Shown: positions 1 through 64,000 of the stretch, in pieces | How the letters are laid out: the number at the start of each line of letters is the position of its first letter | Position numbering within the stretch: position 1 is the first letter of the stretch | NCBI GenBank assembly: GCA_045546415.1 | Contig: JAZQCS010000092.1 | Location: forward strand, 280 to 64,279 | Direction of reading: 5' to 3' | Origin: Clostridia bacterium | Lineage (GTDB): Bacteria; Bacillota; Clostridia; RUG12999 | DNA: 64,000 nt | The notes under the pieces: generated by a model | What the model saw: the letters and a program-made list of their open reading frames with translations, nothing else | Told to the model about the DNA's origin: nothing | Databases searched by the model: none | Made by a program: the position numbers and the translations under genes

Positions 1-1543
1 CACCCATAGCAAGAAACTCTTCTGTTTCCTCCTCATCGTCTGACCAGAACACATTACATTTAATTCCGTGTTCGTGTGCTTTATCTATCATTTCCTGATT
101 AAAATAAGGTTTATATAACTGCACCTTTTCACATTTTAATTCAATTGCTCTGTCAACTATTTCCCACGGTCTGTCCGATAAATGTCCGACGCAAACAGCA
201 ATTTCTGGAGCACATTCTTTAAATTGCTTAATCTGGATGTCAGTTTCCAACATAAAATATACATATTTTTCACAATCATATTTTCTAACAAGTTCAATAA
301 TTTTTTTCATTATGTCATCAGGATATTCTTCAGTATAGGACAAAGGTTTCACATGCACATTCATAATAACATGTCCTGCAAATTTACGGAGAATATCTTC
401 AAATTTCAGAACTTTCATTCCTTTGAATTTTTCTCCGAATTTAATGCCAAAATCAAGCTGCTGAAGCTCTGCCAGGGTTTTATCGGTTATAAAGCCTTCT
501 CCGTTGCTCACCCTTTCAAGCGCATTGTCGTGGCAGGAAACAATTTCCCCATCCTTAGTGGGCCACAAATCAAGCTCAATTTCATCAGCACCCATTGCAA
601 CCGCCGCACCGTAGGCAGGCATACTGTTTTCAGGGGCTATTGTGCTGAATCCTCTGTGGGCGCACACTCTGGGGTACTTCATTGTTTTATCGTCATTTAC
701 AATGGCACTTCCTGCAAAGCGGTACTGCCAGGGTTTTCTGCCAAATTCAATATATTCATAATGTGCCGCATCGGGGTTTCCGAAGCCTGCCGGCTTTAAA
801 TATTTATCCATCGGGTCAAACTCTGCTGTTGCCATGCCGAACTTGCCCTTCATATTTTCAAGAACCTTACCGTAAGGAGAAACCACCATACTTGCACCGC
901 ATATTTCAGAAGCTTCATCAAAGCTGACAGAAGAACGGATTACATAGGCATTGGTATTATATGCCAGGAAACGGCACATAGTTTCAATAGCATCGTGGCT
1001 GTCACTTCTCTGCAAAGAACAGCCGATTATAATATCCACCTTTTCCCGTGCAATTTTGGCAAACGCCTCATAAAAATAAAAATCGTAGCAGGTTAAAAAG
1101 CCGTACCTGAGCCCGTCAATTTCAATTACATAAAGCTCGGAATATTCAAAAGTGTAATCCGAATCAAGCTCCAGGGTGTTCAGTTCAAGGGGCGGCAGAT
1201 GCTTTTTGAAATACTGTCCTGCAAGCTCACCCTTCCGGTTGTATACATAGGTTGTGTTTCTGTAGTTATTGTTAATTTCATAAAGTGCGTTAACAAACAC
1301 AACGGCATTACATCTTTTTGCGGTTTCAACACATTTATCAAGGAGAGTTTTTATGTATTTTTTGTGATAGAAAAGTGTTTCCTCCCTGTCAGCGGTTGCA
1401 CAGGGAACATCGCTGTATTCCGGCAACACTATAATATCAACAGAGCTGTCGCATTTTTCCAGCAGCTTTATTTTATATTCAAAAAGCTCATCCGAACGGG
1501 AAACATCCCTTGAATATGGCGGTTGAATTATACATGCTTTCAT
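1..1543 (-). CDS. Carbon-nitrogen hydrolase / glycerophosphodiester phosphodiesterase (GDPD) fusion protein; partial, with the C-terminus beyond window position 1
   Basis: My own minus-strand translation from ATG 1543 (RBS AAAGGA about 8 nt upstream) gives MKACIIQPPYSRD... The N-terminal ~260 aa look like a nitrilase/CN hydrolase. The later region carries GDPD hallmarks (HRGFSTIAPENS, EIELDLW, CHDN). It is absent from the ORF track because it has no stop inside the window. The overlapping + ORFs (182..799, 682..927, 1199..1513) are judged spurious. Confidence 0.75.
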   Translation of the reverse strand, partial: MKACIIQPPYSRDVSRSDELFEYKIKLLEKCDSSVDIIVLPEYSDVPCATADREETLFYHKKYIKTLLDKCVETAKRCNAVVFVNALYEINNNYRNTTYVYNRKGELAGQYFKKHLPPLELNTLELDSDYTFEYSELYVIEIDGLRYGFLTCYDFYFYEAFAKIAREKVDIIIGCSLQRSDSHDAIETMCRFLAYNTNAYVIRSSVSFDEASEICGASMVVSPYGKVLENMKGKFGMATAEFDPMDKYLKPAGFGNPDAAHYEYIEFGRKPWQYRFAGSAIVNDDKTMKYPRVCAHRGFSTIAPENSMPAYGAAVAMGADEIELDLWPTKDGEIVSCHDNALERVSNGEGFITDKTLAELQQLDFGIKFGEKFKGMKVLKFEDILRKFAGHVIMNVHVKPLSYTEEYPDDIMKKIIELVRKYDCEKYVYFMLETDIQIKQFKECAPEIAVCVGHLSDRPWEIVDRAIELKCEKVQLYKPYFNQEMIDKAHEHGIKCNVFWSDDEEETEEFLAMG

Positions 1544-1728
1544 TTTCGTTTTTCCTTTCTGTTTCCTTTACTCATCCTTCATATTATAATAATTATACAA
1601 TAAACAAGTTCAAATTACAAGATATTTTGCAAAAATGTCAGTTGTTTTTTTGTTAAATTTATGTTATACTTATATGGTTGCAAAAAAATCAGAAAACTTT
1701 ACATAAAATTTTTAAGGAGGCTTTTCCT

Positions 1729-3561
1729 GTGAAAATTGAAAATATCAGAAACATTGCAATTATTGCCCATGTCGACCACGGTAAAACCACTATGGTTGAC
1801 AAAATGCTCAAGCAAAGCGGTATTTTCCGCAGTAACGAGGTTGTTCAGGACCGTGTTATGGACTCCAACGACCTTGAACGGGAGCGTGGCATTACCATTC
1901 TTTCAAAAAACACATCCATTGTTTATAACGATGTTAAAATCAACATTGTAGATACCCCCGGACACGCAGATTTCGGCGGCGAGGTTGAGCGTGTTCTTGG
2001 CATGGTTGAAGGTGTTCTTCTTCTTGTGGACGCTTTTGAGGGTGCTATGCCCCAGACCCGTTTTGTGCTTAAAAAGGCTCTTGAGCGCGGTCTTAAGCCA
2101 ATTGTTGTTGTGAATAAAATCGACAAAAAGGATGCCCGTCCCGAGGAAGTAGTTGACGAGGTTTTTGACCTGTTCTTTGAGCTTGGTGCAAACGACGAAC
2201 AGCTTGATTTCCCGGTTATTTATGCTTCTTCCCGTGAAGGTATAGCCATGAAGGATTTAGATAATCCCCAGGACGATATGACCGACCTTTTTGATGCCAT
2301 TATCGATATGGTTCCCCCACCCGAATGCGACCCCACACAGCCTCTTCAGATGCTTGTTTCCAACATTGATTCCGACGAGTACATAGGCAGAATTGCTGTG
2401 GGTAAAATAAAGCGCGGATATGTTCAGGAGGGCGAAACTGTTGCCATCTGCAAAAAGGACGGCACAGTTGCAAAAGCAAAGGTAAACAAGCTGTTCATTT
2501 ATGACGGCTTAAAGCGTATAGATGCGCCCGAAGTGAAATGCGGTGAAATTGTCTGTATTTCCGGCCTTGGCGATGTAGAAATCGGTGAAACCGTGTGCAA
2601 CATAATGTGTCCCGATGCCCTTCCGGTTATCAATGTGGACGAGCCTACCATCTCAATGAATTTCCTTGTGAATAACAGCCCATTTGCAGGCAAAGAAGGG
2701 GAATTTGTAACCTCCCGTCACCTTCGTGCCCGTCTTTTCAAGGAGCTTGAAACCAACGTTGCGCTCCGTGTTGAGGAAACCGATTCCTCCGACTGCTTCA
2801 AGCTTTCGGGCAGAGGCGAGCTTCACCTTTCCATTCTTATTGAAACAATGCGCCGTGAAGGTTATGAATTCCAGGTTTCCAAGCCTCAGGTTATCCTAAA
2901 AGAAGAAGGCGGAAAAACCCTGGAGCCTTATGAAATTGTAATTGTTGATGTTCCTGAAGAATATGCCGGAACAGTTATTGAAAAGCTTGGCGGCAGAAAA
3001 GCAGAAATGCGCAATATGACCCCCATAAACAATGGTGCTTACAGCCGTATAGAATTCCGTATCCCCTCCCGCGGTCTTATCGGTTACAGAAGTGAATTTC
3101 TGACCGACACAAGAGGTAACGGTATAATGAACACCATTTTTGACGGCTATGATGAATTCTGCGGTGCACTTCCCGGCAGAAACCGCGGTTCCATGATTGC
3201 CTGGGAGGATGGCGAATCCATCACCTACGGCTTATACAATGCCGAAGGCAGAGGCGAGCTGTTCATCGGTGCAGGCGTTAAGGTTTACCAGGGTATGATT
3301 GTTGGCAGAAATGCAAAATCCGAGGACATTGTAATTAATGTGTGCAAAAAGAAGCACGCTACAAACACCCGTGCTTCCGGCTCGGACGATGCACTTCGTC
3401 TTACACCACCTGTTATTATGAGCCTGGAAAATTGCCTTGAATTTATTGCCGATGACGAGCTTGTTGAAATCACTCCCCAAAACATCCGTCTCCGCAAAAA
3501 AATCCTTGATACCGAGCTTCGTGCAAAAGCCGAGGCAAGGGAAAGAAAAGCAAACATGTAA
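1729..3561 (+). CDS. typA: Translational GTPase TypA/BipA
   Basis: [12 protein letters not shown] (G1), DTPGH (G3) and NKIDK (G4) motifs with ~610 aa length are typical of BipA. I place the start at GTG 1729, 8 nt after RBS AAGGAGG (1714-1720) and in frame with track ORF 1678..3561. Confidence 0.9.
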
Positions 3562-3562
3562 T

Positions 3563-3600
3563 AAAACCCGGCGTAAAGCAAGCTTTACGCCGGGTTTTTG
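3563..3600. terminator. Rho-independent terminator between convergent typA and the TM2 gene (bidirectional)
   Basis: Hairpin CCCGGCGTAAAG-caag-CTTTACGCCGGG with an A-run before and TTTTTG after. Confidence 0.8.
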
Positions 3601-3601
3601 T

Positions 3602-3784
3602 TTACGGATTATATGGATTGGGTTTTAACAGAAGAAGAATAAGGTCTACAAACCAACCTATTCCGAAAAGGCCTCCTGTGAACAGATAAATAACTCCAAA
3701 CAGAACCTTTCCTTCATAAAATTTGTGAATACCGAAACCGCCAAAAAAGAAACAAAGCCAGAATGCCACCCATTTACTTTTCAT
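3602..3784 (-). CDS. TM2 domain-containing small membrane protein
   Basis: 60 aa with two transmembrane segments and the GGFGIHKFYEGK motif characteristic of the TM2/NINE family. Confidence 0.75.
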   Translation of the reverse strand: MKSKWVAFWLCFFFGGFGIHKFYEGKVLFGVIYLFTGGLFGIGWFVDLILLLLKPNPYNP

Positions 3785-4021
3785 AATTTGCCACCTTCCT
3801 TTTTTATTTTATCGGGATAATATCATAATATCACAAAATAAACAAAATTTCAAGTGGTTTTTAATTTTTAAAAGTATAGCGATGCCGAAATGCTAACAGC
3901 ATCGCTATACCGAGGGAATTACTGTTCTGTTTAATGTTGACGGGGGCTTGTTTTATTCCCTCATAGTAGAAAATGTTTTTTTCGCGAATTATCAAATAAC
4001 GACATAATTCATCAAAAACTA

Positions 4022-4050
4022 TTGAATTTTTCAAAAAAATATGATATACT
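4022..4050 (+). promoter_or_regulatory. Sigma-A type promoter driving the structured leader and the 4289 operon
   Basis: TTGAAT (4022-4027), 17 nt spacer, extended -10 TGaTATACT (4042-4050). The predicted +1 near 4056 is the first base of a long hairpin. Confidence 0.65.
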
Positions 4051-4054
4051 TGAA

Positions 4055-4230
4055 GTTGCTACACAATCTTCATATTTTTTTCCAAATCGGGAAACACTTT
4101 GTAAAAAGGTGTTTTCCCTATTACTCATACCGATTTGGGCGAGATTGTGTAGCAACAATGTGGGGATTCACTTTTTTTGTGCGTTCTCATTTGTTGACGG
4201 GGGCGCACTTTTTTTATACCCTCAGGTCGC
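4055..4230 (+). other. Structured 5' leader: a 102-nt three-segment perfect hairpin followed by a GC hairpin plus T-run (possible attenuator)
   Basis: The outer stem is 15 bp (4055-4069 with 4142-4156). The middle stem is 9 bp (CCAAATCGG 4082-4090 with CCGATTTGG 4130-4138). The inner stem is 6 bp (AAACAC/GTGTTT). Then GTGCG...GTTGACGGGGGCGCAC is followed by TTTTTTTAT (4181-4219), upstream of RBS AAGGAGG and ATG 4289. Confidence 0.5.
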
Positions 4231-4288
4231 AACATGAATGTCGCGAAAAAAACACGGACCCTTATGAATAAATTTTAAGGAGGATATT

Positions 4289-5263
4289 ATGAGCAATTCA
4301 CAATCATCGCAAATCTCATTGGAAAACATCATTGCAACATCAATCAAAATCCCAGGAGTTAAAGTTGACCGAAAATCCTTTTTGCTCAGCACTTTTAAAG
4401 ATTTTGACAATTTGGAGGAAATATATTCTTCCGGTCCGATTTCAGCCGGTATTACTCAAGAAAAACTGGCTGCTATCACTCAGAAGCTTATTCTCACCAG
4501 GACAAGTCAATCGTCTATTGCCTCTTTTATTGCCGGAATCCCCGGTGGTTTTGCTATGGCTGCGACAATACCTGCAGATGTGTTGCAATTCTTTGGCATA
4601 GCACTTAGGCTGGCACAAGAAATATCTTATATATACGGTTCCGAAGATTTATGGGAAAATGGCGAGGTAAATGACGACATGGTTCGTTCCAGACTAATTA
4701 TGTATTGTGGGGTTATGTTCGGAGTTTCTGGTGCCGTTTCAGGTGTAAGGGTTCTTTCCGCACAACTTGCAAAAACCACATTAAAAAAGCTCCCGCAAAA
4801 AGCATTAACCAAAACCATCTGGTATCCCGTACTAAAGCAAATCGGAAAAGCTATTGGAATAAAAATAACCAAATCAACAGTAGCGCAAGGCTTTTCAAAA
4901 GCAATTCCGTTAATTGGTGGAGTCGTTTCAGGATCTCTGAATTTTGCTTCTATGATGCCTATGGCCAAACGTTTAGCTGAAGCACTTGACAAAGCAGCTT
5001 TCGATTATACATCCGAGGAGATGGAAGCTGATATAATGGTGCTCGAAAATCTTGCAGATTACACAGAGGAAACTGATATTCCTTCTGCTGACGAACAGCA
5101 TCCAAGTCACATAAACTCGTCTGCATTTGTCAATCTCCCGGCCGAAACCAACTCCTTATATTGCAACCTTGAAACAATAAAGAAACTTAAAGAGTTATTG
5201 GATATGGATGCAATAACTCAGGAGGAGTACGATATTAAGAAAAAAGAATTACTTGGTTTATAA
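4289..5263 (+). CDS. EcsC-like family protein with a C-terminal SHOCT domain
   Basis: The central AGIPGGFAMAATIPADVLQFFGIALRLAQEISYIYG motif resembles the EcsC/DUF697-type signature. The C-terminal LKELLDMDAITQEEYDIKKKELL is a typical SHOCT motif. RBS AAGGAGG precedes the start. Confidence 0.6.
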   Translation: MSNSQSSQISLENIIATSIKIPGVKVDRKSFLLSTFKDFDNLEEIYSSGPISAGITQEKLAAITQKLILTRTSQSSIASFIAGIPGGFAMAATIPADVLQFFGIALRLAQEISYIYGSEDLWENGEVNDDMVRSRLIMYCGVMFGVSGAVSGVRVLSAQLAKTTLKKLPQKALTKTIWYPVLKQIGKAIGIKITKSTVAQGFSKAIPLIGGVVSGSLNFASMMPMAKRLAEALDKAAFDYTSEEMEADIMVLENLADYTEETDIPSADEQHPSHINSSAFVNLPAETNSLYCNLETIKKLKELLDMDAITQEEYDIKKKELLGL

Positions 5264-5289
5264 AGTCAATACATAAGGAGGAACCTTTA

Positions 5290-5895
5290 ATGAAAATAAA
5301 AAAAATATTATCATCAATGTTTAAAACAAAGATAGGAATAATCATTTCTGCAATACTTTTGTTATCGATAATCGCAGGTATAATTTTCTTGGCTTCATAT
5401 AACCCCACACCTAATGTGGATGTAACTTTTCTCACTCAGATTCTCCGTGAAAAAAGCGACCTGATTACAGCAGAGCTTAATATAACAAGTGTGACAGAAT
5501 ATAAAGACTCGGGTGTGAAATTCATCAACAAATCGGATTTTATAATGATGGCGAAAGCAACAGTATGGGCAGGGATAGATGTTGAAGAAGTTAAAATAAA
5601 AGCCGATAACGCTAACAAAATCATTTACATATCCATACCAAAATCAACTATTCAAAACGCAAAGGTCGACGAATCATCAATTAAATATTTTGATGAAAAA
5701 GTTTCACTTTTCAACAAAGATGTAAAACAGGATGTCGCGAAAGCCATAGAAGAAGCTGAAAAAAACGCCAAACAGGAAGCTGAAAACTGCGGTCTGCTTA
5801 AATTGGCAGATAAACAATCAGAAATACTCATTAAAGGATTGTTGGCTAATGTCGTTCCGAAAGAATATTCAATCGAAACCAAATTTATCGATTAA
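5290..5895 (+). CDS. DUF4230-like membrane-anchored protein
   Basis: It has an N-terminal TM anchor (IGIIISAILLLSIIAGIIFLA) and a ~200 aa size and composition typical of DUF4230. RBS AAGGAGG precedes the start. It is co-directional with its neighbours, with small gaps. Confidence 0.5.
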   Translation: MKIKKILSSMFKTKIGIIISAILLLSIIAGIIFLASYNPTPNVDVTFLTQILREKSDLITAELNITSVTEYKDSGVKFINKSDFIMMAKATVWAGIDVEEVKIKADNANKIIYISIPKSTIQNAKVDESSIKYFDEKVSLFNKDVKQDVAKAIEEAEKNAKQEAENCGLLKLADKQSEILIKGLLANVVPKEYSIETKFID

Positions 5896-5987
5896 CTACC
5901 TGTTCCTTCTATGTATACCTTGACATACCTCTCAACCAATGATATAATAAAATCATTATCACATACTTTTACGAAAGGATGATACAA

Positions 5988-7136
5988 ATGAAAGGTAATG
6001 TTCTGGTTATTGGTAATTCCGGTGTGGGAAAATCCACCCTGATTAATGCGGTACTTGGTTCAGATGCCGCAAAAACCGGTTGGGGCACCGTCGGTACAAC
6101 CGACAAGCTGGAAATATATTCAAGTGAAAACATTCCGTTTCAGGTTATTGATACCATTGGCTTTGAGCCGGGCTTTATAAAAAAACAGCAGGCTATAAAT
6201 GCCGTAAAAAAATGGTCAAGAAAAAGTGCCTCGGACGGAGCTGAAAACAAAGATATAAATGTTATATGGTTCTGCATTGACGGAACCTCAAGAAAGCTTT
6301 TTGAGGACAGTATAAAAAGCCTTTCTTCTGCTACATCCATGTGGAAATCCGTACCGGTTATTGTTGTTATTACAAAGTCTTATTCCCTGCCTGAGCGTGC
6401 CGAAAACATCGAAATGGTTCAGAACGCTTTTGCAAAGCAGAAAAAATACGAAAATAACCTTCGCAAAATCATCCCTGTTGTTGCAGAGACCTATATGATT
6501 AACGAAACCTCCTTTGTGCCGCCTGAAGGCTTAACTGAGCTTATAGATGTCACAAACGAGCTTATGCCCGAAGGCTTAAAGGCAGCAGAAGCCGATATTG
6601 CAAGCTTTAAGCTCACCCGCAAAAGAGTATTGGCTCAGAGTGTTGTGGGAACTGCAGTTACCGCAGGTACCGTTGTGGGCGCTGTACCCATTCCCTTTGC
6701 GGATGCACTTATACTGAGCCCCCTTGAAATTGCAGAGGTTAACGCCATCGCCAAGGTTTACGGAATAAAAAATGACGAGGATTCCAAGCGGTTTTTAAAC
6801 TCCATAGTTGAAGTTGGAACCGTCAGCCTTGTTGCACGGGCCGCCATAAGCGGTCTTAAAGCTATTCCGGGCTTAACCATTGGTACAAGTGTGCTCAATG
6901 CCGTTATTGCCGCTTTCTTTGTTGCCGCAATCGGTGAAGGCAGCGTTTATGCTTTTGAGCAGATTTATCTCGGCAAAAAGACTGTTCAGGACATAGACTG
7001 GGTAACAAAAATAATAGAATCAAAGCTTTCCAACGACTTTTTGAAGAAAATCCAGGGAATTGTTGCAAATGCCGGTAAAAACATTGATATGAAATCGGTT
7101 ATAAAAAGCATATTGGAATTATTCACAAAAAAATAG
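5988..7136 (+). CDS. P-loop GTPase (MMR_HSR1-like) with a DUF697/YcjF-like C-terminal region
   Basis: GNSGVGKST (G1), DTIGFE (G3) and ITKSY (G4-like). The C-terminal VGAVPIPFADALILSPLEIAEVNAIAKVYG resembles the DUF697 signature. I place the start at ATG 5988 (RBS GAAAGGA 5973-5979), in frame with track ORF 5979. Confidence 0.7.
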   Translation: MKGNVLVIGNSGVGKSTLINAVLGSDAAKTGWGTVGTTDKLEIYSSENIPFQVIDTIGFEPGFIKKQQAINAVKKWSRKSASDGAENKDINVIWFCIDGTSRKLFEDSIKSLSSATSMWKSVPVIVVITKSYSLPERAENIEMVQNAFAKQKKYENNLRKIIPVVAETYMINETSFVPPEGLTELIDVTNELMPEGLKAAEADIASFKLTRKRVLAQSVVGTAVTAGTVVGAVPIPFADALILSPLEIAEVNAIAKVYGIKNDEDSKRFLNSIVEVGTVSLVARAAISGLKAIPGLTIGTSVLNAVIAAFFVAAIGEGSVYAFEQIYLGKKTVQDIDWVTKIIESKLSNDFLKKIQGIVANAGKNIDMKSVIKSILELFTKK

Positions 7137-7138
7137 TA

Positions 7139-7172
7139 AAAACCCGCAACTTTAGTTGCGGGTCATTTTTTA
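7139..7172. terminator. Bidirectional rho-independent terminator between convergent genes
   Basis: Hairpin CCCGCAAC-ttta-GTTGCGGG (7143-7162) with an A-run upstream and TTTTTT downstream. Confidence 0.8.
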
Positions 7173-7787
7173 TACTTTCTCAATTTCACGGTAAAACGGT
7201 TTTACCGTAGCTTCACCTTCGGCAGATATGCCTTCGGTTTTAACAAAAGCCTTCCACACCGTCAGAAAAATAAGCTTAACATCAAGGGAAAAACTGACGC
7301 TTTCAACATATTCCACATCGAGAGCAAATTTTTCCTCCCAGGAAATGGCATTCCGCCCATTCACCTGAGCAAGACCGGTAAGCCCCGGACGCACATCGTG
7401 ACGGTGGCGCTCGGTTTCGTTATACATAGGGAGATATTCAACAAGAAGGGGTCTGGGTCCTACTACGCTCATATCCCCTTTAAGAATGTTAAACGCCTCA
7501 GGCAATTCATCAAGACTCGTTTTTCTCAGCAGCCTGCCGAACCTTGTAAGCCTGATATCATCAGGCAAAAGGTTTCCGTTTTCATCCCGTTTATCTGTCA
7601 TTGTTCTGAACTTGTAAAGTGTAAAAATTTCCCCGTTTTTACCCGGGCGTTCCTGTTTGAAAAGCACCGGGCTGCCAAGCTTTACCCTTACAAGCACGGC
7701 AAGAATAACATATAACCAGGAAAAAACCGTTATTGCAAGCAAGGCACAGACAATGTCCATAAACCGCTTACCAAACTTTCTGTACAT
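7170..7787 (-). CDS. Undecaprenyl-phosphate sugar phosphotransferase (PglC/WbaP C-terminal-like bacterial sugar transferase)
   Basis: ~205 aa with one N-terminal TM segment. Motifs PVLFKQERPGKNG, TLYKFRTM, DELPE and VVGPRP are typical of small monotopic phosphoglycosyl transferases. Confidence 0.85.
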   Translation of the reverse strand: MYRKFGKRFMDIVCALLAITVFSWLYVILAVLVRVKLGSPVLFKQERPGKNGEIFTLYKFRTMTDKRDENGNLLPDDIRLTRFGRLLRKTSLDELPEAFNILKGDMSVVGPRPLLVEYLPMYNETERHRHDVRPGLTGLAQVNGRNAISWEEKFALDVEYVESVSFSLDVKLIFLTVWKAFVKTEGISAEGEATVKPFYREIEKV

Positions 7788-7913
7788 ACCAAAATCTCCC
7801 TTAAAATCAGCTTTTTTTCATATCTCTCTTACTATTATATATTACTTTGTGCATCAATGTCAAGCACAAAAAAAGTTTTTATGAAATTTTTTTAAATTTT
7901 TTTCAAAAAACTC

Positions 7914-7942
7914 TTGCATTTTTAAAACTTTTGTGGTATAAT
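7914..7942 (+). promoter_or_regulatory. Promoter of the tRNA-Arg/tRNA-Ser operon
   Basis: TTGCAT (7914-7919), 17 nt spacer, extended -10 TGgTATAAT (7934-7942), about 18 nt upstream of tRNA-Arg. Confidence 0.7.
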
Positions 7943-7960
7943 AGTAAGCGTTGTAAATGT

Positions 7961-8037
7961 GCGCCAGTAGCTCAGCTGGATAGAGTGTTTGGCTACGAAC
8001 CAAAAGGTCGGGGGTTCGAACCCCTCCTGGCGTACCA
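7961..8037 (+). tRNA. tRNA-Arg (anticodon ACG)
   Basis: I folded the cloverleaf by eye. The acceptor is GCGCCAG/CTGGCGT, the anticodon loop is CTACGAA, the T-loop is GGTTCGAACCC, and the 3' CCA is encoded. Confidence 0.85.
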
Positions 8038-8059
8038 CAACTTTTTTAATTTAATATAC

Positions 8060-8151
8060 GGAGAGATGGCTGAGTTGGCTTAAGGCGCACGATTGGAAAT
8101 CGTGTGTACGTTAGTAGCGTACCGAGAGTTCGAATCTCTCTCTCTCCCCCA
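8060..8151 (+). tRNA. tRNA-Ser (anticodon GGA), class II with a long variable arm
   Basis: The acceptor is GGAGAGA/TCTCTCC, the anticodon loop is TTGGAAA, the variable-arm hairpin is GTACG...CGTAC, the T-arm is GAGAG-TTCGAAT-CTCTC, and the 3' CCA is encoded. Its 3' part contains the putative prophage att core. Confidence 0.85.
8135..8147. repeat. Putative attL core (TCTCTCTCTCTCC) inside the 3' end of tRNA-Ser
   Basis: The same 13-mer recurs at 42506-42518 and, with one inserted C, at 42685-42698 beyond the integrase gene. Confidence 0.45.
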
Positions 8152-8289
8152 AAACATAGAGAAGGTTGTTTTTTGTGCATTTCGTACAGTTTCAACCTTC
8201 TTTTTGTTTGATTTATTGGTGTTTTTTGCAAAAACTTTTTATGTGTTTTATGTGGAAACATTCATTTTGTTACTATTTTTTGTTACTAA

Positions 8290-8325
8290 AACAGGGGGCT
8301 TATAAAAAGTCCCCTGTTCTTTTAT
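8290..8325. terminator. Hairpin terminator shared by the tRNA operon (+) and the prophage late operon (-)
   Basis: ACAGGGGGCTT-ataaa-AAGTCCCCTGT followed by a T-rich stretch on +. It lies immediately past the stop of the 2631-aa ORF on -. Confidence 0.65.
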
Positions 8326-18875: not shown

Positions 18876-19307
18876 CTACTTGTCCTTTTCATCCAATTTA
18901 CTTTTTAATACATCAATTGTTTTAATCATAATTTCCGGGAAAGGTACGCCCATCAATCCGGCATTTTCGGTAATGGAAATCATCTCATTTACAATAAAAC
19001 CTATGATTGTTGCACTTCTTACATAACTTACACCTATCATAATGTCAATCCGCGTTGCCATAGCCACAAAAGCAAGAGTGGCAAGTTTTTTACACAGTCC
19101 TTTCCAGCAGGCTTTTGAGCTGAGTGCTCCGGATTCTGATTTAGCGCTTTTGTGCCATATCAGAGCCAGTGCAATACCCATTGCAAAATCAATAATCATA
19201 AAGATTATAAGTGTCACAAGGTCAGCTGTCCATCCACCAAACAACGAAACTATCGCACCGCCTATCATCCCTAAAACAGTACAGACATAAAACTTCAAAT
19301 TCAACAT
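18876..19307 (-). CDS. Phage holin (phage_holin_4_1 / TcdE-like family)
   Basis: 143 aa with 3-4 TM segments (GGAIVSLFGGWTADLVTLIIFMIIDFAMGIALA) and a charged C-terminus, directly upstream of the amidase. Confidence 0.75.
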   Translation of the reverse strand: MLNLKFYVCTVLGMIGGAIVSLFGGWTADLVTLIIFMIIDFAMGIALALIWHKSAKSESGALSSKACWKGLCKKLATLAFVAMATRIDIMIGVSYVRSATIIGFIVNEMISITENAGLMGVPFPEIMIKTIDVLKSKLDEKDK

Positions 19308-19326
19308 ATTTCACCTCCTCCGGCTA

Positions 19327-20103
19327 TCATCTGTAAACAACATATACACATGTACCGTCATTGGCAAACACATCATGACGTGACGATGTAGAACTGTATA
19401 CTTTAATCCCGGTTTCTACAGTTTCAACAACGGGATAATTTCGGAAACTAAGCGCTTTTCCATCGGTAAAAACTGCTTGTTTCATTTCTTCTTTTATCGT
19501 ACCTGATGCATTCTCATAATAGGCAATTTCCGAGCCACTACTCTTGAAAATTATCCCCCACGATGGTTTGAAACCAAGATTTATTATCTGCGAAGCTTCT
19601 CCATTTCCCTCGTAGGTCCCAACAACCGGTCTTTGATTTTGAACGAGTCGTAGGACTGCATCAACAGCCAACGCCATAACATCTTTTTTTTCAATGCCGA
19701 GAGTTTCTCTCGCCATATCACTTACATGATATTCCGGAGACATATATTCCTGCAGTTCCTTTGATAACTTTTCCTTTGTTACTGCTTCGTCATCAATTGC
19801 CACCGTTGAAATTTGTCCCGGAGCTAATTGTCCCGCTTGTATATTTTTTATTGCATCCGCTATAGTCTGTATAACCACATCACCATTTGTATCTGTTGTT
19901 TCTGAATACCCTATATTTGCAGCACCTTCTGCAGAATTAATTAAATCTACAAGCTTATTAAATGCTGACTTTATTTCGTTATAAAGCAATTGTGCATCAT
20001 TTCGTACCTTCGTTTCATCTTCTTCTACTGTAGGAAAATACTTTGAATTGGCTTTATCTGTAACAGACCAATCTTTTGTGAAGTCGAGTTTTTCAAACGC
20101 CAT
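19327..20103 (-). CDS. Phage structural protein (tail fibre or receptor-binding-like)
   Basis: 258 aa, positioned between the tail protein and the holin, with a beta-rich C-terminus. No recognisable motif. Confidence 0.45.
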   Translation of the reverse strand: MAFEKLDFTKDWSVTDKANSKYFPTVEEDETKVRNDAQLLYNEIKSAFNKLVDLINSAEGAANIGYSETTDTNGDVVIQTIADAIKNIQAGQLAPGQISTVAIDDEAVTKEKLSKELQEYMSPEYHVSDMARETLGIEKKDVMALAVDAVLRLVQNQRPVVGTYEGNGEASQIINLGFKPSWGIIFKSSGSEIAYYENASGTIKEEMKQAVFTDGKALSFRNYPVVETVETGIKVYSSTSSRHDVFANDGTCVYVVYR

Positions 20104-20104
20104 G

Positions 20105-22249
20105 CTATCTCTCCTTTCCGCTGTATTTATACAGTATCTGTGCTGATACTAATGACATATCCTGATTTACCTCATTATTTTCAAGTGTCACCGCAAAATG
20201 TCTTACATGCCTTGCTCCCGGTTTACGTTTTGCAACCCCTGAAAATCGCTTTACACCAAGATATCTGAAAGAAAGATTCCTTGGGAACACTCTATATGAA
20301 TATCCATTTATGGATACTCTTTCTTTTTTCTCTCCATAATCAGTCGAATATAGAACATCTATTATTGTATCTGTATCAGACCGAACCACAAACATCATTC
20401 CGGTAACATCTTTCAGTCTATCATATGTACCAAAATTCTGTACTGCAAATTTATACCTTTTCTTTATAGGTTGTCCGAAATCATTAGCATACTGTACTGA
20501 TTTTGCTATACATCCGTCCGCACATAAATAATACGGTTCCCCTGCTTTAAATGTAAAATCCACAGCATTAATTCCTTCCATGTAAAACCAACTGGGGTTA
20601 TTACTATCGCTCAAAGTGTAATCCCATACCCACGCTTTACCGTCAGCAAACAACCAATACCGCTTCCCATCGTCACACGAGCAGAAATCCTTCACTTTTA
20701 TCAAAGCTTCTATTAAACCCGCTCTTGCATTGGTTCCGTTGATTTTTTTGCTTATCTTCATAATATTATTCTCGTTTGCTGCAGAACTGCTTTTTATGAT
20801 ACACACACCATGTTCACTATTGCAAAAAACAAGATTATTATCTATCAGTCTTACAGAACCAGGGATATCACATCCTATATTAGGATTTAATGTTGCTGCA
20901 TTCATTGTTATGTAAGCCCTACCATCAATTTCGGTTGTATTAATAGTGGTTTTTATAACAGAGTGATTTTTGAATATTATCAATAGGTCCGCCTGTTTCC
21001 CGAAGCCCGTTATATTGTCCTCTGTGTCACCAGCAAGATTATATTGCTCCATCGGAAAATACCCCGGGTCAATAACGGTATGATTCCCGTTCCAAAAGTA
21101 AGCATTTGGCTGTGATGGTCCACCGCCAACCACAATACACTCACCGTTTCCATTGCCATATGATATTGCATAAGGGCATTCCATAATACTTTTGTAAGCT
21201 TCGGGATTTTCTTTTGAATAAATAATTTTAACTGTATTGTTTTCCGCCGGGAATGTGTTTATCGGAGCCAGTTCCTCAGCAAATGTTACCGTTCCTGCAC
21301 TCAAGTCCACCGTGTAACTATCCACCGAACATTCATTTTCATCAACCTTTACAGACACAACCTCACCTACATCAGACACAGGTAAATGATATACCAACGG
21401 GTACTCCTTTAGAGTTACAGTATATATCTTACCCTCTTTTAACTCCAACACGTTTGAATCCGAAGATGTAATAAAGATATTGTCCATTCTTCCGTTTTCT
21501 TCATATACATACTCTATATTCAGCAAATCCAAGTCAAGTGAATTTCCGTTATAATCCTTTACTCCCTCAACCTCGTATGCATCATGTTTATTCAGCAATT
21601 TTAGGGTATTACGGGTTATACTATTAACTGTTCTTTCTGCACATGTCACAGAATATGTAGCAAGTCTGGTAGGTAGTGGAGTATACCAAATTTCCTTACG
21701 GTCACAAATCCGATTCTCAGGCTGATAACTATCTCCCGCATGTGTGGTCGGGTCTGTATTTATATATGTAATAGGCACATATGCCTCAACATCAGAGCAC
21801 ACAAATTTAATTTCTTTTTCCGGTTTATACTCTATTTTTTTATATGTCCCATTGTTTTTGTACAGCAAGTAATCACCATTGGCAATAAATATACCTTTGT
21901 TTTCCGTTACATCATCACACAAAGCAAGAAGCTCCTCATCCGCTTCTTCAAAATTTATACAATATATTCCGGTTCCTATATGAAAAAAAGAATAACTCCA
22001 AAATGTTCGTTCGTAGCATGCATAACCTCTTCCCAGATTTTTGTTTTCTGACACATATGCCTGTCCACGCCTTGAACTCAGCACACCATTTTCCCATAAC
22101 ATATTCAGGGTATCTGAGCTTTCATTGTTATTCAGTTGATAATCCAAGTCCCAGATGTTTAACCCACCGTCAAACTTTCGGAAATTTTCTGAATATTCTC
22201 TTCTTTCCGACGGCATACTTCCCAAGGATACATACGGATTCCTTGCCAT
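20105..22249 (-). CDS. Phage tail protein (714 aa)
   Basis: A large beta-rich ORF downstream of the capsid genes, with Cys-rich GNGNGECIVVGGG and CSCDDG segments. Confidence 0.5.
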   Translation of the reverse strand: MARNPYVSLGSMPSERREYSENFRKFDGGLNIWDLDYQLNNNESSDTLNMLWENGVLSSRRGQAYVSENKNLGRGYACYERTFWSYSFFHIGTGIYCINFEEADEELLALCDDVTENKGIFIANGDYLLYKNNGTYKKIEYKPEKEIKFVCSDVEAYVPITYINTDPTTHAGDSYQPENRICDRKEIWYTPLPTRLATYSVTCAERTVNSITRNTLKLLNKHDAYEVEGVKDYNGNSLDLDLLNIEYVYEENGRMDNIFITSSDSNVLELKEGKIYTVTLKEYPLVYHLPVSDVGEVVSVKVDENECSVDSYTVDLSAGTVTFAEELAPINTFPAENNTVKIIYSKENPEAYKSIMECPYAISYGNGNGECIVVGGGPSQPNAYFWNGNHTVIDPGYFPMEQYNLAGDTEDNITGFGKQADLLIIFKNHSVIKTTINTTEIDGRAYITMNAATLNPNIGCDIPGSVRLIDNNLVFCNSEHGVCIIKSSSAANENNIMKISKKINGTNARAGLIEALIKVKDFCSCDDGKRYWLFADGKAWVWDYTLSDSNNPSWFYMEGINAVDFTFKAGEPYYLCADGCIAKSVQYANDFGQPIKKRYKFAVQNFGTYDRLKDVTGMMFVVRSDTDTIIDVLYSTDYGEKKERVSINGYSYRVFPRNLSFRYLGVKRFSGVAKRKPGARHVRHFAVTLENNEVNQDMSLVSAQILYKYSGKER

Positions 22250-22893
22250 CAGTATGCACCTCCCGACACTTCAATCCCATAATCATCTGAAACCCTATCG
22301 AATTCCGCTTTAACACTCTCCCTTAAGCGGGAAAGTTTATTTTCAAATTCATTATACAGACTTGCATATTGAAAGGAATCATCCTGCATAACAATATGCG
22401 CAGCAACATAATAAGGTATTGCTATCTGTGTTTCCACGGTATTATCTATCATTGCACTATCTTCCGGTTCTCCCGAAAGCAGATGTGGATATCTGTAATA
22501 TTCAAAAAAAGCTCCTTTTGTAATATCCTTTGTTGGAATCAAAATTGTATTGCCGATATGTCTGGCAGTTTTACATACATTTATACTGCCGGACTCTCCT
22601 TGCAGATAAATTCCACCGCTTTTGATTTCAAAAACATTTTCAGGTAGAGTAAATACTGTATATTCTCCCTTAAATGACTTCTGAAGTTCTTCAAGCAGAG
22701 CAATAGCTGATATTCTTTTCACGGTTGTAGCTATATAAATCATCGCATCATTAACAAGCTCAGGTATCCTGGCAAGATAATCATCCTGATTATTATATGT
22801 TGAGTTGATTTCATCTCCGGCAATACTATACTGATTAATTAGCTTAAGCGTTGCTTTTTTTATTTCCCCATAATTCATTTTCATCAACTCCAT
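22249..22893 (-). CDS. Phage head-tail adaptor/connector-like protein (hypothetical)
   Basis: 214 aa, directly after the major capsid gene. The ATGA overlap indicates coupling to the tail gene. Confidence 0.4.
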   Translation of the reverse strand: MELMKMNYGEIKKATLKLINQYSIAGDEINSTYNNQDDYLARIPELVNDAMIYIATTVKRISAIALLEELQKSFKGEYTVFTLPENVFEIKSGGIYLQGESGSINVCKTARHIGNTILIPTKDITKGAFFEYYRYPHLLSGEPEDSAMIDNTVETQIAIPYYVAAHIVMQDDSFQYASLYNEFENKLSRLRESVKAEFDRVSDDYGIEVSGGAY

Positions 22894-22956
22894 TTTAAAA
22901 ATATGCCGTGACTATCAACATATTTACTCTTTGTCACGGCATATCATTATATCATT

Positions 22957-24081
22957 TTATTTACCTACATTTATCATGGCGTGACCTGTTGCCACAATCT
23001 TACCGTCTGCTGTAGTTTCAATCACCTGTACAACCATTTTATTTCCGTCAGGTGTAATTTCAACCTTATCTGCACCGGCATCAATCTTTATCCAGTTTCC
23101 GCCAATTGCTGCACCGTATGTAATATTTTCAGGCGTTGCAACAAGTTTATAATAACGCTCGTTTGTATCTTCGGACAATCCCGTTGTTATATACATTGTT
23201 GTCTTACCAACCCCAGTAGCCGATGTGCCTACTGTCAATCTTTTTGTAGAGCCCTGTCCACCGCAATAGTACACGGCATCAACCTTCTCGTTGAGAACAA
23301 ATGCATCATATATTGTTCTTCCTTCAACAAGCCATCCGGAAATACCGGGAGGGTTTTCGTGTACTTTAAACTCCTCCAGCTGTTTAGGCGCTGTTGTTGC
23401 ACTCGGATGTGTAAGAATAAATGCTGCTCCTGCCGGAAGTCTGCTTGATGGAACCTTAACAATTTTACAACCATCAACCTCACCGATAACGCCCTTGATA
23501 ATCATCTCCTGAGAATTGTCCCCGGATTTCATAAATGCATCATCCTGCTTCAGTAAATTTGCATATTTATAGGAGCAGAAACAAACTCGTCCTTTATCCG
23601 GAACATTGTTGTCACCAAGAACCTCCATACCCTTTAAAAACAGTGAATATGCATTGTTTTCATCCGCAACGGTTGTATCATAATTGCCCGATTTGATTGC
23701 GGCTTTTGACATTGTTTTGAACACATACGAGTCAAATTCAGGAACCCAGACTTCTTTAATCTGTCGGTTTAATGCCTTTCCGGCCTCCATAACCATCTGC
23801 GACTGCAGCTTATTGCCTTTATCAATTACAAATGTAAAAGACCTGTCTTTTGTAACCTTCATAGACTGTACATTTCTGGAAAGGTCATTCGGGTCACCAT
23901 ATCTGTTCGAACCGCTTCGGTTATAGTCTGTCATAGGAACTACCGGAATTGAAAATACATTTACCGTATCTACTCCCGTGAATTCATAGTTGTTATTAAG
24001 CGCAAGCGAAGCCTGGGACTCACGCTGAAATCGTTCATCCACATGTGATGAATATTTGCTTGCAAGGTTAATTGCACTCAT
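22957..24081 (-). CDS. Major capsid protein with a C-terminal Ig-like domain
   Basis: 374 aa following an acidic scaffold-like protein. The C-terminal TVGTSATGVGKTTMYITTGL...KVEITPDGNKMVVQV resembles a Big_2-like decoration domain. Confidence 0.6.
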   Translation of the reverse strand: MSAINLASKYSSHVDERFQRESQASLALNNNYEFTGVDTVNVFSIPVVPMTDYNRSGSNRYGDPNDLSRNVQSMKVTKDRSFTFVIDKGNKLQSQMVMEAGKALNRQIKEVWVPEFDSYVFKTMSKAAIKSGNYDTTVADENNAYSLFLKGMEVLGDNNVPDKGRVCFCSYKYANLLKQDDAFMKSGDNSQEMIIKGVIGEVDGCKIVKVPSSRLPAGAAFILTHPSATTAPKQLEEFKVHENPPGISGWLVEGRTIYDAFVLNEKVDAVYYCGGQGSTKRLTVGTSATGVGKTTMYITTGLSEDTNERYYKLVATPENITYGAAIGGNWIKIDAGADKVEITPDGNKMVVQVIETTADGKIVATGHAMINVGK

Positions 24082-24109
24082 TTAAATCTCTCCTTCTTTT
24101 TCCGCGGCA

Positions 24110-24991
24110 TTACCACTCATCCTCCATCAGTCCCTTCAAAAACGGGTCTCCCGGTGTGGTATCAGTTTTTCCTCCACCATTAACACCTTTAACCGGAGCC
24201 TGAGATGCTGCCGTCGCATTCTGTTTTAAAATTTTATTTTCTTTCTCAATCTTATTGCGTTCACTGTTTATTTTACCTTTTTCATAATCAGTGTACACTT
24301 TCAGAAGGTTGCCACCCTTTACACATGCATCAAGCACCTCATCCGGAATCGGTAAATGCTGCAAGTCAGGCCGAGCCGTAAACAGCTCTGTGACTTCCCT
24401 TTGAAATCTGCTGGATTCCGATGAGTCTTTATCTTGTGTCTCGGAACCATACCTTCTCTGTACATAGTCTTCTATTACCTCTCTGTGCAAGTCTCCGCTT
24501 TTGCTATTTATTAACTCCTCAACTTGCGATTCCTTAAAGGATTTTTCTGATGCCTCAAGCATTTCATCCACGTTTGAATATCCCATCATTTTTGCCAACT
24601 TTTCAGCTTTGCTTAAAATAGGGCTCATCTGAATAAGTTTCGCCTGCAATCTATCTGTTACTTTTGATTTTTGATATATCGCAGGAATTTCATCCTCATT
24701 CAATTCTACATCCTGGTTTTCATGGTCTATCCTTGCGGTGAATGATATCTTACGCATTTGGTCTTCTGAAGCCTTTGTACCATCCGAACCTTTTGCATCT
24801 TCATTATTATCGACATCTGTGGTGCGATTATCTTTTTCTTTTGAAGTATCATTGTCAGTTTCATTTTCCTTATTGGCATCTCCACCTGTACCATCAGCCC
24901 AGGTATCAGGATTAAGAAAATCCGCATCTTCCGTATAACCTTCAGGCAAAAGAACTTCCTCTGATGTTACAAACTGTTCATTTTCACTCAT
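24110..24991 (-). CDS. Scaffolding protein
   Basis: A highly acidic low-complexity N-terminus (D/E/N/T-rich) and a coiled-coil C-terminus, between portal and capsid. Confidence 0.6.
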   Translation of the reverse strand: MSENEQFVTSEEVLLPEGYTEDADFLNPDTWADGTGGDANKENETDNDTSKEKDNRTTDVDNNEDAKGSDGTKASEDQMRKISFTARIDHENQDVELNEDEIPAIYQKSKVTDRLQAKLIQMSPILSKAEKLAKMMGYSNVDEMLEASEKSFKESQVEELINSKSGDLHREVIEDYVQRRYGSETQDKDSSESSRFQREVTELFTARPDLQHLPIPDEVLDACVKGGNLLKVYTDYEKGKINSERNKIEKENKILKQNATAASQAPVKGVNGGGKTDTTPGDPFLKGLMEDEW

Positions 24992-25048
24992 TTTTCTTTC
25001 TCCTTTCGCATGGTAAGCGATTATATTTAAATATCCTTGGTATGGATA

Positions 25049-27040
25049 CTAAATCCCCATTGATTCTCGTTTTCTTAATGCTTTCTTTGCAGCAGTAGGT
25101 AGTCCGTCATATTGCTTCTGTATATTTGCAGGCATAAGTCCAATAGCATTGCTCTCATTTAATTCCGCCCCCATAGTCGGCAATTTGTTCATTGCGGAAT
25201 TCCCCGGATTTTCTACTGCTTTAGATTTTAGCTCCTCTATAAGCTGAAGGCGGCATGGTATTAACTTATCAGGCACTCTTTCAAGATATTGAATAATGTC
25301 AATAACGCCATTCTGCCGTAAATTATCAAGTGTCTGGACCATAGCTATTTCGCTATAATAATTGGTTGCGCCTGCATTGACCTTCACATTAAACCATAAA
25401 TGCTTAAATTGACTGAAATCAAACTCTTCAACAATTTTTCTATTTACCTTGTTGGTCTGCATTTTCCCGGTTTCAGAGTCTATAAATGTTTCTCCTTCTA
25501 TCGGTTCTTCCAAAACCTTTGTTCTTACGATAGGTCTTTTTCCGTAATAAGTCCCCATCATATCAAGAAGAATTGCACCTATATCTTCCAGCCATTCATA
25601 AAGTCCTGCTCTGGTATTTTCCAGCGGCACTTCTGCCGATGATTGCAAAACCATAAGTGCCGATGTATTATCCGGTCTTACATTACCCATCTGTGCATCC
25701 GTTGCTCCCAAACATTCTTTCGTATAAGCAATCGCCTTATCAATAGTCATAACTATCTGATTGCTCATATCCGAAGGATTCATATGATATGCAACAGACC
25801 TTGAAATATCCGTTCCCGGCGGCATACCTTTTATGCCTATCGCTTGTCCAACCTCATTGCTCCAATTCGGAACAAGGTCTTTGTTGTAAACAACCTTAGG
25901 AAACCCCATAAGTTGTAAATGTCTCATAACCATTGCAAACATAGAATTTATGTATATTTGGTTCGGAATAAGTCCGGTAACCAATGCTCGACCGTGGTAT
26001 TGGTTTTTCTGTCGTTCCCAGTTCCCCCAAGCTATAGGATATCTACTCAATCCGGTATCCACGTTTTCATATACTATCGCCGTTCTTGTTGCCTTGGTAA
26101 CAAACACCGAAGTTACGAACTCAGTTACAACTTTTCTTTTCGGGATTTTTTCTCCCATTGCATCCAGAACATAGGAACCGTCTTTCATTTCGTAGACAAT
26201 GTTTCCTTCATCGTCAACAACATCTTCCGTTACATACTCTCCGGTTTCGATATCCTTAACCTTTTTTTCTTTGGTTTGTTTTGTGTACATGTATACATAC
26301 AGAGCTTTGCCGTCTTCGTCATCCGCCCCGATTTCAACCTGTCCTCCGCTTCCAACCTGGTCCGCAAGTTCATTATCTGCCACAAACGATACATCAACCG
26401 TTTCTCTTGTTTTATTTGTTTTCTGAAAGTGTTTTGCCTCTTCCTTTAAATTTTCAACCGTATCTCTTCCCACAATCAAAATATAAGGTTGTTTTTCGAC
26501 ATTGAATTCATTAGGATTTCCAAACATTACATCTATGCCATCAACAAGCTCCATTTCTATTTCACCCTTATAAGGTCCAAATGCACCGCCATATGGTCTG
26601 GCAAACGGATTCCAGTAAAAATGTGCGCAATAGTCACCTGTTTGTACACCATCAAAAAGAGCCTCTCTTATTCTATATTCCATTTTGAATTTATCAAAAA
26701 GGTTAGAAACTTCCGCTGTTGCAAATTCTGCCGCATTACCTTCTGAATTTACAGTATCGCTTCCGTCGTAATATGCCAATGGTTCAAAATTGACTGTAGT
26801 CGCACTGGATGTCAATGATGCAACAAACAGACTGGCTATTCTTTTTATAATATTAAATGTCGGTTTCGGCAGTCTGCTCATAGCCGGAGTTTGAGCAATA
26901 TTAATCCATTGATTTCCGGCAAAAAATTCTATATTCGTATTAACCATACGATACTGATTGGGTTCAAGGCTATTATTATATGCTCGTCCCCGTTCGTACA
27001 GTTCCCACGCTCTGGTTTTGTTATTTTTACTATCTTTCAT
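25049..27040 (-). CDS. Portal protein (probable)
   Basis: 663 aa, the largest head-module ORF, just upstream of scaffold and capsid and downstream of the terminase genes. The call rests on size and position. Confidence 0.55.
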   Translation of the reverse strand: MKDSKNNKTRAWELYERGRAYNNSLEPNQYRMVNTNIEFFAGNQWINIAQTPAMSRLPKPTFNIIKRIASLFVASLTSSATTVNFEPLAYYDGSDTVNSEGNAAEFATAEVSNLFDKFKMEYRIREALFDGVQTGDYCAHFYWNPFARPYGGAFGPYKGEIEMELVDGIDVMFGNPNEFNVEKQPYILIVGRDTVENLKEEAKHFQKTNKTRETVDVSFVADNELADQVGSGGQVEIGADDEDGKALYVYMYTKQTKEKKVKDIETGEYVTEDVVDDEGNIVYEMKDGSYVLDAMGEKIPKRKVVTEFVTSVFVTKATRTAIVYENVDTGLSRYPIAWGNWERQKNQYHGRALVTGLIPNQIYINSMFAMVMRHLQLMGFPKVVYNKDLVPNWSNEVGQAIGIKGMPPGTDISRSVAYHMNPSDMSNQIVMTIDKAIAYTKECLGATDAQMGNVRPDNTSALMVLQSSAEVPLENTRAGLYEWLEDIGAILLDMMGTYYGKRPIVRTKVLEEPIEGETFIDSETGKMQTNKVNRKIVEEFDFSQFKHLWFNVKVNAGATNYYSEIAMVQTLDNLRQNGVIDIIQYLERVPDKLIPCRLQLIEELKSKAVENPGNSAMNKLPTMGAELNESNAIGLMPANIQKQYDGLPTAAKKALRKRESMGI

Positions 27041-27312
27041 TATGTTTTCTCTCCGCCATAGTGTTTATTCAATCCATAGGCATCATTAATATTATAGCCC
27101 ATAAGACTTGAAAACGCCTTATTTTCTTCTTCAACCTCTTTGCCTTTCCGAACATCTTCCGGAGACACTTCACTCATAACTTCATCTGTGCATCGTGATT
27201 CACAAATTCTTATACCCGTTATCACTCCGACTATAAAAAAAATTATCAGTAATGCAGCGCTAATAATTCCCATTAGTATTTCACTCATATTATATACCTC
27301 ACTTAACTCCAA
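27040..27312 (-). CDS. Small membrane protein (phage)
   Basis: 90 aa with one TM segment (ILMGIISAALLIIFFIVGVITGI). It overlaps the portal start. Confidence 0.5.
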   Translation of the reverse strand: MELSEVYNMSEILMGIISAALLIIFFIVGVITGIRICESRCTDEVMSEVSPEDVRKGKEVEEENKAFSSLMGYNINDAYGLNKHYGGEKT

Positions 27313-27533
27313 CCACCAGGGGTATATACCGAAACCGTATTATCCGCATAGTATATAACCGAACCATACATAACTTTAGGGAGTTCAATCTCCTGACCGT
27401 TTGTATTTATCCCTTTCCCGGTGTTGTCTTTGTCAGGTAAATTGGCTCTATCTTCAGAAGCTGAAGTTCCTACCATATCAAGCATCTGTCTTCCCTGTAT
27501 ATCACTACTGTGTTTTACACGTATAGCTATCAT
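27303..27533 (-). CDS. Hypothetical phage protein
   Basis: 76 aa in a tightly packed co-directional string of ORFs. Confidence 0.4.
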   Translation of the reverse strand: MIAIRVKHSSDIQGRQMLDMVGTSASEDRANLPDKDNTGKGINTNGQEIELPKVMYGSVIYYADNTVSVYTPGGWS

Positions 27534-27796
27534 ATTGTTTCTCCTTCCTCGTTAATTTCAACCTCGTATATCTTGCCTCTTTTTTTTTCAAACTTTGTTT
27601 TTTCACAATTCTTTTCTAAAAATATTACCGGATAATAACCCTCATTTTTTGCTACATCAGGATTATCATTGAAATATCTTTCCAGGTTTGATATGTATTT
27701 GCCATTGACACTTCCATTTCTCGGACACAGAGTAACTTTATTATTCTCATCAATTTTTCCATAAGTCGTTGTTTTCATTTTTGCTAATCCTCCCAT
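27530..27796 (-). CDS. Hypothetical phage protein
   Basis: 88 aa with a 4-nt overlap with its neighbours. Confidence 0.45.
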   Translation of the reverse strand: MGGLAKMKTTTYGKIDENNKVTLCPRNGSVNGKYISNLERYFNDNPDVAKNEGYYPVIFLEKNCEKTKFEKKRGKIYEVEINEEGETI

Positions 27797-28137
27797 ATCA
27801 AATTTAGCTGATATTCCGCAACCACTTTACCGGTAGCCGAGCTGACAATATTAAATTTAATATATTGATTCGTTCCGTTGTTACTTGCAGGCGAATACCA
27901 GTATGTTATGCCATTATATTCTTCCGTAGAAACCTTATTCGGTCTTATCGCCTCATAACCATCCATCACAACCGGAAGAAAGTACATATGATATACAGTT
28001 CCAGAGCTTGCCGCCTTTTTATGTATAGTTATCACTTTTTTGATATTATTGATAGACCACTCGTTACCCCTTGCGGTCAGCAAACTTTTGATGTAAGCCG
28101 TTCCTCCCGAAAGTAATATTTTAGCGTATAATTCCAC
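27784..28137 (-). CDS. Hypothetical phage protein
   Basis: 117 aa in a co-directional string. Confidence 0.45.
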   Translation of the reverse strand: MELYAKILLSGGTAYIKSLLTARGNEWSINNIKKVITIHKKAASSGTVYHMYFLPVVMDGYEAIRPNKVSTEEYNGITYWYSPASNNGTNQYIKFNIVSSATGKVVAEYQLNLIWED

Positions 28138-28500
28138 TTAGCTCACACCGCCTTCAGGCCCGTCCTGTACAACTCCAATAACCCATTTTCCCATATTGGG
28201 GTTATATTCAGCAATAATACGGTAATTACCCACAGATATATTTGCTATTTCTGCTCCGACAAATGCTACAAGTGTATCATCTCCCCACGATATACTCACA
28301 GGATTTTCTTCAATTTGTAAATATATCATAATCTGATTTTGTTTTTCTTCTTCAACCTCTGTCGGAAAATCAAGAGTCAATGCAGCATTTGTTTTAATTT
28401 TATAAACCGCATTTGGTTTTAATTTCCCCGAGTTGAATTCCTTGACCTTTTTACATTGCGATATAGCCGATGCCACAGCAACTTCAAACATACCATTCAT
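28138..28500 (-). CDS. Hypothetical phage protein
   Basis: 120 aa. Confidence 0.45.
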   Translation of the reverse strand: MNGMFEVAVASAISQCKKVKEFNSGKLKPNAVYKIKTNAALTLDFPTEVEEEKQNQIMIYLQIEENPVSISWGDDTLVAFVGAEIANISVGNYRIIAEYNPNMGKWVIGVVQDGPEGGVS

Positions 28501-28502
28501 TT

Positions 28503-28715
28503 TTACACCTCTGTATTTGTTCTTTTATGTATTTCCTCTTTCAGTTCATCCGCTTTAGCTTTTATTTCCTCAACAAGTCTGTCAATGGTTGCAAACCCTT
28601 CGGTTTCTCCGCTACCATTCAGGTCTTTTCCCGGAGTTTCTTCGCTTACACCTCCAAAATTTTCAATCTGTGCTTTAAGCACATTTTTCTTTTCTGATTC
28701 TGTCATCAAAATCAT
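28503..28715 (-). CDS. Hypothetical acidic phage protein
   Basis: 70 aa, acidic with a coiled-coil. Confidence 0.4.
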   Translation of the reverse strand: MILMTESEKKNVLKAQIENFGGVSEETPGKDLNGSGETEGFATIDRLVEEIKAKADELKEEIHKRTNTEV

Positions 28716-28726
28716 TCCTTTCTTTT

Positions 28727-30082
28727 TTAGTTATATACATCATAAAACGACTCCGAAAGAAAACTTTCTTCCTCGTAATTACAATTCTTTTCTTCTTCCG
28801 TCAGTTCTGGTTCTTTAGTTGACGGTGATATATACTGTAAAGTAAAATATCTTAATGCATCCGGAAGATGAGTTATGTCATGTGGTTCTTTCATACAGTC
28901 TGTAGGTTTTTTTGCATCTCGTTGTAATGCAGGTATGCATTCTATCAATCCACTACAATTACTGAATATTTTAAGTCTGCTGTCTTTTCCCGTATCTGTC
29001 TCATAAACCTGTAACATATCCTTAATAGCCAGCCATCCGGTTTCTCTGTTATTATTACCTTTAATCAACCACAGTCCATTCTCATAAAATAAATCAGCTT
29101 TACTTTTTGCAGACTCCTGAGACCTTGCCCACAAGTCTGATGGAGCAACCGTGTACTCAATTCTTTCATTTTCTCCCGTCATATCATTTATCTCAGAAGC
29201 ACCCACCGAAATCACTTTGTCACTTTGCGCATACTCCTTATACACATAACAGTTATTGAGCTCATCCACAGCCACCCAAACACAAGCAAGACAATCAAGA
29301 CCATAGTCAATAGCCCTGTATTTTTTCCAATGTTCGGGTATTGCAAAGGGTTCTATAACATGAACGTTACGGTTAAATTCGCTGAAATACTGCCCGGCAA
29401 GCATGTCCCAGTTCCCATCTCTCCAGGCTTGCCGCAATCCGTCAGATAAATTGTTCAACATATCAATGTACCCGGGGTCATTTTCAAGCAAAACTGTATT
29501 ATCAAAAACAGTTGCCGGTATAAATTTGTAATCTTCCGGTTTCTCTGTTTCTTTATATTTTTTACTTACAAATAATCGTTTTACCCATTCGTGTCCAACT
29601 CCACCCGGGTTACAAGTCAGATACATTCGTTTCGGAAACTCATTTGCACCACGCAAACACGCCATCAGTGTTTCAAACTGAAATTCGGTAAACTGTGTGG
29701 CCTCGTCAATAATTATGACATCATACTCCTGACCCTGATACTGAAGCACATCACTTTCTGATGCACAATAACCCAATTCAATAATACTTCCATTCGGAAA
29801 ATAAAAACATTTCTCATGGCGAGAATATTTTGCTATTCCTTTCAATAGTGGTTCAAGTACTCTTATATGGTTTCTTTCCAAATCCTTGTATGTTCTTCTG
29901 AGAATAATAATCTTTATTCCTGCAAAGTGTAGTGCCATCAGCGGGGCTTTTCGGTCTATCGCCCATGACTTTCCGCCGCCTCTGGCTCCACCATAAGCAA
30001 TAAACCTTTCTCGCGCCTTGAAAAACAATTTTTGTTTAGGATTCATTGTACTCAAATCAATTGTTTTATCCTGCATATTCAT
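28727..30082 (-). CDS. Terminase large subunit (PBSX/Terminase_3-like)
   Basis: Walker A GGARGGGKSW sits near the N-terminus, with a nuclease-like C-terminal half and a 451 aa length. The ORF overlaps the terminase small-subunit stop. Confidence 0.85.
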   Translation of the reverse strand: MNMQDKTIDLSTMNPKQKLFFKARERFIAYGGARGGGKSWAIDRKAPLMALHFAGIKIIILRRTYKDLERNHIRVLEPLLKGIAKYSRHEKCFYFPNGSIIELGYCASESDVLQYQGQEYDVIIIDEATQFTEFQFETLMACLRGANEFPKRMYLTCNPGGVGHEWVKRLFVSKKYKETEKPEDYKFIPATVFDNTVLLENDPGYIDMLNNLSDGLRQAWRDGNWDMLAGQYFSEFNRNVHVIEPFAIPEHWKKYRAIDYGLDCLACVWVAVDELNNCYVYKEYAQSDKVISVGASEINDMTGENERIEYTVAPSDLWARSQESAKSKADLFYENGLWLIKGNNNRETGWLAIKDMLQVYETDTGKDSRLKIFSNCSGLIECIPALQRDAKKPTDCMKEPHDITHLPDALRYFTLQYISPSTKEPELTEEEKNCNYEEESFLSESFYDVYN

Positions 30083-30563
30083 CTATTCCTTCAGGAAGCT
30101 TAACACTGATTGATATATTTTCTGTTGCCGAATTCTCTGCAAGAGCTTTTTTATCATACAGGGTACCTATTTCGGTTGTTAATGCTCTTATATCAGGAAT
30201 TTGTAACTCCCTTACTTTAGAGAGCAATTGTGCTTTTTCTGCTGCTGTTATTTTCTTTTTACTGCCTAACACTTTCAGCATATTATCAAGTTCATATTCC
30301 TGCATCAGTGCTCTGGTTATCCTTCTTTCTAATAGCCTTAAACTTTTTTCAATAATCCTGGATGCAGTTGTTGCAAACTCTTCCCTTTTTTCCTCACGAA
30401 GTTTTACGAACTCCGGCTCATCCTTGTTTGCTTCTACGATATCCCTCACGGTAGTTACCGGCATATCAAGTTCCCTTGCAGTTTCGCTATAATTGAGTGT
30501 TGTTGCCCAGGAAGACATTATTGCAAATACATCTTCGGGCTTTGTCTTCTTTCCTCTGGACAT
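30066..30563 (-). CDS. Terminase small subunit (HTH-containing)
   Basis: 166 aa with an N-terminal HTH (YSETARELDMPVTTVRDIV), directly upstream of the large terminase. I place the start at ATG 30563 (RBS GAGGTG). The track's GTG start lies inside the RBS. Confidence 0.7.
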   Translation of the reverse strand: MSRGKKTKPEDVFAIMSSWATTLNYSETARELDMPVTTVRDIVEANKDEPEFVKLREEKREEFATTASRIIEKSLRLLERRITRALMQEYELDNMLKVLGSKKKITAAEKAQLLSKVRELQIPDIRALTTEIGTLYDKKALAENSATENISISVKLPEGIDEYAG

Positions 30564-30583
30564 AAATTTCACCTCTTATTTTA

Positions 30584-30925
30584 TTATACTATATTTTTTC
30601 GGGACATTTGGGACAACTTTCTGTAACATATTTTTTTTACACTGGATTCTGTATTGCCACCACCTACAATCATAGCAATTGCCCGCCATGATTTCCCGTC
30701 CACAAATCTTAGTCTGATAATTTGTCTTGCCAAACTATCAGGAATATCCTGAATATATATCTCCGCTCGAAGTCGCTCTGTTTCCAGTTTTTTAATATTA
30801 TCTTCGATAATATGTTTGAGTTCCTGACTCTCCACCGTTTTCCCGTCAATCTCATCAAGTTTTTTTCGCTGATGCCATATTTCTTTTTTAAGCCATCTCA
30901 ACTGAGAAAGTTCTTCAACCGTCAT
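30584..30925 (-). CDS. Phage late-gene transcriptional activator (sigma-70 region 4-like / ArpU-like)
   Basis: The C-terminal RQIIRLRFVDGKSWRAIAMIVGGGNTESSVKK matches a sigma region-4 type HTH. It lies immediately upstream of the packaging genes. Confidence 0.6.
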   Translation of the reverse strand: MTVEELSQLRWLKKEIWHQRKKLDEIDGKTVESQELKHIIEDNIKKLETERLRAEIYIQDIPDSLARQIIRLRFVDGKSWRAIAMIVGGGNTESSVKKICYRKLSQMSRKNIV

Positions 30926-30933
30926 TTTACCTC

Positions 30934-31167
30934 CTATCTGACTGCAGCCGCATTAAGAACTGCAGCTGCAGTCCAGTATATTGCAGTCTTATAATCTTTA
31001 TTAATCACAGAAACAATAGCTGCTCCGACATTCAAAATCACTATACATGCAGGGAATATGTATTTCATAACCCACGCTCCCGCAATGCATTTCGAAGTGC
31101 TTTCCGCTTCTGCCTTGTTTCCTTCCACTTCCGGTTGCGCCACAACCACCATCTTGTGTATATCCAT
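30934..31167 (-). CDS. Small membrane protein (phage)
   Basis: 77 aa with two hydrophobic segments. Confidence 0.45.
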   Translation of the reverse strand: MDIHKMVVVAQPEVEGNKAEAESTSKCIAGAWVMKYIFPACIVILNVGAAIVSVINKDYKTAIYWTAAAVLNAAAVR

Positions 31168-31617
31168 CTACGCATCTTCTTCACCCACCATTTCCTTCAC
31201 AACTTCTTTAATGTCATCAACTTCGACAATCCAGATTAAATTCGCTAAAAAATATGAATGAGCTTTCTTTCTCAACCTCTCCGCAACCTCTTTTACCGCT
31301 TCGGATTTTGCGGTCTGTAACTTCTTATAGGCATCTATAAGTTTTTCATTCATTTTTTGACCGATTTTAACCGCTTCATCATATCTGTCTTTTGCATTAT
31401 CGAAGTTGTTTTTTGTTATTATCAACTCGGACTGCAGCTCTGCAATCTTTGCATCCTTGCGGTTAATGAGGTCATTCTTTTTTATAAGTTCTTCATAATT
31501 ATCTTTTATTGATTTAAGAACCTTTGCAGTAATTTCAACCGTGTTGCTTTCATCGTAACACTCTTCCAAATAAGCACTTATATTTTGAACGGCCGTTTTT
31601 AATTGTTCGTCTGTCAT
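31168..31617 (-). CDS. Coiled-coil phage protein
   Basis: 149 aa with strongly heptad-like K/E-rich sequence. Confidence 0.5.
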   Translation of the reverse strand: MTDEQLKTAVQNISAYLEECYDESNTVEITAKVLKSIKDNYEELIKKNDLINRKDAKIAELQSELIITKNNFDNAKDRYDEAVKIGQKMNEKLIDAYKKLQTAKSEAVKEVAERLRKKAHSYFLANLIWIVEVDDIKEVVKEMVGEEDA

Positions 31618-31629
31618 TTAATCACCGCC

Positions 31630-31920
31630 TTATTGTTCGGTAAGTTCATATAAAGCCTTTTCATAACTGTCGGTCTGTTTGCCTTTGTCTGTCGGCTTAT
31701 ATCCTCTTACAACTACATATCTTTCTTTTGCTTCACTATATCCACTTTCGCAAACACTTGTTATCAGGTCTTTTTCTTTTAATTTTCTTATAATGCTTCT
31801 CACAAAGTTTTGAGAATACCCAAGATGTTCGGAAATTTTAGGAACACTTGTAACTCCAATACAATCGTGTAATTCTAATTCGATACAATTATAGCAAATA
31901 TAATCCATTACTTTTTTCAC
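31630..31920 (-). CDS. Winged-helix DNA-binding protein (phage)
   Basis: 96 aa. GYSQNFVRSIIRKLKEKDLI is HTH-like. Confidence 0.5.
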   Translation of the reverse strand: MKKVMDYICYNCIELELHDCIGVTSVPKISEHLGYSQNFVRSIIRKLKEKDLITSVCESGYSEAKERYVVVRGYKPTDKGKQTDSYEKALYELTEQ

Positions 31921-31923
31921 TTG

Positions 31924-32087
31924 TCAGCACCTCTTTCTTTTGGTGTGCGTGGCTCGTAATATTCACACTTTTCGCAATATTTCTTGTCGTGAATTTCGCC
32001 TGTTAAATCGCAAATAATACGAATGTTTTTATAGCCATTTTTAGCATAAGCAAATCCTTGATGTTTACAGTTTCTTCGTTTTGCCAT
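31924..32087 (-). CDS. Small Cys-rich zinc-ribbon-like protein (unlisted ORF)
   Basis: My own translation gives MAKRRNCKHQGFAYAKNGYKNIRIICDLTGEIHDKKYCEKCEYYEPRTPKERGADK. It fills an otherwise empty gap in a tightly packed operon. Coordinates are approximate. Confidence 0.4.
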
Positions 32088-32090
32088 TGT

Positions 32091-32210
32091 TTACGCCTTC
32101 CTTTTATCTCGCAAATCTGCACATTTCATTTTGTTTGGTAGAAAATATGCACTCGGACAAGCTCCTGAAAAAGCACAATATTTACAAATGCACTCATATT
32201 CACCCATTAT
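32091..32210 (-). CDS. Small Cys-rich protein (unlisted ORF)
   Basis: My own translation gives MGEYECICKYCAFSGACPSAYFLPNKMKCADLRDKRKA. Its start overlaps the stop of the upstream gene (ATGA-type). Coordinates are approximate. Confidence 0.35.
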   Translation of the reverse strand: MMGEYECICKYCAFSGACPSAYFLPNKMKCADLRDKRKA

Positions 32211-32494
32211 GTATCTCTCCTTCCGTCCATTTTTGCACCGCAATAAGGACAGTAATCGTAATCATAGCCTGCATAATTATTACATACAGAACAATTATAA
32301 AAATCCCCGTTACTGTCCCACTCCCCATGCACCACTTCCACAACATCTGCGGTGGAATGATGTTTATGTCCTTTATTAACGGTTACACCATTGTCAATAA
32401 GATAATCTACTGCTTCGTCTATGCTATACATTATTTCGATATAAGGAGCTTCTGACAATATATCTTTTAGTTCCTCTCTTATACTTGCCATCAC
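32207..32494 (-). CDS. Small zinc-ribbon protein (phage)
   Basis: 95 aa with CSVC...CPYC motifs. Confidence 0.5.
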   Translation of the reverse strand: MMASIREELKDILSEAPYIEIMYSIDEAVDYLIDNGVTVNKGHKHHSTADVVEVVHGEWDSNGDFYNCSVCNNYAGYDYDYCPYCGAKMDGRRDT

Positions 32495-32880
32495 CCCTCA
32501 CCGCCTTTCACCTTTTCAAAATAGAACTCTATCGGCTTTTCATTTTCGATGACATTGCCATAAGCAACACCGACTTTGTAAATGTAGTTGTTTCTTAATT
32601 TTCGTGGAATTTCTTGAATGTATATGCGGAACAATTCTAACGGATTTGCTCTCTTGTAATGGTTACACATACGGCAAGAGGGCATAAGGTTTGAAATATC
32701 ATCTGTGCCTTGTTCATTCCAACCTCTTTTTGCTACAAAGTGGTCTACCTGCATATCCTTATACTCTATTTTTCTACCACAATAAGCACATCTGCCGTTG
32801 TATTTCTCATATACCTTTTGCCGTGTTTCCTTGCTTATGCTCATTCCTGCCCACCGCCTTTCTCGGTTGGGCGATACCAT
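32491..32880 (-). CDS. HNH endonuclease
   Basis: CAYCGRKIEYKDMQVDHFVAKRGW...NLMPSCRMCNHYK is an HNH motif with zinc-binding cysteines. Confidence 0.8.
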   Translation of the reverse strand: MVSPNRERRWAGMSISKETRQKVYEKYNGRCAYCGRKIEYKDMQVDHFVAKRGWNEQGTDDISNLMPSCRMCNHYKRANPLELFRIYIQEIPRKLRNNYIYKVGVAYGNVIENEKPIEFYFEKVKGGEG

Positions 32881-33974
32881 TTAATATCAAAGCACAATAA
32901 ACGCTCTGTAAATTTTTGTTCAAATTCAGTTAAAGCCCTTAATAGACTTTTGCGGTTTTTTTCATAGTTGTATTCGCAATACTCTCGAAATGACTTTGTT
33001 TTAAAAAATTGCGGTTGGTTACACCAAGAAGCAATTGCATTATACAATGTTTTATAAGGTGATAAATTGTAGTTTTCGTGCCTCATAACATACGGAAGTG
33101 CCTTATACTTCATAAGGATTAAAATACGCTCAAAAAGTTCCACAATATCTTTAACCCAAAATTCATCAGTATAAGATGAAATATCATTTGGAGTATCGTG
33201 GTTATAGCCACAAAAACAATAAAACTTCGGGATTTTGTCAGTATGCTGACGAATTAACCGTAGTTTCTTTTCAACAATTTTTCGGTCTTTTATATTGTCA
33301 AAAGCGAAAAGATAATCACCTATCCAATTTGAATCAAAAATAACTTCGCATTTTTCGTCAGTGAGTAATCTTTCATCCATACCTTGTTTAAATTGAAATC
33401 TCTTCCCAGTTGCATTAAGTTCTTCAAAAATTCCTTTCCAATCTCGGCAAGACAACACATTATCGTCTAATACGCAAATATATTTTCTATTTGGGTCAAG
33501 AAACTCGGACACTGGACTATGTAATAAGCACTGTTTATAATTCTTATTAACACAAAATGAACACCCTCTTATACAACCTCTCGTAGTAAAACCAATTGAA
33601 TAATCGGTGTAATACTGTAATTTCTTTAATTTAACTCCCAACGATAATTGTTCTTTCACAAAATCATCATACAAATGATAATCGGGCATGCTATGCTCAA
33701 CCTCGTAAGGCAATGGTTGTGCTTTGTCATAATAAAAACCAGTTCCTCCGTGTTCTACCCAAGATAAGTCCAATATTCCGTCTGGAATTTTAGTGTTAGT
33801 AAACACTTTGGAAATAAAAACTTTATCGTAATTTTCAACGGTGTCATAATTCAGCAACAATTCAACAGTATGTCCTTGTGATTTGTACCAAAACGACAGT
33901 TTCATACACGCCAAATTAGGAAAACGATGTTTTTTTCTACCAATTAAATCGGCATCAACAATTCCTATTTTCAT
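32841..33974 (-). CDS. Radical SAM protein with a B12-binding-like N-terminal domain (phage-encoded, unknown substrate)
   Basis: CxxxCxxC at residues ~134-141 (GCIRGCSFCVN). The N-terminal MKIGIVDADL...GHTVELL...KVFIS pattern resembles the flavodoxin-like B12-binding domain of class B radical SAM enzymes. Confidence 0.7.
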   Translation of the reverse strand: MKIGIVDADLIGRKKHRFPNLACMKLSFWYKSQGHTVELLLNYDTVENYDKVFISKVFTNTKIPDGILDLSWVEHGGTGFYYDKAQPLPYEVEHSMPDYHLYDDFVKEQLSLGVKLKKLQYYTDYSIGFTTRGCIRGCSFCVNKNYKQCLLHSPVSEFLDPNRKYICVLDDNVLSCRDWKGIFEELNATGKRFQFKQGMDERLLTDEKCEVIFDSNWIGDYLFAFDNIKDRKIVEKKLRLIRQHTDKIPKFYCFCGYNHDTPNDISSYTDEFWVKDIVELFERILILMKYKALPYVMRHENYNLSPYKTLYNAIASWCNQPQFFKTKSFREYCEYNYEKNRKSLLRALTEFEQKFTERLLCFDIKWYRPTEKGGGQE

Positions 33975-34417
33975 TTCCCCGCACCTTCCTTTTTGCCACC
34001 GACATAAATGTCGGTCTCAATATGCCCATCCACAAGGCTGACGGCTCTTTTTGCTTGCAAGGCTTGTTCAGCTTCTTCTTTGGTGAAATACCACATCTTA
34101 CCTATAAACGGATAAGTAATCTGCATTGTTTTGAAATTGTGTCTGTCTTTATGCCAATAAATATTTATAAACCATTCCTTTCCGTTGTACCCAAGATACA
34201 CAACTTCCCATTTTCTCGGTCTGTTATAGTGAATGTCCCATAACTCTTGCCCTATCTGCACAGGGGGAAGTTTTACTCCGTTTGCAAGAAGGTGGTCGGC
34301 ATATATTCCTAACCACTCTTCAAGTGCTAATGGAAAAGAATTCATTTCTATCACCTTTGTTTTAGCGCCTTTCAACAACTCAACCAATCTATCACGCTGT
34401 TTTTCTCGCTCTGTCAT
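33971..34417 (-). CDS. Hypothetical phage protein, translationally coupled to the radical SAM gene
   Basis: 148 aa. Its stop overlaps the radical SAM start. Confidence 0.5.
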   Translation of the reverse strand: MTEREKQRDRLVELLKGAKTKVIEMNSFPLALEEWLGIYADHLLANGVKLPPVQIGQELWDIHYNRPRKWEVVYLGYNGKEWFINIYWHKDRHNFKTMQITYPFIGKMWYFTKEEAEQALQAKRAVSLVDGHIETDIYVGGKKEGAGK

Positions 34418-34488
34418 TTTATCCTCCTATTGTTCTTGGGGCTTGTACTTTTCGACAACAAGCCCCATAATTTTATTTTTATCGACTG

Positions 34489-36093
34489 TTATTCTTCAAA
34501 AACCTTGAACAGCTTATGCGTTCCGTCCTGAAGCTGCTTTTCTTCATCAGACATTTCATACCCTAACCGGCACAGTACATCGTATATGTAGTCAAGGCGC
34601 TTGTTTTCGTTGTGCCCATAATATGTACGGTATCCCACATCGGGACCGTCAGCCCATAACACATATGCATGGCGCAGCAAAGACTGGTAAGGATTTTTTT
34701 CGACCGTTTTTTCGATTTCCGCAAATTCAATGTTCTTTTCTCCGCCTTCTTTCGTGAATTCACCACGGACATATCTCATATAATATCCGCCACGCCCTTC
34801 TTCAGTCCACTCCTTCTTCATAAGGAATTTTGTCATAGTTCCAATATTATCCTTTGCAGTGCTTTCACTCACACCAAACACAAACTCCCGGCGCAATTCA
34901 TACGCCCTCTTGGTTGCTTCCTTCAGCTGCTCCGTTGCTTTTTCCCTCTTGGCTCTCTTTTTCTCTTCTTCCTTCTGTGTCTCGGTTAATTCTTCTTTCA
35001 CCTTATCCTTGCGGAAATACACCGCACCATAATTAATTGCAAAATACTGCTCGTCACCGTTCAGTTCGAACTCTTCCATAGCATTCAAATCCACAAACGG
35101 CATATAGCTCTTTTCGCACACACTATAACCCCAGCATTTGCCGTAATCAATCTCTTTCAGCCCTGCATCCAGGAAGAACTTCCGCCATTTGGCATTGTTC
35201 TTTGCCCGTTCCTGGTCATCTAAAGCCCTGCGGATTGCATTGTTATAATTCGATGTCCCTATATCATCAAGCAGCTTGTTCCGAAGCTTTATATCCTCCA
35301 CCCGATTCAGCTTGTCCAGGTCCATTAAGGATATCTGCCTCTCCGATGCCGCTTTAAGCTTGTCCTCGTCAAGTTCTGCAAGCTTAACCCTTCTGCGCAC
35401 CGTAGTCTGAGAAAACCCTGACTTTTCTGCAATGTTTTCAATCGTGTCCCCCAAATCAAGCAAAAGCTGAAATCCTTTTGCCTGTTCATAAACCGTCAGG
35501 TCATTTCTCTGAACATTTTCCATGAGCATAACTGTCAGCTGCTCTTTATAATCCATATCAGCAATCCTGCAGGGCAATACTTCAAGCCCGGCACCCTTTG
35601 CCGCTTCAAGTCTACGGTGTCCTATTATTACAGTATATCCGTCAGGCATCCAACCTTTTTCGAGGTTTTTTTCCATCTCGGAGCTAAGCTCCGTTTCCGC
35701 TTCAAGCTTCTTTATTTCAGCCGGTGTCAGATAATGCCCCCTCACCACCGTAAGGTTTTGCATCACACCTTTTACTTTTACACTTTCTGTAAGTTCTTCT
35801 ATGTCCCGGATTTCTTTTCTTGGGTTATCCGGATGTGGAAACAATTCTGTGGCGCTTATGTAGATAAGGCGACCCTGCCGCTTCTGTATTTTTTCATTCA
35901 CATAATTGCCCCAATCCATAGCTACCTTATTTGGGCTTCCAAGTGACTTTATATCTTCTGCACCTTTGCAGCAATCACACTCTTTACCCAACCTGACAAG
36001 AGTAAAATCCTTTCCGATTCCGCCCAAACCGGGAATAGCACCGCAATCCGGACAACATCTTTTTATTTCCCTCGCCGCTTTTTCGTTCAGCAT
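34489..36093 (-). CDS. ParB/Srx-like nuclease domain protein with an N-terminal Cys cluster and a long C-terminal extension
   Basis: The ParB N-terminal domain motif is present (VIIGHRRLEAAKGAGLEVLPCRIADM). An N-terminal CCPDCG...CDCCKG zinc-finger-like segment is present. 534 aa. Confidence 0.75.
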   Translation of the reverse strand: MLNEKAAREIKRCCPDCGAIPGLGGIGKDFTLVRLGKECDCCKGAEDIKSLGSPNKVAMDWGNYVNEKIQKRQGRLIYISATELFPHPDNPRKEIRDIEELTESVKVKGVMQNLTVVRGHYLTPAEIKKLEAETELSSEMEKNLEKGWMPDGYTVIIGHRRLEAAKGAGLEVLPCRIADMDYKEQLTVMLMENVQRNDLTVYEQAKGFQLLLDLGDTIENIAEKSGFSQTTVRRRVKLAELDEDKLKAASERQISLMDLDKLNRVEDIKLRNKLLDDIGTSNYNNAIRRALDDQERAKNNAKWRKFFLDAGLKEIDYGKCWGYSVCEKSYMPFVDLNAMEEFELNGDEQYFAINYGAVYFRKDKVKEELTETQKEEEKKRAKREKATEQLKEATKRAYELRREFVFGVSESTAKDNIGTMTKFLMKKEWTEEGRGGYYMRYVRGEFTKEGGEKNIEFAEIEKTVEKNPYQSLLRHAYVLWADGPDVGYRTYYGHNENKRLDYIYDVLCRLGYEMSDEEKQLQDGTHKLFKVFEE

Positions 36094-36105
36094 TAGCTTT
36101 TCCTC

Positions 36106-36381
36106 CTACACATTATATTTTGCAACATATTGGCCATACGTAAGCCCTTCTGCTCTTGCACGTCGGTTTATTTCACCGATGCTTAAGGGTTTATCCGATT
36201 CCGCTTTTGTAGGTTTAACCGCTTCTTTGTTTTTTCTGTAGCTCAAACCCACTCTATTCGCAACAGCTACTATCCCGGCACGAGGTCTGTCAAGCCTTTT
36301 TGCAACCTCTTCCGCACTGAGAACCCCGGCACACTCACAGATTATTTTAATTTCTTCCTCGGTGTATTTTCTGTTTTTCAT
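36106..36381 (-). CDS. Small HTH DNA-binding protein (phage)
   Basis: 91 aa. LSAEEVAKRLDRPRAGIV is HTH-like. Confidence 0.45.
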   Translation of the reverse strand: MKNRKYTEEEIKIICECAGVLSAEEVAKRLDRPRAGIVAVANRVGLSYRKNKEAVKPTKAESDKPLSIGEINRRARAEGLTYGQYVAKYNV

Positions 36382-36389
36382 AAGTCCTC

Positions 36390-36800
36390 CTAAAATGGCA
36401 AATCCGTATCATTCATATCAGCCTCAGTAAATCCCTGCACCGGACTTTCAGACACCGCAGCAGAGTTTGTCCCGTTTTCTTTTTTGCCAGCAAAGAAAAC
36501 CTCATCTGCAACAACGTCGGTAGCATACCGCTTCTGTCCTGTTTTTAGGTCATCCCAGGAACGCACCTGCAGTCTGCCACTCAGTGCAATAAGCTGACCC
36601 TTGGTAAAATATTTAGCCACAAAATCGGCTGTGTTTCTCCACGCTACGATATTAATAAAATCTGCCTGCCGTTCTTCACCCTGAGCAACATACGAACGCT
36701 CTACCGCAACGGTGAAACTCGCAACACTTACACCCGCAGGTGTATTCCTTAATTCGGGGTCTCTCACCAAGCGCCCCATCAGTACAACTTTATTAAGCAT
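36390..36800 (-). CDS. ssb: Single-stranded DNA-binding protein
   Basis: OB-fold motifs (VVLMGRLVRDPELR) and a Gly-rich tail ending in the acidic DLPF. Confidence 0.85.
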   Translation of the reverse strand: MLNKVVLMGRLVRDPELRNTPAGVSVASFTVAVERSYVAQGEERQADFINIVAWRNTADFVAKYFTKGQLIALSGRLQVRSWDDLKTGQKRYATDVVADEVFFAGKKENGTNSAAVSESPVQGFTEADMNDTDLPF

Positions 36801-36803
36801 TTT

Positions 36804-37130
36804 TTATTCCTTTCTGTATGTAAGTTTTTCAATACTCCAATCCGGATAGAAACTTTTAAGATATTCCCCAAGCTCTTCAAACATTTCCCTGTCCGCTCCT
36901 GAATCAAACTTTTGATGGCACGGCCAGCATAATGTAAGAATATTCTCTTCAATTCCAAGACCACCATGACTTCTACGAATATAGTGTGCGTTGCTGAATG
37001 CAAGGAGATTTTCACTTGGTGCAGGGGTTCCGCAATGAAGACAGCACGGCCAACCATCAAAACTGTCTCGCCGTGCTACCGCTTCCTTAACTTTTTTTGG
37101 TATACTTAAATCTTTAGCTCTCCTGTTCAT
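36804..37130 (-). CDS. HNH endonuclease
   Basis: CCLHCGTP...HYIRRSHGGLGIEENILTLCWPCH is an HNH motif. Confidence 0.75.
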   Translation of the reverse strand: MNRRAKDLSIPKKVKEAVARRDSFDGWPCCLHCGTPAPSENLLAFSNAHYIRRSHGGLGIEENILTLCWPCHQKFDSGADREMFEELGEYLKSFYPDWSIEKLTYRKE

Positions 37131-37683
37131 ATTCCGACCACATCACTTTCATCTTTTCAATTTCTTCCGGTGTTTTTGTTTCTATGCCCAGAGCCTTGGC
37201 ATCCTGTACGATGTTGTCGATAAGTTTTGACATCTGCGCTGTGTTGTACCTGGATGACCCATAATAAAACCGTATTATTTCCCGGTTGCCGTCCTGAGTA
37301 AAATCCACTCGTTCTGTTATCCAGCCGGTGCCAATCATCTCCCAAGCTGTTCTCCTGCGTTCAACCTTTTTAGGCTCAATGTCATCATCATAAAAAACTC
37401 CAATATCTTTAATAGCTTCACGATAAACATCTTCCTTGGTGTGGGTTTCGCCTTCGCCCGTCAGTTTCTGCGCAATCTTGTCACACAATGCCCACATATA
37501 TGAGTTTGCATCTTTGGACCTGCTATTTCGGTGCTTTACTATTTTTATATCTAACCGTTCGGCTTTACGATATCTTTCCCATGCAACCGATGCATTGTTC
37601 TGTCCCTCAATTTCAAAACGTAGGACAGCTTTTTTTGTTTCAAGGTTTAAACCTATCTCCGTCAGTTTCCCGTTTAAATCCAT
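37114..37683 (-). CDS. Hypothetical phage replication-module protein
   Basis: 189 aa between the HNH gene and the replisome organiser. No motif recognised. Confidence 0.5.
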   Translation of the reverse strand: MDLNGKLTEIGLNLETKKAVLRFEIEGQNNASVAWERYRKAERLDIKIVKHRNSRSKDANSYMWALCDKIAQKLTGEGETHTKEDVYREAIKDIGVFYDDDIEPKKVERRRTAWEMIGTGWITERVDFTQDGNREIIRFYYGSSRYNTAQMSKLIDNIVQDAKALGIETKTPEEIEKMKVMWSEYEQES

Positions 37684-37689
37684 ATGATG

Positions 37690-38559
37690 TTACTCCTTCC
37701 CTATCAAAGCGTTTTTTTCCATAGCATCGAAATCATACTCAGTTGTACAAGAATAGTTGTTAAATTTTCCGGCGTTACTACCCTTGACACCACTTTTACC
37801 ATTTAAATACCCTTCAAACTTATTACCAAAGAGTGTTTCTGGGCGCAGGTATCTCTCCATATCTGTTCCCTTCCACTCCTTTACCTTTTTATCAATAACC
37901 GTTTTTATATCTTCCAGAGTGTACCCTTCATTTACTCTTGCAGTTATTAAAGTGATTGTCTGTTTTGTTTCAGCTTTGTAGTTTGTGCCGATAGCGCCGT
38001 TTAAGTATTCAATTGCAGCACATATAATATGCTTTATTTTAATTTCATTTTCTTTACTTTTCTTTGTGTCTTTTTTCGGTGATTTATCGGGGTTTTTACC
38101 GTGTAAACCCTTATTATTACCGTGTAAACCCTCAAAATTCGCAAAACGGATAAAGCCTTGAGTTTCATTTTCATTTAAAACCCAAAACTGCTCATCCACA
38201 TCAACAAACTGTCTTCTCTTCTTAACAGCTTCCTGAAAGCGCATTTGTATTCCGTGGGAAGTAAGAACCTTGTCCGCCATGAAAAGTGTATCATCAAACA
38301 GTGACCGTTCAAGGAAGAAGTTCATTATCTGCCCTATTTTCTCAGGACTAAAATTCAAGTCATCAGCAGCGATATCAACAAAATCTTCGTCTACTTTCAG
38401 ATAATATCCACTTTCGCGATATATCTCACATAATATGTAAAGATAAAGTGTGATACCGTCTACACCGAATCGTCCTTTAAGTGTTTTTATTTTTTTATCC
38501 CGAAAAAAGTCCGTATCCAAAGGAAAGTAAGAAAGACCTTTTTTAATTGGTCTTGCCAC
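37690..38559 (-). CDS. Phage replisome organiser / replication initiation protein (DnaD-like N-terminal domain)
   Basis: The N-terminal GLSYFPLDTDFFRDKKIKTLKGRFGVDGITLYLYILCEIY matches the phage replisome-organiser N-terminal family. 289 aa. Confidence 0.7.
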   Translation of the reverse strand: MARPIKKGLSYFPLDTDFFRDKKIKTLKGRFGVDGITLYLYILCEIYRESGYYLKVDEDFVDIAADDLNFSPEKIGQIMNFFLERSLFDDTLFMADKVLTSHGIQMRFQEAVKKRRQFVDVDEQFWVLNENETQGFIRFANFEGLHGNNKGLHGKNPDKSPKKDTKKSKENEIKIKHIICAAIEYLNGAIGTNYKAETKQTITLITARVNEGYTLEDIKTVIDKKVKEWKGTDMERYLRPETLFGNKFEGYLNGKSGVKGSNAGKFNNYSCTTEYDFDAMEKNALIGKE

Positions 38560-38596
38560 TTTTATCCCTCATTTCTTTTCTTATTGACTTTTTATC

Positions 38597-38800
38597 TCAA
38601 TCGTGATATAATGAAATTGTTATGGAGATGTCCTCACGGGCACCTTTTGCGCCTACCGAAACCGCTATTTCGGTGGGCGTTTTCTTTTCCGCTTCTTTTT
38701 CAGATTCTTTACCTGCCTGAAGAGACTTTTCACAGTCACATTCTTCACCCGGGTCAAGATTAGCCCCACATACGGGACATACATCAAAATATGCCATCAC
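38597..38800 (-). CDS. Small zinc-ribbon protein (phage)
   Basis: The N-terminus carries CPVCG...CDCEKS. Confidence 0.45.
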   Translation of the reverse strand: MMAYFDVCPVCGANLDPGEECDCEKSLQAGKESEKEAEKKTPTEIAVSVGAKGAREDISITISLYHD

Positions 38801-39057
38801 TCTACCTCCGTTTCTATTTCAAGTACCATTCCGGGATAAATGTCACTTGTCTCAAGACCATTGTTCCGCTTCAGGTCAAATATGTATTCTCCCAGGTGCA
38901 AACCGCTCGGAATATGCTCCACGGCTATATCCCATAAAGTATCTCCGCATACTACGGTGTACTCTATAGTCTTTGTTGGCTTCTTTTCCGTAGTGCAAGC
39001 GCTCGCAAGCATTACAAATGCCATTCCTACAACAATCCCGCATATAACCTTTTTCAA
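38797..39057 (-). CDS. LysM domain lipoprotein (phage)
   Basis: A lipobox-like signal (LASAC) and the LysM motif YTVVCGDTLWDIAVEH...YPGMVLEI. Confidence 0.7.
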   Translation of the reverse strand: MKKVICGIVVGMAFVMLASACTTEKKPTKTIEYTVVCGDTLWDIAVEHIPSGLHLGEYIFDLKRNNGLETSDIYPGMVLEIETEVE

Positions 39058-39059
39058 TT

Positions 39060-39350
39060 TTATCCCTCCAATCCGTTCACAAAAATGCTCTTCCGCACTT
39101 CATCATGCTTAACAGAGATTTCTTCATTGTTCTCTGTTTTTTGGTATCTTTCAAGACCGGTAAGCTTATAACAGTCAAGGTAATCCTGTATATGGAGCTT
39201 ACCTCTTACGCCCGCTCTGTCACCCACTCTTCGTTTGATATCATTCATTTTTATGCTTGCCTCACTGAGACTGCAGCTGAATAATGCGGCAAATTCATTA
39301 AGCGTAATAACTTCCTTAGAGAAAATCTTTTCTCTTTCTTCGTATGTCAT
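39060..39350 (-). CDS. Putative DNA-binding early protein (phage)
   Basis: 96 aa directly downstream of cro in the early operon. ITLNEFAALFSCSLSEASIKMNDIKRR is HTH-like. Confidence 0.45.
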   Translation of the reverse strand: MTYEEREKIFSKEVITLNEFAALFSCSLSEASIKMNDIKRRVGDRAGVRGKLHIQDYLDCYKLTGLERYQKTENNEEISVKHDEVRKSIFVNGLEG

Positions 39351-39354
39351 TTTT

Positions 39355-39549
39355 TCACCTCCCGTTTACTGCAAGCAAATCATCAATACTGCAGTCAAGC
39401 TTTTTAGCTACAACCGCCCATCGTGCTCCGGGCATATCTGCAACACCCGCTTCAGCTCTGCAAAGAACAGATTCGGATATTGCTGTTTTTTTTGACAACT
39501 CCTTAATTGTCAGACCTGCTCTTTCACGAAAACATTTTAAATTGTTCAT
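39355..39549 (-). CDS. Cro-like XRE-family HTH regulator
   Basis: The HTH is LTIKELSKKTAISESVLCRAEAG. I place the start at ATG 39549 (RBS AAGGAG), in frame with track ORF 39355..39603. It is the first gene of the leftward early operon, divergent from cI. Confidence 0.75.
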   Translation of the reverse strand: MNNLKCFRERAGLTIKELSKKTAISESVLCRAEAGVADMPGARWAVVAKKLDCSIDDLLAVNGR

Positions 39550-39596
39550 AATATCACTCCTTTCGATTGTCTTACGCAATTTTTCGGGGTGAGATA

Positions 39597-39625
39597 TTGA
39601 CAACCTTGGTTTTTTTTGTTATAAT
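39597..39625 (+). promoter_or_regulatory. Consensus rightward promoter toward cI (TTGACA-17-TGtTATAAT)
   Basis: TTGACA 39597-39602, 17 nt spacer, TATAAT 39620-39625 with an extended TG. It lies in the cro 5' UTR region and points at the cro promoter. Confidence 0.65.
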
Positions 39626-39749
39626 TAATTTGCTACAACAAATTACAACAAAAATCTCGGTTGTCATATCTGCTCCGGGATAGCTTTTCAGTAATCTCTT
39701 TCTTTTTTTAGGGGATTACTCTAAGTATTAAATTGCTAACCACAATTTA

Positions 39750-39778
39750 ATTATAACTTAGCAAAACTTAAATGTCAA
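39750..39778 (-). promoter_or_regulatory. Consensus leftward early promoter toward cro (TTGACA-17-TATAAT on minus) with an overlapping operator-like inverted repeat
   Basis: The minus-strand -35 is 39778..39773 and the -10 is 39755..39750. The inverted repeat TTGCTAA (39734-39740) / TTAGCAA (39759-39765) brackets the -10. Confidence 0.65.
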
Positions 39779-39785
39779 CATTTTT

Positions 39786-39860
39786 TACTAAGTTTTATTA
39801 AGTTTGTGAAATGTGAACAAAAACCTTCTGTAAGTTTTGTTAAGTTTTGTGAGGTGAATA
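39786..39860. repeat. Direct repeats TAAGTTTT(A/G)TTAAGTTT(T)GTGA(A/G)(A/G)TGAA (2 x ~30 bp), operator- or UP-like, between the early promoter and the cI start
   Basis: 39790-39819 and 39831-39859 are near-identical, each with an internal TAAGTTT tandem. Confidence 0.5.
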
Positions 39861-39862
39861 AA

Positions 39863-40495
39863 ATGGTAAAAAAAATCTTTGAGGAGCTCTGCAAACAAAA
39901 AGGGGTTTCTCCCACGAGTGTGTGTTCAAAGATAGGAATATCATCGGCAGCATACTCGCAATGGACGGACAAAACCGTCCCAAGAAATTCAACATTAAAA
40001 AGGATGGCTGACTACTTCGGTGTAACCACCGATGCGTTGCTTGGCTACATCGACATCGACTCTGTGCCAAACCTGCAGTCCGTTGATGAGCTTGTTGTTT
40101 TCGAGGAAATCGGAGTAATTAGTGCAGGGTATGACGGTCAGGCAATCGAAGAACACACAGGCAAAAAAATAGACCTCCCGGCAAGTATGCTGAAAGGTCT
40201 CGGAAAAGATAATTTTTTTGTTTTGCGTGTCAGAGGAAACTCAATGTATCCAAAGCTCATTGACGGGGACAGCATTCTCTGTCAGAGATGTTCTTCCGTT
40301 GACAGCGGAGATACAGCTGTTGTTCTCTACGATGGTAATGAGGCTACCGTCAAACAAGTACGATATAAACAGGGTGAGGATTGGCTTGAACTTATCCCGG
40401 TAAATCCTGAGTACGAAACCAAGCGAATCGAAGGGTTTGACCTTGAACAATGTCGCGTACTCGGTAAAGTGGTTAAATTAATAAGAGATTTTTAA
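39863..40495 (+). CDS. CI-like repressor (XRE HTH plus S24 LexA-type autopeptidase)
   Basis: HTH is SKIGISSAAYSQWTDK. The S24 domain carries Ser in GNSMYP and a Lys downstream. I place the start at ATG 39863 (RBS GAGGTG), in frame with track ORF 39806. Confidence 0.85.
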   Translation: MVKKIFEELCKQKGVSPTSVCSKIGISSAAYSQWTDKTVPRNSTLKRMADYFGVTTDALLGYIDIDSVPNLQSVDELVVFEEIGVISAGYDGQAIEEHTGKKIDLPASMLKGLGKDNFFVLRVRGNSMYPKLIDGDSILCQRCSSVDSGDTAVVLYDGNEATVKQVRYKQGEDWLELIPVNPEYETKRIEGFDLEQCRVLGKVVKLIRDF

Positions 40496-40507
40496 GGAGT
40501 GAATTTT

Positions 40508-41155
40508 ATGGATAGTTTTTTTACACCAGGTGGATTGAAAATCAGACTTAATCTGGAATATTTTTATAGTTTGGTAGCAGATACCACAAATTTCTATACA
40601 GACAATGATATCATTAACAATGGAACAATAGCAAATTGCAGAAGTGCCATTGAGTCAATTTATACTTTACCTACAGTATTTATTCAGATATATACTCTCA
40701 TCGCAGTAATATCCCATACAAATATTTTTCAGTATTGTATAATTGTATCAGCATTATATTTTTTCGGCTGCATATGGCGGTGTACACAACCAATCGCTTT
40801 TATTACGGGTTGTTTGGGCTTTATTTCTTCTATATATAGAAAACTATCCCTTTTATTTTATATAGGACTTATAGTCTTATTTTTTTCATTAGACTGTAAG
40901 TATCTGATTATTCCCTATATCGGATTCAGATTTGCTTCTTTCATTTTTTCATTGCTTTTAAGTCATATTACTATGCTTATTACAAAGAGAAAGTATGGAG
41001 AAGCTTTCGGCGACGAAGAGATTTGTGCATTCAGAACTTTTCATATTTATACGAATAGTCCAGTTAATTTAACTACTTTTATTTATAATTACATAACACA
41101 CTGCAAAACCGAACCTTCTCCATTTCATCTTCGTAGTTTTTTGGCAGAAGAATAA
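40508..41155 (+). CDS. Polytopic membrane protein in the lysogeny module (candidate superinfection-exclusion or abortive-infection factor)
   Basis: About 5 TM segments, Cys-rich, no recognisable domain. It is immediately downstream of cI (RBS AAGGAG) and upstream of int. Confidence 0.6.
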   Translation: MDSFFTPGGLKIRLNLEYFYSLVADTTNFYTDNDIINNGTIANCRSAIESIYTLPTVFIQIYTLIAVISHTNIFQYCIIVSALYFFGCIWRCTQPIAFITGCLGFISSIYRKLSLLFYIGLIVLFFSLDCKYLIIPYIGFRFASFIFSLLLSHITMLITKRKYGEAFGDEEICAFRTFHIYTNSPVNLTTFIYNYITHCKTEPSPFHLRSFLAEE

Positions 41156-41285
41156 AAAAATCCCTCGGCTTCGTAACTTCCCGCATAGTGGGAGAACTAC
41201 CGCCGAGGGATATGTAAACTTATCACCGCTTCAGTGATACTTTTATTATAACACACTTTATACCACATTTCAATAGGAGAAATTT

Positions 41286-42416
41286 ATGAAAGAATTTTAT
41301 ATTTCCTCCACAAAATACAATATTCAAGAAAGAAAAACCAAAAAGCATGGTACGGTGTACGATGTTGTTTTTCGCATTGTAACTTTAGATGGCACAGAAA
41401 AGCAAAAGAAGCTTTCCGGATATACAACTAAAACCCTTGCCAAACAAGCTTATACGGAGTTTGTTACAGAGCATTGCGAGCTTGTTAAAAACAATCCTAT
41501 AAAAAAGAAAAACACAGATAAAGAAACCCCTACTGTTGGTGAGCTTATAAGGCAATATCTTGCAACGCTATCCAACCAGAATAAGGAAAGCTCAATTTAC
41601 GATAAACAAAACATATATAGGTTATTTGTTCTGCCGCACTATGATGATACGAAGATAACCGCACTTACCAAAGAGGAACTTTATTTGTGGCAAGACAAAT
41701 TATGGGCAACTAAGAACCCACGAACGAATGATTTCTATTCATATAAGTACCTATACAAAGTCCGAACTCATTTCCAGGCTTTCCTTGCCTGGGTGGAAAG
41801 CCGTTATGGATTTAAAAATTTCTTTCCCGAGGTTGCAAAACCCAAGCGCAGAACCGCAAAAACAAAAATGGAATTTTGGAAAAGAGAGGATTTTGAAAAA
41901 TTTATTTCTGTAATTGATGACCCCATGTATCACTGCCTATTTACTATGATGTTTTTTACAGGTAGACGAAAAGGTGAGATTTTCGCTCTTTCCCCCGATG
42001 ATGTTCAGGAGAGCACCATATCCTTCACTAAATCCTTAACAAGAAAAACACTCGATGGCAGCGCTTATAAAATCACCACAACAAAAACGGATAAGAATCA
42101 GGTAGTCCCGATTTGTGAAACACTCATAAAGGAACTACACAATTATTCACCCCAAACACCCTTTTTCTTCGGTGGAGAAAGACCACTTGCCGAAAAAACT
42201 GTTACTCGTGTTTTTGACAGAGGCTGCGAGCTCGCCGGTGTAAAAAGAATACGCATACATGATTTAAGACACTCCTTTGTATCTATGCTTATTCACCTTG
42301 GAGCCAACCTGATGGTTGTTGCTGACCTTATAGGCGATACCGTTGAGCAGGTGACAAAAACATACGGTCATTTATATGAGTCAGACAAGCTTGATATTAT
42401 ATCTAAAATAAAGTGA
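41286..42416 (+). CDS. int: Tyrosine-type site-specific integrase
   Basis: The C-terminal catalytic region carries HDLRHSF...LIGDTVEQVTKTYGHL (R-H-R-Y pattern) and an N-terminal SAM-like/AP2-like domain. RBS AGGAGA precedes the start. Confidence 0.9.
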   Translation: MKEFYISSTKYNIQERKTKKHGTVYDVVFRIVTLDGTEKQKKLSGYTTKTLAKQAYTEFVTEHCELVKNNPIKKKNTDKETPTVGELIRQYLATLSNQNKESSIYDKQNIYRLFVLPHYDDTKITALTKEELYLWQDKLWATKNPRTNDFYSYKYLYKVRTHFQAFLAWVESRYGFKNFFPEVAKPKRRTAKTKMEFWKREDFEKFISVIDDPMYHCLFTMMFFTGRRKGEIFALSPDDVQESTISFTKSLTRKTLDGSAYKITTTKTDKNQVVPICETLIKELHNYSPQTPFFFGGERPLAEKTVTRVFDRGCELAGVKRIRIHDLRHSFVSMLIHLGANLMVVADLIGDTVEQVTKTYGHLYESDKLDIISKIK

Positions 42417-42505
42417 TTCGTTACCATATTGTTACTATGTTTTAGAACATACAAGATATTGTGTTTTTTTAACTCGCAAAACACAACATATGGTATAACG
42501 GGGTT

Positions 42506-42593
42506 TCTCTCTCTCTCCGCCAAGCAAAAAGCATCACCTTTCGGTGGTGCTTTTTGTCTTACAGGAGACGAGAGAGTGAGAACTCTCTGCAAG
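42506..42593. repeat. att-like direct repeat copy 1 (putative attR): the 13-nt tRNA-Ser core plus ~75 bp containing a terminator-like hairpin
   Basis: TCTCTCTCTCTCC-GCCAAGCAAAAAGCATCACCtttcGGTGGTGCTTTTTGTCTT-ACAGGAGACGAGAGAGTGAGAACTCTCTGCAAG. The core is identical to 8135-8147. Confidence 0.55.
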
Positions 42594-42684
42594 TTTCGAC
42601 TTGCTTCCATTTCCCTTGTTATTTCAGTTTCAGAGAAACTTGCCGAGTAAACAAGACAACTTGTTTGGATTGTTTACTTTGGAA

Positions 42685-42773
42685 TCTCCTCTCTCTCCGC
42701 CAAGCAAAAAGCATCACCTATTGGTGGTGCTTTTTGTCTTGCAGGAGACGAGAGAGTGAGAACTCTCTGCAAG
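42685..42773. repeat. att-like direct repeat copy 2 (~95% identical to copy 1), abutting the remnant of the giant gene
   Basis: Copy 2 has the same 87-bp unit with 3-4 substitutions and one extra C in the core. Homology to the internal region of the giant gene starts at its right edge. Confidence 0.55.
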
Positions 42774-43140
42774 CCGTTCCAGATATATTTCCTCAGCAGT
42801 TTTTGACGGTCCTGCAATAGAAAAAGGATTTTTTTGTGAATTTTTCTCACCTTTTTGTATAGAATTATTATCGGTAGAATTATACTCCGTAGATTTTTTT
42901 TCATTTTTAGCCTTGACAATGTTTCGACTTTGGTGTACAATATTAGCGGAAAATCCAAGTTTCTCTAATGACTTAAGGAAATAGACCTTATTGTCGTTAG
43001 TGATTATCTTGGATTTTTCCATTTTATCAAGATTAACAAAATTGCTATTGTTCGTTGCTATGTCCGCAAAACCTTCTGTATACACATTGATTCTTTCGTC
43101 CTCATTTTTTATGGCTATTATAATAGGCAATCCATCCGGA
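42766..43140 (-). pseudogene. Degenerate fragment (about 90% nt identity) of the internal region of a giant-gene homologue; remnant of a second prophage copy
   Basis: 42781-43030 aligns to 11901-12170 and 43030-43140 to 12260-12370 of the intact gene. It has an in-frame 93-nt deletion. Track ORF 42714..43178 translates to ...DGLPIIIAIKNEDERINVYTEGFADIATNNSNF...AEEIYLERLAE, matching the giant protein. Confidence 0.7.
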
Positions 43141-43201
43141 CTGGAGCTTTTCCTTCCAGCCCTATTCTCTCCAACCACTTACCAACTTTTCCGACACAAA
43201 T

Positions 43202-43240
43202 AAAACCCCTGTTCAATTCTGTATTGAACAGGGGGTTTTA
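43202..43240. terminator. Strong bidirectional rho-independent terminator
   Basis: AAAACCCCTGTTCAAT-tctg-TATTGAACAGGGGGTTTTA is a perfect 12-bp stem flanked by A- and T-runs. Confidence 0.85.
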
Positions 43241-43301
43241 TAATTCGTGATTTTTGTGTCTACTTTCACATGACAAGTTCACATGCGGGGTATTTTCGCA
43301 T

Positions 43302-43487
43302 TTATTTATTGTCGTCCTTTGAAAACTTCTGTAAAACCGTAATTACGATAATTATAACAGCAATTACAACAAATATGCCAAGCATACCTGTTCCCATATA
43401 TTTAAGATTCTCTACAAAAGCCATATAATCCACGCCACTAAAAAAGTCAAGGACGGCTGTACCGATTTTATTGAAAAAATTCATCAT
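43302..43487 (-). CDS. Small membrane protein (possibly the gamma/anchor-like subunit of the Na+-decarboxylase)
   Basis: 61 aa with one TM segment (LGIFVVIAVIIIVITVL), immediately downstream of the beta-subunit gene. Confidence 0.45.
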   Translation of the reverse strand: MMNFFNKIGTAVLDFFSGVDYMAFVENLKYMGTGMLGIFVVIAVIIIVITVLQKFSKDDNK

Positions 43488-43499
43488 TTTGTTACCTCC

Positions 43500-44612
43500 T
43501 TATTTCAAAAAGAAGCTTAAGATAAGACCACCGGCAATAACCGATGCAATCTGACCTGAAACATTCACGCCCATTGAGTGCATAAGAAGGAAGTTCTGCG
43601 GATCTTCCTCAAGACCCATTTTGTGTACAATACGGCCTGCCATGGGAAAAGCAGAAATACCTGCGGCACCAATCATGGGGTTGATTTTCTTATCCTTAGG
43701 AAGGAACAGATTCATAAGCTTTGCAAAAACAACACCGCCTGCTGTATCGAAAACAAATGCAAACAAGCCAAGACCCATAATAAGCAATGTGTCGGGCTGA
43801 AGGAACTTTTCAGCTACCATCTGTGTGGCAATGGTAATGCCAAGGAAGATTGTAATAAGGTTTGCAAGAACCTTCTGGGCGGTTTCCGAAAGAGAATTGA
43901 GCACTCCGCACTCGCGGATAAGGTTACCAAACATAAGGAAACCGATAAGTGAAACCGATTCAGGAGCAACAATACCAACAACCATTGTAATTATAATCGG
44001 GAAAAGAATTTTTGTGGTTTTTGAAACACTTTTTGGTTTGTATTCCATACGAATCTGTCGTTCTTTTTTTGTAGTAAGAAGCTTTATAATAGGTCGCTGA
44101 ATAATTGGCACAAGCGCCATATAGGAATATGCCGCAACCATTATTGCAGACATATACTTTGAGCCGAGCTTGTTGGCTACTACTATAGATGTGGGGCCAT
44201 CCGCTGCACCAATAACCGCAATGGATGCTGCATCTTTAAGGTCAAAAAACATTGATGCTGTACAAAGTGTAAGGAAAATACCAAACTGAGCCGCCGCACC
44301 GAATATCATAAGTTTGGGGTTTGTAAGAAGCGGTCCGAAATCAATCATTGCACCTATACCAATAAACAGCAAAAGCGGGAAAAGCTCAGACGCAATACCC
44401 GCATCGTAAAGGGTCTGCAGGATACTGCCCTCACCCACTACACCGGAAAGGGGAAGATTAACAATAATTGCACCAAAGCCCATAGGCAAAAGCAAAGTTG
44501 GTTCCATTTCCTTTTTGATTGCAAGGTATATAAGTACGGCACCAATACACCACATAACCACCATCTGAGGCGTAATGTGTAAAACATTTCCAAAAATCAT
44601 TCCAAAATCCAT
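43500..44612 (-). CDS. Sodium ion-translocating decarboxylase beta subunit (OadB/GcdB family)
   Basis: A polytopic membrane protein with the OadB-like N-terminus MDFGMIFGNVLHITPQMVVMW...GAIIVNLP. I place the start at ATG 44612 (RBS GGAGG), in frame with the track ORF. Confidence 0.75.
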   Translation of the reverse strand: MDFGMIFGNVLHITPQMVVMWCIGAVLIYLAIKKEMEPTLLLPMGFGAIIVNLPLSGVVGEGSILQTLYDAGIASELFPLLLFIGIGAMIDFGPLLTNPKLMIFGAAAQFGIFLTLCTASMFFDLKDAASIAVIGAADGPTSIVVANKLGSKYMSAIMVAAYSYMALVPIIQRPIIKLLTTKKERQIRMEYKPKSVSKTTKILFPIIITMVVGIVAPESVSLIGFLMFGNLIRECGVLNSLSETAQKVLANLITIFLGITIATQMVAEKFLQPDTLLIMGLGLFAFVFDTAGGVVFAKLMNLFLPKDKKINPMIGAAGISAFPMAGRIVHKMGLEEDPQNFLLMHSMGVNVSGQIASVIAGGLILSFFLK

Positions 44613-44721
44613 TTTTCTACCTCCGTATTTTTTTAACAAAGTGTATTATAACACATTTTTCATCAAATGTAAATAGCAACGGCTCATTTTTGGTAAAATG
44701 AGCCGTTTTTGTGTTATTTTA

Positions 44722-47370
44722 TTACTTTTTATGTGCACTTTTATTAACCAGACCAAACACCTTTGAAATTTCCATAACAACAAAGGGAACAGCAATAAGC
44801 CCAAGGCTGATAAGATAAAGCTTCCAGGAAAGCAATTTAAGGCCAAATGCCACCGATACCGGTGTAAACAGTACAACCAGCATAAGCACAAGGGACACAA
44901 GAGCCGCTTTGTTAAGGGTTTTGTTTGTGAAAAAGCCTGTTTTGAAAAGTGACTGTGCAGAACGCATATTAAACGCCTGAATCACCTGACTGAACGCAAG
45001 CACGGTAAACGCCATTGTCTGTCCGTGTTCCACCGTACCGCCGTAATTTTTACCGATGCTGTATGCAATAAGAGCAAGAACACCGAACATTATACCCTGA
45101 AGAATAATCTGCACACCGAAGCCGTGAGCAAAAAGACCTTCGGCTTTAGGACGGGGTTTTGCATCCATTACCCCCTTTTCAAGAGGCTCCATACCAAGAG
45201 CAATGGCAGGAAGGCTGTCTGTGATAAGGTTAATCCACAAAAGCTGCATAGAAAGAAGAGGTGTTTCGTGCCACAAAAGCATTGCAACAAACACGGCAAT
45301 TACCTCACCTATGTTTGTACCCAGCAAAAAGCCTACAACCTTTTTAATGTTGGTATATATTCCTCTGCCCTCACGCACAGCCTCAACAATTGTGGCAAAG
45401 TTATCATCCGAAAGGGTCATATCTGCCGCACCTTTTGCAACATCCGTACCGGTTATACCCATGGCACAGCCAATATCTGCCGCTTTAAGTGCCGGAGCGT
45501 CATTTACACCGTCACCTGTCATTGAAACCACATGACCTTTTTTCTGCCATGCTTTTACAATGCGTATTTTATTTTCTGGAGATACTCTTGCATATACCGA
45601 AATATCTTCAACGCATCCGTCAAGCTCTTCTTCGGTCATTTCATCAAGCTGCGTCCCGGTTATTGCCTTGTGTCCCGGCCTCAGAATATTTAGTGCTTTT
45701 GCAATTGCCGATGCAGTTGTTACATGGTCACCTGTAATCATAACAGGGCGTATACCCGCTTTAATACAGGTTTTAACCGCTTCTGCCGCTTCAGGTCGGG
45801 GCGGGTCAATCATACCGACAAGACCAAGCAGGGTCAGGTCTTTTTCCATTTCCTCCGAAGTGAGTTCAGAAGGCACACTTGTTATTTCCTTATAGGCTAC
45901 AGTAATTACACGAAGAGCCGCTGAGCTCATTTCCTCATTAACTTCCGCTGCACGGGACAGATTTCCCTTAATGCACCTTTCTGCAATAACATCAAACGCA
46001 CCCTTTACAATAACGAAATTTCTGCCTTCTATTTCATTAACTGTGGTCATCATTTTTCTGTCAGAATCAAAAGGAATTTCTCCTTTTCTCGGATATTTTG
46101 AATTTACAGTTTCTTTGGTTATTCCGTTAAGGTGTGCAGCAAGAATAATTGCAGTCTCTGTGGGGTCACCTATATGCGTAACCCGGTCACCCTCCACATT
46201 AACCGAACCGTCACAGCAAAGGGTTGCCATTGTAAGCAAATTTTTTACGCTGTCGGAGTTTTCCTTTTTAAGTTTAACAGGGCTTTCATTTTCAAACTCT
46301 TCAACAACGCCGGTTTCATCAATATAGGCTTTCATAAGAGTCATACGGTTTTGGGTAAGTGTACCGGTCTTATCCGAACAGATAACCGAAGCTCCGCCAA
46401 GGGTTTCCACCGCAGGCAGACTGCGTATAATGGCGTTGCGTTTTGCAAGTCGTTGAACACCTATGGAAAGCACAATGGTAACAATGGCAGGCAATCCCTC
46501 AGGAATTGCCGAAACTGCAAGGGAAACCGCTGTCATAAACAGCTCCATAGTCTGAAGACCGTTGATTTTTCCCACAATAAAAATTATCACACATACAGCT
46601 ATGGCAAGTGCTCCTAAATACTTTCCAAGAGTTGCAAGTTTTTTCTGCAGCGGTGTCTGTGTTTCACCCTCCCCGCTGAGAAGATGGGCAATTTTACCCA
46701 TTTCGGTATTCATACCCGTTGCTGTAACAACCGCAATAGCACTTCCGTAGGTTATGCTGCAGCCCGAATAAACCATATTTGTACGGTCTCCGATTGGTGC
46801 ACCATCCTCCGGAATATCCTTTGCGTTTTTCTCCGACGGCACCGATTCTCCGGTAAGTGCCGATTCCTCACTTTTCAGGTTAGCGGAGGATATAAGCCGT
46901 GCATCGGCAGGAACAAAATCACCCGCTTCAAGATGTATAACATCACCGGGTACAAGCTCACTTGCCGGTATAACCTGTTCTTTTCCGTCATGAATCACCC
47001 TGCAATGTGGTGCAGACATATTTTTAAGAGCTTCAAGGGCTTTTTCTGCTTTGCTTTCCTGCATAACCCCCATAACCGCATTGATTATTACAATAAGCAA
47101 AATCAGGGCAGGCTCAAAAAACTCTCCCGGATTTTTCTCAACGCAGGCAATCACAAAAGATATTGCCGCTGCAACCAACAGAATTAATATCATTACATCC
47201 TTGAACTGCTCAAAGAACCTTGCCGCCATGCTTTTCTTTTTTCCCCGGCTGAGAAGGTTTTCTCCGTATTTTTCTCTCCTTCTCGCGGCTTCTTCCAAAG
47301 AAAGACCCTTTTGGGTATCGGTTACCAGTTCTTTTAATACCGCTTCAGTTTGAACCGAATAATAATTCAT
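44722..47370 (-). CDS. Cation-transporting P-type ATPase (type IIA/IIB Ca2+-ATPase-like)
   Basis: The phosphorylation motif [10 protein letters not shown], plus TGES-like, MITGD and [11 protein letters not shown] motifs, with ~10 TM segments. I place the start at ATG 47370 ([24 protein letters not shown]). Confidence 0.9.
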
Positions 47371-47460
47371 CAAAGACCCTCTTTTCATTTTGTTATGTAA
47401 AAGGACGCACCCATCCGCCAAAACTTCAATCGGCATCAAGCATACGTCCCAATGTGATAA

Positions 47461-47489
47461 AGTATACCATCAATTCATAAAAAAGTCAA
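47461..47489 (-). promoter_or_regulatory. Promoter of the P-type ATPase gene (minus strand TTGACT-17-TGgTATACT)
   Basis: The minus-strand -35 is 47489..47484 and the -10 is 47466..47461 with an extended TG. Confidence 0.6.
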
Positions 47490-47511
47490 GCGTTTGTTTT
47501 CGACAAATTTT

Positions 47512-48432
47512 TCACGGCAAAATAAATTCAAAGCCTCCGGGAACTATTTCAAACACAGTTTCCCCCACGGTAAAAATTTCTCCATCCACACACATACGCA
47601 TAGTTCCTTTACATGGAGTAACAGTAAGCTGTTTGCATTTCTGTGTATATATGCATTTTTCAATGTTTTTCAGCCTGCGGTGTGTTCCCTTCATATAAAA
47701 CGGCAGTTTTGAAAGAAAATTAAGCCGTGATATGTTATATACTATATTTATATCCATCTGTCCGTCGTTTAATACCGCATCCGGATTGCTTTTTATACCG
47801 CCTCCGCAACAGCATCCGTTTGCAATGGAATTCAGCAGAATCCGTCCGCTGCGGAGCCTTTTGCCGTCGGCATTCACGGTAACCTCCGCACCCTTTTTCT
47901 TTATAAGCATAATGATTATTGAAAGAAAATATGCAAAAGAACCGTTTGCAAGCTTTTTTCGTTTGATTGCATCAGTTGTATCTGCAACATTACAGTCAAA
48001 CCCTATGTTTACCATATTTACACAATAACCGTTCCGCTCAGCTGAGCTGTATTTAATTATATCACATTTTATGGGTTTTCCGGTGACCTGACCCTCCACA
48101 TCAAGAAAGCGGGACATTTTTTCAAAATTGCGACAGAAATCGTTTCCGGTCCCCGACGGAATAACTCCTGCACTTGCACCCGGAAACCTGACGGCAGCAT
48201 TGACCACCTCAGAAAAGGTTCCGTCACCTCCGCAGGCAATAAACCTTGCGACGCCTCGACGCAGGCAATAATTTTCAACAAAACGGGTAGCATCTCCCTG
48301 CCCTTTTGTTTTATAAACCTCAATATCATATTTACCGCGAAGCTCAGCAATTTCCCCTTCAAGCCGTGCAGTCTCTTTGCCTTTTCCCGCCCCGGGGTTT
48401 ATAATAAAAACGGTTTTCAATAAAATCACCAC
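47512..48432 (-). CDS. Diacylglycerol kinase catalytic domain family lipid kinase (YegS/DagK-like)
   Basis: FIINPGAGKGK is the N-terminal ATP-binding motif, and GGDGT sits in ACGGDGTFSEV. The track start is GTG. An alternative TTG start (MKTVFIINPG) lies 12 nt downstream. Confidence 0.8.
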   Translation of the reverse strand: MVILLKTVFIINPGAGKGKETARLEGEIAELRGKYDIEVYKTKGQGDATRFVENYCLRRGVARFIACGGDGTFSEVVNAAVRFPGASAGVIPSGTGNDFCRNFEKMSRFLDVEGQVTGKPIKCDIIKYSSAERNGYCVNMVNIGFDCNVADTTDAIKRKKLANGSFAYFLSIIIMLIKKKGAEVTVNADGKRLRSGRILLNSIANGCCCGGGIKSNPDAVLNDGQMDINIVYNISRLNFLSKLPFYMKGTHRRLKNIEKCIYTQKCKQLTVTPCKGTMRMCVDGEIFTVGETVFEIVPGGFEFILP

Positions 48433-49067
48433 TCTATACAGGTAAGCTCAGAAAAATCTGTAATGTAAAAATCACCGGTGTTTTTCATTTCGGTCATATA
48501 TTCCTCAGAGGTTTTATCGTAAACTCCGCAAACCTTCATGCCTGCTGTTTTTGCGGTTTTGCAGGCTCCGGGGTTATCATCAAGAAACATTATTTCTTCC
48601 ACAGTTTTCCCCATTTTTTCTGCCGCCGCCCTATATATTTCCGGGTCCGCCTTTGTAGTGTTGAAATCATCACAGGACCATACATTGTCAAACAGTTCAA
48701 AAATCCCCAATCTTTTAAGACAGGGGTCAAGTGCCGAATGCGGGCTTGCCGTAAGCACATTTATACTTGCCCCGCTATTTTTTAGTTTCCTTATAACCTC
48801 GCAAACATTTTCCTTTGCAGGAATGTTGTTTTCATATTCAAACCGTGCATAACGGTTCATTCTTTCAACAAGCTCCTCAACAGTAGAATTCATCCCCATA
48901 TTGACAAAATATTCCGCAGTTCCCTTATAGCCAAGAGGGGTTATTATTTTCAGAATATCCTCCCCGTAGGAAACATTTTCTTCATTAAGAATGCGAAGCA
49001 TCATTGCACCATAAGCCGGCATGGAATCCACAAGGGTTCCGTCAAAATCAAAAAGATATGTATTCAT
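48426..49067 (-). CDS. HAD-superfamily hydrolase (phosphatase)
   Basis: Motif I FDFDGTLVDS near the N-terminus and FLDDNPGA (motif IV-like). Confidence 0.8.
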   Translation of the reverse strand: MNTYLFDFDGTLVDSMPAYGAMMLRILNEENVSYGEDILKIITPLGYKGTAEYFVNMGMNSTVEELVERMNRYARFEYENNIPAKENVCEVIRKLKNSGASINVLTASPHSALDPCLKRLGIFELFDNVWSCDDFNTTKADPEIYRAAAEKMGKTVEEIMFLDDNPGACKTAKTAGMKVCGVYDKTSEEYMTEMKNTGDFYITDFSELTCIEW

Positions 49068-49218
49068 AAAATCGCTCCTTCTTTATAATAATTGTACCCC
49101 ATTTTTCGCCTTTTGTCAACAAAAAGCATCCGGAATTTTTTTGTACAAAAAGAAAAAGGACTATTCCGAAGAATAGTCCTCTTTTTTAGCAAGTCAGAAC
49201 AATAATGATGCAAAGTGA

Positions 49219-49392
49219 TTTGGCTAAATTTTGCAGCAAGCTGCAAAGCGAAATTATTGCCTCGCAATAGCTAAATAACTCCTTTGGAGTAGCTAAATTA
49301 AATTCGCTTTCAGCGTGCGTAGCACATTTAGCTGCCGCAGGCAATTTAGCTGAGCTTGCTCAATTTAGCTTGCGGAACGCGAATTTAGCTAA
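49219..49392. repeat. Array of seven copies of the 8-9-bp motif TAGCTAAAT / ATTTAGCT(A/G) in dyad orientation (3 forward, then 4 reverse)
   Basis: The motif occurs near 49222, 49268 and 49290 (forward) and near 49324, 49342, 49362 and 49381 (reverse complement). The near-palindrome TTGCAGCaaGCTGCAA is at 49231-49246. The array lies in the intergenic region upstream of the minus-strand HAD/lipid-kinase genes and 3' of tRNA-Pro. Confidence 0.55.
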
Positions 49393-49431
49393 AAAAAAGA
49401 CAGATTTCTTTGTCGAAATCTGTCTTTTTTT
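49391..49431. terminator. Bidirectional terminator 3' of tRNA-Pro
   Basis: AAAAAAAAGACAGATTTC-tttgtc-GAAATCTGTCTTTTTTT. Confidence 0.8.
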
Positions 49432-49432
49432 C

Positions 49433-49508
49433 TGGTCGGAGTGACAAGACTTGAACTTGCGGCCCCTAGACCCCCAGTCTAGTGCGCTACCAGCTGCGCC
49501 ACACCCCG
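49433..49508 (-). tRNA. tRNA-Pro (anticodon GGG)
   Basis: The reverse complement CGGGGTGTGGCGCAGCTGGTAGCGCACTAGACTGGGGGTCTAGGGGCCGCAAGTTCAAGTCTTGTCACTCCGACCA folds as a cloverleaf. The anticodon loop is CTGGGGG, the T-loop is GTTCAAGTC, and the CCA is encoded. Confidence 0.85.
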
Positions 49509-49640
49509 ATGTCATTTTTGCTGACTTAGATATTATAGCACACTTTTTTATAAAAATCAAGCCCTAAATTAAATTTTTTTTATTTTTTTTCATATTTTTT
49601 TCATTTTCGTCTATAATAACCAAAAAACAAGGAGGAAAAC

Positions 49641-50159
49641 ATGAGCAGAGCATTAAAGTTAACAATTGCGGCAGTTGTAAGCCTGCTGGCAATTATCCTT
49701 ATAGGCGGGCTTATTGTTACCCGTTTGGCTTCAGACTACATCAGTCCCGCCCGGGCAGGGAAAATCCTTATGGAAAGGCATCCTGATGCCGTAATAACCG
49801 GAACCGAAACCGAAGAATACGAAACACGGCTTTTTTACGAGATAGAATTCACATTAAACAGCAACCGCCATTCTGCAACAATCGACGGTGAAAATGGTAA
49901 AATTCTCGCGGATACGGCTGAAAAAGAGGGTTCTGCCGAAAAAGTTCCCGAAGATTTCAACATTCAGGCAGCAACCGAAAAAGCCATTGCAGATGCAGGC
50001 TTCAGCCACGAAGAGGTAACCGTAAAAAACGCCTCTCTGGAAAACGAAAACGGCAAAGCCGTTTACGACATTGAATTTATTAACTCAGGCACACGGTATG
50101 AATATATTATAAACGCGGAAAACGGTACTGTTGAAAGCATAACAACAAAGGCGGAATAG
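49641..50159 (+). CDS. PepSY domain-containing membrane-anchored protein (two PepSY repeats)
   Basis: An N-terminal TM anchor followed by two ~60-aa repeats with the PepSY pattern (...YEIEF...DGENGKIL / ...YDIEFINSGTRYEYIINAENGTV). RBS AAGGAGG precedes the start. Confidence 0.75.
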   Translation: MSRALKLTIAAVVSLLAIILIGGLIVTRLASDYISPARAGKILMERHPDAVITGTETEEYETRLFYEIEFTLNSNRHSATIDGENGKILADTAEKEGSAEKVPEDFNIQAATEKAIADAGFSHEEVTVKNASLENENGKAVYDIEFINSGTRYEYIINAENGTVESITTKAE

Positions 50160-50235
50160 AAAAAAAACGATTTGTATGAAACATACTTGTAATAGGAACA
50201 AACAGAGAAAATGTATGAGATAATCCCATAGACCT

Positions 50236-50280
50236 TATATGCAGAACGACACACAGGCCGTTCCCTACAGGGTGGTTCAA
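50236..50280. repeat. Copy of a small intergenic hairpin element (related to 62001-62066)
   Basis: The reverse complement CTGTAGGGAACGGCCTGTGTGTCGTTC parallels CTGTAGGGAACGCCCTGCGTGGCGTTCC at 62001. Confidence 0.4.
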
Positions 50281-50300
50281 CAGAAATCGTTAAATTCTAC

Positions 50301-50342
50301 AAAAAAAAGGCAGAAACGAAATTAATCGTTTCTGCCTTTTAA
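50301..50342. terminator. Bidirectional terminator between convergent PepSY and lysA genes
   Basis: AAAAAAAAGGCAGAAACG-aaattaat-CGTTTCTGCCTTTT. Confidence 0.85.
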
Positions 50343-50359
50343 ATTACTATGCTTAATAT

Positions 50360-51658
50360 TTATACATCGTTTCTTATGATATCATCAAGGGTTTCGCCTT
50401 TTACCGCAACATAATCACCCTTCTTTGAAAGCATAACAACGGGCGGTTTTCCTATACGGTTATAGTTGGATGCCATAGAGTAGTTATATGCACCGGTGGT
50501 AAGCACCGCAATAACCTCTCCTCTTTCGGGTTTAACAAGTGTTACACCCTCCTGGATGATATCTCCGCTTTCACAGCATCTGCCCACAACTGAGCACTCA
50601 AGGTCCGGCTCAGCATTCATCTTTGAAGCGTTAAGCACGGTATAATCCGCCTTATAAAGGGCATATCTGGGGTTGTCCGGCATACCGCCATCAATTGAAA
50701 CATAAGCCTTGAAGCCCGGTATGTTTTTCACAGTTCCTGCTGTGTAAAGAGTCATGCCGGCATTTGCCACAATGCTTCTGCCCGGCTCCATGAGGATTTT
50801 AGGACAGCTTATTCCAAGCTGTGCACACTTTGTTTTTACATACTGCGCAACCTGTTTTATGCTTCCGTCAATATCAAAAACAGGGTCTTTTTCGGTGTAT
50901 CTCACACCATAGCCGCCACCAAGATTAAGCTGAGTTGCAACGAACCCGTGTTTTTCTTTCATTTCACCTATAAAGTCAAGCATAACCTCTGCCGCTTTAT
51001 AAAAAGGTTCGGTTTCAAAAATCTGCGAACCGATATGACAATGGAAACCGTCAAGAATAATATTTTCCATGGCAAGTGCCCGGAGGGTTATCTCTTCTGC
51101 CTGACCTGTTTCAATTGCAGAGCCGAACTTGGAATCCACCTTGCCGGTAGAGATTGCTTCAAAAGTGTGAGGGTCAATTCCCGGAGTTATTCTGAGAAGA
51201 ATTTTCTGTTTTTTGCCCATTTTACCTGCGGTTTCGTTTATGACCCTGAGCTCTTCAATATTATCCACAACAAAATGACCCACACCGTTTTCCATAGCAA
51301 AGCTTATGTCGCGGTCGGTTTTGTTATTACTGTGAAAATATGAATTTTCAAGGTTAAAGCCTGCCTTTAAGGCTGTGTAAATTTCTCCTGAGGAAACCAC
51401 ATCGGTGCCCATTCCTTCATCCTTCATAATTTCATAAAGGCGTTTGAAGGATGCCGCTTTACTTGCAAAAAGAGGCATAGCGTTTTCGCCGAAATATTTT
51501 GAGAAGGCGTTTGTGTAAACTCTGCAGTTTTCACGGATTTTTTCTTCATCCATAAGATAAAGCGGTGTACCGTATTTTTCCGCAAGAAGAGTTACATCGC
51601 AGCCGGCAAAGGTAAGATGCCCTTCTCCGTTTACGCCTATGTTATCACAAATAAACAT
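50360..51658 (-). CDS. lysA: Diaminopimelate decarboxylase
   Basis: A PLP-dependent decarboxylase fold II signature (SKFG..., GGGYG-like LNLGGGYGV, CESGD). It is the last gene of the dapA-dapB-lysA operon. I place the start at ATG 51658 (RBS GGAGTG). Confidence 0.85.
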   Translation of the reverse strand: MFICDNIGVNGEGHLTFAGCDVTLLAEKYGTPLYLMDEEKIRENCRVYTNAFSKYFGENAMPLFASKAASFKRLYEIMKDEGMGTDVVSSGEIYTALKAGFNLENSYFHSNNKTDRDISFAMENGVGHFVVDNIEELRVINETAGKMGKKQKILLRITPGIDPHTFEAISTGKVDSKFGSAIETGQAEEITLRALAMENIILDGFHCHIGSQIFETEPFYKAAEVMLDFIGEMKEKHGFVATQLNLGGGYGVRYTEKDPVFDIDGSIKQVAQYVKTKCAQLGISCPKILMEPGRSIVANAGMTLYTAGTVKNIPGFKAYVSIDGGMPDNPRYALYKADYTVLNASKMNAEPDLECSVVGRCCESGDIIQEGVTLVKPERGEVIAVLTTGAYNYSMASNYNRIGKPPVVMLSKKGDYVAVKGETLDDIIRNDV

Positions 51659-51672
51659 AAAATTCACTCCAA

Positions 51673-52419
51673 TCAGCCGTTTACAATGCTGTTCATATCG
51701 TACATACCCTCAGGCTTGTCACATATAAACTGTGCCGCCGCCATTGCACCCTCTGCAAACAGGGCACGGGTATGTGCCTCGTGCTTTAAGGTGATGGTCT
51801 GGGTATCGGTACACACAAGCACCTCGTGTATACCCACAATGTTACCTCCACGGACAGCATGAACACCAATTTCACCGGTTTCACGCTTCTGCTGACCGCT
51901 TCTGCCAAACACAAGCTCTGCACCCGAACGGACAGTCTGAATTGCCTTTGCTATCATAAGAGCTGTACCGCTTGGTGCATCAAGTTTACGGTTGTGGTGC
52001 TGTTCAATAATTTCAATGTCCGCATCGGGCATGGTTTTAGCTGCTGTTTTGGCAAGCTCCACAAGAAGCGCCACCCCAAGGGACATATTTGCAGACATAA
52101 ACACAGGAATTGTTTCTGCCGCTTTTTTAATATATTCCATTTCCTCATCGGTATGACCTGTGGTTGCAATTACGAGAGGAAGCCCTCTGCTTACTGCAAA
52201 GCCCACAAGGTCTTTTGTTACGCTGTGATGAGTAAAATCTATAACGCAATCCGCATCAACATTTATATCGTCAAGGGAGGTGAATGTGGGATAGGGTGCG
52301 CTTGCCGGTATGTTTATATCCACCGCTGCCGCAAGACTGCTTCCGCGGTAGCCCTCATTTGCAAGGCGCACTATTTCGGTGCCCATTCTTCCGCTTGAGC
52401 CGTTTATAATAATTCTCAT
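51673..52419 (-). CDS. dapB: 4-hydroxy-tetrahydrodipicolinate reductase
   Basis: The N-terminal NAD(P)-binding motif MRIIINGSSGRMG, 248 aa, and operon context. Confidence 0.85.
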   Translation of the reverse strand: MRIIINGSSGRMGTEIVRLANEGYRGSSLAAAVDINIPASAPYPTFTSLDDINVDADCVIDFTHHSVTKDLVGFAVSRGLPLVIATTGHTDEEMEYIKKAAETIPVFMSANMSLGVALLVELAKTAAKTMPDADIEIIEQHHNRKLDAPSGTALMIAKAIQTVRSGAELVFGRSGQQKRETGEIGVHAVRGGNIVGIHEVLVCTDTQTITLKHEAHTRALFAEGAMAAAQFICDKPEGMYDMNSIVNG

Positions 52420-52435
52420 TTGCTTTACCGCCTTT

Positions 52436-53323
52436 TTAGTTAATTGCTCCCCACTGCTTCATAATAGCATACATTTTTTCTGCATTTTCAGGTTCCATAG
52501 TTGTAAGAGGGAGACGAAGGAAATTTTTGCAGAAGCCCATTTTTGCCATAGCCGCTTTAACGGGAATGGGGTTAACCTCACAGAACAGAGCATCAACAAG
52601 AGGAAGAAGCTCAAGCTGTAAATCCGCACTTCCTGCAACATCGCCCTTGAAGAATCTGTCACATATTTCAACAGTTTCTTTTGGAAGCACATTTGAAAGC
52701 ACGGAAATTACACCCTTACCGCCAAGGGCAAGAACGGGAGTTATCTGGTCATCGTTACCGGAATAAATATCAAGCTTACCTTTTACCTTTGCGGCAATTT
52801 CAGCCACCTGGGAAATGTTACCGCTTGCTTCCTTTATAGCCGCAATGTTGGGATGGTCAGCAAGCTCCACACAGGTAGAGGGTGCTATGTTCATACCGGT
52901 TCGTCCGGGTACATTGTAAAGAATTACAGGCTTTGTGCTGGCATCTGCAACGGAGGTGAACATTTTTACAAGACCCTTCTGGGTTGCCTTGTTATAATAA
53001 GGGCTTACCACAAGAACAGAATCCGCGCCCACCTTACAAGCGTGTCTTGTAAGCTCCAGGCAGTATTCGGTATCGTTACTGCCGGTGCCGGCAATAACCG
53101 GAACTCTGCCTGCAGTTTTTTCAACCACAAAGGTTATTGCATCCTTATGCTCATCGTCACTTAAGGTTGATGCCTCGCCTGTTGTTCCGCAAACAACAAG
53201 AGCGTTAACGCCCTGTTCAATCTGCCAGTCAACAAGCTTACCGAAAAGGTCATAGTTTATACCGTTTTCGTCAAGAGGGGTGATAAGCGCTGTTGCAACG
53301 CCTGTAAATACTGTTTTTTTCAT
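52436..53323 (-). CDS. dapA: 4-hydroxy-tetrahydrodipicolinate synthase
   Basis: The N-terminal TALITPLDENG, plus GTTGE (VCGTTGEAS), and an active-site Lys in a ...K... context. 295 aa. Confidence 0.85.
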   Translation of the reverse strand: MKKTVFTGVATALITPLDENGINYDLFGKLVDWQIEQGVNALVVCGTTGEASTLSDDEHKDAITFVVEKTAGRVPVIAGTGSNDTEYCLELTRHACKVGADSVLVVSPYYNKATQKGLVKMFTSVADASTKPVILYNVPGRTGMNIAPSTCVELADHPNIAAIKEASGNISQVAEIAAKVKGKLDIYSGNDDQITPVLALGGKGVISVLSNVLPKETVEICDRFFKGDVAGSADLQLELLPLVDALFCEVNPIPVKAAMAKMGFCKNFLRLPLTTMEPENAEKMYAIMKQWGAIN

Positions 53324-53368
53324 TTTTTTCTCTCCTTAAAATGTATTACGGTAGTTTATTTTTCGCAT

Positions 53369-53607
53369 AAAAAATAGCCGTACAGCTACGGCTACCATTA
53401 CTTAAACCTCCCCTGCATAAAGGGGAAAAGGTAAACTTTGAAGTAAGGATAGCTCTCCGCTAAAACGCGACAACAAAATGAATATTATTTCATTTTGCCA
53501 GGTCAGCCTTACGCCTCAGCCGCCTTCGGCACCTGCACCTTTCACTTCCGCGGATTTTTGCGAAAACCCTTTATACAGAAGATACTCTTTGCACAATGCA
53601 CCTCTAC
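53369..53607 (-). ncRNA. Lysine riboswitch (L-box) with an intrinsic terminator (53369-53396) in the dapA leader
   Basis: The minus strand reads AGAGGTGCattgtgcaaAGAGTAT...GTGAAAGGtgcaGGTGCCGAAGGcggctgaGGcgtaaGGCTGACCTGGCAA, matching the conserved L-box segments. The terminator hairpin is TAGCCGTAGCTGTACGGCTA plus TTTTTT. Confidence 0.7.
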
Positions 53608-53634
53608 CATTATGTTTATTTTAGCACATAAACA

Positions 53635-53982
53635 TCATTTTGTCAATACATTTTCTTCATTATTATTACAAATTGCAATTTTTATGTGAATCTGTACAAA
53701 ATTGCCGCACACCTCATAGGAAATATCACTCCCCGTACTGACAGTAGCGTTTTCGCAATCCTCTATGGCAAAAAACATAACTGCTCCATATGTGCTGACA
53801 CACCTTCTTCTGCCGTTTTCCTCTGTATACCTTAGCCTTATTCCGTATCCCGCCTTAAGAGCCGTTTCTTCCTCTACTGTAATTTTTTTAAGCCCGTTAT
53901 TGAAAACCATAACCTCTTCAAGGCAGGAAAGTCCCGGCAGAGTAAAGCTGTCGTTTACTATCCTGAAAGCAATTTCTTCCAT
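53635..53982 (-). CDS. Hypothetical protein
   Basis: A 115-aa ORF with reasonable codon usage between the riboswitch and the esterase gene. Confidence 0.4.
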   Translation of the reverse strand: MEEIAFRIVNDSFTLPGLSCLEEVMVFNNGLKKITVEEETALKAGYGIRLRYTEENGRRRCVSTYGAVMFFAIEDCENATVSTGSDISYEVCGNFVQIHIKIAICNNNEENVLTK

Positions 53983-54047
53983 AAAAAGAACCCCTCCATA
54001 AAATGACTTGCTACATTTTATGCAGGGGCTTGCTCTTTGTTTACTTT

Positions 54048-55082
54048 TTAAAGATGTTTTTTGACATATTCCATATCAATAAGCCAGTCCTCACGACCGA
54101 AATAGTGGGTTCCGCTTCTTAAATGGTAACCTATGTTACCTTCATGGAAACTGTCACCTATCTTTGGCAATCTGTCCTCGCAGATAAATCCTTTAAGACC
54201 CATTTTTTCGTAAGCATCACTTGCTGCAACACAGGTAAGCATTTCGTGGGACGGGTCTGCCCAGGTATCCTCCACCGCACTTGCAACATATGCTTTTCTT
54301 GGTGCAATTGAAGCTATAAGGTAATGCTGATCAAAGGGCATTGCATCTTCGTTATTGGCATATTTATAGTAATTCTCACAGAACCAGTAAGGAAACACTT
54401 TGCAAATATCCGCCACACTCTCTCCCACTTTTCCTCTTGTAATTGCAGCACCGCTGCAGCCGGAATCGTTGGAATGAGCCATGGCAAAGCGTTCATCTGT
54501 TGCACCTGTAACGAGAGCTGTTTTACCAAGACGGGAATGACCGCACACTATTGATTTTGAAAGGTCAAGGCATTCAAGAGTCTGAGCATAATCCATAACT
54601 CTGTGTGCCGCCCATGCCCACATTGCAATTTTGCCGGGGTCGGTTGCTTCTCTTTTGCCGTCAGGGAAAAGTACACCGGCAAGGCCGTTTGTCATATCTC
54701 CGTCATCACTTGTTACATCCTGATAGCAGAAAGAAAGCACCGCAAAGCCGTTATCCACAAGCTCTTCTGTTGGCATATAGCGGTCAGGAACCTCAGAACG
54801 GAAATTGATATGTATGTAGAAGGGATATTTCCCGGGCTTTGTGGGAATGGTTGCATACGCCGGGAAAGTAAAGGTTTTATCACCCATTTTGGAGGTTATT
54901 TCAACCTTGTTAAGCACCGCTTTGCCTGCACAGAAATTAGGCAGAACAGGTTTAACCTGAAATTCTACGCTGTCGGGCTTTGGCGGAAGGTATCCGTATT
55001 CCTCTTTCTGAAGAATATCAAGCATTTCCTCACGGCTTAAAAGTTCAGGGAGTTTTTTTTCTTTCAGCATTTCTTTAAGCAT
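54048..55082 (-). CDS. Alpha/beta hydrolase resembling CE15 glucuronoyl esterase
   Basis: A GHSRLGK serine motif (CE15 consensus G-C-S-R-x-G-K), ~340 aa, in a polysaccharide-utilisation context. Confidence 0.55.
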   Translation of the reverse strand: MLKEMLKEKKLPELLSREEMLDILQKEEYGYLPPKPDSVEFQVKPVLPNFCAGKAVLNKVEITSKMGDKTFTFPAYATIPTKPGKYPFYIHINFRSEVPDRYMPTEELVDNGFAVLSFCYQDVTSDDGDMTNGLAGVLFPDGKREATDPGKIAMWAWAAHRVMDYAQTLECLDLSKSIVCGHSRLGKTALVTGATDERFAMAHSNDSGCSGAAITRGKVGESVADICKVFPYWFCENYYKYANNEDAMPFDQHYLIASIAPRKAYVASAVEDTWADPSHEMLTCVAASDAYEKMGLKGFICEDRLPKIGDSFHEGNIGYHLRSGTHYFGREDWLIDMEYVKKHL

Positions 55083-55208
55083 AGTGTTTTCTCCTTACCA
55101 TAAATGTTTTTTTACATATTCTATAACTCTCAGCCAGTCTTCACGGCTGAAAAAGCTCCGGAAGGTTTTTTTCTTTTAATATTTTCTGTAACATTTTATC
55201 TCTCCGCT

Positions 55209-64000: not shown

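Follow-up and report, generated by a model that had tools for sequence, protein, structure and literature searches.

PADLOC lists PDC-S30 as a phage-defence candidate family (Payne et al. 2024, bioRxiv 10.1101/2024.01.29.577857); the PDC families derive from genes located inside BREX, DISARM and type I RM systems. The locus described here lies in a 64,000-nt stretch of a Clostridia bacterium genome (contig JAZQCS010000092.1, hereafter the window), and the first of its three genes, g1, matches almost the whole PDC-S30 profile and belongs to a family whose members stand mostly alone in variable contexts. In contrast to the defining PDC-S30 genes, g1 is located outside BREX, DISARM or RM systems, is paired with a DUF4230 gene (g2), and is preceded by a complex control region, which the PADLOC definition does not include. 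A second point of comparison is the EcsC protein encoded by the EcsAB(C) locus of Bacillus subtilis, to which g1 shows weak profile similarity across its Gly-rich hydrophobic core, but from which it differs by a sub-threshold score and the lack of ecsA/ecsB partners. In E. coli, YcjX and YcjF, which are linked to Psp, couple an NTPase to a DUF697-type membrane domain. The third gene, g3, has the same coupling as a fusion; however, it has an MMR_HSR1/septin-like GTPase domain where the E. coli pair has YcjX/DUF463, its DUF697 score falls just below threshold, and TKSY takes the place of NKxD at G4.

The region upstream of g1 recalls phage regulation. As in the Mor/C promoters of phage Mu, a palindrome lies at or overlaps −35, a −10 can be recognised and a consensus −35 is missing, and genes of the Mor family repeatedly neighbour g1, g3 and DUF4230 genes. 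In the Mu Pm promoter the palindrome is centred at −43.5, whereas that of the g1 motif is centred nearer −33. Moreover, the window harbors no Mor gene, so that an activator would have to come from elsewhere. Phage moron cassettes with terminator-containing leaders share with this locus the series of promoter, structured RNA, terminator and cargo gene between unrelated genes, and the cargo genes of the leader likewise encode envelope proteins. The resemblance to the put-type antitermination RNA of HK022 is architectural only; compared with such RNAs and with riboswitch-type attenuators, the leader has no Rfam family match, and it is not known to have a ligand, an antiterminator helix or an interaction with RNA polymerase.

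The EcsC-like/SHOCT (PDC-S30), DUF4230, TM2 and GTPase-DUF697 families are very abundant in gut Firmicutes and their function is not established. The locus groups all four in a testable way, through partners, a Mor-type regulator and an upstream motif in common, and it ties a PADLOC candidate to a concrete regulatory design as well as to a structured RNA, new to Rfam, in at least 80 uncultivated phage contigs.

Gene layout and transcription units

A sequence-only reading had described three co-directional genes with gaps of 26 and 92 nt, and the coordinates agree with this (Table 1). The ATG start of g3 is in accordance with its homologues and with a 382-aa database entry. The same reading took the trio for a dedicated operon behind one promoter and suggested an envelope-stress, Psp-like system. 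Co-direction and tight spacing fit such an operon, as do the products, all membrane-associated by sequence, the recurrence of DUF4230 with both g1 and g3, and the existence of a g1-like/GTPase fusion. Furthermore, no terminator was found between g2 and g3, so read-through could give a three-gene transcript in this strain.

Table 1. Coordinates of the features of the locus in the window.
Feature	Position	Strand	Details
TM2-domain small membrane protein, 60 aa	3602..3784	-	Pfam TM2 E 9e-18
2.1-kb segment missing from L138	3864..5972	.	leader, g1, g2 and g3 promoter region inside
Degenerate partial duplicate of leader 3′ part	3872..3998	+	R1 22.5 bits, E 0.01; repeats D3, I6, I11
Second TCGCGAAAAAAACA-N-TATGA promoter-like copy	3961..3987	-	strict motif scan; points towards TM2
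Distal promoter TTGAAT-17-TGaTATACT	4022..4050	+	starts leader RNA
Structured leader RNA	4051..4260	+	fold z = −5.1
Leader P1 stem	4055-4069 / 4142-4156	+	long; encloses P2 and P3
Leader terminator hairpin and U7	4179-4215	+	
Proximal promoter-like motif (G)TCGCG-N17-TATGAA	4241..4267	+	TCGCGA palindromic core, 21 nt before g1 start codon
g1	4289-5263	+	ORF, 324 aa
g2	5290-5895	+	ORF, 201 aa
g3 promoter, perfect sigma-70-type TTGACA-17-TATAAT with TG	5920..5948	+	12/12 match
g3	5988-7136	+	ORF, 382 aa
Bidirectional intrinsic terminator	7142..7163	.	common to g3 and convergent sugar-transferase gene

Comparison with other genomes, the check by which the sequence-only reading was itself to be refuted, argues against this operon. 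We compared 88 g1 loci and 35 g3 loci, the window being counted in both, and read ∼230 related loci in all. Gene calls in these loci came from a simple ORF caller and many loci are incomplete; within this set, g1 and g3 are adjacent in the window only: none of the remaining 87 g1 loci has a g3 nearby, and none of the remaining 34 g3 loci a g1. The trio is non-conserved and does not represent a conserved operon. In line with this, the closest related contig, L138, has the gene order typA-TM2-g3-tRNA and lacks g1 and g2. According to blastn, positions 1-2060 of L138 correspond to window positions 1805-3863 (87%) and positions 2168-3330 to window positions 5973-7135 (80%), with only 107 nt between the two blocks. 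The segment missing from L138 has a G+C content of 0.33-0.42, below that of typA (0.46-0.48), and could be an insertion in the window or, alternatively, a deletion in the L138 lineage. The sugar-transferase gene (7136-7876) is a second indel in the same region.

In the window g3 has its own consensus promoter, and the equivalent before g3 of L138, read off the sequence, is TTGAAT...TGGTACAAT. Neither does the gene neighbourhood point to envelope stress: in a survey of 123 neighbour proteins of g1 homologues, which fall into 110 families, the 25 commonest families include no PspA or PspC, no YcjX-like partner was found, and YcjX (DUF463), PspA and PspC are all missing from the flanks of the window. 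An internal motif (IPGG...YG), which had been proposed to unite g1 with the tail of g3, does not reflect detectable homology (hhalign probabilities of 3% and 0.5%, BLASTP E 0.59, no Pfam cross-hits). Taken together, we consider a dedicated three-gene envelope-stress operon very improbable. Instead, we lean slightly towards two transcription units, here called Unit A (g1 and g2) and Unit B (g3), and place the products of both in a single, loosely connected guild of small proteins associated with the membrane.

The encoded proteins

The PADLOC PDC-S30 profile matches g1 with 317 bits (E 2.2e-95), residues 2-253 covering profile positions 3-257 of 268. The protein consists of an EcsC-like core, an acidic linker and a C-terminal SHOCT domain, the latter assigned by the sequence-only reading and borne out by Pfam (PF09851, residues 296-322, 30.8 bits at a cut-off of 27). 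The core had been named EcsC-like; similarity is present, but PF12787 gives 19.5 bits (E 8e-4) against a gathering threshold of 30.4, and EcsC is matched by 10 of 56 diverse g1 relatives at E < 1e-3 (best E 2e-8), so that the domain can be called EcsC-like only. SHOCT also occurs in 21 of these 56 relatives, while other relatives end in TerB, GvpG or DUF533. In the window no ABC transporter, and hence no ecsA/ecsB pair, adjoins g1, and ABC_tran accounts for only three of the 123 neighbour proteins of its homologues. Likewise, no BREX, DISARM or RM system is located beside g1 in the window, and a single N6_Mtase is found among the 123 neighbours.

The second protein, g2, is a clear DUF4230 member (PF14014, 88.7 bits, E 5e-25, above the gathering threshold), as had been proposed. 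It carries one N-terminal transmembrane helix (approximately residues 14-36, hydropathy maximum 3.0) and an alpha/beta domain, which is predicted to face outward because the N-terminus is Lys-rich. The AF2 model (pLDDT 77.6) gave no significant fold match in the PDB. The small TM2 gene is divergent from the g1-g3 cluster.

In g3, a P-loop GTPase-class domain (Pfam MMR_HSR1, 48.2 bits, E 1e-12, confirming the proposed GTPase) is fused to a DUF697-like hydrophobic, Gly-rich tail. The G1 (GNSGVGKST) and G3 (DTIGF) motifs are invariant in alignment A2, and the G4 position is TKSY, not [NT]KxD, in all of 20 homologues, leaving nucleotide specificity uncertain. The DUF697 assignment of the tail holds as a likeness (E 6e-6), but its 26.6 bits are just under the PF05128 threshold of 27.7; most close homologues carry a precomputed PF05128. 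The judgement that the locus is not a characterised system also stands, as all of the proteins are uncharacterised and a search for functional literature on PDC-S30, DUF4230 and DUF697 found nothing.

A structured leader RNA upstream of g1

The ∼235-nt 5′ region before g1 holds a conserved structured RNA of ∼165 nt (about 165-210), which begins at the distal promoter, contains a conserved CUCAUACC bulge and has an intrinsic terminator at its end. When aligned with its counterparts in loci L066 and L077, 93.5% of the cells are paired and 13 pairs have changed on both sides, compared to 1-3 in slid controls. G-U pairs are frequent on the leader strand. A candidate CUCAU:AUGAG pairing is compatible but invariant. 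Model R1, built from the window and these two loci, retrieved 80 viral copies, and model R2, built from these copies, scores the window leader with 125 bits (E 2e-27). Searches of Rfam returned no match at E ≤ 1 in the window or at E ≤ 0.1 for five viral loci. At least 80 viral contigs carry the RNA, which there precedes envelope cargo genes encoding lipoproteins and membrane proteins (DUF4839, DUF6591, PASTA-like); among the ∼88 g1 loci, only three have it.

The distal promoter had been presented as a strong consensus promoter. The sequence is indeed there and includes the extended −10 TG, but a 9/12 match is not rarer than chance, since seven such promoter-like matches were found in the AT-rich stretch versus 10.7 expected. 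We nevertheless hold the promoter to be real because L066 and L077 have it in the corresponding position, and because all of the ∼27 viral loci inspected have a TGTGCTATAC-type extended −10 directly upstream of the element.

A covarying, conserved structure that runs into an intrinsic terminator ahead of a gene is the arrangement of an attenuator or riboswitch-like leader. Alternatively, the promoter at 4022 and the terminator at 4215 could delimit a small RNA gene in its own right, for instance one for an RNA antitoxin or a regulator of the type III toxin-antitoxin/Abi kind, with g1 and g2 transcribed from the TTCGCG element only. The RNA does form a complete promoter-RNA-terminator unit, a separate conserved promoter-like motif lies between its terminator and g1, and this motif occurs without the RNA in locus L142 and many other g1 loci. 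In addition, the partial duplicate just upstream comes with a copy of the motif in the opposite orientation and contains, at 3935-3947, the 13-nt repeat TGTTGACGGGGGC, which matches the leader terminator loop. However, in the viral copies inspected the ribosome-binding site of the cargo gene is only 25-40 nt past the U-tract; this leaves no room for a promoter, so the viral RNA must act as a leader. Moreover, the RNA shows no tandem repetition, unlike ToxI-type antitoxins. We therefore regard a free-standing small RNA as very unlikely and retain the cis-acting leader. The duplicate also carries a 12-bp perfect hairpin (3874-3910), followed by a T-run on the minus strand.

A promoter-like motif in 20 g1 loci

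The proximal motif, which can also be written TTCGCG-N17-TATGA, is found directly before g1 in the window and in 19 other g1 loci. A strict scan of ∼2.4 Mb of loci yielded 25 matches, all directly upstream of an ORF; 20 of them precede g1 genes, and single cases precede a g3 homologue, Mor genes and TM2. The TCGCGA core was found in 25 of 89 regions upstream of g1 genes, as opposed to a background of 0.019 per 200 nt. The motif and its minus-strand copy upstream are joined by a 14-nt inverted repeat (3974-3987 / 4241-4254). Judged from its sequence, the proximal element is of the kind expected of an activator-dependent, Mor-type promoter.

Recurring partners of g1 and g3

DUF4230 is the commonest neighbour family of g1 (10/123) and lies beside it in 12 of 80 GTDB loci; the locus of the nearest g1 homologue has the order g1-DUF4230-TM2. 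Homologues of g3 are likewise accompanied by DUF4230 and/or TM2 (L001-4, L090, L134, L135/6, L138 and L152), and TM2 genes directly adjoin g3 in L134, L135/136, L138 and L152 and g1 in L014, L031 and L142. Mor-family genes (PF08765, above cut-off in all seven proteins scanned) are found beside g1 in 12 of 80 loci and beside g3 in L095, and precede DUF4230 in L140/141. The recurrence of DUF4230, TM2 and Mor with both g1 and g3 suggests a mix-and-match guild. In protein P0296, a g1-like domain is fused to a P-loop domain 37% identical to that of g3 over 62 aa; together with the partners in common, this indicates that g1 and g3 may play equivalent roles. No partner is located nearby in 73 of the 88 g1 loci and 24 of the 35 g3 loci, indicating that the guild is facultative.

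Proposed mechanism

In the two-unit reading, Unit A (∼3864-5972) would be an accessory cassette, probably horizontally acquired, that comprises the distal promoter, the leader with its terminator, the proximal element, g1 and g2, and whose type of leader is otherwise found in contigs of gut phages, where it precedes envelope moron genes. Unit B would be the resident g3 with its own consensus promoter and terminator, and the divergent TM2 gene its conserved neighbour. We infer that g1 and g3 are alternative membrane-acting heads: g1 may act via marginally hydrophobic Gly-rich helices and an oligomerising SHOCT tail, and in g3 a tail of the same kind would be governed by a nucleotide switch. Both would cooperate with the DUF4230 protein, which is predicted to span the membrane once and face outward, and with the TM2 protein and its two helices. 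The leader terminator would keep expression of Unit A low until read-through, a Mor-like activator in trans, possibly supplied by a phage, or both turn it on. The output may be an alteration of the envelope in the service of superinfection exclusion, of abortive infection or of some other accessory stress function, and the locus may represent an inducible, membrane-acting accessory or defence module.

A further-reaching proposal, which we put forward tentatively and at well under even confidence, joins two elements: the leader as an undescribed phage/mobile-element class, and a hitherto unrecognised membrane guild with interchangeable heads that is triggered by Mor. The leader would here gate envelope moron cargo, PDC-S30 cassettes included, either by terminating conditionally or by put-like antitermination, and the guild of EcsC-like/SHOCT and GTPase-DUF697 heads with DUF4230 and TM2 would serve defence or superinfection exclusion. 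Promoters with a TTCGCGAA box would turn its genes on when a Mor-type phage activator appears, the trigger being the invader's own transcription factor. If such an activator-triggered or leader-gated model is true, the locus would show accessory genes of a host wired to phage regulatory signals, and there would be a handle on the control of prophage moron genes in gut Clostridia.

Distribution and mobile contexts

Searches revealed 3908 g1 homologues (1194 clusters at 50% identity), the best being 63-66% identical compared to 85% for g3, a difference in keeping with the non-conservation of the trio. A pattern scan detected g1 in 352 of 185,579 species representatives, and identity is 52-63% across Clostridia, Eggerthellaceae, Erysipelotrichaceae and others; this patchiness together with such identity across lineages fits horizontal spread. 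The neighbours of g1 are mostly metabolic or housekeeping genes, and defence genes (a few RhuM/PDC-S05, PDC-S23, AAA_21 and Fic) are not prominent.

Such a neighbourhood is what one would expect if these were ordinary housekeeping or niche membrane-homeostasis genes without a role in defence, the PDC-S30 label being a guilt-by-embedding false positive. Their adjacency would then be a side effect of the variable stretch that separates typA from a tRNA/prophage junction, where the sugar transferase marks another indel. The great abundance of the g1 and g3 families in gut Firmicutes and their rarity in viral contigs (seven loci for g1, two for g3) agree with this explanation. However, it does not sit easily with the patchy occurrence of g1 and its identity across distant groups, with a cassette leader otherwise seen in phage contigs, with the recurrence of Mor-family, phage-type activators nearby, or with homologues that ride on mobilisable elements, and we judge it rather unlikely. 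Our preferred reading remains that of a probably horizontally acquired Unit A beside a resident Unit B. As to the mobile contexts, a serine recombinase is encoded in L134, and a module of g3 with two DUF4230 genes is the cargo of an integrase/MobA element, where it lies beside an HTH and reverse transcriptase pair.

A probable composite: an accessory cassette beside a resident gene

The locus is best read as a composite. One part, probably acquired, is a PDC-S30 and DUF4230 cassette (g1, the EcsC-like/SHOCT gene, and g2) under a control region of phage type; the other is a resident GTPase–DUF697 gene (g3). For the locus we infer the function of an accessory or defence module that would be inducible and act at the membrane. 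Its anatomy is solid: the three ORFs and the gaps of 26 nt and 92 nt described in the sequence-only reading were confirmed, the ATG listed in the table being the best choice for the g3 start. The promoter called strong and consensus-like in that reading (TTGAAT-17-TATACT with an upstream TG) is present ahead of g1, but its match quality is unremarkable for AT-rich DNA, with seven sites matching as well versus 10.7 expected from shuffled sequences; we consider it real because it is conserved together with a leader RNA, and not because of match quality. A perfect TTGACA-17-TATAAT promoter with a TG is located immediately 5′ of g3. No terminator was found between g2 and g3, so that read-through from g2 into g3 is possible, and a bidirectional terminator lies 3′ of g3.

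Coordinates of features in the window and of related elements in retrieved loci (Lnnn)
Feature	Sequence	Position	Strand	Remark
Promoter ahead of leader	window	4022–4050		
Leader RNA	window	4051–4260		
Leader RNA	L066	3411–3612		
Leader RNA	L077	336–546		
Leader RNA	viral L154–L233			
TTCGCG-N17-TATGA element	window	4241–4267	+	
TTCGCG-N17-TATGA element	window	3961–3987	−	
TTCGCG-N17-TATGA element	19 g1-homologue loci; L101; L140/141; L050; L166			
g1	window	4289–5263	+	324 aa
g2	window	5290–5895	+	201 aa
Promoter 5′ of g3	window	5920–5948		
g3	window	5988–7136	+	start ATG 5988, 382 aa; agrees with homologue N-termini and a 382-aa database entry
Sugar-transferase gene (bacterial)	window	7170–7787	−	inside indel 7136–7876 relative to L138
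tRNA-Arg	window	7961–8037		
tRNA-Ser	window	8060–8151		
Prophage	window	8325–38559	−	abuts tRNA genes
Mor genes near g1, g3 or DUF4230	L014, L016, L019, L021, L022, L024, L031, L048, L050, L065, L079, L085, L095, L140			

The 5′ flank carries typA/bipA and a divergent gene for a 60-aa TM2-domain protein, and the 3′ flank a convergent sugar-transferase gene followed by two tRNA genes. The prophage beyond them encodes a P22-like portal, a large terminase, a ParB-like protein and a Phg_2220_C/Lin1244 protein; the product of its first gene is a polyvalent protein of 2631 aa that contains MuF_C and LPD38 domains.

The three genes had been proposed to form one operonic system. No g3 was found by tblastn or with HMMs built for this analysis in the flanks of g1 relatives at 80 loci sampled across different GTDB species, and none of about 20 full-length metagenomic g3 loci contained g1. 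A tally of all loci (88 g1 and 35 g3, the latter a small and partly redundant sample; ORFs called by a simple ORF caller, many loci incomplete) showed g1 and g3 together in the window alone; a three-gene system is not supported.

The closest g3 relative, protein P0003 (85% amino acid identity), is encoded on contig L138, which matches the window at the nucleotide level in typA and TM2 (87%), g3 (80%) and the tRNA region (93%), and lacks window positions 3864–5972, that is the leader, g1 and g2. This absence could be a deletion in the L138 lineage. The best g1 homologue is just 63–66% identical, and the G+C content of the g1–g2 stretch is below that of its flanks; because of these two features together with the absence from L138, we read g1–g2 as a probable inserted cassette. 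The sugar-transferase interval is likewise missing from L138 and constitutes a second indel, indicating that the typA-to-tRNA interval is a variable region.

Protein families and domains

Pfam searches recovered SHOCT in g1 (30.8 bits, cut-off 27), DUF4230 in g2 (E 5e-25) and a GTPase domain in g3 (MMR_HSR1, E 1e-12), all as read from the sequence. The labels EcsC for g1 (19.5 versus a cut-off of 30.4 bits) and DUF697 for g3 (26.6 versus 27.7 bits) stay below threshold but are reasonable at the family level; EcsC is matched by 10 of 56 diverse g1 relatives, and a precomputed DUF697 match exists for most homologues of g3. The motif thought to be common to g1 and the g3 tail was seen by eye and is statistically unsupported. 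Homology between the core of g1 and the tail of g3 was rejected at hhalign probabilities of 3% (alignment A1 versus the g3-homologue alignment A2) and 0.5% (A7 versus A2) and a BLASTP E of 0.59, and the proposed motif alignment corresponds to a non-significant BLAST segment (E 19).

End-to-end, g1 matches the PADLOC PDC-S30 profile (E 2.2e-95), and PDC-S29 more weakly; the PDC families are 145 candidates, put forward because they are embedded in loci of BREX, DISARM or type I RM (“guilt by embedding”; 10.1101/2024.01.29.577857). The g1 tail is interchangeable: 21 of 56 relatives have SHOCT, and others have TerB, GvpG, DUF533 or LEA_4. Both the g1 family (3908 matches) and the g3 family (more than 2352 among the matches listed) are very large. 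NCBIfam holds no family for g1 or g2, PDB sequence searches gave no match for either, and PHROGs matches are limited to the g1 SHOCT tail and the g3 P-loop. No functional data were found in the published literature on PDC-S30, DUF4230, DUF697, EcsC with SHOCT, or DUF4839/DUF6591.

The AF2 model of g1 was unusable (pLDDT 51.8). For g2, which has one strong N-terminal transmembrane helix, a model of moderate confidence (pLDDT 77.6) places a beta-sheet against two long helices; Foldseek against the PDB returned nothing significant (best BPIFA1, E 0.04, TM 0.18). The Lys-rich N-terminus of g2 points to an N-in orientation, in which the domain would lie outside. Hydrophobicity is marginal in the Gly-rich segments of g1 and the g3 tail.

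The G1 and G3 motifs of g3 are canonical. The Asp of G4 normally specifies guanine and is missing from g3, where the G4 position (residues 129–132) reads TKSY, not NKxD, and is invariant in 20 homologues. In the 635-aa protein P0296, an N-terminal g1-like, EcsC-like domain is naturally fused to a P-loop GTPase and a tail predicted as coiled coil, in a domain order opposite to that of g3; the N-terminal 62 residues of its P-loop domain are 37% identical to those of g3.

A structured leader RNA shared with viral contigs

The 235 nt between the promoter and g1 fold far better than shuffled sequences (z = −5.1), with a perfect inverted repeat of 15 bp at the centre of the fold. Using nhmmer, window positions 4020–4254 were also detected upstream of the g1 cassettes L066 (E 2e-13) and L077 (E 2.5e-11). 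Elements seen in the three-way alignment are the promoter, a 16-bp helix P1 inside which P2 and P3 lie, a bulge of conserved sequence CUCAUACC, a hairpin terminator and its U-run, and an outer GAGGG/CCCUC helix. Pairing is retained in 93.5% of cells, and 13 pairs show changes on both sides versus 1–3 when the partners are slid.

A pattern of 21 nt taken from the 3′ arm of P1 matched 95 stretches in a viral-contig collection, where about one is expected by chance as a rough estimate, and all 80 retrieved viral loci have a full-length match to the leader model (32–110 bits). Among 52 distinct viral leaders 86% of cells are paired, with 16 both-side changes versus 3–7 in slid controls. With a model made from the 80 viral copies, the window reaches a score of 125 bits (E 2e-27; model E-values are rough). 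The window and this model are not entirely independent, because the copies were retrieved and aligned with the model from the window, L066 and L077. No match was found in Rfam 15 for the window and five viral loci, or by blastn of the leader and one viral copy against 50,697 deposited phage genomes. This uncatalogued leader RNA family is one of the two most interesting by-products of the analysis.

The strand of the RNA was assigned from its many G–U pairs. A DNA-level operator, which would account for the long inverted repeat, is disfavoured by these G–U pairs and by the far lower score of the reverse-strand model. Leader peptides (ORFs 4022–4237 and 4041–4271) were rejected, as the start codon lies within the promoter and homologous leaders differ by indels whose lengths are not divisible by three. 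Pairing of the CUCAU bulge with AUGAG in a pseudoknot would fit the structure, yet lacks covariation.

At least 80 viral contigs carry the leader (about 165–210 nt) in front of genes for envelope cargo. In the approximately 27 viral copies inspected, the RNA lies directly behind an extended −10, and 25–40 nt past the U-tract comes a ribosome-binding site, then envelope cargo of several kinds (DUF4839 and DUF6591 lipoproteins, a PASTA-like membrane protein). In L176 the unit has nrdD/nrdG/mazG on one side and, on the other, a weak DUF2800 match and then a 906-aa HTH-containing protein, a placement that appears moron-like. In the viral copies such cargo can be expressed solely by read-through; the RNA is therefore a leader, whose terminator would be conditional or self-overcome.

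Just upstream of the promoter, window positions 3872–3998 hold a degenerate partial copy of the 3′ part of the leader, with a perfect 12-bp hairpin (3874–3910) that is terminator-like on the minus strand. A 13-nt exact repeat, TGTTGACGGGGGC, at 3935 and 4192 corresponds to the terminator loop of the leader together with the 3′ side of its stem. Transcription of the minus strand from 3987 would yield an RNA antisense to this terminator segment. Look-alikes of unrelated sequence, each with a promoter, a near-perfect rod hairpin of 130–165 nt and a strong terminator, were seen in L022 (15307–15535, minus strand) and L085 (5988–6232, plus strand). As they aligned in poor register, they were folded singly (each z = −10.4); the genes they precede were read by eye as one DUF1273/SLOG-like and one B12-binding/radical-SAM-like gene.

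A promoter-like motif ahead of g1, g3 and Mor genes

Between the leader terminator and g1 lies a second promoter-like element, GTCGCG-N17-TATGAA. TCGCGA occurs at most 200 nt upstream of 25 of 89 g1 genes, compared to a background of 0.019 per 200 nt. Scanning the retrieved loci (~2.4 Mb) with the strict motif TCGCG[AT]AAAAAACA...TTATGA gave 25 matches, every one immediately 5′ of an ORF: 20 precede g1 genes (19 homologues and the window g1), and others a g3 homologue (L101), Mor genes, including a Mor-then-DUF4230 arrangement, and one viral ORF. The second, minus-strand copy in the window faces TM2. The consensus TTCGCG-N17-TATGA, with a palindrome TTCGCGAA and an A-rich spacer, is found almost exclusively right before g1, g3, Mor/DUF4230 and TM2 genes.

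The palindrome at a non-consensus −35, the fair −10 and the recurrence of Mor genes nearby suggest that the element ahead of g1 is an activator-dependent promoter, and the consensus is possibly a Mor-type activator site. This link of TTCGCGAA with Mor across the guild of g1, g3 and their recurring partners is the other most interesting by-product.

All seven proteins scanned for the Mor family (PF08765) scored above the Pfam cut-off. Mor genes adjoin g1 in 12 of 80 loci, usually divergently, and six of these 12 also have DUF4230 or TM2; Mor is beside g3 in L095 and 5′ of DUF4230 in L140/141. The 64-kb window contains no Mor gene.

Recurring partners form a facultative guild

DUF4230 is the commonest neighbour family of g1 homologues, accounting for 10 of the 123 proteins in their flanks, and DUF6591, also seen as viral leader cargo, comes second. 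HMM searches detected DUF4230 in 12 of 80 g1 loci, and in 11 of the 12 it directly adjoins g1 in the same orientation, often as a tandem pair; the exception is L043, with DUF4230 ~4 kb away on the opposite strand. TM2 genes lie 3′ of g1 in L014 and L031, and the locus of the nearest g1 homologue has the order g1, 29-aa ORF, DUF4230, TM2. Around g3, we found DUF4230-g3-TM2 on a serine-recombinase element, DUF4230-TM2-HTH-g3 in another locus, adjacent TM2 and g3 in L138, and g3-TM2 on a viral contig.

Partner-free loci are nevertheless the majority (73 of 88 g1, 24 of 35 g3); the guild is facultative and mix-and-match, not a fixed system. Other neighbours of g1 homologues are mixed, mostly metabolic, with a few of mobile or defence flavour (RhuM/PDC-S05, PDC-S23, AAA_21, Fic, Mor). 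The envelope-stress (Psp) neighbourhood evoked for these domains did not appear among the 25 most frequent of 110 neighbour families.

In L001–L004, which represent one element from many samples, an integrative mobilisable element encoding an integrase, NikA, primase, VapE and MobA/MobL carries a g3 homologue and two DUF4230 genes as its cargo. This cargo is directly beside an HTH and RVT_1 reverse-transcriptase pair that looks defence-like. In L095, genes for Mor, g3, an AIM24-family protein and a MotA/ExbB-like channel protein are co-directional (6519–9567).

Follow-up and report, generated by a model that had tools for sequence, protein, structure and literature searches.

A divergent radical-SAM enzyme of a prophage as a predicted orphan DNA-modification writer related to enzymes of PbeABCD operons

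What does a radical-SAM enzyme do in a prophage, and do the genes that surround it belong to it? This question is raised by a locus of the window, the 64,000-nucleotide stretch of DNA analysed here, in which the original prediction saw a functional cluster comprising a radical-SAM enzyme, an HNH endonuclease, a 148-residue protein, a ParB/Srx-like protein and small Cys-rich proteins, with a possible role in nucleic-acid modification or anti-defence. All of these ORFs are present on the minus strand, at the coordinates given below. The central gene, rSAM (32841..33974, minus strand), encodes a radical-SAM enzyme of 377 residues, which we predict to be an orphan DNA-modification writer.

The CxxxCxxC motif expected at residues 134-141 is present in the ORF translation (G-C134-IRG-C138-SF-C141-VN) and conserved in the family. 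As 56 of the 58 full-length representatives of the clusters possess it, and as C134, C138, and C141 are invariant, along with 14 further residues, in an alignment of 45 sequences of 33-65% identity, it is not a chance occurrence. The AF2 model (pLDDT 86.9) exhibits a Rossmann-like N-domain (approximately residues 1-78), a linker bearing the invariant motifs GGTG and PDY..Y, a radical-SAM barrel against which the N-domain packs, and a helical C-terminal region. The TIM-barrel core fold of radical-SAM enzymes, which can be partial or full, is thus found in rSAM. The predicted flavodoxin/B12-binding-like N-terminus is borne out at the level of the fold. Nevertheless, the N-domain is minimal, with approximately 78 residues and four strands, and on this model appears too small for cobalamin binding to be asserted; it has no match to PF02310 in Pfam.

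With regard to the residues beyond CxxxCxxC, the literal GGE motif is absent from the sequence, whereas the fold and the other invariant residues keep rSAM in the radical-SAM superfamily. The place where GGE is expected, directly after the second core strand, is occupied by L169-D170-D171-N172, which are invariant or near-invariant. A Pfam scan gave no match of the prophage rSAM to PF04055 at E <= 0.1, and weak matches for 20 of 45 relatives, the best of which (E = 1e-4) is under the 29.5-bit cut-off. PHROG 9298 ('radical SAM domain protein') matches rSAM with E = 2.4e-46 (residues 1-338 against positions 1-297 of the 305 of the profile). rSAM is therefore a genuine radical-SAM enzyme, albeit a very divergent one, and its N-domain is B12-binding-like. 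It looks active, with one predicted [4Fe-4S] cluster on C134, C138, and C141. Assignment to a housekeeping family would have spoken against the original prediction, and we found no relationship to NrdG/NrdD, QueE, viperin or SPASM proteins.

The rSAM family is large and uncharacterised, and was found in anaerobes and their viruses only. The supposed rarity of such enzymes in phages holds for deposited phage records, 17 of which, out of 50,697, contain a homologue, but not for metagenomes, with 5,574 protein clusters of the family, nor for a collection with one genome per species (564 matches, 185,579 species). In an NJ tree, phage and cellular rSAMs form separate sister clades and, as such, their functions could have diverged.

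The cellular sister clade is fused to, or adjoins, a DNA-binding wHTH ('KYGENH' domain), and rSAM is the first gene of a conserved operon with the order rSAM-wHTH-PbeA-PbeB-PbeC-PbeD. The downstream genes match PbeA (E = 1e-219) and PbeC (E = 8.5e-103), between which a small ORF is found, and PbeD matches PF27807. A family rSAM was observed in 66 of 80 metagenome loci gathered via the wHTH domain, 44 times as a fusion; of the 50 loci whose downstream sequence was long enough, 47 contain PbeA. In L171, an unfused rSAM of 370 residues lies directly upstream of PbeA/C/D; in L147, L152, and L209, rSAM is likewise unfused, and the gene immediately upstream encodes the same wHTH joined to a PLD/HKD nuclease domain. 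By analogy, a wHTH common to nuclease and rSAM follows the logic of restriction-modification pairs. The family-invariant residues are all kept in 62 distinct rSAMs from defence loci, and CxxxCxxC is present in 59 of them, the remaining three being gapped at those positions. Methyltransferases of three phage-derived seed classes were not found in the rSAM-Pbe operons. For PbeABCD / CxC-ABC systems, either DndCDEA or a C5/N4 methylase has been described as the modification partner (PMC10853773, PMC6459918), and no description of an rSAM coupled to PbeABCD was found in the literature searched.

An HMM scan of the window in all six frames detected neither the wHTH nor Pbe genes, rSAM being the sole match. 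As a result, the prophage rSAM is, from its sequence, an orphan homologue belonging to the same catalytic family as the operon rSAMs and not a member of an rSAM-wHTH-PbeABCD system, and its link to Pbe rests on the 33-51% identity that it shares, over at least 250 residues, with the Pbe-operon rSAMs.

In phages, the genes next to rSAM were counted in the 75 loci that remained after de-duplication at 80% identity. Of the 150 immediate neighbours, 26 are DNA methyltransferases, versus 6 of the 150 genes at positions ±5/6 (Fisher p = 2.6e-4; the loci are not phylogenetically independent). ParB-MTase fusions, which are ParB_N proteins, represent 11 of 150 neighbours, versus at most 1 of 150 in controls. 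No more than roughly one phage locus in three has an adjacent methyltransferase, and a MetK-like SAM synthetase is found within ±3 genes of rSAM in 10 of 84 loci. In the prophage itself, none of the three seed classes of methyltransferase was found.

Based on these observations, we propose, with a probability of about 0.5, that the prophage rSAM is an orphan DNA-modification writer that serves anti-restriction, while its cellular kin would mark self DNA in PbeABCD operons. The fold, the conserved motifs and the gene contexts with their statistics are observations; a DNA substrate, a writer role and an anti-restriction role are what we infer. The methyltransferase neighbours, the modification slot of PbeABCD and the wHTH fusion lend comparative support to the nucleic-acid modification or anti-defence role of the original prediction. 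rSAM would cleave SAM reductively and use the radical thus formed to mark DNA covalently. It may also employ a second SAM or a corrinoid, in which case the mark would be a C-methylation or an alkylation. In the cell, rSAM would mark self DNA with the help of the sequence-reading wHTH, and the PbeA HKD-nuclease/helicase and the PbeC ATPase would act on unmarked invader DNA. The prophage rSAM would be expressed from an early-to-middle operon, between the replication and the packaging genes, and would pre-mark the phage DNA, which could in this way evade Pbe-kind restriction, as orphan phage methyltransferases allow.

Alternatively, the rSAM of the Pbe operons could be an effector or a sensor instead of a writer, acting by radical DNA damage or through a viperin-like toxic nucleotide, and the phage copy could be a decoy, an antidote or an enzyme of nucleotide metabolism. 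Radical-SAM effectors exist, as exemplified by the prokaryotic viperins. Some fused homologues are located in defence islands without Pbe genes, beside GmrSD or beside TIR and NurA/HerA, and genes for ThyX (thymidylate synthase), nucleoside-hydrolase-like proteins and PAPS reductases now and then flank the phage rSAMs. In contrast, rSAM holds the first-gene slot of the Pbe operons, which is given to modification genes in the literature, and its DNA-reading domain also occurs on a nuclease, as in restriction-modification pairs. Thousands of phages carry rSAM beside orphan methyltransferases, which is ill-suited to a toxic effector. We consider this alternative unlikely.

The nearest solved structures raise the possibility that rSAM modifies RNA or protein, since these enzymes act on proteins, RNA, and small molecules and not on DNA. 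rSAM could then methylate carbons of tRNA or rRNA, or modify a phage or host protein, in the service of host takeover or of resistance to translation-targeting defences. The median pI of the family (8.7) fits any nucleic-acid substrate. Nevertheless, the family possesses neither the three-Cys auxiliary cluster nor the TRAM domain of methylthiotransferases, and tRNA or ribosomal partners do not recur beside it. Its contexts are instead DNA methyltransferases, HKD-nuclease/helicase genes, a FokI/MarR-like wHTH, and a DndE-like gene, which makes an RNA or protein substrate rather improbable.

The prophage neighbours bear on another proposal, according to which ParB534, p148, rSAM, and HNH constitute one nucleic-acid modification or anti-defence module, where the ParB-like protein would load on DNA and p148 and HNH would be accessory subunits. 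The gene of p148 (148 residues, 33971..34417, minus strand) carries a strong ribosome-binding site, AGGAGG, and a direct reading of its junction with rSAM shows ATGA, in which the rSAM ATG and the p148 TGA stop overlap. The HNH endonuclease (32491..32880, minus strand; PF01844, 40.6 bits for a cut-off of 21.4; PHROG 2118, E = 3.8e-35) would have 129 residues from its first ATG, with an overlap of 40 nt with the rSAM 3' end. As the ATG of Met13 (32844) overlaps the rSAM TGA stop as ATGA, a start at 32844, with a product of 117 residues, is more likely. ATGA overlaps thus link rSAM to p148 and, from Met13, to HNH, in line with the predicted coupling, and no terminator was found inside the block. 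ParB_N domains are enriched beside the rSAM family, a second type of cellular operon comprises rSAM and the wHTH together with an SNF2-like helicase and two ParB_N-like genes, and the gene adjoining P0138 shows a weak ParB_N match.

ParB534 (534 residues, 34489..36093, minus strand) is, as anticipated, a ParB_N protein with an N-terminal Cys-rich, Zn-ribbon-like segment (CCPDCG...CDCCKG) and a C-terminal extension of approximately 250 residues for which Pfam has no family. It matches PF02195 (ParB_N, 43 bits, cut-off 26.3), PF17762 (HTH_ParB, 28.4 bits, cut-off 22.6), TIGR00180 (NCBIfam parB_part, 72 bits, cut-off 58.45), and PHROG 6218 (E = 2.6e-77), and its sequence includes GHRR (GxxRR box). 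The extension is shared with Faecalibacterium phage Roos (match over residues 76-531), and further homologues are present in Gordonia and Arthrobacter phages, none of whose records are among the rSAM matches of the phage database. No ParA-like gene was noticed among the annotated prophage ORFs. As for the small Cys-rich proteins, p95 (95 residues, 32207..32494, minus strand) has a C-terminal CxxC...CxxC zinc ribbon, with weak Zn_ribbon_15 and DZR matches and a match to PHROG 22543 (E = 8.6e-6). The candidate Cys-rich ORFs p50 (50 residues, 32091..32243) and p56 (56 residues, 31917..32087), both on the minus strand, are present in the ORF list and have no family match in Pfam or PHROG.

Against a single module, no homologue of p148, ParB534 or HNH was found near rSAM in the 83 loci searched (tblastn, E <= 1e-5), HNH is not among the top neighbour families, and the closest rSAM relative (78% identity) lies in a different phage backbone with different neighbour genes. 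p148 has no match in Pfam, NCBIfam, PADLOC or the phage database, and belongs to a small family (77 clusters); in the two contexts examined (L090 and L091), its homologues are in phage early regions without rSAM, and homologues of ParB534 likewise exist without rSAM. The GC content of the rSAM gene is 33%, versus 40-45% in the neighbour genes, which indicates mosaic junctions around it. Finally, hhalign matches ParB534 to the cellular ParB_N-like partners, on the GxxR box, with an E no better than 0.04. The proposed cluster is thus not a conserved unit, p148 being a neighbour and not a conserved partner, and a function of these four genes as one module is quite improbable. ParB534 is a common phage early-region protein, tied to rSAM at the domain level only: it is the ParB_N domain, in the phage MTase fusions and in the second cellular operon, and not ParB534 itself, that recurs as a partner.

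That rSAM counters SAM-dependent defences by using up SAM, as an analogue of T3 SAM lyase, is highly improbable: radical-SAM enzymes cleave SAM and the gene sits in an anti-restriction-type region, but the frequent phage SAM synthetase and SAM-dependent methyltransferases beside rSAM are the opposite of depletion, and the wHTH fusion and the many conserved putative substrate-side residues point to a specific macromolecular substrate.

The reading of rSAM as a DNA-modification writer could extend to the whole family, which may install a new radical-SAM-dependent DNA mark that is the self label of PbeABCD-type and of rSAM/ParB_N-like/SNF2-helicase systems and is counterfeited by the orphan writers of phages. 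This extension is tentative, and we give it somewhat less than an even chance. If true, the mark could, for example, consist of a methyl or alkyl group on a non-nucleophilic carbon in the base, sugar or backbone, and orphan writers would be present in thousands of phages of anaerobes, this prophage among them.

Several known enzymes were compared with rSAM. The methylthiotransferases RimO/MiaB are rejected, as the three-Cys cluster would be expected in the N-domain, where C23, which is not family-invariant, is the only Cys, and as the C-terminus is helical instead of forming a TRAM domain. NrdG is rejected as well, rSAM having no such match in NCBIfam or Pfam and no glycyl-radical-enzyme family being present among the 25 commonest Pfam families of immediate neighbours. 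The QueE/Dpd 7-deazaguanine pathway, characterised by a QueE-like fold and QueC/QueD/DpdA partners, does not correspond to rSAM either. The class B (cobalamin-dependent) radical-SAM enzymes, of which MgmA/QCMT (PDB 9ccb) is the closest, and AprD4 share 12-16% identity with rSAM. The class 1 cobalamin-binding domain has five strands and five helices (PMC12931638), versus approximately 78 residues and four strands in rSAM, and the substrates differ; AprD4 is Rossmann-like, yet cobalamin-free. Pseudomonas phage M6 gp53, a radical-SAM isomerase of 5-NedU thymidine hypermodification, was called by its authors in 2021 the first radical-SAM enzyme installing a DNA modification (PMC8989533). Like rSAM it is phage-encoded, but it resembles spore-photoproduct lyase and thus differs in fold subclass, and it acts within a multi-enzyme 5-hmdU pathway alongside a kinase, a PLP enzyme, and an aGPT-Pplase; no such partners are found with rSAM.

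The cellular operons resemble the DndCDEA-PbeABCD and CxC-ABC-ATPase systems (Xiong 2019, PMC6459918; Aravind lab 2024, PMC10853773) in that a clear PbeA, a small ORF, PbeC, and PbeD lie downstream of the cellular rSAM. In contrast to these systems, the modification module is rSAM with the wHTH, in place of the phosphorothioation machinery or a cytosine methylase, and the window contains rSAM only. The likeness of the prophage rSAM is to the orphan phage DNA methyltransferases (ParB_N-N6/N4 MTase fusions and Dcm-type C5 MTases). Fold and chemistry differ, rSAM being a radical, Fe-S-dependent enzyme and the methyltransferases SN2 enzymes with a Rossmann fold; moreover, the rSAM family is restricted to anaerobes and the phage rSAM carries no recognisable target-recognition domain. 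However, both occupy the same niche, the gap between replication and packaging genes, where the methyltransferases often lie right next to rSAM, in translational coupling with it, both need SAM, both are related to cellular enzymes of a modification-restriction operon, and both have the same predicted role, the pre-emptive self-marking of phage DNA.

The 377-aa radical-SAM protein (rSAM; window 32841-33974, minus strand) gave no match in Pfam, NCBIfam, PADLOC or, by phmmer and hmmsearch, in the PDB sequences, its sole sequence match being PHROG 9298, a "radical SAM domain protein" (E = 2.4e-46). Its AF2 model is confident (pLDDT 86.9) and exhibits a four-stranded Rossmann-like domain (approximately residues 1-78), a helical linker and a radical-SAM barrel, in this order. 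The matches of a BFVD fold search were all viral radical-SAM proteins, either unnamed or generic. In the fold comparison, the values were 16.1 for MgmA, 14.7 for AprD4, 14.6 for RimO, 13.8 for MiaB, 13.0 for CysS, 12.5 for TsrM, and approximately 7 each for viperin, QueE, Cfr/RlmN and PFL activase; the substrates of the closest solved structures are proteins, RNA or small molecules. Among 45 relatives sharing 33-65% identity, the three cysteines of the CxxxCxxC motif (C134, C138, and C141) are invariant, as are N20, F58, G77, G79, L88, Y102, D170, Q197, G198, D200, R202, D226, R283, and M297. The GGE motif is not present literally, L-D-D-N being found instead. Given this fold, these conserved residues and the replacement of GGE, the protein belongs genuinely within the radical-SAM superfamily, although it has diverged strongly. 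An auxiliary Fe-S cluster was considered and rejected: as the additional cysteines (C23, C149, C176, C209, C255, and C318) are kept in close relatives only, a single Fe-S cluster is expected. The cobalamin domain comprises five strands and five helices, and cobalamin-free look-alikes such as AprD4 exist (PMC12931638); the N-terminal domain of rSAM, which may or may not bind cobalamin, is small and has four strands. The pI of rSAM is 8.1, with a family median of 8.7. One homologue (P0122, 734 aa) is interrupted by a LAGLIDADG intein, and one locus carries two rSAM paralogues with approximately 3 kb between them (L100:9430-10569; L numbers denote homologue-bearing loci, each with its own coordinates).

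The gene belongs to a prophage of approximately 34 kb within the window, a setting that includes tRNA-Arg and tRNA-Ser genes (7961-8151), an S24/HTH repressor (39806-40495) and a tyrosine integrase (41286-42416). The genes of interest form a single long, tightly packed block on the minus strand, which comprises, in order, a Lin1244/Phg_2220 replication protein, a 189-aa ORF, an HNH protein, SSB, a 91-aa ORF, a 534-aa ParB-like protein (ParB534; 34489-36093), a 148-aa protein (p148; 33971-34417), rSAM, a 129-aa HNH protein (32491-32880), small Cys-rich ORFs, a wHTH protein, further small ORFs, a putative small terminase recognised by position only, without a family match, and a 451-aa ORF assigned as the large terminase by sequence and position and not by family search. 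The ParB-like-to-HNH stretch was examined for minus-strand terminator-like sites, and none was present. When read directly, the junction between p148 and rSAM is an ATGA overlap, and that between rSAM and HNH is a second one, provided that HNH starts at Met13 (32844). The ORF check bore out the coordinates, lengths and motifs that the original prediction had given for the cluster genes, and ParB_N, HTH_ParB and HNH all passed the Pfam cut-offs. A megablast of the 10-kb region against known phages gave 0 matches.

Several other features of this DNA were recorded. The 71-nt gap between the ParB-like and p148 genes holds a hairpin (34438-34466) whose 9-bp stem is GC-rich (GGGGCTTGT...ACAAGCCCC) and which lacks a T-run; it may serve in RNA processing or attenuation, or be the scar of a recombination at the boundary between modules. 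Within the replication gene, two tandem 21-nt repeats (38093-38134), TTTTTACCGTGTAAACCCTTA and a 90% copy, may be origin iterons. The integrase gene is adjoined by an 85-nt direct repeat with 96% identity (42509-42593 and 42689-42773, 180 nt apart), each copy of which exhibits a hairpin followed by a T-run. Just past the integrase, a segment of approximately 376 nt (42765-43140) repeats a sequence at 11895-12366, inside a giant 2631-aa ORF (8325-16220, minus strand), with 268 nt at 91% identity and 108 nt at 100%. It is not the template/variable pair of a diversity-generating retroelement, as the mismatches are not confined to adenines and the 379-aa ORF close by encodes a membrane protein; it could have been left behind by recombination or by an earlier integration.

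The ParB-like, p148, rSAM and HNH genes had been proposed to form a four-gene functional cluster. This grouping failed, as a tblastn comparison (E ≤ 1e-5) of all 18 block proteins with 83 rSAM-homologue loci found rSAM alone. Even the 78%-identical homologue lies in a different phage backbone, among genes for a DUF3799 exonuclease, AAA_24, a helicase, a C5 methylase, VRR-NUC and a D5 primase. The p148 family comprises 77 clusters, whose examined members occur in phage early regions without rSAM, and p148 itself gave 0 matches in the phage database. Homologues of ParB534 are found in Faecalibacterium, Gordonia and Arthrobacter phages, and no Gordonia or Arthrobacter phage is among the phage-database matches of rSAM. 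The GC content of the rSAM gene is 33.3% (GC3 28.8%), versus 40.9% for p148, 44.5% for ParB534 and 40.5% for HNH, and this contrast with overlapping genes suggests that the cassette was exchanged recently, at very precise junctions. Because its neighbours do not recur, its backbone differs and its GC content deviates, the rSAM gene is best described as what it behaves as, a mobile single-gene cassette.

The family is large. A word-indexed search gave 5,574 protein clusters at 90% identity, with no Pfam domain among the 120 matches listed, and a profile search gave 2,870 clusters at 50% identity. Of the 50,697 phage records deposited, only 17 have a homologue, and these are viruses of Oscillospiraceae, Clostridium tetani, Bacteroides/Phocaeicola, Marinitoga and Methanomassiliicoccales. 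A collection of 185,579 species genomes gave 564 matches, and nearly all of the best 80 belong to anaerobic lineages or come from anaerobic habitats. Judging by its relatives, the window prophage probably has a Clostridia host of the Oscillospiraceae type.

Gene clustering in 71 viral loci identified as recurrent neighbours ParB_N-N6/N4 methyltransferase fusions, C5 methyltransferases and a MetK-like SAM synthetase, together with a P27-type small terminase, HNH, ThyX and an Amidoligase_2 protein. A Pfam census of the two genes next to rSAM, in 75 loci left after de-duplication at 80% identity, counted 16 N6_N4_Mtase, 8 C5 DNA_methylase, 2 MT-A70, 11 ParB_N and 4 PAPS_reduct domains; control genes at positions ±5/6 yielded 5 C5 methylases and 1 N6_N4 methylase. 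Methyltransferases thus account for 26/150 neighbours versus 6/150 controls (Fisher's exact p = 2.6e-4, with non-independent loci), and since the loci are not independent, this enrichment is supportive and not proof. The window prophage has none of the three methyltransferase classes tested. Many related phages (L001, L043, L059-L069 and relatives), from IMG/VR and including Oscillospiraceae phage NatCom_21982, exhibit a block around the small-terminase gene, upstream of the large terminase, with HNH, P27-type TerS, the MetK-like synthetase, a ParB_N-N6 methyltransferase, rSAM, a C5 methyltransferase and often the Amidoligase_2 gene.

With regard to cellular homologues, long family members (620-740 aa) exhibit an additional C-terminal part, consisting of a Cys-containing linker and a domain of approximately 180 aa with a KYGENH motif, the DNA-binding domain hereafter called KYGENH wHTH. 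In four loci (L146:631-7245, L148:6001-12141, L162:1899-8572, and L155:6001-12534), the fused rSAM-wHTH gene is followed by PbeA (PADLOC, E = 1e-219), a 58-68-aa ORF, a DndD-like PbeC (E = 8.5e-103) and a 140-170-aa ORF. In L162, a small XRE-type HTH gene lies 5' of the operon (PADLOC HTH matches). In L171 (5986-11764), an unfused 370-aa rSAM is directly upstream of PbeA/C/D, and in L177 (8001-14664), an integrative conjugative element carries the operon, whose last gene matches the Dnd-associated family PF27807. Most of L181-L258 also carry the operon. A word-indexed search with the wHTH profile gave 5 proteins only, and a scan of metagenome DNA with the wHTH motif was used instead, which gave 80 loci. 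An rSAM of the family is present in 66 of them (44 fused, 22 as separate genes of 364-400 aa), and PbeA in 47 of the 50 that extend 2.5 kb or more downstream, where PbeB-like, PbeC and PbeD genes normally come after it; no methyltransferase in these loci matched the three seed classes from phage loci. The 62 distinct rSAMs of these loci share 33-51% identity with the window protein and retain every one of its invariant residues. An NJ tree places the cellular copies in one clade, whose sister comprises the phage and prophage copies, including that of the window. The two clades are separate, and their functions could differ. The wider result is this conserved rSAM-wHTH-PbeABCD operon together with thousands of orphan phage homologues.

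Other cellular architectures were also observed. In L147 (4792-7587), L209 (8359-11154) and L152 (5098-7110), the KYGENH wHTH is joined to a PLD/HKD nuclease-like domain (DrmC-like, E = 7e-12), and this fusion gene lies directly upstream of an unfused rSAM, the pair being followed in L147 and L209 by a 149-aa ORF. This looks like a minimal restriction-modification-like pair, because the nuclease and the putative modifier have one DNA-reading module in common. A second operon type (L214:3713-9474, L217:3745-9492, L239:445-8990, L158:1599-6623, and L212:156-3301) comprises, in order, rSAM, a ParB_N-like gene (approximately 335 aa), an ORF of approximately 140 aa resembling a PD-(D/E)xK nuclease, a SNF2-like helicase (approximately 495 aa), a second ParB_N-like gene (approximately 330 aa) and a KYGENH wHTH protein. 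ParB534 shows distant similarity to these ParB_N-like proteins (E = 0.04), and p148 shows none to the wHTH partner domain. Fused rSAM-wHTH genes without Pbe genes also occur in defence islands (L174:5567-9479 and L175:8001-13875), one adjoining a GmrSD type IV restriction enzyme and another a ThsB-like TIR and NurA/HerA.

As judged from sequence comparisons, the most economical reading of the rSAM family is a writer of DNA modification. In cells, the wHTH would target the rSAM writer, with Pbe-type restriction as its partner; in phages, rSAM would be an orphan writer travelling with orphan methyltransferases. The window copy has no KYGENH wHTH, and Pbe genes are absent from the window. This copy might reach DNA through its own basic helical C-terminus or through a ParB_N-type clamp partner, and the latter idea gains some support because the second cellular operon type joins rSAM with ParB_N-like genes. 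The window gene thus encodes a real, unusual radical-SAM enzyme, which probably has a DNA-modification and anti-restriction role; this part of the original prediction, a nucleic-acid modification or anti-defence function, is retained, whereas action within a four-gene cluster is not.

Methylation, phosphorothioation and 7-deazaguanine are DNA marks already established in prokaryotic self/non-self discrimination. If our reading is correct, they would be joined by an epigenetic DNA mark of a new chemical class, and radical-SAM writers would constitute a new enzyme class in this discrimination. It would also explain a very abundant phage gene of gut and rumen viromes to which no function has been assigned, for which no Pfam or NCBIfam model exists at present, and would provide a clean experimental pair, namely the cellular writer-plus-restriction operon and the phage orphan writers. 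Uncharacterised DNA marks in anaerobes also bear on sequencing signal, on transformation barriers in gut commensals and on the prediction of phage host range.

We found no literature that deals with the family or connects radical SAM with Pbe, a prior mention in Krishnan et al. 2020 being possible, and no radical-SAM example of DNA modification later than gp53 of phage M6, which its authors called in 2021 the first radical-SAM enzyme known to put a modification on DNA (PMC8989533). The gp53 enzyme resembles spore-photoproduct lyase and belongs to another pathway (PMC8989533). We regard the operon and its orphan phage homologues as a novel variant within immunity and counter-immunity based on modification. 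PbeABCD first appeared in the literature as the antiviral module paired with phosphorothioation by DndCDEA (PMC6459918) and was later re-annotated as the CxC-ABC-ATPase system, comprising an HKD-nuclease/SF2 helicase, a small protein, a CxC ABC ATPase and a DndE cognate, with phosphorothioation or C5/N4 methylation as the modification component and a proposed function in self/non-self discrimination (PMC10853773). The cellular operon appears to be an undescribed variant of this PbeABCD/CxC-ABC defence, in which a radical-SAM gene occupies the modification slot.

Follow-up and report, generated by a model that had tools for sequence, protein, structure and literature searches.

Predicted face-to-face promoters in the cI/cro immunity switch of a Clostridia prophage

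Which promoter serves which gene in an immunity region whose two best promoters point at each other? The question is raised by a locus in the window, the whole stretch of 64,000 nucleotides analysed here. The locus belongs to an integrated temperate phage (prophage) and forms its cI/cro immunity region, at the end that carries the integrase; the features of the region are collected in Table 1. The cro and cI genes are divergent and separated by a 313-bp gap. We placed the cro start at the ATG at 39549, in agreement with the 64-aa cluster P0121. cro is the first gene of the leftward early operon and is followed by replication genes; the content of this operon includes a LysM protein, a Lin1244/Phg_2220 replication-type protein and an SSB, among others. 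On the other side, cI carries a ribosome-binding site (GAGGTG) 7 nt 5′ of its ATG and heads an operon cI, orf218, int, in which a 218-aa hydrophobic ORF precedes a tyrosine integrase (41286–42416). The CI protein matched Pfam Peptidase_S24 (4e-23) and HTH_3 as well as PHROG 4, transcriptional repressor. Ala88-Gly89 of the cleavage site and the catalytic residues Ser127 and Lys164 were found to be invariant in 34 homologues.

Just 3′ of the integrase gene, the window carries two 85-nt direct repeats (42509–42593 and 42689–42773) which are 96% identical and 180 bp apart, each holding a GC-rich hairpin (CAAAAAGCATCACC...GGTGGTGCTTTTTG). These repeats gave no tRNA and no Rfam match; a connection with the attachment site is possible, as is a repeated terminator element.

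Table 1. Positions in the window of the genes, predicted promoters and candidate sites of the immunity region
Feature	Position	Strand	Description
cro-like gene, 64-aa XRE-family HTH	39355..39549	-	ORF; Pfam HTH_26/HTH_31/HTH_3; PHROG transcriptional repressor
Site A (GATTGTCTTACGCAATT; TTG-N7-CAATT), tentative Cro-module operator	39565..39581		upstream of P(+) -35; arms conserved in cro modules A, B and C
Long imperfect palindrome	39592..39671	-	centred on predicted P(+) start; left arm is P(+) itself; 25-nt arms, 80% complementary
P(+), predicted lysogenic (cI) promoter	39597..39625	+	TTGACA 39597-39602, 17 nt, TG 39617-39618, TATAAT 39620-39625
Tandem TACAACAAA repeats, at 39634 and 39644	39634..39652	+	right arm of the palindrome; cro module A only
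Site C, palindrome AAATTG-N7-CAATTT, candidate cro-module operator	39730..39748		over P(-) start; arms invariant in all cro modules
P(-), predicted lytic (cro/early) promoter	39750..39778	-	TTGACA 39778..39773, 17 nt, TATAAT 39755..39750
O1, candidate CI operator (TAAGTTTTGCTAAGTT on minus strand)	39755..39770	-	inverted exact 16-mer, fills P(-) spacer
O2, candidate CI operator (TAAGTTTTATTAAGTT)	39789..39804	+	exact 16-mer; conserved in L009 (same CI HTH)
O3, candidate CI operator (TAAGTTTTGTTAAGTT)	39831..39846	+	exact 16-mer; same argument as O2
cI-like repressor, 210 aa, N-terminal HTH and C-terminal S24 (LexA/lambda CI-type) self-cleavage domain	39863..40495	+	Pfam, PHROG

The two perfect-consensus promoters that the initial annotation had placed in the gap were both recovered at the same coordinates, each with a consensus score of 12/12, P(+) having in addition an extended −10 (TGtTATAAT). 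Both continue in the same way past the hexamer, as TATAAT-TAAWTTG. On the two strands of the 64-kb window taken together, TTGACA-N17-TATAAT was matched at six sites, two of which fall within this 182-bp stretch, whereas 100 shuffles of the window that preserved dinucleotides contained 0.00 on average. The other four perfect sites are located at 5920–5948 (+), 58832–58860 (−), 62236–62264 (+) and 63601–63629 (+). AT-rich intergenic DNA could carry promoter-like sequences by chance, and AT-rich spacers do yield many partial matches. However, two 12/12 promoters within 182 bp, where 0.00 are expected in 64 kb, and their conservation at about 70% identity leave this explanation hardly credible; the shuffle counts together with the conservation in relatives described below effectively refute it.

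Taking as start site the purine 7 nt past each −10, transcription is predicted to begin at G39632 on the plus strand and at G39743 on the minus strand. The predicted transcripts would therefore overlap over about 112 nt, with leaders of 231 nt for cI and 194 nt for cro. Each promoter adjoins the opposite gene: 48 nt separate P(+) from the ATG of cro, and 85 nt separate P(−) from that of cI.

No terminator was found in the region 39300–40000, and no expressible ORF between P(+) and cI. A 38-aa plus-strand ORF was rejected since it begins upstream of the P(+) start site, as was a 31-aa ORF in the cro leader, which has only 7 codons in the related contig L007 and no ribosome-binding site in L009 and L007. 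We then consider other promoters: a permissive scan (at least 8/12, spacers of 15–19 nt) revealed none that is conserved in position near cI or cro across the related loci, so that P(+) and P(−) are the only credible promoters for the two genes. The right arm of the palindrome also carries a promoter in mirror image (ATGACA-16-TAATTT), which was discarded, since it scores 8/12 and its −10 is not conserved. The convergent reading of the initial annotation, with cI apparently transcribed from the distal plus-strand promoter and cro from the distal minus-strand promoter, is thus supported: the arrangement is kept in relatives, with no conserved alternative and no terminator. Between the two start sites, the variable central segment was also observed to contain a hairpin (AGTAATCTCT...AGGGGATTACT) at 39690–39720. 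Only one type of cro module (A, see below) carries it, and since neither strand shows a U-tract, it does not qualify as an intrinsic terminator.

The phage is rare. A blastn search of the switch against 50,697 phage records gave no match, tblastn with Cro gave a sole match (42%, Marinitoga viruses) and a search of genome contigs with CI gave distant matches only. Exact-pattern scans with two conserved blocks returned nothing from the IMG/VR and JGI metagenome collections; all close relatives therefore came from ENA/NCBI contigs reached via protein look-ups. These are nine contigs, L005–L012 and L093, all metagenomic.

Comparison of the window with these contigs resolved the region into modules. 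Three types of cro module, about 70% identical in nucleotide sequence to each other across both cro and the left-hand portion of the gap, were distinguished: module A (window, L005/6, L008 and L011/12), module B (L009/10) and module C (L007 and L093). The cI modules were defined by the type of CI HTH: alpha (window and L009/10), beta (L005/6 and L093) and gamma (L008 and L007). The three cro modules and three cI modules were seen in six combinations, three of which carry a near-identical cro module, the related contigs being few overall. The break of similarity between the two modules is located at 39755/39756, directly after the P(−) −10, and at the equivalent position in L005, L007, L008, L009 and L093, which makes the lytic promoter a chimera of both.

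Despite these exchanges, the promoters were maintained. P(−) scores 12/12 in all relatives. P(+) scores 12/12 with the TG in L005/6, L008, L007 and L093, and 11/12 with the TG in L009/10 (module B), where the −10 reads TATTAT. The 17-bp spacers of both promoters are kept in every module combination. P(+) stays exactly 48 nt away from the cro ATG whichever of the three cro modules is present, and P(−) lies 84–88 nt from the cI start in the relatives, with predicted leader overlaps of 75–114 nt. In L008, the gamma-type cI (2905–3546) contains an in-frame TGA past codon 14, and its called product (181 aa) is devoid of the HTH; this could reflect either a decaying prophage or an assembly error.

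The initial annotation had proposed the TAAGTTTT repeats as operators. We observed that their 16-bp core, TAAGTTTTnnTAAGTT, occurs in exactly three copies at the switch and nowhere else in the 64-kb window at up to two mismatches. One of them, which the initial annotation had missed, is inside the spacer of the lytic promoter (O1), and the other two (O2 and O3) are upstream of the −35 of P(−). These two give way to type-specific repeats where the cI module is beta or gamma: loci with the beta HTH (L005 and L093) carry TCCCTA-N4-TAGGGA and those with the gamma HTH (L008 and L007) AACTCTC-N5-GAGAGTT, in each case at the same three positions. The P(−) spacer sequence correlates perfectly with the CI HTH type, each type being found on two different cro backgrounds. 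Since the spacer and site sequences follow the CI HTH type and not the cro module, we assigned O1–O3 to CI, in what amounts to a natural swap of specificity. The proposal of the initial annotation is thereby upheld for the 16-bp core, present in three exact copies which co-vary with the CI HTH type, and the comparison supports O1–O3 as a set of candidate CI operators, the first within the P(−) spacer and the others upstream of the −35. Moreover, because one and the same cro/P(+) module serves three CI specificities, no CI operator is expected at P(+) and Cro would act independently of the CI operators.

Where could Cro bind? The recognition-helix region of Cro, ISESV(L/I)CR, is invariant across the three types of cro module, and its sites are therefore expected in blocks conserved in modules A, B and C. 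Site C, the sole exact AATTG-N7-CAATT in the window, is tentatively the best candidate for an operator of the cro module, at which Cro would bind. Weaker relatives of it are located at 39565–39581 (site A, which is complementary to site C) and just past the P(+) −10. The frequency of AATTG-N7-CAATT in the window is no higher than chance, and site A is not significant alone.

Two other repeats listed in the initial annotation as operators did not stand. The ACAACAAAT tandem is confined to cro module A, although the recognition helix of Cro is conserved in B and C as well. The inverted repeat TTGCTAA-N18-TTAGCAA is indeed present (39733–39739 and 39758–39764), with its left arm in the conserved cro module and its right arm part of the cI-module operator O1; it is absent from loci with other cI modules and represents a chance juxtaposition across the module junction.

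We consider it probable that this locus is an immunity switch in which two near-perfect sigma-A promoters lie face-to-face, each beside the regulator that controls it and not beside the gene that it expresses; the promoters, and from their positions the overlap of the leaders, are predicted here by consensus and conservation. In a lysogen, CI bound at O1–O3 would shut P(−). Because no CI operator is expected at P(+), CI would raise its own synthesis only indirectly, by relieving the interference from P(−) polymerases, as 186 CI does for pL; a repressor that boosts its own promoter through such relief of interference has precedent (PMC5423467). Conversely, CI would lower its own synthesis only as a roadblock within its 231-nt leader, P(+) being presumably constitutive by its consensus sequence. 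Following RecA-stimulated (SOS) self-cleavage of CI, P(−) would fire through P(+), and converging polymerases, possibly with pairing of the leaders and RNase III attack, would depress cI expression; overlapping 5′ UTRs and their consequences, among them the formation of RNase III substrates, have been described (PMC12288877). Cro at the cro-module sites (AAATTG-N7-CAATTT at the P(−) start and weaker copies at P(+)) would lock in or tune the lytic state. With start sites about 112 bp apart, which leaves no steric competition, and both promoters maximal, neither the direction nor the size of the interference can be predicted. Against this reading, P(+) transcripts might be blocked too strongly for a maintenance promoter when CI occupies the three sites within its own leader.

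A weak, CI-activated promoter among O2 and O3 could instead provide cI expression in the lysogen, P(+) being used for establishment or as an auxiliary, like lambda PRE. O2 and O3 are placed where such a promoter would be expected, their TAAGTT half-sites are compatible with a −10 core of TAnnnT, and a back-to-back pair whose cI-proximal promoter is the weaker one (mean 9.1/12) is found in most relatives within the repressor superfamily. Promoters of the lambda PRM type, which are activation-dependent, are weak consensus matches, so that one near cI could have escaped our scan. However, no plus-strand candidate of at least 8/12 within 39779–39862 is conserved in position across the loci, and the only recurrent match in this interval has a −10 overlapping the start codon. 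The conserved ribosome-binding site also speaks against a leaderless PRM-type mRNA, and the gap, roughly double the usual size, has the length that a face-to-face arrangement requires. We regard lambda-like maintenance as unlikely on these grounds.

At the RNA level, the long palindrome, with its centre at the P(+) start, is confined to the cro leader, where it is predicted to fold into a hairpin of about 80 nt (−29.9 kcal/mol, z = −6.7). Some of its G-U pairs work only on the minus strand. The hairpin is kept in cro modules B and C, with 4/28 pairs changed on both sides; these compensatory changes, in three independent sequences, are suggestive but not proof. Sub-threshold Rfam matches to miRNA precursors were rejected, as they reflect only the long hairpin shape. 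The hairpin could possibly be an RNase III site, a pause site for P(+) transcription or the presenter of a region for antisense pairing.

This structure also bears on another explanation, in which P(+) would mainly produce a cis-antisense RNA against the cro leader (countertranscript control, cf. pCF10 prgQ/prgX and P22 sar), its transcripts being mostly stopped by CI at O1–O3 or by collisions and control taking place at the RNA level. The leaders are perfectly complementary over about 112 nt, the conserved hairpin of the cro leader has its midpoint at the P(+) start, P(+) transcription has to pass the CI sites and overlapping UTRs are known RNase III substrates (PMC12288877). On the other hand, with no intrinsic terminator 3′ of P(+), read-through into cI is the default, and no other cI promoter was detectable. 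We judge such a role quite unlikely to be the main one; it is nevertheless compatible with the face-to-face switch and does not exclude it.

More tentatively, we envisage a design in two cassettes, which is possible but which we would not press. cI would be linked with the P(−) spacer, its −35 and the operators, and cro with P(+) and its flanking sites, with the crossover at the P(−) −10. Each regulator gene being linked to the promoter that it silences, modules would reassort independently among phages and leave the switch intact. CI would then autoregulate without an operator at its own promoter, positively by interference relief and negatively by roadblocking, and the 80-nt hairpin would be functional in interference or antisense pairing, for example as a pause or RNase III site.

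Free reassortment of cro and cI modules with a junction at the P(−) −10, a leader overlap that varies from 75 to 114 nt and a central segment that is not conserved would also fit a layout devoid of any regulatory consequence of its own. It would then be a by-product of cassette evolution, the regulator travelling with the promoter and operator that it represses, and interference would be negligible. Yet a perfect promoter transcribed across another one and complementary leaders are both expected to interfere (PMC5423467). Furthermore, an unrelated clade shares the layout and the promoter-to-gene distances are strictly conserved, and this explanation thus appears very unlikely.

To place the face-to-face switch among its relatives, we surveyed 80 IMG/VR loci encoding relatives of the repressor (76 evaluable) and scored the best promoter per strand between cI and the divergent upstream ORF. 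The arrangement was back-to-back in 70 of the 76 S24-CI loci, the medians being 101 bp for the distance between start sites and 158 bp for the gap. In these loci, the lytic promoter was stronger than the cI-proximal one (mean 10.2/12 versus 9.1/12). The automatic score called the remaining 6/76 face-to-face, and one convincing clade was left on inspection (L036, L043 and L049 of IMG/VR), with overlaps of 72–74 nt and with Cro and CI N-termini unrelated to those of the window. L038, L016 and L024 were rejected: L038 has a standard cI-proximal TTGATT-17-TATAAT, and otherwise only weak matches were seen. The existence of this second, unrelated clade makes the face-to-face layout a recurrent minority design among S24-CI prophages. 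In L036, L043 and L049, the spacers of both promoters hold GCTGAA at an identical position, and further copies surround the promoters, which suggests that one regulator controls the two.

In lambdoid phages, promoters are back-to-back and operators are shared. The present locus resembles lambda CI/Cro and most S24-CI prophages in its parts, i.e. a self-cleaving HTH and S24 repressor, a small HTH Cro and divergent genes; as in lambda, there are three candidate repressor operators, and the cI-int operon is directed away from the early genes. It differs in that its promoters are convergent, its operators would not be shared between CI and Cro (as judged from module reassortment) and no CI operator is expected at the cI promoter. 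The gap is also longer, 313 bp compared with the median of 158 bp in the 70 back-to-back relatives. A closer parallel within lambda is PR/PRE, where the lysogenic promoter likewise converges on a strong lytic promoter and repression of the latter relieves interference (PMC5423467). However, PRE is located downstream of cro, is CII-dependent and acts in establishment only, whereas P(+) is upstream of cro with a predicted constitutive consensus, and we identified no CII-like gene here.

The initial annotation had compared the locus with the switches of P2 and 186. This analogy holds for the geometry, convergent and not back-to-back as in lambda, and for the placement of operators, but not for homology, since by Pfam CI is of the S24 type and Cro of the XRE type. 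As with 186 pR/pL and P2 Pe/Pc, the predicted lytic and lysogenic promoters lie face-to-face between divergent regulator genes. In P2-like phages, the operators of the immunity repressor are found over the lytic promoter and the lytic-side regulator acts at different sites (PMC7498355); the candidate CI operators are similarly placed over P(−) and apart from the lytic-side sites, as deduced from the module swaps. The regulators themselves are different. Our repressor is a lambda/LexA-type HTH and S24 protein, unlike the 186 CI wheel or P2 C, neither of which is RecA-cleavable, and the first lytic gene encodes an XRE Cro (HTH_26/HTH_31/HTH_3 only) instead of an excisionase-regulator of the Apl/Cox type. 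Proteins of the latter type bind direct repeats 10–11 bp apart that lie between the promoters, whereas the sole 10-bp tandem here (TACAACAAA twice) does not exist in modules B and C. Start sites are separated by 40–60 bp in P2-like phages (PMC7498355) and by 75–114 bp here, where both promoters are of perfect consensus. In 186, pR inhibits pL by interference and the effect is not reciprocal (PMC7498355). The host is also different, being a Clostridia-type Firmicute here, whereas 186 and P2 are coliphages. Judged from its sequence, the switch would work like that of 186/P2, but it falls outside that family.

Convergent promoters have been considered before in related hosts. In the Clostridium clostridioforme LM41 prophages phi5 and phi12, such promoters were predicted by software between divergent regulators and the 186 analogy was drawn (PMC11318856), so the idea is not new for Clostridia. 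Those prophages have modules of the ImmR/ImmA type, and the predictions were made by program on single genomes, without comparative or operator evidence. What is added here is comparative support, the assignment of operators, the reassortment of modules and an estimate of the frequency of the layout. A further parallel is provided by excludons, divergent genes with long overlapping 5′ UTRs whose expression is expected to be mutually exclusive through interference and RNase III cleavage (PMC12288877). Excludons are defined from transcriptomes; at the present locus, the neighbouring genes are divergent and an overlap of their 5′ UTRs is predicted from promoter positions. The locus differs in being a bistable phage switch with dedicated repressors.

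That lambda-type parts (an SOS-cleavable CI and an XRE Cro) are combined with a 186/P2 geometry in gut Clostridia prophages, and again in a second clade that is unrelated, suggests that interference-based switches have arisen by convergent evolution. The exchanges of modules seen among these phages constitute a ready-made specificity-swap experiment, which indicates where the operators lie and suggests that the layout makes immunity cassettes exchangeable. If confirmed, the locus would offer a compact and re-targetable bistable switch for synthetic biology in Firmicutes, and a test case for repressor autoregulation by interference relief and roadblocking.

A different use of CI domains was observed in L093 (NCBI GCA_052836585.1, JAZMPT010000004.1), where a 266-aa gene (1073–1873, minus strand) lies between the switch and a normal beta-type HTH and S24 cI. 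Its product carries three tandem HTH domains and no S24 domain. Domain 2 matches the gamma CI type and domain 3 the alpha type of the window, and the junctions between the domains fall at the conserved linker ADYFGVTTDALLGY. The protein resembles a non-cleavable repressor of multiple specificities, possibly conferring superimmunity against other immunity types, or else a product of recombination.

Follow-up and report, generated by a model that had tools for sequence, protein, structure and literature searches.

The locus analyzed here raises the question of how the 3' end of a tRNA-Ser gene came to be present twice beside an intact prophage, and how the second copy came to run into a piece of a gene that is also carried by this prophage. 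The window, which is the whole stretch of 64,000 nucleotides (64 kb) that was analyzed, is derived from an uncultured Clostridia bacterium that is Oscillospirales-like. In a preliminary description, two nearly identical units, each with a tRNA-Ser core and a terminator hairpin, were reported to be followed by a degenerate fragment of a giant phage gene, and the arrangement was considered to be the scar of a second integration at the same tRNA-Ser site.

The prophage in the tRNA-Ser(GGA) gene

Two tRNA genes, tRNA-Arg (7961-8037) and tRNA-Ser(GGA) (8060-8151, forward strand), were called by ARAGORN, and the latter forms the attL of prophage E1, an element of 34.4 kb at positions 8148-42505. E1 is flanked by direct copies of a 13-nt stretch of the tRNA 3' end, the core TCTCTCTCTCTCC, which lie at 8135-8147 and, on the forward strand, at 42506-42518; the latter is the attR core (core 1) and is followed by G-CCA at 42519-42522. 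One end of the element is adjoined by the gene of its tyrosine integrase (41286-42416, forward strand), which has the Pfam domains Phage_integrase, SAM_3 (Phage_int_SAM_3) and Arm-DNA-bind_4, and the boundaries of E1 coincide with the empty site in the relatives L103 and L104. The P' arm (8148-8324, forward strand) supplies the tRNA with a phage-borne terminator (stem 8160-8168/8193-8201, followed by a T run) and carries two exact arm-type repeats TTGTTACTA, at 8267 and 8280. The P arm (42417-42505, forward strand) carries the arm-type repeats CGTTACCATA and TTGTTACTA (42429), as well as an inverted repeat (42449-42467/42478-42496). Across the 64 kb, the exact 9-mer TTGTTACTA is limited to these 3 positions (8267, 8280 and 42429), all within 150 nt of the cores, and the most plausible reading of its copies is as arm-type sites of the integrase.

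L081, a metagenome scaffold obtained from a different sample, encodes a sibling integrase and is 97.6% identical to positions 40494-42533. Since this identity stops at the tRNA CCA, beyond which a different flank is found, the right end of E1 is placed at about 42522, and both repeated units therefore lie outside E1. Judged from the arm-type repeats, L081 and the prophage-free relatives, the right end is fixed at the tRNA CCA, and in annotation the CCA at 42522 would be given as the true right end of the prophage.

The last gene of the leftward late array of E1, after the endolysin gene, is a giant gene of 2631 aa (8325-16220, reverse strand). In Pfam, its product matches MuF_C/PBECR (residues 1237-1345, 48 bits) and LPD38 (residues 2208-2377, 65 bits), both above the cut-offs, and by this predicted domain content it is a polyvalent protein, in which several domains are fused in one large phage polypeptide. 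A zincin-like HEFAH motif (...TADHEFAHAV...) is also present in this protein. In phage records, the giant protein has remote DarB-like matches only (22% identity, Vibrio phages), and IMG/VR searches with its C-terminus, its MuF-C region and the neighbouring 519-aa protein yielded no relatives. A blastn search of 42400-43300 against phage records gave no match either. The other genes of E1 include those for a replication initiator, a ParB-like protein, a terminase, a portal protein, a major head protein and an endolysin (PHROGs), along with the integrase and an S24/HTH repressor (Pfam). Between the replication and packaging genes, a radical-SAM protein (32841-33974) and a large ParB-like protein (34489-36093) are encoded.

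A separate observation concerns the discriminator base of the tRNA, which is C at 8148 (attL) versus G at 42519 (attR) and in L101, L103, L104 and L105 (...CTCC-G-CCA). The tRNA-Ser(GGA) of the lysogen ends in ...TCTCTCC-C-CCA, and integration of E1 replaces the discriminator G by C. Bacterial tRNA-Ser has a conserved G73, and the altered discriminator could affect the charging of the tRNA-Ser of the lysogen.

Tandem tRNA 3' ends and the empty site in relatives

The two units, previously given as 87 bp and about 95% identical, are real and were found with a repeat finder and BLAST to be direct repeats of 85 nt at 42509-42593 and 42689-42773, with 3 mismatches (96.5% identity, E=4e-35). A self-BLAST of the whole 64-kb window returned three repeat pairs and no repeat beyond these, and none of the pairs is dispersed within the 64 kb. 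Each unit starts within the tRNA-Ser 3' end, CTCTCTCTCC-G-CCA, and contains a terminator hairpin, CAAAAAGCATCACC/GGTGGTGCTTTTTG, after which both units have a GA-rich segment with the terminal CTCTGCAAG.

All features of this region are on the forward strand. The first unit, which consists of core 1 and the trailer R1 (42506-42593), is orthologous in L103 and L105; its hairpin (42525-42556) has a stem that resembles the single trailer of L104, and its GA-rich segment (42564-42593) is an imperfect inverted copy of the core. A non-coding spacer (42594-42678) follows, in which the blocks GCAAGTTTCGACTTG, TTCAGAGAAACTTGC and CAAGACAAC are conserved in alignments with L103 and L105. Core 2, TTGGAATCTCCTCTCTCTCCGCCA (42679-42702), is a pseudo-copy in which 24 nt of tRNA-Ser, from the T loop through the 3'-terminal CCA, are repeated, and ARAGORN called no tRNA there; a C-to-G change in the T loop is common to core 2, L103 and L105. 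The trailer of the second unit, R1* (42703-42773, hairpin at 42705-42736), shares 96% identity with R1; the second trailer of L103 and L105 is not its ortholog. In its hairpin loop, R1* has kept an ancestral T, as in L103, at the position where R1 has changed.

Each unit can also be described as a long imperfect palindrome (42509-42576 and 42689-42756), in which GGAGACGAGAGAG, located past the terminator, mirrors the tRNA 3' strand CTCTCTCTCC and precedes a hairpin that resembles a T arm, GAGAG-TGAGAA-CTCTC. The same palindromic design is found in both trailers of L103. Exact-pattern scans of genome, viral and metagenome contig collections with the 22-mer CCGCCAAGCAAAAAGCATCACC gave no match, and neither did an exact scan of the metagenome contig collection with a 26-mer from the tRNA T-arm/acceptor.

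Relatives were identified by oadB, a host gene to the right of the repeats, for which the best match among species representatives was 84% identical; closer relatives (93-95%) were obtained via protein search, and their contigs were compared. In relatives with 88-90% oadB identity, synteny is lost. When the oadB, oadG and 154-aa ORF proteins of the window itself were looked up as exact sequences, no record of them was found. In L103 (GCA_054274335.1), the genes for oadB, oadG, tRNA-Ser, tRNA-Arg and a sugar transferase are adjacent and no phage gene is present within 10 kb, and both L103 and L104 (GCA_052836205.1) have an empty site with Bac_transf, tRNA-Arg, tRNA-Ser, oadG and oadB next to each other. 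No integrase is found within 10 kb in L103 and L105. In the orientation of the window, the tRNA-Ser of L103 is followed by a terminator, GGAGGGAGAGAATGAGAACTCTCTGCAAG, a spacer of ~95 nt and a second copy of the tRNA 3' end, TTGGAATCTCTCTCTCTCCGCCA, past which a second, different terminator, a second GA-rich segment and the oadG terminator are present. The same layout is found in L105, which is an independent assembly. With E1 excised in silico, the window can be aligned to this layout through unit 1, the spacer and core 2, and 42506-42768 is 76.8% identical to it (BLAST), with the coding DNA of both genomes at 76-87%. L104 has one unit only, of which the terminator stem, ATCACCTTCGGTGGTAT, resembles unit 1 of the window, and L101 and the host of L081 have yet another tRNA-Ser trailer. 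In L101 (4900-5120), a series of short hairpins comes after this trailer, with GTGAAAT(A) in front of each of them, and a flank of the same type also follows the E1-like prophage at the end of L081.

Because the prophage-free L103 and L105 carry the same layout of tRNA, trailer, spacer and core 2, core 2 and the spacer are ancestral, and the tandem layout is inherited in part of the clade and does not result from recent events in this strain. On this comparison, core 2 is an ancestral pseudo-attB, and it is probably the landing site of a lost phage. The view that the two units are the products of two recent integrations is contradicted by the orthologous unit 1, spacer and second 3'-end copy in L103 and L105. 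What remains of the second-integration scar is that the site is a phage att site and that a leftover of a related second element, 10% diverged, is present. An explanation by two successive integrations at one tRNA-Ser site in this strain, in which each unit would be one attR and the 95-nt spacer an element remnant, is in agreement with the 96% identity of the units and with the TTGTTTAC-type inverted motifs of the spacer, which recall the E1 arm repeats TTGTTACTA, and tandem accretion is a known process (PMC5704250). However, this model is already largely refuted by L103 and L105, in which unit 1, the spacer and core 2 have orthologs without a prophage in a species at 76-87% nucleotide identity. 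With this model, the giant-gene fragment would also be expected on the other side of the spacer, and such successive integrations are considered unlikely.

The lineage-specific part of the layout is limited to the 72 nt after core 2, a 96% copy of the unit 1 trailer that runs into the giant-gene fragment; the second trailer of L103 and L105 is clearly different from R1*. It was also considered whether these 72 nt are simply a host flank or a phage arm, and neither fits cleanly: the native terminator of L104 is similar to R1, and the second trailer of L103 starts like that of L104.

The giant-gene fragment and the probable history of the site

The fragment at 42765-43140 (reverse strand; BLAST, BLASTP) is a relic of a second polyvalent-protein gene and corresponds to 11895-12366 in the giant gene of E1 (reverse strand, residues ~1286-1442). 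In BLAST, 42765-43032 is 91.4% identical to giant-gene positions 11895-12162 over 268 nt, and 43033-43140 is 100% identical to 12259-12366 over 108 nt, both on the same strand. Giant-gene positions 12163-12258 are missing from the fragment, which corresponds to 96 nt or 32 codons, in frame. The preliminary description was correct about the strand, the identity of about 90%, the position next to unit 2 and the internal in-frame deletion; the size of the fragment is 376 nt (giant-gene 11895-12366) instead of 360, and that of the deletion 96 nt instead of 93.

In BLASTP, a 154-aa ORF at 42714-43178 (reverse strand) matches the 2631-aa protein at residues 1286-1442, with a single gap of 32 residues. 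In Pfam, this ORF reaches no family, and the fragment does not encode a recognizable domain. Searched against 5.8 billion proteins, the fragment protein matched only itself; this word-index search missed the giant protein as a match for its own fragment, even though the giant protein is in the collection. The 96-nt gap removes residues ~1322-1353, and because it takes out the C-terminal end of the MuF_C match, it is regarded as a deletion in the relic and not as an insertion in E1. For annotation, this ORF, which is called a protein in the public record, is a pseudogene piece. The possibility that the fragment is an orphan Rhs/CDI-type toxin/CT cassette was considered and rejected: an identical 5' tract and a diverged 3' part are present, but the other features of such a cassette are lacking, as there is no complete domain and no downstream or partner gene, and the fragment ends in a linker.

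The differences between the fragment and E1 are unevenly distributed. All 23 mismatches are located in 42768-42984, and 42985-43140 is identical (156 aligned nt); an even spread of mismatches would place every one of them within the first 220 of the 376 positions with a probability of ~0.585^23 = 4e-6. The diverged tract (~10% over 220 nt) contains 10 synonymous and 11 non-synonymous codon differences. Since the fragment is a mosaic of a tract that is 10% diverged over 220 nt and an identical tract of 156 nt, it is interpreted as a relic of a second phage and not as a recent copy of E1. This comparison supports its being the leftover of a second, related element, which would be neither part nor recent copy of E1. 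The identical tract (42985-43140 versus 12211-12366) is broken solely by the 96-nt deletion and lies directly beside the 10%-diverged tract; the sharp boundary between the two is a mosaic boundary or a conversion tract. The 156 identical nt could also reflect gene conversion or an assembly join.

Another explanation does without a second phage. A piece of the E1 giant gene and a copy of R1 would then have been moved beside core 2 by template switching, ectopic recombination or gene conversion, which is compatible with the 156-nt tract that is 100% identical to E1, with homologous sequence at each of the switch points (the 17-nt core and CTC[T/A]GCAAG) and with R1* being nearly identical to R1. 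However, the other 220 nt differ at these 23 sites, and since synonymous and non-synonymous codon changes are about equal, the pattern is that of divergence between functional genes and not that of decay of a recent copy. In addition, R1* retains the ancestral hairpin-loop T that R1 has lost, and derivation of the fragment from E1 is judged very unlikely. Even more improbable is an assembly artefact, in which 42700-43150 would be a chimeric join of prophage strain variants via the repeated 108-156 nt. In favour of an artefact, the close relatives are all metagenome bins, the source contig (65 kb) is probably from a metagenome bin as well, and an exact 108-nt repeat is present at the right edge of the fragment. 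Against an artefact, both junctions are unique sequence, the fragment has its own 96-nt deletion inside the identical tract, and the left context (spacer and core 2) is confirmed in independent assemblies of relatives.

At the left junction, the fragment overlaps unit 2 at CTC[T/A]GCAAG, a microhomology of 5-9 nt, with CTCTGCAAG in unit 2 versus CTCAGCAAG in the giant gene; the junction reads ...GAACTCTCTGCAAG|CCGTTCC in unit 2 and ...TTCCTCAGCAAG|TCGCTCC in the giant gene. After the shared CTCTGCAAG, unit 1 continues into the spacer instead, which indicates that the right edge of the repeat is a deletion junction. A large deletion from the att side to the middle of the giant gene, as had been proposed before, is supported by this joint of 5-9 nt. 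The fragment starts 63 nt past the CCA of core 2, in the orientation that E1 has relative to its core, and a sibling phage integrated at core 2 would be expected to have its left end here. The flank to the right of the fragment (43141-43238) consists of ~60 nt and a bidirectional terminator (43202-43238), which closes the host oadG/oadB operon (43302-44612, reverse strand). When 43141-43200 was aligned with relatives, the score was no better than that of shuffled sequence. A third degenerate core at ~43166 (TTCTCTCCAACCA) and orthology of 43141-43173 to the second GA-rich segment of L103 were also considered and were rejected, as these scores equal those of shuffled sequence.

In the history that is considered probable, the tRNA-Ser gene is a hot spot that offers two landing sites and the relic reflects ordinary decay there: E1 occupies core 1, and a second phage was lost from core 2. 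The landing sites would be the own 3' end of the tRNA-Ser (core 1) and the older pseudo-copy of 24 nt that lies 180 nt farther downstream (core 2). R1, the spacer and core 2 are inherited and are probably the gene-less attL/attR scar of a much earlier integration. The intact 34.4-kb E1 is integrated in core 1 and has given the tRNA a new 3' end and terminator, and a second phage of the E1 kind would once have been present at core 2, with its polyvalent-protein gene nearest to the core, as in E1. This second phage may then have been almost wholly deleted by at least three deletions: one in which a short microhomology brought the middle of the giant gene up against the trailer that follows core 2, one that removed everything beyond residue ~1286, and one in which 96 nt were lost inside the remaining piece. 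The remainder would be the 376-nt dead gene fragment within a spurious 154-codon ORF.

Three routes may have led to R1*. The lost phage may have carried a copy of the tRNA end and the trailer in its attP, an aberrantly excised phage may have picked up the trailer, or the copy may have arisen by gene conversion or template switching from unit 1. The 88-nt duplicate in L005, which is described below, suggests that long identity blocks of tRNA end and trailer exist. In relatives of the integrase (L083, L097 and others; IMG/VR), the attP has a P' arm with its own terminator, unlike the host trailer, and because these readable attPs carry their own terminators, a phage-borne copy of the host trailer is not the norm in this family. 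No intact phage of the lost type was found, and for this reason its attP and its integration at core 2 are what we infer.

Read in this manner, the locus would be a further example of a well-known structure, namely a tRNA-Ser hot spot at which the remains of a prophage lie next to a secondary att core of ancestral origin. The locus illustrates the reuse of one hot spot by tRNA-Ser phages of gut Clostridia and how a short pseudo-copy of a tRNA 3' end can persist across species and capture a second phage. In annotation, it would be recorded as a locus with two predicted usable att cores. In addition, the 376-nt direct repeat brackets ~31 kb, which is most of E1, and is a possible substrate for homologous deletion of the prophage.

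The spacer, related loci and known systems

In the predicted fold of 42564-42702, the closing helix GGAGA(C)GAGAGAG is formed with core 2 and leaves the GCCA tail free, and a central helix (GCAAGTTTC/GAAACTTGC) and a 3' hairpin are present. The z-scores of the fold are -2.5 for the window and -3.5 for L103. The 3' hairpin (42646-42654/42670-42678) is AGTAAACA/TGTTTACT here and AGTTCACC/GGTGAACT in L103, with three pairing-preserving double substitutions by eye and two by RNAalifold on the MAFFT alignment. Based on such features, the region from the tRNA-Ser to core 2 (~140-167 nt) could be a maintained element beside which the phage relic is incidental. This would be either a structured RNA of ~140 nt with a tRNA-acceptor-like closing helix and a GCCA tail, or a gene-less, att-only element, i.e. 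a minimal cis-mobilizable element that travels with tRNA-Ser phages and offers a second landing site to them. Perfectly conserved non-coding blocks of 26, 15 and 9 nt between species at ~80% identity, the hairpin kept via double substitutions, the fold z-scores and the similar mini-inserts (171-211 nt) that occur independently in L005 and L096 point in this direction. On the other hand, the comparison is limited to two distinct sequences, the closing helix consists of GA/CT of low complexity, the element is absent from L104, no promoter was detected, and a covariance model had no matches beyond its training sequences in 1.4 Mb of relatives. In Rfam, 42380-43300 has no match near the gathering score, and a known structured RNA was not recognized there. 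Membership of the spacer in a wider RNA family was rejected on these Rfam and covariance-model results. A 19-mer of the spacer has one match in IMG/VR, inside a phage ORF (L111), which is consistent with chance. A maintained element is thought unlikely to very unlikely. If true, the tRNA-Ser mini-inserts of L005 and L096 would be further cases of it, and the locus would gain interest if conservation as an RNA, or mobilization as a minimal att element, were established for the spacer; the present evidence for this is thin.

Similar arrangements have been found elsewhere. The relatives of the integrase in IMG/VR (50-69% identity) all adjoin tRNA-Ser-type ends, ...CTCC[A/G]CCA, and have TGTTAC-type arm repeats. 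In L096 (~4230-4460), of which the integrase is 50% identical, the attR is followed by ~190 nt and a second copy of the tRNA-Ser 3' end, after which comes a host flank that in L095 and L098 adjoins attR itself. In L005, a buffalo-colon MAG of a different species (JAFYUI010000007), the last 19 nt of tRNA-Ser(GGA) and 69 nt of trailer are duplicated, 88 nt in total at 100% identity. These copies (9526-9613 and 9697-9784) are 171 nt apart, with a GC-rich 83-nt spacer that has its own terminator and no prophage between them, and within the trailer the T-loop region recurs in inverted form (GGGATTCGAAC). Mini-inserts of 171-211 nt between tRNA-end copies are thus observed at three independent loci.

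Lambda-type tyrosine integrases that target tRNA genes are encoded beside the att site, have arm-type repeats on both arms, and the phage copy restores the 3' end of the tRNA. E1 has the same organization, with its integrase by the att site, repeats on its arms and a restored tRNA 3' end, and differs in the short identity block of 13-18 nt and the change of the discriminator from G to C.

MuF-C is a PBECR-type predicted RNase, and polyvalent proteins have been proposed to be packaged and injected (PMC5512222). The intact giant gene, with MuF_C and LPD38 in a prophage with portal and terminase genes, resembles these systems (PMC5512222), whereas the fragment is a broken MuF-C end with a linker, a pseudogene piece and not a solo PBECR protein.

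Tandem accretion beside decayed elements, CIMEs, has been described for ICESt1-related elements of Streptococcus, in which a decayed resident keeps attL and attR without an integrase and a newcomer uses one att, resulting in a tandem array with copies of the target gene's 3' end at its borders (PMC5704250). In the same way, the 167 nt between core 1 and core 2 are bounded by copies of the tRNA 3' end and have no notable ORF. With regard to the origin of such a CIME, L104 lacks the segment, the spacer has arm-like inverted motifs, and no parent element was found in contig scans. The present case differs in that it consists of a prophage and a prophage relic instead of ICEs or IMEs, and in that the resident "element" is ~167 nt, gene-less and of putative mobility.

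In Dehalococcoides, arrays of direct repeats of the ssrA 3' end are found downstream of the tmRNA (PMC3146451). There, a serine recombinase, a 20-bp repeat and islands with cargo are involved (PMC3146451), whereas in the locus described here the integrase is a tyrosine integrase, the repeat extends 72 nt past the gene into the terminator, and the cargo is gone. Both have in common that copies of the 3' end of a small RNA mark successive integrations, and in Dehalococcoides some of these copies are fixed and syntenic across strains (PMC3146451).
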